Assembly (NCBI GenBank): GCA_964016885.1
Contig: OZ024743.1
Location: 69,254,001-69,318,000 of the forward strand
Direction: 5' to 3'
Length of the DNA stretch: 64,000 nt
Origin: Eledone cirrhosa
Lineage: Eukaryota
The position numbers and the translations under genes are program-made. The notes beneath the pieces were generated by a model, which did not search any database, was not told where the DNA came from, and saw only the letters and a program-made list of their open reading frames with translations. The stretch's first letter is position 1. Every line of letters begins with the position of its first letter. Shown one piece after another: positions 1 to 64,000 of the stretch.

Positions 1-31375: not shown

Positions 31376-31777
31376 GCAAAGTTGATTTGTTGTTATTGGT
31401 TGCAATATTGTTGAAACCACTAGTGATTCCTTGTTAATGTGTGTTGTGATTTGTGGTTGTTATCACTTCTCTCTTTGCTCTTTACGTTGTTATTGTTTAC
31501 AACTGAAAGTATTTCTATACACAAAGACCTACAGATGATTATAAAGTATGTATATATATGCACATGCATGATTAGATATGGACAGATGAACTTTCAAAGA
31601 ACGGACAGATATGGATACAACTATAAACGGACATACATCCATCGGCTTCAAATTTAAGCAGGCATGCAGTCATACAGGCATACATGTGAAGATGTATACA
31701 TAGAAGCGAATACACGTTGGCGAGAAATGTGCAATAGAATTATGGCAGAAAATTATAAATTAACAGGATAAAGTTTT

Positions 31778-31853
31778 GGAGCCGATTTGGAGCCGATTCA
31801 GAGCCGATTCGGAGCCGATTCAGAGTCGATTCGGAGCCGATTCGGAGCCCATT
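31778..31853. repeat. 11-bp tandem repeat (GGAGCCGATTC) x7
   Basis: Read directly. Confidence 0.9.
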
Positions 31854-32515
31854 CGTCAGATATCTATTTCACTTATCCATTTTGAAAATCTTGATTGCAG
31901 ATTCGCTGAGTGACCTCAGTTTTGAGCTCTGTGAAAACCTCATCCCATCAGGTTATTTTACATTGAAGAAAAGAGTCTTCTGAGTTATAAGCTACCAGCC
32001 ATAATTTCGAATGGAAGAATTATCACATCATATACGGTAAATAGTATTTCGTAGCTCTCTGAAATACAAAGTTCACAGCACTTGTGTCCTCCCTCAAATG
32101 AGCGCGCTTCTGGAGTATTTCCAGTTGAGCGTGAAATGGGTGGAGTTCCTCTTGAGGCCCCAAACATGGGAGGCGAGTGTTGTCAGATTGGATTTCTCTA
32201 AAGATTTAATCTGTTTCGCCCTGAATGAATCGTGTTTGTAACAAGTAATCGGTAGGCATTTCGTCAGCAGGAGATAAGACTAAATGTTACATAACACCCA
32301 TAACAATAAACTCACTAAAGCTTACACCTCGTGCGTTGAAAGTCATATGCGGTGCGAGTGGTTATGCTATAAATAATAGCCTATTTACACTCATTTTTAT
32401 AAGCTCAACAGATAAGGAGCCGAAATACAAATAAAATATAGAGTTAATAACTCATATAGATACTCTGCAATTAACAGGTCGAAGTATAAATACTGAGCAT
32501 TATAATATTAATATA

Positions 32516-32704
32516 GGGCGGTGGATTGGCAGTATTGGTAGAGGGTCGGACGCCATGCTTTGACGTACAGAGTTACGGCCCTTGCCATTCTCATTTCAAA
32601 TCCCGCGGAGGCTAATTTTGCCTTTCATCCTTACGGGGTCGATAAAATAAAGTACCAGTAATGCACTGGGTAATTGCTGGCCTTGTTTCTAACGTAGAAA
32701 CAAT
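32516..32704 (+). mobile_element. Full-length tRNA-derived SINE with 16-bp TSD
   Basis: GGCGGTGGATTGGCAGTATTGG head, core and tail. TSD ATTATAATATTAATAT is at 32499-32514 and 32703-32718, and the empty site is visible in the mirror copy at ~33350-33367. Confidence 0.92.
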
Positions 32705-33111
32705 TATAATATTAATATGTGTAGAAGTAAACACAGTAAACCCGTGTCTAAAATTACGAGGGTAGATTACACCACAAATGATATATATCATTCAACCTGA
32801 ATCATATGGGATTTTACTAGATTTGTTACAAGATGTCTCATACATACCATATCAATAACCATTTCATCTCCCGGACAGACTAAATAATGCTCAGTATTTA
32901 TACTTTGAGCTTGTTAATTGCAGGGTAGCTATATGAGTTATTAACTCTATATTTTATTTGTATTCGGCTCCTTATCTGTTGAGCTTATAAAAATGAGTGT
33001 AAATAGGCTATTATTTCTAGCATAACCACTCGCACCGCATAAGATTTTCAACGCACGAGGTGTAAGCTTTAGTGAGTTTATTGTTATGGGTGTTATGTAA
33101 CATTTAGTCTT

Positions 33112-33203
33112 ATCTCCTGCTGACGAAATGCCTATGGATTACTTGTTACAAACACGATTCATTCAGGGCGAAACAGATTAAATCTTTAGTCTGTCCGGGA
33201 GAT
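33112..33203 (+). ncRNA. Type I hammerhead with long stems (family C)
   Basis: AUCUCCUG CUGACGA aau GCCU-AUGGAUU..GAUUCAU-uca-GGGC GAAAC AGAUUAA aucu UUAGUCU GUC^CGGGAGAU. Stem I is 8 bp and stem III is ~9 bp. Confidence 0.85.
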
Positions 33204-33673
33204 GAAATGGTTATTGATATTGTATGTATGAGAAATATTGTAAGATATTTTGTAAAATCCCATATGATTCAGGTTGAATGATATATAACATTTGAGGTGT
33301 AATCTACCCTCGTAATTTTAGACACGGGTTTACTGTGTTTACTTCAACACATATTAATATTATAATGCTCAGTATTTATAATTTGAGCTTGTTAACTGCA
33401 GGGTATATATATGCGCAAACTAAGTACACAACACACACAAAAACAAGATGGCGTAGGACAGAATAAAGGAAAGGCACACAAACAAAGAAAAGAATCCCCA
33501 GTCACTGAAGAGGTCACAGAATGAACTTTGACAATATATAAACAATCATCAGGTTGTGGAACCAACCAACAGGATATTTGTAAATTCCTAAATTTATAAA
33601 TTTATTATAATAAATTGAAGTGAAGCAACTAGTGCGTGTGTTTCTTATTGGCAACATGACCCTCCCAAAGTAT

Positions 33674-33796
<123 letters not shown>

Positions 33797-34417
33797 ATTA
33801 AAAATGGAATAAGAACAAGTTTTCCTCTTCAGTTGTCTGCTGGAGGTCTCGGATATTTCAACGCTTTAAAGACAATATATCTATCCCCAGAGCGTTCAAT
33901 AACAGGATAAGTTATTGGGAAAACGGAGGAGGGAGTGAAGGAATATAGAAGGGAAAAAGGGTAAAATGGGAAGAAAATAGAAAACAGCGAAAAAATCAAC
34001 AAACCGTAGAATGTGCGAGAAAATTAAGGTAAGAGAATCCTAGACCACTGCGGTAACAGAACTTAATTTCGAGAGCGTGTGATCGAAACAAAAGACACGA
34101 CAGACCAAAGCGAGTGTAAGTGAGAAAAGGACTGCTAGAAGGGCAGGCGAGGGAAAAAATAAGGTAGCAGGCAGAGAGAGAGAGAGTGAAAGTGAGAGGG
34201 AGAAAAGGAGAGGAAGAAGGACGGGGAAGAGTAGATAGTAGCGAAATAGCTAGGTAGAGGGAGAGAGAAGACGGGTTACAACGAAACATGATAAAATATA
34301 TGGAGAATAGGATAGCTGTGTAGTTGCTAGTTAAGTTAGGCTTTAAAATGGAATGAGAATAAGAAGAAAACCAGAACGGGGAGGGGGTGTTCCTCATCAG
34401 TTGTCTACCTGGGGTCG

Positions 34418-34459
<42 letters not shown>

Positions 34460-34520
34460 AGACCTTCAGTAGACAACTGATATATATATATACTTGGTTG
34501 TATTGATCGGTACCGAACCA

Positions 34521-34570
34521 AGAGTCTGATGAGCTATGGATCAAACCTTTAGCGAAACGTGCGTCATACC
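34521..34570 (+). ncRNA. Hammerhead motif (weak stem I)
   Basis: CUGAUGA GCUA..UAGC GAAAC gugc GUC followed by AATAAAC. The layout matches 43070-43160. Confidence 0.62.
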
Positions 34571-34615
34571 TGAATAAACTTAATGATGATACCTTGACAG
34601 CACGTTCCTAATTAT

Positions 34616-34684
<69 letters not shown>

Positions 34685-34807
34685 GGAGGTGAGTTTTATT
34701 GTAGTACAATAAAGCAATGCAGATATCGGATAAGAAGCACTCTACAGTTTGTAGGACTGGAGTATACATAATATAAGATCAAAAGATGGTTAAAGGAGTT
34801 CCATGTA

Positions 34808-34874
34808 TTTTATTATGCGCATTTCAAAAACAAACATCATCATGCAATAATATTTGTGTTTTCATCAGATAAAA
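34808..34874 (-). ncRNA. Type I hammerhead (left palindrome arm)
   Basis: Reverse complement of 35003-35069. Confidence 0.75.
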
Positions 34875-35002
34875 CAGGAGAACATGATATGAAGGCTAAA
34901 AAACACTTGTGGATGGTGCAGTTTTAAATCAACATATGAAAATGTTGATTTAAAACTGCACTATCCACAAGTGTTTTTTAGCCTTCATATCATGTTCTCC
35001 TC

Positions 35003-35069
35003 TTTTATCTGATGAAAACACAAATATTATTGCATGATGATGTTTGTTTTTGAAATGCGCATAATAAAA
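35003..35069 (+). ncRNA. Type I hammerhead (AU-rich)
   Basis: UUUUAU CUGAUGA AAACACAAAUAUUAU ugcaug AUGAUGUUUGUUUUU GAAAU gcgc AUA^AUAAAA. Stem III is the palindrome AUGCGCAU. Confidence 0.75.
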
Positions 35070-35201
35070 TACATGGAACTCCTTTAACCATCTTTTGATC
35101 TTATATTATATAAATATATATATATATATGAGTATCTTAGTAATTATAAATTCGAAAAGCATATATTTTCACTAGCTCTGACAGTTGGCAGGTAAGCAGT
35201 A

Positions 35202-35250
35202 AACTGCACTGATGAAGCTTACTCACCCAGAAACATTGATGTCTGCAGTT
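35202..35250 (+). ncRNA. Hammerhead core with perfect stems I/III but no local stem II
   Basis: AACUGCA CUGAUGA agcuuacucaccca GAAAC AU ug AU GUC^UGCAGUU. Confidence 0.7.
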
Positions 35251-35367
35251 CTGTTTGCATGCCAACACAAAAGCGAGAATGAGGGGCTCATTCTACTGAT
35301 ATGGCTTATAACAGAGGCTGTTGGGATAATTAAAAACGAATCGAATATTATTATTAATATTCAAAAA

Positions 35368-35522
35368 GGTCGGTGGATTGACATAGAGTTACGTCCCTTT
35401 ATAATATGAGTTTAAATCCCGCCGAGGTTAACTTTGCCTTTCATCCTTACGGGGTCGATAAAATAAAGTACCAGTAATGCACTGGGGTAATTGTTGGCCA
35501 TGTGCCAAACGTAGAAACAATT
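35368..35522 (+). mobile_element. tRNA-derived SINE with internal deletion, flanked by an ATTATTAATATT(C/A)AAAAA duplication
   Basis: The head GGTCGGTGGATTG is joined directly to ACATAGAGTTACG, and core and tail are intact. The empty site corresponds to ~2668-2695. Confidence 0.85.
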
Positions 35523-35801
35523 ATTAATATTAAAAAAACTCAGATTACATTTATTATATATGGTAGGGTCGGAAAGTGGTCTAATACGGAGGTAGGAGCT
35601 AGATAACGAAGGAGGTGTGGTAAGTAAGCAGATGGACCATAACGCACCAGAGTACTCAATACTTAGGGTAGTAGACTGGGTAATAGGAAAACGTTTAACC
35701 CCGACGGCAGAGCTCAAGCTGTTTCAACGGTTATTTCTAGTCCAGAAACAGCAGTCGAAACGGCTTGAGCTCTGTTGTCGGGGTTAAACATGTTCCTATA
35801 T

Positions 35802-35883
<82 letters not shown>

Positions 35884-35889
35884 TAAAGA

Positions 35890-36385
35890 TAACAATGAAA
35901 ACATTCTAAAAACATCATGAATAAAAGACAGCCCGAAACATTAAAACATATGCTCACTAGTGCAAACATTTGCAATCTCACTGTCAAAAATGGTGGAAGA
36001 ACAAATTGTGGTACCCGTTTATACCTAATTGAAGGACCAGTATTCAACTTTAAACATGGACCAACCTGCAGAATAAAACAAAGTTTCACCTGCAATATGG
36101 AAACCTTCATCTCCGTGATTGCATGCTGTGGATGGCTGCAAAATGATATAGGACAAAGGGTTATTTCATTAGTCACAACGATGATCTGACACCGCCAACA
36201 AATCCGCGATGAAAATACTAAATAAATTCCCTTAATCAATTTCTTCAAAACATGTGCAAGATTAGACAAACCTAACTTCCAAATATTTCCACTCTAAAAT
36301 GCAAAGAACTTTTCACTCAACAACAGAGAAAAAATAAAGGAAAACAATTCATTAACAAAGCGAAACCACAATTAAATATCTAATT
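35890..36385 (+). pseudogene. PLE Cys-rich linker + GIY-YIG endonuclease relic
   Basis: KRQPETLKHMLTSA..GRTNCGT..FTCNMETFISVIACCGWLQNDIGQ..HRQQIRD, matching the C.S.N.IYVI.C..C...YIGQT..HR pattern. Confidence 0.8.
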
Positions 36386-36886
36386 GTTCCCCATTAGACA
36401 ATAAATAGTGATCTATAGAGGGAAATAAACAGTTTACAACACCTACATGCAAACACTTGATACCTCATACACATTACAGATGAAATGAAAATCCAGAACT
36501 CCAAGGAAACCTCTACTAAAGATCTTTCTTCTTTCTTTCTTCTTTCATTTCTCTCATTCTCTCCTCCTTTACCCCTGTTTTATATTTATATTTATTTTTC
36601 TTATTTATTCATTTATATATTTATTTGTCATTATTATTATTTGTTCTACTCTGCAACACATCCTCTTGACTCTTTTCAATTATCTTCACACCATCACATT
36701 TATTTATTTTTAATCCAGGCTTTTATATGCAAACCTTAAGAAGAATGTTGTTCTCTTGATAGGAGTAGACATACACAAACACACACACACACACACAAAC
36801 ACTCACATACACACACACATACACACACACTCACAAACACACACCGATATACATATATTTATATATAAATATAAATGTATATATGA

Positions 36887-37527
<641 letters not shown>

Positions 37528-38710
37528 CGTTTGTATATAGACACATGAATGAACTTTCAGTTTATTATTTCTCCTACCAATAAAACACCAACTTACTATA
37601 TTATATTCCATTACTGATCTTACACGAACGTGTGTACTAGTGTACTAGTGAATAGTACAGGAACTATCTTGGCCATGTATCGTACGTATGCTTACAAATT
37701 ATAAATCCAATATAGGTTATGATTATATCTACTAACAACAATGACTATGCCATGATTGTGTATATTATGTTAGACCATTTTTATGTATTCTTCTTTTGTC
37801 CATCTGCGGTTCCGTCAGTCTAATGTATGTGTCCCAACATTGACAAAATAATTTACAATCACTATTAGATTGTAAACATAATGACCCTTCACCGTCTGCT
37901 AAATTTTCCTCTGATTGGAGAATGTTAGTTTACATTTGTGTTGCTGTGATTAGAAGACAGGTATTACCACAGAGCATAGTTGCCTAGTTATTCTGTCAGG
38001 GACGTCAGAATTTCTCAGGTAACATTTAAAGTGATTTTTTCCCTCTTCGAACCTTTGCAAGCCTAGTTTATATAAATCAAAGGTTTGCGTTTTTCACGTT
38101 TTGTTTTGTATTTCTATTCAATAACAAGAACACTTCCCTTGTACAGCCCGAACATAGATCTTATTTAGCTAATTTGAAGTGATTAGTTGGTGATATTTTT
38201 TCCATTAATATTACTTGAAAAACGAAGCATATCTCTATCTATTTCTCCACATTTCTCTCCCATCCAATAGTCGACCGCCATTAACTATCACTCCGATATA
38301 CAAACATGGTCACATAACTCAAACTGGTTAATAATATCATGCATCACTCCTCTGTACCCAGTAATACTTAATCTTAGATGCAATGTCTGTCTTATAACTC
38401 GAAACCAACAATCAGACGTGTTTCTGACATGTGTTGGGAGCACCTTTCTTTCGTTTATTCTCTAATTTGTCTAAACCCTACTTTGCTTAGCTGAGCCCTA
38501 ACTATGGCCGAAACACAAAGAGCTGAAGATGGAAAAGTAACCACTTCTATATATTTGCAGAAATGTATTCACATATTGTCAAAGAATATCTGGATAACGT
38601 CTTTAAAGGCGTGTATACAGAAGCAGAAAACAAAGTTATCATTTCAAATAACTATGATAATGGTGGTGATATATTTCTATATACATGCAACACGTCGAAG
38701 CTTCGTATAA

Positions 38711-38818
38711 TAATTGTTTCTATTGTAGGCACAAGGCCAGCAATTACTCAGTACATTACTGGTACTTTATTTTATCGACCCCATAAGGATGAAAGGCAAA
38801 GTTAACCTCGGCGGGATT
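38711..38818 (-). mobile_element. tRNA-derived SINE, 5'-truncated
   Basis: Conserved core and tail. Confidence 0.87.
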
Positions 38819-40627
38819 ATAATAATAACTGTAAGTTTTAAGTCTTCACTTAATAATACACTCTCACATTAAAAATATATATAGTGAAATATAGCAGACT
38901 TGATTAAACTTATTAAAAGTTAGGTAATCGGCACCACTCCAATTGTTTTCTATATAATTTGAACAATTACATAACACCTTTTAAACAATCTCCTAACATA
39001 CAAATACTTGTTGATAATCCAAGGTACAGCATCATTAACAGAAAAGGGGAAGCTACCATTGCAACATACAACGAATTAAAGCAAGAACGATATTAAGACA
39101 GCCACCTACTCTATGAGGTCACCTATATTATGCTGACTTTTACTGGATCGAAATCGAATTGCCACGAGGAACAATAGTGGTGTTAAGGTCATTTAAATCA
39201 TTGGAATATTTATATTGGACAAATTCCAGTAGCATATATCTGAACACAGATATATTTAGAAAGAAATTATGATAACATTCAAGGAGATTAATTTAAACAT
39301 ACATAACAAACTATTATCATTATTAATTGAAATAATAACTCTAAATTAGAATACGAATTTGTTCATAAAACCTATCATATAAATTAAATATACATAATAC
39401 AAATATATATGAATTATTGTTCTTACGTGAATATTTAATTTGCTAACAATCACATATATTTTAACCTAATGTAATGATTTAATATGTGTAAACAAACGAA
39501 AGAAAGGTGAGGGTGAATGATAATTCATGGCATTCTCCAATGAAAGCCATCAGGCAATATCAATATTGAATTAACGGAGATTTCTTATCGTATCATTTGG
39601 TATATTAAATCAATAAATACTGGAAATCATTATTCAAAATAACAATATAAATTGAAGATGGGAGAGTTTGTTTCCAGATCTCCAATATTTTAGTTTGAAG
39701 GGGAAACACTTAAGTAAATATTGTTTATAAGGCTTAACTAGCTAAGAGTTTTCTCACATTAAACTCATATATATAAATACGTAAACAATGTTAGAAAATG
39801 GAATGAAACTTTTATGTACACGCAATAGATATTGCCTAAAGAATCGTCGAAATGAAGGCAGATTTTAGAGACAGTGCTCTTTAGTAACGTATCAACTAGT
39901 ATCGCGAGGAAATATGATACTTGCAACCAATGATTTCAAATGTAGGTTCACTATTCACGTGAAGATTTTCAAGGCTTGGAAGAGATAAAAAAAAAAAAAA
40001 TAAATAAAAAAAACCTGTCTATATAACCTAGAATACATGTGGAGTGAGCAAATGTCGATTTTTTCTTCACGAGGAACTGAATAGAGTACTGAGGAAATGT
40101 GAACTTTCATAATGCTTTCGCAAACGAGGAAAATGGCATTTTACTGTGCTAGACTTGCCCCCTACTCAGCAGACACTGAAACGCTCAGGTGTCGAATAAT
40201 CGCTGGTTGTAACACATGAAACCACTTGGCTAGAAAGAACGAACATAATCCAATGCCAACCAACATTAATTAGAAGCCGTAGCAATTTCAATACACATAG
40301 TTATCTTATGGTAGAGGAAAAATACGGCGTGATATTTGCATATATGAAACGTAGGGTAATCTAGATCTGTGTCAAAATATGAATGTATATATATGTATAT
40401 CTGTGTGGCTATATATATATATATATATATATGTTTGTGTGTGAGTGTGTATCTATGTGTGTATGTGTGTTTGTGTGTATTTATATACATGTATATATAT
40501 ATATATATATATGTATGTATATATATATGTGTGTGTCGGAGTGGGTGGGTGTTATTTTGTTTAAGAAACATATTGATAATAATTTAACAGAGGAGGGAGA
40601 GAGAGAAAGAAAGAAGGAGAGAGAGAG

Positions 40628-40694
<67 letters not shown>

Positions 40695-40774
40695 CGATAG
40701 GAACATTTGATACAGTACTATCTATCGAGAAAATGAGTCATATTGATATCGATAGCTGATGTGATGCAGAGAAT

Positions 40775-41440
40775 AGTAGTTGTAGCAGTATCGGTAGTAG
40801 TAGCAGTATTAGTAGTAGTAGCAGTATTGGTAGTAGTAGTTCTATTGGTAGTATTAGCAGTATTGGTAGTAGTAGCAGTATTGGTAGTAGTAGTTCTATT
40901 TGTAGTAGTAGTTATATTGGTAGTAGTAGCAGTATTGGTAGTAGTAGTTCTATTGGTAGTAGTAGTTCTATTGGTAGTAGTAGCAGTATTGGTAGTAGTA
41001 GTTCTATTGGTAGTAGTAGCAGTATTGGTAGTAGTAGCAGTATTGGTAGTAGTAGCAGTATTGGTAGTAGTAGTTCTATTGGTAGTAGTAGCAGTATTGG
41101 TAGTAGTAGCAGTATTGGTAGGTGTAGGTATATTGGTAGTAGTAGTTCTATTGGTAGTAGTAGTTCTATTGGTAGTAGTAGTAGCAGTATTGGTAGTAGC
41201 AACAGTATTGGTAGTAGTAGGTATATTGGTAGTAGTAGGTATATTGGTAGTAGTAGTTCTATTGGTAGTAGTAGCAGTATTGTTAGTAGTAGCAGTATTG
41301 GTAGTAGTAGGTATATTGGTAGTAGTAGGTATATTGGTAGTAGTAGTTCTATTGGTAGTAGTAGTTCTATTGGTAGTAGTAGCAGTATTGTTAGTAGCAA
41401 CAGTATTGGTAGTAGTAGGTATATTGGTAGTAGTAGCTAT
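40775..41440. repeat. 18-bp minisatellite (AGCAGTATTGGTAGTAGT / AGTTCTATTGGTAGTAGT / AGGTATATTGGTAGTAGT)
   Basis: Read directly; three variant units are interspersed. Confidence 0.9.
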
Positions 41441-41517
41441 AGCAATAGTTGTAGTAATAAAGGTGACTGTTGAAGCATTGGTACTAGTAGCTGAATTGGT
41501 AGTAGTGGTTCTATTTT

Positions 41518-41558
<41 letters not shown>

Positions 41559-41623
41559 ATATTGGTGGTGTTTAGTGCTGTAGTAGTAGCAGAAAACATG
41601 TATGGAATGAGATAAGGATATAT

Positions 41624-41666
<43 letters not shown>

Positions 41667-41680
41667 AGAGATAGAATGAA

Positions 41681-41800
<120 letters not shown>

Positions 41801-41909
41801 CACACATATATCTGCATACACGTGTGTTGTGTCTGTTTATGAAATTTCGAATACTGCGATTAAATTGGAAGAATGAGATCGTTTAACAAATTACACCCGT
41901 TGTAAGTTA

Positions 41910-42790
41910 GTATTGGTGGTGGTGTCGGTGAGGATGATGGTGGTGGTGGTGGTGTGATAGTGGTGGTGGTGTGATGGTGGTGTGTGGTGGTGATGGTGGT
42001 GGTGGTGGTAGTGATGGTAGGGGGGGTTGGGGGGGTGGGGTGATAGTGGTGGTGGTGATGATGGTGGTGGTGCTGATGATGGCGGTGGTGGTGATGATGG
42101 TGGTGGTGGTGGTGTGATGGTGGTGGTGGTGTGATGGTGGTGTGTGGTGGTGATGGTGGTGATGGTGGTGGTGGTGGTAGTGATGGTGGGGGGAGATGAT
42201 TGTTTGGGTGGGGTGATGATGGTGGTGGTGATGATGGTGGTGGTGGTGGTGTGATGGTGGTGGTGGTGTGATGGTGCTGGTGGCGTGATGGTTGTGTGTG
42301 GTGGTGATGGTGGTGGTGGTGGTAGTGATGGTGGTGGTTTTGTGTGGGGGGGTCGGTGATGATGGTGGCGGTGGTGATGGTGGTGGTGGTCGTGGTGATG
42401 GTGGTGGTGGTGATGATGGTGGTGGTGGTGATGATGGTGGTGGTGGTGATGATGGCGGTGGTGGTGATGATGGTGGTGGTGGCGTGATGGTGGTGGTGGT
42501 GTGATGGTGCTGGTGGCGTGATGGTGATGTGCGGTGGTGATGGTGGTGGTGGTGGTAGTGATGGTGGGGGTGGTGTCGGTGAGATGGTGGTGGTGGTAAT
42601 GGTGGTGGTGGTGGTGATGGTGGTGGTTGTGTTGGTGGTGGTGATGGTAGTGGTGGTGGTGATGGTGGTGGTGGTGTCGCTGATGATGGTGGTGGTGGTA
42701 GTGGTGGTGGTATAGTGGTATGGTGTTGGTGAAGGTGGTGGTCGTGGTGGTGGTGGTGATGGTGGTGATGGTGGTGGTGGTGGTATTGTG
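41910..42790. repeat. (GGT/GAT) low-complexity field
   Basis: Read directly. Confidence 0.88.
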
Positions 42791-43069
42791 ATAGTATTGG
42801 AGTTTTATATTATTTTATATTATAGTGATGGGGTGTGTAGTTATGTAGTATGAAGGGGATATTTAAGTATAATATGAGTATAGAAGATGTAATGGGGGAT
42901 GGAATAGTGACGTCACTGGAAAATGGTGCGTAATGAGCAGATATGGATGACGGATTAAAGAGTTATCTTCCCACACACGTGCTTCCGGTTTCGGTTTCGT
43001 TTTCGGTATACATAATCACACACGCATATATGTATATCCATAATAATCATGTTTTCATTACCATTATAA

Positions 43070-43160
43070 GGGGTCTGACGAGCCGTGGATTACAGAGTCG
43101 GGCTAAATCGATACAGACCGAACCTTCAGCTGATCAGTAGCGAAACGCGCGTCACCAACC
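43070..43160 (+). ncRNA. Type I hammerhead with extended stem II
   Basis: GGU CUGACGA GC..(~56 nt)..GC GAAAC gcgc GUC^ACC, then AATAAA. Stem III is the palindrome ACGCGCGU. Confidence 0.72.
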
Positions 43161-43276
43161 AATAAACGTAATGAAGGAGTACCCACTCGTCCTTGTTTTA
43201 TTATACTATATATCTATATGTATGGTGCCAGTTTGTAATTTGAACTCGGGAATTTTATATTCTCCGAGAGAGAAAA

Positions 43277-43356
43277 GCCTTCTGACGATGATCTCTTTCA
43301 CAATGGAAATCCGCTTGGATTATCTATTTGTTTGGGATCTGAAACCGCGGTAGGGC
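43277..43356 (+). ncRNA. Type I hammerhead (family D, copy at 43222-43520)
   Basis: GCCUU CUGACGA uGAUCUC..AAUGGA-AAUCC gcuu GGAUU-aUCUAUU..GGGAUCu GAAAC cgcg GUA^GGGC. Homologous to 59542-59628(-). Confidence 0.75.
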
Positions 43357-46300
43357 ATATATAGTAAGTACAGTGAATTGTTTGGAATTTATTTTTTATA
43401 TTTTTTAAGATATTTTCTGTGTTTACACTCCCTTGATTTTATATGTTCTGGCTTGTTAATTTATTAACTTGCCATTGAACCACACTGGCATACGGTCGGA
43501 CTATAATTGTGTCTCTATGTGTATTAATTACATGTAGGAACACATACTTTTATTATATATATATATATATATATATTTGCGTATGTGTGTGTGTGTGTGT
43601 GCGCGCGCGTGGGTATGTGTGTGTGTTTTCTGATTCAATCCCATTGACCATTGTTTAACACGTTTGCTCTCCGAACCAACGCAACGTATGTACCTTGTAT
43701 GGCACCGTTATAGTGACTGGCCTTAATAATGATATATATATATAAATGCGCAGGCACACGTGTGTATTTGTGTGTGTGTGTGCGTGTGTGTATGTGTGTG
43801 TGGATGTGTGTTTGTGTGTGAGTGTGTGTTTATATATATGTGTATGTGTGTGTCTGCGTGAGTGCACCTGTGTATACGATTCTTAACTAAGAGGTTCGAA
43901 AAATCATGTCATGGGGTCGGTATCATCGACTTGATCTCTCTAAGGTGGTACCCCAGCATGCTGGCAATCTAATAACTAACATCAATGTGATGTAGTGGTT
44001 CAAAAATTGGTGTCGGGTTCGTAAAATGTGGTGGATTTTAGCACATAGTATGAAGTTTGTGATGAAGTTGACGATGATGTTGGTTGATGTGTAGTACAGA
44101 GGTGAGATGGATGACCGGGTAGGAAGGTAATATGGAGGATTGATGGAAAGAGGTGTCTGATAAGAAAATAAAATGAAAATATTGACTAAATAAACGAAAC
44201 TCTGAAGTATTTAGAAGGTTGTAATTTCATTAAAACGTGTGTTAATGGATTTTCTCTCGCAGCTTCAGGTCGTCAGGTGAAGTTAAAATATTCGTTGCTG
44301 TTTAAAGTGGCAGAATCACTCCGCCTAACAACGCAGCAAGCATCCACTAATCATGGCTAGCTTAACCACCAGTACCATTAGCACTAACACTACCAACAAA
44401 ACAAACTCTATAGCTATTACGGCTGTAGCTATCATCACCGTCGCCACCACAATTTCTGATTACCGCCATCATCACAGCGACATCATTGTCCCCACCCACA
44501 TTAAAAGCAATATGACCTGGGAAACTACTAGTACCAACACCACCACAAACACTGCCACTACCACCACTACCACCAACTGTACCATAACCATCACAATCCC
44601 AGTACACTACACGACACTACGGCACACTACGGCACACTATGACACACTACCATTACAACCACCACCACCATTAACAAAAATGGCGGCCACCATATTCACT
44701 CCAAGGAATATCTACAACTACCCCCGCCTCTCCATCATTACTGTAACCACCATTAGCAGTAGCAGCAGCACCAGCAACAGTATCACCTCACACACCACCA
44801 CCACTAACATTACCAACAACACTAACATTACCAACAACACATACTAATAACCACGCAATTTTCATCACCAACATCCTTTTCTCTATAACTATATATATTA
44901 CCATGAGTTAATAAGTGGACCTATATGTGGTCTTATAAACTGTTAGAAATAGCAGACTAAACTGTCTCAAATCAGACGCAGTAATCCTTCAAAATGACAC
45001 ATTGGATGGTCTTGTCACGGCTGGGATAACTTTCATCAAATGTTTGCTCAAACAGGTTTGATCTGGAGTTGATAAACATCCTTACAGTTGAAACCACCAC
45101 CAAAACCACAAACAGAACCATTCCCACCTCTACAACATCTCGCCCAAACCATCATTACTTTTGCAACAACTAATACTACAAACACCACAACTATAACTAA
45201 TATCATCACTACCATTACCATCATCCATGGTGACACTACAAATAACACCAGGACCACTTGCAGCAACGCCAGTCACGAAACCGCAGGAACACCACTAACA
45301 TCACTTTCCCCATCACAACCAGCTCTGTCATAACCACCATCGTCATTGCCTCCATCAACATCCCTCTCACAACTATCTCACCATAACATCACCATTAACA
45401 ATACCACTACTATGAACAATACCGACATCACCACCACGACCACTACTATCACCACCACCATCTCCATCAACACCAACCGACATCACCATATTCACCCCTG
45501 CCATCACCGCCACCATCTCCATCAAAACCAACAGTACCATGAGCACCACCAAGAACAATAATCAACTCCGCCACTACTATGAACACTACCCCCAGCAAAA
45601 CCAATATCACCACCATCCCTACCATCAACATCACAACTGCTATCCCCACTTCTAGCAGAACAAGAAACACGACAATAAGATCTCCGCTGCCACTAAACTT
45701 AATATAATCGCTCAACACTTCCAACTTACTATAAGAAGACGAAGCGGGAGCTAACATGTCATCGATCGACCTGCTTCAAATGCCAGCCAAATCCCCGTCA
45801 GATCACACCTGACTGTCTTAAAACATGAAAGACATTTCGTAATGTGTCTGCACAAAATTTGGTATGGTTATGGTTGGGCGGTCTTTGATCAATAGTCTGC
45901 TGCCTCAGGGATGACCTGGTGCTACGCAAATAGAACATTCTTCAGGACTAACACTAACACCACCACCTGCTTAAACAAATAACACCACCACCGTTAGCAT
46001 CGACGTAACCACTACCAAGACAAACTAAAAATACCACCATCACCACCACGACCATTAGTACCGACGTAACCACTACCAAGACAAACTAAAAAGACCACCA
46101 TGACCATCACAACCACCACCACCACCACCATTAGTACCGACGTAACCACTTCCAAGACAAACTAAAAAATACCACCATCACCACCACTACCACAATCACA
46201 AATTAATAACATCACCACCGTTACCACCAATATAGCAACACCAATACCTGCACCAGAACAGAGGAATAAGAGTATCACCGTTGCAAGCACCTCCCACACT

Positions 46301-46522
46301 TCCAAGACAAACAGCCCACCATCATCATGACAAACAACATGCCCTGTCACTCCAACACCACCAGCAGCAGCATATGAAATCAATCCACTCCCTCTAGCAC
46401 AAAACAGTTAAGAATACCACCACCATTAACAATATAATAAACACGACCACAATATCTCGTCTTCAAATCTCACCAACACCACTATTTCGAACACCATTAA
46501 TAGCAAATCTAAACCATCTTCA

Positions 46523-49500
46523 AACCACTACCAACACCACCATTATCACCACTACCACTACCAACACCACCATTACCAGCACTACCACTACCAATACCAC
46601 CATTATCAGCACTACCACTACCAACACCACCATTACCAGCAATACCACTACCAACACCACCATTATCACCACTACCACTACCAACACCACCATTATCACC
46701 ACTACCACTACCAACACCACCATTATCAACACTACCACTACCAACACCACCATTATCACCACTACCACTACCAACACCACCATTATCACCACTACCACTA
46801 CCAACACCACCATTATCACCACTACCACTACCAACACCACCATTATCACCACTACCACTACCAACACCACCATTATCACCACTACCACTACCAACACCAC
46901 CATTATCACCACTACCACTACCAACACCACCATTATCACCACTACCACTACCAACACCACCATTGTCACCACTACCACTACCAACACCACCATTATCACC
47001 ACTACCACTACCAACAGCACCATTATCACCACTACCACTACCAACACCACCATTATCACCACTACCACTACCAATACCACCATTATCACCACTACCACTA
47101 CCAACACCACCATTATCACCACTACCACTACCAACACCACCATTATCACCACTACCACTACCAACATCACCATTATCACCACTACCACTACCAACACCAC
47201 CATTATCACCACTACCACTACCAACACCACCATTATCACCACTACCACTACCAATACCACCATTATCACCACTACCACTACCAACACCACCATTATCACC
47301 ACTACCACTACCAACAGCACCATTATCACCACTACCACTACCAACACCACCATTATCACCACTACCACTACCAATACCACCATTATCACCACTACCACTA
47401 CCAACACCACCATTATCACCACTACCACTACCAACACCACCATTATCACCACTACCACTACCAACATCACCATTATCACCACTACCACTACCAACACCAC
47501 CATTATCACCACTACCACTACCAACACCACCATTATCACCACTACCACTACCAATACCACCATTATCACCACTACCACTACCAACACCACCATTATCACC
47601 ACTACCACTACCAACACCACCATTATCACCACTACCACTACCAACACCACCATTATCACCACTACCACTACCAACACCACCATTATCACCACTACCACTA
47701 CCAACACCACCATTATCACCACTACCACTACCAACACCACCATTATCACCACTACCACTACCAACACCACCATTACCAGCAATACCACTACCAACACCAC
47801 CATTATCACCACTACCACTACCAACATCACCATTATCACCACTACCACTACCAACACCACCATTATCACCACTACCACTACCAACACCACCATTATCAAC
47901 ACTACCACTACCAATACCACCATTACCAGCACTACCACTACCAACACCACCATTATCAACACTACCACTACCAACACCACCATTATCACCACTACCACTA
48001 CCAACACCACCATTATCACCACTACCACTACCAACACCACCATTATCACCACTACCAACACCACCATTACCAGCACTACCCCTACCAACACCACCATTAT
48101 CACCACTACCACTACCAACACCACCATTGTCACCACTACCACTACCAACAGCACCATTATCACCACTACCACTACCAACACCACCATTATCACCACTACC
48201 ACTACCAACACCACCATTATCACCACTACCACTACCAACACCACCATTACCAGCAATATCACTACCAACACCACCATTATCACCACTACCACTACCAACA
48301 CCACCATTACCAGCACTACCACTACCAACACCACCATTATCACCACTACCACTACCAACACCACCATTACCAGCACTACCACTACCAACACCACCATTAT
48401 CACCACTACCACTACCAACACCACCATTACCAGCAATACCACTACCAACACCACCATTATCACCACTACCACTACCAACACCACCATTATCACCACTACC
48501 AACAGAACCATTATCACCACTACCACTACCAACACCACCATTATCACCACTACCACTACCAACACCACCATTATCACCACTACCAACACCACCATTACCA
48601 GCACTACCTCTACCAACACCACCATTATCAGCACTACCACTACCAACACCACCATTATCAACACTACCACTACCAACACCACCATTATCACCACCATTAT
48701 CACCACTACTACTACCAACACCACCATTATCAACACTACCACTACCAACACCACCATTATCACCACCATTATCACCACTACTACTACCAACACCACCATT
48801 ATCAGCACTACCACTACCAACACCACCATTATCAACACTACCACTACCAACACCACCATTATCACCACCATTATCACCACTACCACTACCAACACCACCA
48901 TTATCAACACTACCACTACCAACACCACCATTATCACCACTACCACTACCAACACCACCATTACCAGCAATACCACTACCAACACCACCATTATCACCAC
49001 TACCACTACCAACACCACCATTACCAGCACTACCACTACCAACACCACCATTATCACCACTACCACTACCAACAGCACCATTATCACCACTACCAACACC
49101 ACCATTATCACCACTACCACTACCAACACCACCATTACCAGCAATACCACTACCAACACCACCATTATCACCACTACCACTACCAACACCACCATTATCA
49201 CCACTACCAACAGAACCATTATCACCACTACCACTACCAACACCACCATTATCACCACTACCACTACCAACACCACCATTATCACCACTACCAACACCAC
49301 CATTACCAGCACTACCCCTACCAACACCACCATTATCAGCACTACCACTACCAACACCACCATTATCAACACTACCACTACCAACACCACCATTATCACC
49401 ACCATTATCACCACTACTACTACCAACACCACCATTATCAACACTACCACTACCAACACCACCATTATCACCACCATTATCACCACTACCACTACCAACA

Positions 49501-50848
49501 CCACCATTATCACCACTACCACTACCAACACCACCATTATCACCACCATTATCACCACTACCACTACCAACACCACCATTATCACCACTACCACTACCAA
49601 CACCACCATTATCACCACTACCACTACCAACACCACCATTATCACCACTACCACTACCAACACCACCATTATCACCACTACCACTACCAACACCACCATT
49701 ATCACCACTACCACTACCAACACCACCATTATCACCACTACCACTACCAACACCACCATTATCACCACTACCACTACCAACACCACCATTATCACCACTA
49801 CCACTACCAACACCACCATTATCACCACTACCACTACCAACACCACCATTATCACCACTACCACTACCAACAGAACCATTATCACCACTACCACTACCAA
49901 CAGAACCATTATCACCACTACCACTACCAACACCACCATTATCACCACTACCACTACCAACACCACCATTATCAACACTACCAACACCACCATTACCAGC
50001 ACTACCACTACCAACACCACCATTATCACCACCATTATCACCACTACCACTACCAACACCACCATTATCACCACTACCACTCCCAATACCACCATTATCA
50101 GCACTACCACTACCAACACCACCATTATCACCACTACCACTACCAACACCACCATTATCACCACTACCACTACCAACACCACCATTATCACCACTACCAC
50201 TACCAACACCACCATTATCACCACTACCACTACCAACACCACCATTATCACCACTACCACTACCAACACCACCATTATCACCACTACCACTACCAACACC
50301 ACCATTATCACCACTACCAACACCACCATTACCAGCACTACCCCTACCAACACCACCATTATCACCACTACCACTACCAACACCACCATTATCACCACTA
50401 CCACTACCAACACCACCATTACCAGCACTACCACTACCAACACCACCATTATCAGCACTACCACTACCAACACCACCATTATCACCACTACCACTACCAA
50501 CACCACCATTACCAGCACTACCACTACCAATACCACCATTATCAGCACTACCACTACCAACACCACCATTATCATCACTACCACTACCAACACCACCATT
50601 ATCAACACTACCACTACCAACACCACCATTATCAGCACTACCACTACCAACACCACCATTATCAACACTACCACTACCAACACCACCATTATCACCACCA
50701 TTATCAACACTACCACTACCAACACCACCATTATCACCACTACCACTACCAACACCACCATTATCAACACTACCACTACCAACACCACCATTATCAACAC
50801 TACCAACACCACCATTACCAGCACTATCACTACCAACACCACCACTAC
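46523..50848. repeat. ~4.3-kb 30-bp minisatellite CCAACACCACCATTATCACCACTACCACTA
   Basis: Two units fill each 60-nt line. Variant units with 6-bp deletions and 12-bp insertions occur in the second half. Confidence 0.95.
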
Positions 50849-52122
50849 TTCACAAATAACATCCCATCACAAACGATACCACGACCCCCTAACTCTTATG
50901 ACGACCCACAAAATCCCCCTCCATAGTATCATTGCCAAATATCACAACCTCAACCACACCCACATCCCCATCAGCATCCCTAAAACAATCACCATGAAAA
51001 ACACCACCACCACCACCACCAGCACCACCATCACCACCATCACCACCATCATCACCACCACCAGCACCACCACCCACACGACGATAAAGCCCCCCCCCCT
51101 CCCTAAACTAACGCTATTTCTTACCCATCACGCCCCACAAAACGTAATTCACACCATTTTCACCACTGCCACACCTAGCACCACCAAAAAACCACCACCA
51201 CCACCATCACCACCACCACCACCACCATCACCACTATCACCACCACCAGACCACCACCCCACCACAACCAACACGACGATGACCACCACCACCAGCGCAA
51301 CCACAACCACTTCCACCACCACCACCACCACCACCACCACCACCACTACTACCAACTTGAACCCCACACCATTACTACCCCATTAAACACTCTCACTCCA
51401 CCCCACACACTCTCACCCCATCCCCATACACTCTCACCCCACCACAACATACTCTCACCCCACCCCACACCCTTTCACCCCACCACCGCACACTATACAA
51501 CCCACCACACACTCCACCCCCACCTCTTCTACCCATCACCCCACCCCGACCTCAGCAACACTACCATAAATCTAAATAAAAGTCACATATTGCCAGAACT
51601 TAATTAGAAATCGATAATTGAGAAGTTAATTAACCTGATTGAAACTTTTTGAAAATCGAAACCTTCAATATTTAATTATTTATTATTGTTTTGTTTGTTT
51701 TAATGTTTATCGAAGTTATTTTTTATTTGTTTGTTGTCATTTTTGTTGTTGTTGTTATTATTGTTGTTGTTACTATTGCTACTGTTGTTATTATTGTTCT
51801 TGTTATTGCTGTAATTGTTGTTGTTGTAGTGGTTATTATTACTGTGCTTGTTAGTCGTCATGTTGTTGTTGATGTTATTATAATAATTGTTGTGTTTTTA
51901 TTATTAGTTGAGATTTGTAGGTTATTAACACTAACAGGAACGGCCTTAAACATAAAGAAATCATTATTGTATTTATTGGTGTCCTTGTTGTAGCTGTACC
52001 TTTCAGTTGTTTGTTTATATTGATCATAATGTGTTTATATTAAGTGTTTACAATGTTTTGTTGCTGGTAATTCTGTTTTGCCTCACAATGTTCATGTATA
52101 AGAAATGTCTACTGTATATTTA

Positions 52123-52179
<57 letters not shown>

Positions 52180-52183
<4 letters not shown>

Positions 52184-53520
52184 CACCTAGCGGACCGTTT
52201 CACGGAACACCTCAGGGATATTCGGCTCGGCGGTAGTCCCCCGATCACCCACCACTTTCGCTCCCATGGACATTCCGCCCACCGCCTCACAGTCTGTGGC
52301 CTACTCCAATGCCATGGAACACCCGCCACCCGCCTTAACTGTCGAACAACGCACCATCTTCACCCTCCAGACCCACACACACCCCGGCCTGAACTCCCCA
52401 CCGCTATTCCTTTAGCCTTCTGCCGCCCACCCTTCCTCCCACGCATTCCCCACTAACACCTCTAACACACTCCTCCTTTTCCCCCTCTTGACCCATCCCA
52501 CAACTAACAATACTAACATGTAATACTAACTCCCACAAACATCCCCCTTTACCACACACGCACACACACACCAGTACACTACACTCCCTCTCCGTCCCCA
52601 ACACTTCTTCTCTCCCTCTCCCTCTCTCTCTCCCTCTCCCCGCACCACCTACACCCCTTCACACACACATCCCACTAACACCTCTACTAATATACACCCC
52701 ATCGCCCTTCTTCACCACCTTCCCCCTCCACCCTTCACACCTACCGATCCTCTCCCCTGTCCACTGCAGCTCCGCACATACAGACACACACACAGTCCTC
52801 ACCACACTGACCTTACCCCACCTGTCATCCTGCTCTACTGCTATCGCTTCACCCTGCCTTGACCCTCTGTCGACCACCACCATCATTGGATTCTACACCA
52901 CCGGTCTTCGCTCCAACCATCCACTTCATAACATGAAAACTATCCAGCTCTCCTCGCATTCTCGACGGAACTACCTCAGGAACTTACCCACGAACTTACA
53001 CTCACATTATTTTTCGCACCACGCCACCTACCTCCACACCACATATAAAGACAAACACACACGTGCGTTCCCCCACATATACACACTCAAACTCCGGAAT
53101 CAACACGCCCCCTCGCCCACCCCTTACTCCACTCCTTCCACACGCACACAAACACCGACTTACACCTCCCCACGCGCACACCTTTTCCTGAATATGGAAC
53201 CTCGTTCTTCCCCCAACTCTCACATTCACCCTACACACACACATACACACACAGTACACCTACACACATACACACACACCACCTTCAGCATTCTCCACTC
53301 GACCCCCGCCTCCCTCTACCATCTCGACCCGCCCCCACCCTTACACGCCTCACATCCTTCCACCATTTGTTCATTTTATTGTTTATTCTTATGTTTATTT
53401 TTACGTTTATTTTTATTTTTATTTGTTCTCCTTCCCCCTTTTTTCTAAATGTATTTCCACCCCACTTCCACACACACTTGGAACTCTCTTCCTAACCTAT
53501 TTTCACCTGAAGAAGGGCTT
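52180..53520 (+). mobile_element. PLE 3' end: GIY-YIG C-terminus, C-rich 3' UTR and truncated HHR
   Basis: LADRFTEHLRDIR..PITHHFRSHGHS..LTVCGL, then a frameshift to EQRTIFTLQTHTPPGLNS (52180-52400). CUGAAGAAGGGC at 53507-53518 is cut off by family B. Confidence 0.8.
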
Positions 53521-54760
53521 CAAATCAAAGTTAGAAGAAAAAATGTACATAAACATACCAAAATCATTTTTCTACCCTTGGAGATTTCATTCGCTTTTTG
53601 GAAATATCCGATCATGGATAAATCAACGAGTTTCGAAATCATCAGGAGGTGGTAGAAACATGATTTGGTATGTTTATGTACATTTGTTCTCCTGACTTTG
53701 ATTGTATACCTAATTGTGTATGGTTAGCTATATGTCTAGTCAATTTCTCCGGGCTATTAGAAATACTAGGTAAATCCTCTGTGGCTGTGGATCGCGGATA
53801 CAATAGCTATCATTTATTTATCTATTGTTTCTTCATAGGTACATTTTAAACTTATAGCCATGTTTAATTGATTTTTGATGTGGTTGATTATGCTGTTTGG
53901 GAGAAGAAATACTGTATATCTTTTATCAAATGATTCTATGGACTTTCTTTCTTACATATTGCTCTGATTGTTGATTATTTAATTAGTTAATTCGTCATTG
54001 AGCCACACCGTGATGGTTGCCAAAAACATATATATATATATGGCTCTGTCTAGTTTATGTATATGTAAACCTCTATATGTTATATACTCCCGTAAGGTTG
54101 AGTAACACTTTAGGCAGTATTCGGCTGCGCTTCCTAGCAACCAGCCTACTCGCCGTCAGGCACCAATCACACGCTTTCTGACTTGACCACTGGCCATGTG
54201 ACAATTCTTAGCCATTTTGAATTCGTTTCTGGCTGGGATCATTTAAGAAAAATCTTTGTCCAATTGAGTTTGTTTCCTAATGATTTCAAAACTCGTTGAT
54301 TCATCCATGATCGGATATTTCCAAAAAGCGAATGAAATCTCCGGGGGTAGAAAAATGATTTTGGGATGTTTATGTACATTTTTTCTTCCAACTTTGAATT
54401 TGTACCTAATTGTGTATGGTTAACTATATATCTAGTGAAATTCAAAGGGCTATTAGAAATACTAGGTAAATCTTCTGTGGCTGTGGATCGCGGATAAAAT
54501 AGCTATCATTTATGTATCTATTGTTTCTTCATAGGTACATTTTAAACTTATAGCCTCGTTTAATTGAGTTTTTATGTGGTTGATTATGCTGATTGGGAGA
54601 AGAAATTCTGTATATATTTTATCAAATGATTCTATGGACTTACTTTCTTTTATATTGCTCTGATCGTTGATTATTTAATTAATTAATTCGTCATTGAGCC
54701 ACACCGTCAATGGTTGGTAAATATATATGGCTCTTCCTAGTTGATGTATATGTAAACCTC

Positions 54761-54765
<5 letters not shown>
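53521..54765. mobile_element. Family B: inverted 5' piece plus ~1.6 direct units of ~696 bp
   Basis: 53521-53647 mirrors 54275-54402. TACCTAATTGTGTATGGTT occurs at 53707 and 54403. Confidence 0.85.
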
Positions 54766-54841
<76 letters not shown>

Positions 54842-54963
54842 CACAAACATACACATATACACATACATACATATAAATATATACATACACATACATACAG
54901 ACACACACATATATATACATATATACATATATACATACATATATATCTATACATATACATATA

Positions 54964-55042
<79 letters not shown>

Positions 55043-55144
55043 TATATATATATATATATACATACACACACATATACATATAAATATATAAATATATACA
55101 CCCTTACACATACATACACATACACAGATATGTATATATTTATA

Positions 55145-55318
<174 letters not shown>

Positions 55319-55652
55319 CACACAAACATACACATACATACACATATACGCATATACATGTAAACGGACGTACACACATACGGCCACTCAAACAAATACG
55401 TACATACATACACTCATAAAAATACACATATACACAGACACACATATACAGTATAGAGATGAAGTACCCTCTACATGCGGAAAGAGCAGATAGGTAAGAA
55501 GTACTTACATGACCATAGTGCCGTGAATTAGCTTAATATGAACTCCCTTTTCTTTAAATCTTTCAACCAATGACCTACACCCAACCCAATCCCCACCCAC
55601 TCCTACCACCAGAAAAGAAAAGATATAAATACCACCATTTACTCGGACAGCC

Positions 55653-55703
55653 AGCTTCCTGATGATTTCTCAGGAATTAAACAGTTCTAGTGCTGTAGAA
55701 GCT
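55653..55703 (+). ncRNA. Type I hammerhead with G12U core change, followed by an inverted repeat (55678-55780 / 55798-55899)
   Basis: AGCUUC CUGAUGA uUUC ucag GAAu uAAAC AG uucuagug CU GUA^GAAGCU. Confidence 0.68.
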
Positions 55704-55915
55704 CTTCTATATTAAAACTTTTATACTCTTCTATGTATTGAGTACCTTACTTACTGTGGTTACCTCCGATTCAACCCGGAATAACTATATAAGTTTACCA
55801 CGGTTTCAATCGGGGGTAACCAAATTAGTAAGGTACGCAATACAGAGCAGAGTATAAATATTTAATATAGAAAAGTTTCTACATGACTAGAACAGTTTAT
55901 ATATATATATATATA

Positions 55916-56039
<124 letters not shown>

Positions 56040-56634
56040 TGATGATGCACAGTTATGCGAGATTTACCTGCAAATGTCAGTATTTTTATAATATATTTAT
56101 GAACAAACTAAAGACAACTCAATATCTTAAGTGGAGTAAATAAGTATATTAATATATTACTCAGGAAATTATACGTTATGTAACTTAGAGTTTCATAAGC
56201 AAAATCAATCAAATTCCATGTATGGTTGACTATAAAGGTGGGAGAACCCTGAGGTAGGCAGGTGATACAAAGATATACAAAGGTAATCAGATAACAATCT
56301 CTTGTATGTCGGGTTCCTTAAAACACCCTTCTATATCACATATGTCTATATTTCTTCAACTTTCTATTATGGCTATGAAAAGAAATTTTGTACTTATGCT
56401 GATATTTACATATAAACTCGGTCTCTTCAAAATATATATTGTTTAACGTCCATATTAAAATTCTTACCACGTTGCAAAAGGCTTCAGAAGATTCAATTTT
56501 CAATAATGGATTTGTTGCTGTAGGCTGAGTTGGACCGTTAAACGTTATGATTCTGCATTATAAATAAATAAATACATATACACACACACACAGAGACACA
56601 AATGTATATATATATATCTTATGTATAGATACGT

Positions 56635-56749
<115 letters not shown>

Positions 56750-56801
56750 CTGTATATTACATATAGATAAGTAACATATATATATATTGATATACATATA
56801 T

Positions 56802-56872
<71 letters not shown>

Positions 56873-56887
56873 ACATATCTAAACGTA

Positions 56888-56920
<33 letters not shown>

Positions 56921-57249
56921 TGTGTGCATGTATTGATGTATGTATTTACGTATGTATGAAAGTACCTATGTATGTATTCTATTATTTAAAAGAGAGGGAG
57001 AAATAGTAAAGCAAGATAAATCGAGATATAGGAAGAATGTACAGGGGGAGGAAAAGAAATGGGGTAAGTGTTGAATGAAAGAGAGAAGTGTTAACGCAGA
57101 GAGAAGTGTAAGATATTTTTTATAGAGCGAGTGATTTACATGGAAAATGAACATAGGAAAACAAATGAATAGACAACAGTGAATTATGTCCTAGAAAGAC
57201 TCAGAAAAAATACTATATCTATATATATATATATATAAAATACTATATA

Positions 57250-57365
<116 letters not shown>

Positions 57366-57489
57366 GAGAGAGATAGAGAGACAGAGACAGAGACAGAGAG
57401 TAAGGAACAGAAAGAAGTAAGAAAGTTAGTATTAAAGTAAAAAATAATTTGTTAGAATAGTAGTAAAACCTACGGAATTTTAAAGAATA

Positions 57490-57587
<98 letters not shown>

Positions 57588-57834
57588 GAGAGCGTTAGAA
57601 TGAGAGTGAGAGACAGATTGATTGAGAATGAGAGTGAGAGAGAGAGAGGGAGAGGGAGAGAGAGGGAGATAGGGAGAGATGGGGGATAAAGAGAGACAAA
57701 GAGAGAGAAAAAAGATTTAATGGCTAAAGTTTCAGAGAGGAAGTAGAAGGAAGACGTAGAAATGTTTCGTGACATGAAAAGTGACTGAAAACAACGTGTT
57801 CAAAAAAAATAATATATATGTGTGTATTATGCAT

Positions 57835-57893
<59 letters not shown>

Positions 57894-58187
57894 GTGCGTA
57901 TGTTGATGTGTATATATGTATATATAACCGACTGCATATACACAGCGCAAAATGTAAAGCAATTTTGTTAAAAGCCATCAAATATGGTGTTTGTTGATAT
58001 TTTAAAATGAGATTAAGTTGGCTCCTCAGATTTGCAGTTTTGGATTTGACGTTTATCATTAATTGAAGTATCACTGCTGTTTGTGATACATACATGTATG
58101 TATCAAAGTATATGTATGTGTATGTATGTTTATATGTATGTATACATATATACACATCTATATTTATATCCATTTATCTATGCATAT

Positions 58188-58270
<83 letters not shown>

Positions 58271-58567
58271 CAAACACATATTATCTATAGATACATGTTA
58301 ACGAGGCTAAATAGTATTTCTTGTTACATAGGAGTTTCACCTGCTTCTCACAGGGTCATCAGTTATATATACTATCGAGAATAAATCAAACATTATCCGC
58401 ACTTTCAACAGAAAATATATTAAGGTTGGTCAAACTGTGTCCTGCTCAAGCATATTTCTATTTCTTACAGTTGTCATCACATGATCGATGTTTGCGCTTG
58501 ATCACGCCAGTTTTCGTGCTGCTGTTAGAGTGTAAAGATGGCTACTCTGCTAGCAGTGAGCATCACC

Positions 58568-59178
58568 ATATTTCCAATCCATTCTCTCTATTTTGGTTTC
58601 TGGGTCATAGCGAGGGACCCACGTTTCATCTCCTGTGACTATTCTGCTCAAACATTCTTCGCTTACGTTTTTGTAGCGGTCAAGTAAACGTTGACAGACC
58701 TAAATACATTTCTGCTTGTACTCTGCGGCAAGGTCTTTGGAGACCATCTGGCACATAGTATTTGGAAGCCAAGTTCAGCGTGGATGATTTGATAGTCAGA
58801 ACCATAACTAATCTCCAGAGAACATGCAACGTTATCAATGACAAACTCGCTGGTTTGCCATCACCATCTCTCGAGCTTGCTGAATCTTCTCGTCAATGTT
58901 GGAGATTAAGGGCCGTCCTGCTTTTCTTCGTTCGTCACACTTGTCCGGCCACTTTTAAACTTCTTGATCCACTCATACACACGTCTACGTGGTAGTGCAA
59001 TGTCGTCGTATTGTGTCAAAACCCTCCAAAGAATTTCAACCCCTGACATATCTTCTGCTCAGCGAAATCAGATTATTGCTCTTTGATCCTCCTTGGTGCA
59101 CATTGCTAGTGGATCGGTTATGTTTGCATTGCAACAGCAGCAATGAAGCTGTTGTGATCCTGCTCAAACCTCGATCAC
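58568..59178 (-). pseudogene. Mariner (Tc1/mariner) transposase relic, N-terminal half
   Basis: Minus-strand frames give CTKEDQRAII, VYEWIKKFKSGRTSV, GRP, LEISYGS..IIHAELGFQILCARWSP and LSRIVTGDETWVPRYDPETK..WKY. Confidence 0.9.
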
Positions 59179-59378
59179 NNNNNNNNNNNNNNNNNNNNNN
59201 NNNNNNNNNNNNNNNNNNNNNNNNNNNNNNNNNNNNNNNNNNNNNNNNNNNNNNNNNNNNNNNNNNNNNNNNNNNNNNNNNNNNNNNNNNNNNNNNNNNN
59301 NNNNNNNNNNNNNNNNNNNNNNNNNNNNNNNNNNNNNNNNNNNNNNNNNNNNNNNNNNNNNNNNNNNNNNNNNNNNNN
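59179..59378. other. Assembly gap (200 N)
   Basis: Run of exactly 200 N. Confidence 0.99.
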
Positions 59379-59410
59379 GAGGTGTTGGTATACAACCAAC
59401 ATAAACTCAA

Positions 59411-59457
<47 letters not shown>

Positions 59458-59541
59458 TTATATATATATATAATCAAGGTTTAGAAAATTAGAAAAAGTT
59501 TCAAAATAAATTTTTAAAAATTCACTGTACTCACTATGGTT

Positions 59542-59628
59542 ACCTTTACCGAATCGGTTTCGAGTCTCAAAAATAAATGGACAGTCCTTGCGGCCTTCCA
59601 TTGAAAAGATAAACTCTCGTCAGAAGGT
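59542..59628 (-). ncRNA. Canonical type I hammerhead (family D, copy at 59473-59918)
   Basis: ACCUU CUGACGA GAGUUU..AAUGGA ag gCC gcaa GGa cug UCCAUU..AGACUC GAAAC CG auu CG GUA^AAGGU. All core positions and the G10.1-C11.1 pair are intact. Confidence 0.88.

Positions 59629-64000: not shown

Follow-up and report, generated by a model that had tools for sequence, protein, structure and literature searches.

A 478-nt hammerhead-bearing non-coding repeat of Eledone cirrhosa with two fixed 3' ends away from the ribozyme cut

The hammerhead-bearing locus in the window, the 64,000-nt stretch of the Eledone cirrhosa genome analysed here, represents a single scarred copy of a non-coding repeat of 478 bases that carries a ribozyme. 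Copies of this repeat terminate, in the ribozyme's direction, at either of two fixed sites (A and B), and in inverted insertions these are combined almost strictly as one A end and one B end. The ribozyme does not set the ends of family copies. The element is probably a non-autonomous member of a known group, of Penelope-like element (PLE) type, and its A site is also a hot spot at which a tRNA-like SINE has inserted repeatedly and independently.

The window copy and its family

Unit positions (U) are numbered from U1 at window position 32884 with a period of 478. Self-comparison of the window revealed the direct repeat at this spacing, and BLAST recovered two inverted arm pairs, 32198-32424 against 32963-33189 (98% identity) and 32703-32884 against 33185-33366 (95% identity), which bears out the period and the direct repeat given in the original prediction. 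The plus arm (32884-33413, plus strand, 530 nt) runs from U1 through one full unit to U52; it exceeds one unit as had been stated, but continues past the end formerly placed at 33405, and its own end at 33413 falls 28 nt short of the usual B end. It contains the 80-nt tail between the family's two fixed 3' ends (32884-32963, plus strand; the B end is 32963), a complete type I hammerhead (33110-33205, plus strand) and an unoccupied A site (33351-33366, plus strand), an AT-rich near-palindrome where, in other copies, A arms end in (TA)n and the SINE inserts.

At a head-to-head inversion joint with one shared base (32884), the plus arm meets a mirror arm on the minus strand. The inner part of this arm (32703-32884, U302 to U483) starts 11 nt before the cut and the outer part (32198-32514, U468 to U306) ends 6 nt before the next cut, as first described, with an atypical 3' end that lacks (TA)n. 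The arm comprises 483 nt of unit sequence plus a 188-nt tRNA-like SINE (32515-32702, plus strand). This SINE follows U483, at the A site, is antisense to the unit and is flanked by a target duplication of 16 nt (left copy 32499-32514; right copy 32703-32718, within the inner part). Its hammerhead is divided between the two arm ends: the 5' part (32198-32277, minus strand) includes the stem I 5' strand, core, AAU, stem II, GAAA and most of stem III, and stops 6 nt before the cut. The GC content of the unit is low (33%), no open reading frame (ORF) of more than 28 codons occurs in its 478 nt, and Rfam at its gathering threshold returned no match anywhere in the window.

Both outer ends of the window copy abut truncated repeats. 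On the left lies a 162-nt endonuclease-coding fragment of a high-copy autonomous PLE (32036-32197, minus strand), cut on both sides, which, by its motifs, is putatively GIY-YIG/Hydra-like. On the right, with a 3-nt overlap at the join, lies the 5'-truncated 3' end of another PLE family (33411-33681, plus strand), which ends in (TA)n. Pfam gave no family for the two PLE ORF fragments. These flanking fragments differ by about 11% from their best relatives, as against 3.5% between the two window arms, and are therefore probably older than the insertion. None of the short contigs from three runs of unrecorded type, all of one sample, spans the window joints, which rest on the assembly; summed contig depth is very high over the PLE end (33425-33668) and the SINE (32515-32702) and far exceeds that of the unit, as expected if these two belong to much larger families. 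At 31778-31855, 180 nt to the left of the endonuclease fragment, an 11-nt G+C-rich repeat is present seven times in otherwise low-copy DNA.

The genome, of 3.0 Gb, is rich in simple repeats. Further copies were collected by a DNA search (1623 first-look candidates, 40 scored) and by exact patterns, which yielded 44 and 61 ribozymes of the window subfamily, 471 tail 27-mers and 653 ribozymes of the wider lineage. From 237 loci, nine were set aside (seven from a flank search, a duplicate entry of the window locus and one segmental duplicate), and the resulting 244 chains gave 209 insertions with 315 arms once duplicates and chains cut by a locus end had been dropped. Because the loci were selected through sequence similarity or exact motif matches, the sample is poor in very short and very old copies.

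In the direction of the ribozyme, 119 outer arm ends fall at site A (U466-6, mostly U477-3) and 141 at site B (U74-86, mostly U80), 80 nt away, so that 260 of the 315 arms end at one or the other; the remaining 55 lie elsewhere, a class inflated because alignments to a single reference break off prematurely in distant subfamilies. The adjoining DNA is TA-rich beyond 77 of the 119 A ends and 112 of the 141 B ends (189/260 together), as against 1 of the 55 other ends. Partial tandems with a fixed 3' end and variable 5' truncation are seen across the family, inner arm ends being scattered and variable. Subfamilies about 80% and about 69% alike share the same two ends and the same architecture, and between subfamilies the tail, the stretch before A and the ribozyme are better conserved (69-78%) than the spacers (49-60%).

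Several other arrangements were encountered during sampling. Younger sister subfamilies have periods of 472 and about 450 and a ribozyme insert of 1 nt. A 5.4-kb segment holding one insertion is present three times at C17:7693000-7708000 (L071, L072); these copies, 5.4 kb apart, are a segmental duplication without an ORF. Two minisatellites have arisen from pieces of the unit, one from a 26-nt piece just after the ribozyme cut (L070:47-1353) and one from a piece over the A site, in multiples of 32 nt (C24:30337764-30339215).

The hammerhead, its cut site and the template

The hammerhead is the minimum-energy structure in folding (-29.7 kcal/mol), with a stem I of 10 bp and a stem III of 9 bp, at a z score of -4.7 and with none of 200 shuffles equally stable. 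The long-stemmed form thus stood as predicted, while its span had been set slightly too short (33112-33203), stem I delimiting 33110-33205. The GUC triplet occupies 33193-33195, and the predicted cut follows 33195 (U312). An alignment of 39 copies shows no variation in the core, in the G10.1-C11.1 pair or in the UC of the cut triplet; 94% of cells are paired, and 11 double changes, all in stem I, compare with 4.2 after shuffling, a count that relatedness inflates. Stem III measures 8-9 bp in the family, in contrast to the mostly short helix III of animal type I motifs, and with a stem of this length the ribozyme is predicted to fold as a monomer.

Both window arms carry the three extra nucleotides (AAU) that had been noticed between CUGACGA and stem II, that is, between A9 and G10.1. 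Of 110 ribozymes, 96 have an insert of 3 nt, 6 have one of 2 nt and 8 have one of 1 nt; this last form occurs commonly among the ribozymes of the wider lineage. An insertion of three was not found in the literature; supplements, and the PLE hammerhead variants reportedly treated by Lunse et al. in 2017, could hold some. One extra base at this position is known from PLE hammerheads (PMC4209133) and from the plus strand of the viroid CChMVd, in which the identity of the base alters the rate (PMC3705267), each as far as the accessible text extends. The position is the same in those systems and the G10.1-C11.1 pair is likewise kept, whereas they have a single inserted base in place of the graded series of 1, 2 and 3 seen here (PMC4209133, PMC3705267, in their accessible parts). 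This series amounts to a natural dose series for the tolerance of the hammerhead core, and the 3-nt insert may weaken cleavage. The available text on a squid genome mentions 235 hammerheads without detail (PMC6962438). Further hammerhead-like cores occur in the window at 2162, 18333, 37150 (+), 18065 (-), 34526, 43075 and 18654 (+), and those at 63478 and 63788 (-) form a 310-nt direct pair; such cores, some in repeated copies, probably represent further PLE families.

The original prediction placed the monomer ends next to the ribozyme cut. Mapped onto the circular unit, end phases show no enrichment there. Outer ends lie within 15 nt of the cut in 3 of 315 arms, one of them the window's mirror arm, which is also the sole arm of the 315 to end just before the cut. 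Among well-aligned arms, 8 of 184 inner ends fall in U297-330, and the bins on either side contain 5 and 8. A near-complete census was made of the copies that carry the two ribozyme patterns (95 insertions, 145 arms). In it, the cut was reached from downstream by 30 arms, 28 of which read through while 2 stopped within 6 nt (U313-318); ends in U313-328 numbered 4 against 2.5 expected. Colinear copies with fixed termini had been named as evidence against the prediction, and half of this was found, the outer 3' ends being fixed at two sites far from the cut. Its broader statement was right: the unit is a retrotransposed, hammerhead-bearing repeat, and the cDNA runs across the cut and has been joined up in both orientations.

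For the window copy itself, the original prediction can be read as a reverse transcriptase (RT) that entered a cleaved or ligated monomer at its 3' end, circled once, passed the junction by 11 nt and switched strand, so that the ribozyme would set the ends. The mirror arm fits this course exactly, with 483 nt, a 3' end 6 nt before the cut and a 5' end 11 nt past it; a crude simulation puts the coincidence of both ends at 3.4e-4 per atypical arm and 0.02 among 55, and the flanks were probably there first, with off-site priming a possibility. Against these points, the copy was chosen for its coincidence, which has a chance of 0.1 among 300 atypical arms; inner ends near the cut are not enriched, no other arm ends right before the cut, and outer ends abutting truncated repeats are what deletions would leave. 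As a family rule the proposal is already refuted, and we judge it improbable for the window copy. This copy is atypical in having neither an A end nor a B end, and its left end lacks (TA)n; its outer ends were likely lost by deletion, or primed off-site, against the older PLE fragments.

Read-through of the cut implies a template that was either uncleaved or re-ligated. A ribozyme-cut, re-ligated 478-nt circle, primed at A and B and giving tandems by rolling round, is a serious candidate, although we lean somewhat away from it. Arms cross the cut in spite of a ribozyme predicted to fold alone with long stems, the core is invariant and compensatory changes occur in stem I. Sister subfamilies include arrays of 6 (L239:3445-6800) and 3 (L244:3249-4664) ribozymes with an inverted arm, and at one locus (L138) two consecutive units contain an identically truncated SINE with an identical junction. 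Circular RNAs are expressed from invertebrate retrozymes (PMC7229834), and circles have been proposed as PLE templates (PMC7229834, PMC4209133), according to the accessible parts of these papers. An uncleaved multimer, however, explains the same data, and the single PLE that has been assayed in vitro worked mainly on an unprocessed RNA (PMC11167929, accessible text). Moreover, the longest census arm measures 928 nt and two-ribozyme tandems are rare in the window subfamily, with only 4 of 392 segments crossing the cut twice; the 6-unit array shows nested similarity with two identical units, as duplication at the DNA level gives, and the 3-nt insert could impair cleavage. A stall after one turn of a circle was sought in the stop rates: those near A and B exceed that of the spacer only about twofold, a difference that overlap with AT-rich sequence could also produce. 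Folded as a circle, the unit is only mildly more stable than shuffles (z -2.1, 40 shuffles).

Probable affiliation with Penelope-like elements and the pairing of ends

The ORF-less 478-nt hammerhead repeat is probably a non-autonomous PLE of the retrozyme type, copied in trans by a PLE RT-endonuclease. The family displays partial tandems, an inverted 5'-truncated arm, (TA)n ends, a hammerhead and no ORF, and its 80-nt tail is optional and often at one end only (73 A/B pairs among 76 classed pairs). Published descriptions of PLEs give as their marks partly tandem copies, an inverted copy truncated at its 5' side, a tail that is frequently confined to one end, and (TA)n targets (PMC8557442, accessible text). 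The same architecture, with the hammerhead in the repeat, characterizes the EN+ PLE clades (Neptune, Hydra, Naiad and Poseidon) and their non-autonomous derivatives, as far as the available text of Craig et al. 2021 (PMC8557442) shows; the present family differs from these EN+ PLEs in its lack of an ORF, its tail of 80 nt as opposed to 30-40, and its near-strict A/B pairing. Animal non-LTR retrozymes, in the available portions of Cervera and de la Pena 2020 (PMC7229834) and Li et al. 2026 (bioRxiv 10.64898/2026.07.22.740005), share with it a small, low-GC, non-coding repeat, a type I hammerhead and a proposed PLE origin or mobilisation, and they have been argued to be non-autonomous PLE derivatives (bioRxiv 10.64898/2026.07.22.740005). 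Their published repeats of 150-450 nt are just below the 478-nt unit, and their head-to-tail arrays contrast with the mostly 1-2 units in head-to-head insertions of the family, which also has a long stem III.

The Poseidon element PAc of Anolis offers a biochemical comparison in the accessible text of Frangieh et al. 2024 (PMC11167929). Its cDNA synthesis in vitro begins at either of two internal positions, which mark the limits of the tail, and both DNA strands are cut and extended with a preference for ATT; the hammerhead is dispensable, and no reads ended at the ribozyme cut (PMC11167929). The two tail-delimiting sites, the extension of both strands, the AT-rich target and ends away from the cut are thus common to PAc and the family. 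PAc start sites are, however, not homologous to the cut DNA, whereas A and B overlap (TA)n by a few bases; likewise, the two strands of PAc are the same in start site, whereas the two ends of one family insertion use different sites (PMC11167929). The asymmetry between A and B is therefore a constraint beyond what the in vitro system displays. Several observations count against PLE mobilisation as modelled: strict A/B pairing is not predicted from strands alike in start site, the tail exceeds the published 30-40 nt, the window copy shows no A end, no B end and no (TA)n at its left end, and the loci examined for an autonomous partner yielded none.

A search for an autonomous partner covered several sets of loci. 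No PLE ORF ran into the unit at 71 tail-motif sites or in 20 + 20 loci with 4-kb flanks, and the 86 stretches examined on the downstream side of PLE endonuclease fragments yielded no matches other than chance neighbours. One candidate partner family was rejected, the unit being absent from 14 of its 14 other copies. No autonomous partner was found among these loci, which leaves mobilisation of the unit by a PLE as an inference. Constant attachment to a PLE ORF, as in an ordinary pLTR, had been raised beforehand as the alternative; at the tail sites and flanked loci just listed, no ORF runs into the unit, and the unit is not attached to the 3' end of an RT-endonuclease ORF.

Inverted insertions make up 106 of the 209. 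Their outer ends comprise 73 A/B pairs, 3 A/A pairs, no B/B pair and 30 pairs with an atypical end; independent choice would give A/B in half, and the excess among the 76 classed pairs has a binomial p of 9e-19. A near-strict pairing of this kind was not found in the literature, where the family lists of PMC8557442 (represented by its accessible part), Repbase and early Penelope papers could hold some. The strand switch of the original prediction cannot be a fold-back in 43 of 73 A/B pairs, where the A arm is too long for a fold-back of the B arm, and this origin of the inverted arm was rejected. Shared inner ends between the arms were likewise rejected, since the inner ends of paired arms are no closer than chance. 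At most inversion joints the two arms share a few bases. Arms belonging to the same insertion show a median difference of 4.0%, against 7.2% between insertions, and 41 of 51 fall in the lowest quartile. A probe for very short B arms matched 13 of 32 lone A arms and 4 of 51 lone B arms, which is a hint only.

One way to obtain strict A/B pairing together with a SINE at one fixed place would be a single inverted source copy, with or without the SINE, amplified whole, with variable centres left by later palindrome deletions; the centres of long inverted repeats do get lost. That the arms of one insertion are closer to each other than to other insertions argues against it: both arms follow the subfamily of their insertion, not an A-arm or a B-arm lineage. 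Several SINE subfamilies are represented among the embedded copies, which intermingle with free ones (a single clade is rejected, p-AU 3e-57) and differ in truncations and duplications, and empty and filled A sites occur together in 32 loci. This origin is largely refuted already and we consider it extremely improbable. The simplest reading of the pairs is two asymmetric priming events, one for each side of one break, on RNA of one source. L1 twin priming, in which two target ends prime one transcript, also gives head-to-head inversions with short-overlap joints, and to that extent resembles these insertions. In L1, however, the second site is variable and lies 5' of the stop of the first cDNA, whereas the second site of the family is fixed and most B arms run past it.

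How tandem, inverted and tailed PLE insertions are made has been named an open question (PMC8557442), and the in vitro system left the steps after initiation unresolved (PMC11167929), according to the accessible text of both. A short, young, ORF-less family provides hundreds of readable insertion products; the statement that the tail is often at one end becomes a near-strict rule (73:3:0) that constrains any mechanism, and the 478-nt unit is a substrate for testing how the ends are paired.

The SINE hot spot and a proposed mechanism

The SINE of the window had been set aside as a later insertion; it is not incidental and marks a hot spot, a SINE standing antisense after U483 in many family copies. 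Exact counts at the A site gave 42 filled and 82 empty matches genome-wide, and, because 13 of the empty matches are one minisatellite, an occupancy of 42 out of about 112. In the sampled loci, 69 A sites were filled against 144 intact passes. Comparable ATTAT sites in flanking DNA are filled in 0.8-3.0% of cases, and the most AT-rich, AT-matched background class in 7 of 268 (2.6%), an odds ratio of 22 relative to the A site. Occupancy by arm position (13/57, 7/20 and 8/16) shows no significant difference. This hot spot was not found in the literature, where supplements and Repbase entries could hold some.

The embedded SINEs are independent insertions. They vary in truncation, show re-entry, and include different subfamilies stacked at one site, and filled and empty A sites share the same insertion in the 32 loci mentioned above. 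In a tree of 24 embedded and 10 free long copies, label changes numbered 9, against 8.8 after shuffling, and it was this tree that rejected a single embedded clade; the subfamily assignment rests on alignment and tree. Two SINEs (L050, L145) bridge the inversion joint without a duplication. At locus L138, two adjacent units about 95% alike share one 5'-truncated form of the SINE as well as its junction, which indicates that the SINE-bearing unit was itself copied in tandem. In sister subfamilies the A site lacks ATAAT, and no SINE was seen at the A site in 20 loci, four of which look like duplicates of one region. The window SINE presumably resembles one SINE superfamily in particular. The partner LINEs of that superfamily are unknown, according to the accessible part of PMC4824008.

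A second ribozyme-bearing, (TA)n-ending family with inverted pairs (window 35155-35560, plus strand; L089, L110, L127, L253) has this SINE inserted at a single position of its own, which lies some 30 nt from the family's 3' end and within the loop of a perfect inverted repeat. Twelve sites were filled among the first 100 of 3851 exact matches listed for its 3' region.

Whether the hot spot involves the PLE enzyme is evenly balanced in our estimation: there is about an even chance that it is unrelated, and that the SINE's own LINE favours the AT-rich near-palindrome, as cruciform or bent DNA, after integration. Free SINE copies also begin their duplication with ATTAT (40 of 53), their duplications of 8-22 nt are typical of LINE action, occupancy is similar at all A-site positions, and the hot spot of the second family sits in an inverted-repeat loop. 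On the other hand, the AT-matched background is rarely filled in comparison with the A site, no SINE occupies the ATTAT at U127 in any of 83 passes, and the overlapping pentamer on the opposite strand is almost always empty; a PLE-type 3' end is found no more than about 30 nt from each of the two hot spots, and the joint-bridging SINEs at L050 and L145 lack the duplication.

The course that we propose for these insertions, as part of the probable PLE reading, is as follows. The enzyme would open both strands of a (TA)n tract, after which one DNA end would prime at B and its opposite at A, both on RNA from a single source. The cDNAs would each run a variable distance, with a stop chance of about 0.5% per base, and would cross the cut on a template that is uncleaved or re-ligated; the two cDNAs would then be joined through short overlaps. 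At intact A sites in partial tandems, a renewed nick or a persisting free 3' end would then likely be available in ATAAT, which could pair with the 3' end of SINE RNA and prime its copying. The window copy would likely be such an insertion, its outer ends lost, or primed off-site, against two older PLE fragments.

A bolder scheme, which we put forward as speculative and, taken as a whole, rather unlikely, has a PLE enzyme act on a small ribozyme-closed circle and prime the two ends of one double-strand break at two different fixed sites, in an obligatorily asymmetric manner, with a nick or paused 3' end that it leaves at its own A site used to copy tRNA-derived SINE RNAs. Were this bolder scheme correct, the SINE would ride on Penelope integration sites, with an occupancy of a single base position of about one-third here and about one-eighth in the second family. 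From the hot spot one can read off at which base, and on which strand, a free DNA end recurs within the element; if a PLE protein makes that end, it would link two retroelement classes for which no cooperation was found in the literature. Elsewhere in the window, two 4-kb G/T-rich arrays of related short units lie on opposite strands (23714-27792 and 46524-50845) and give strong opposite GC skews.
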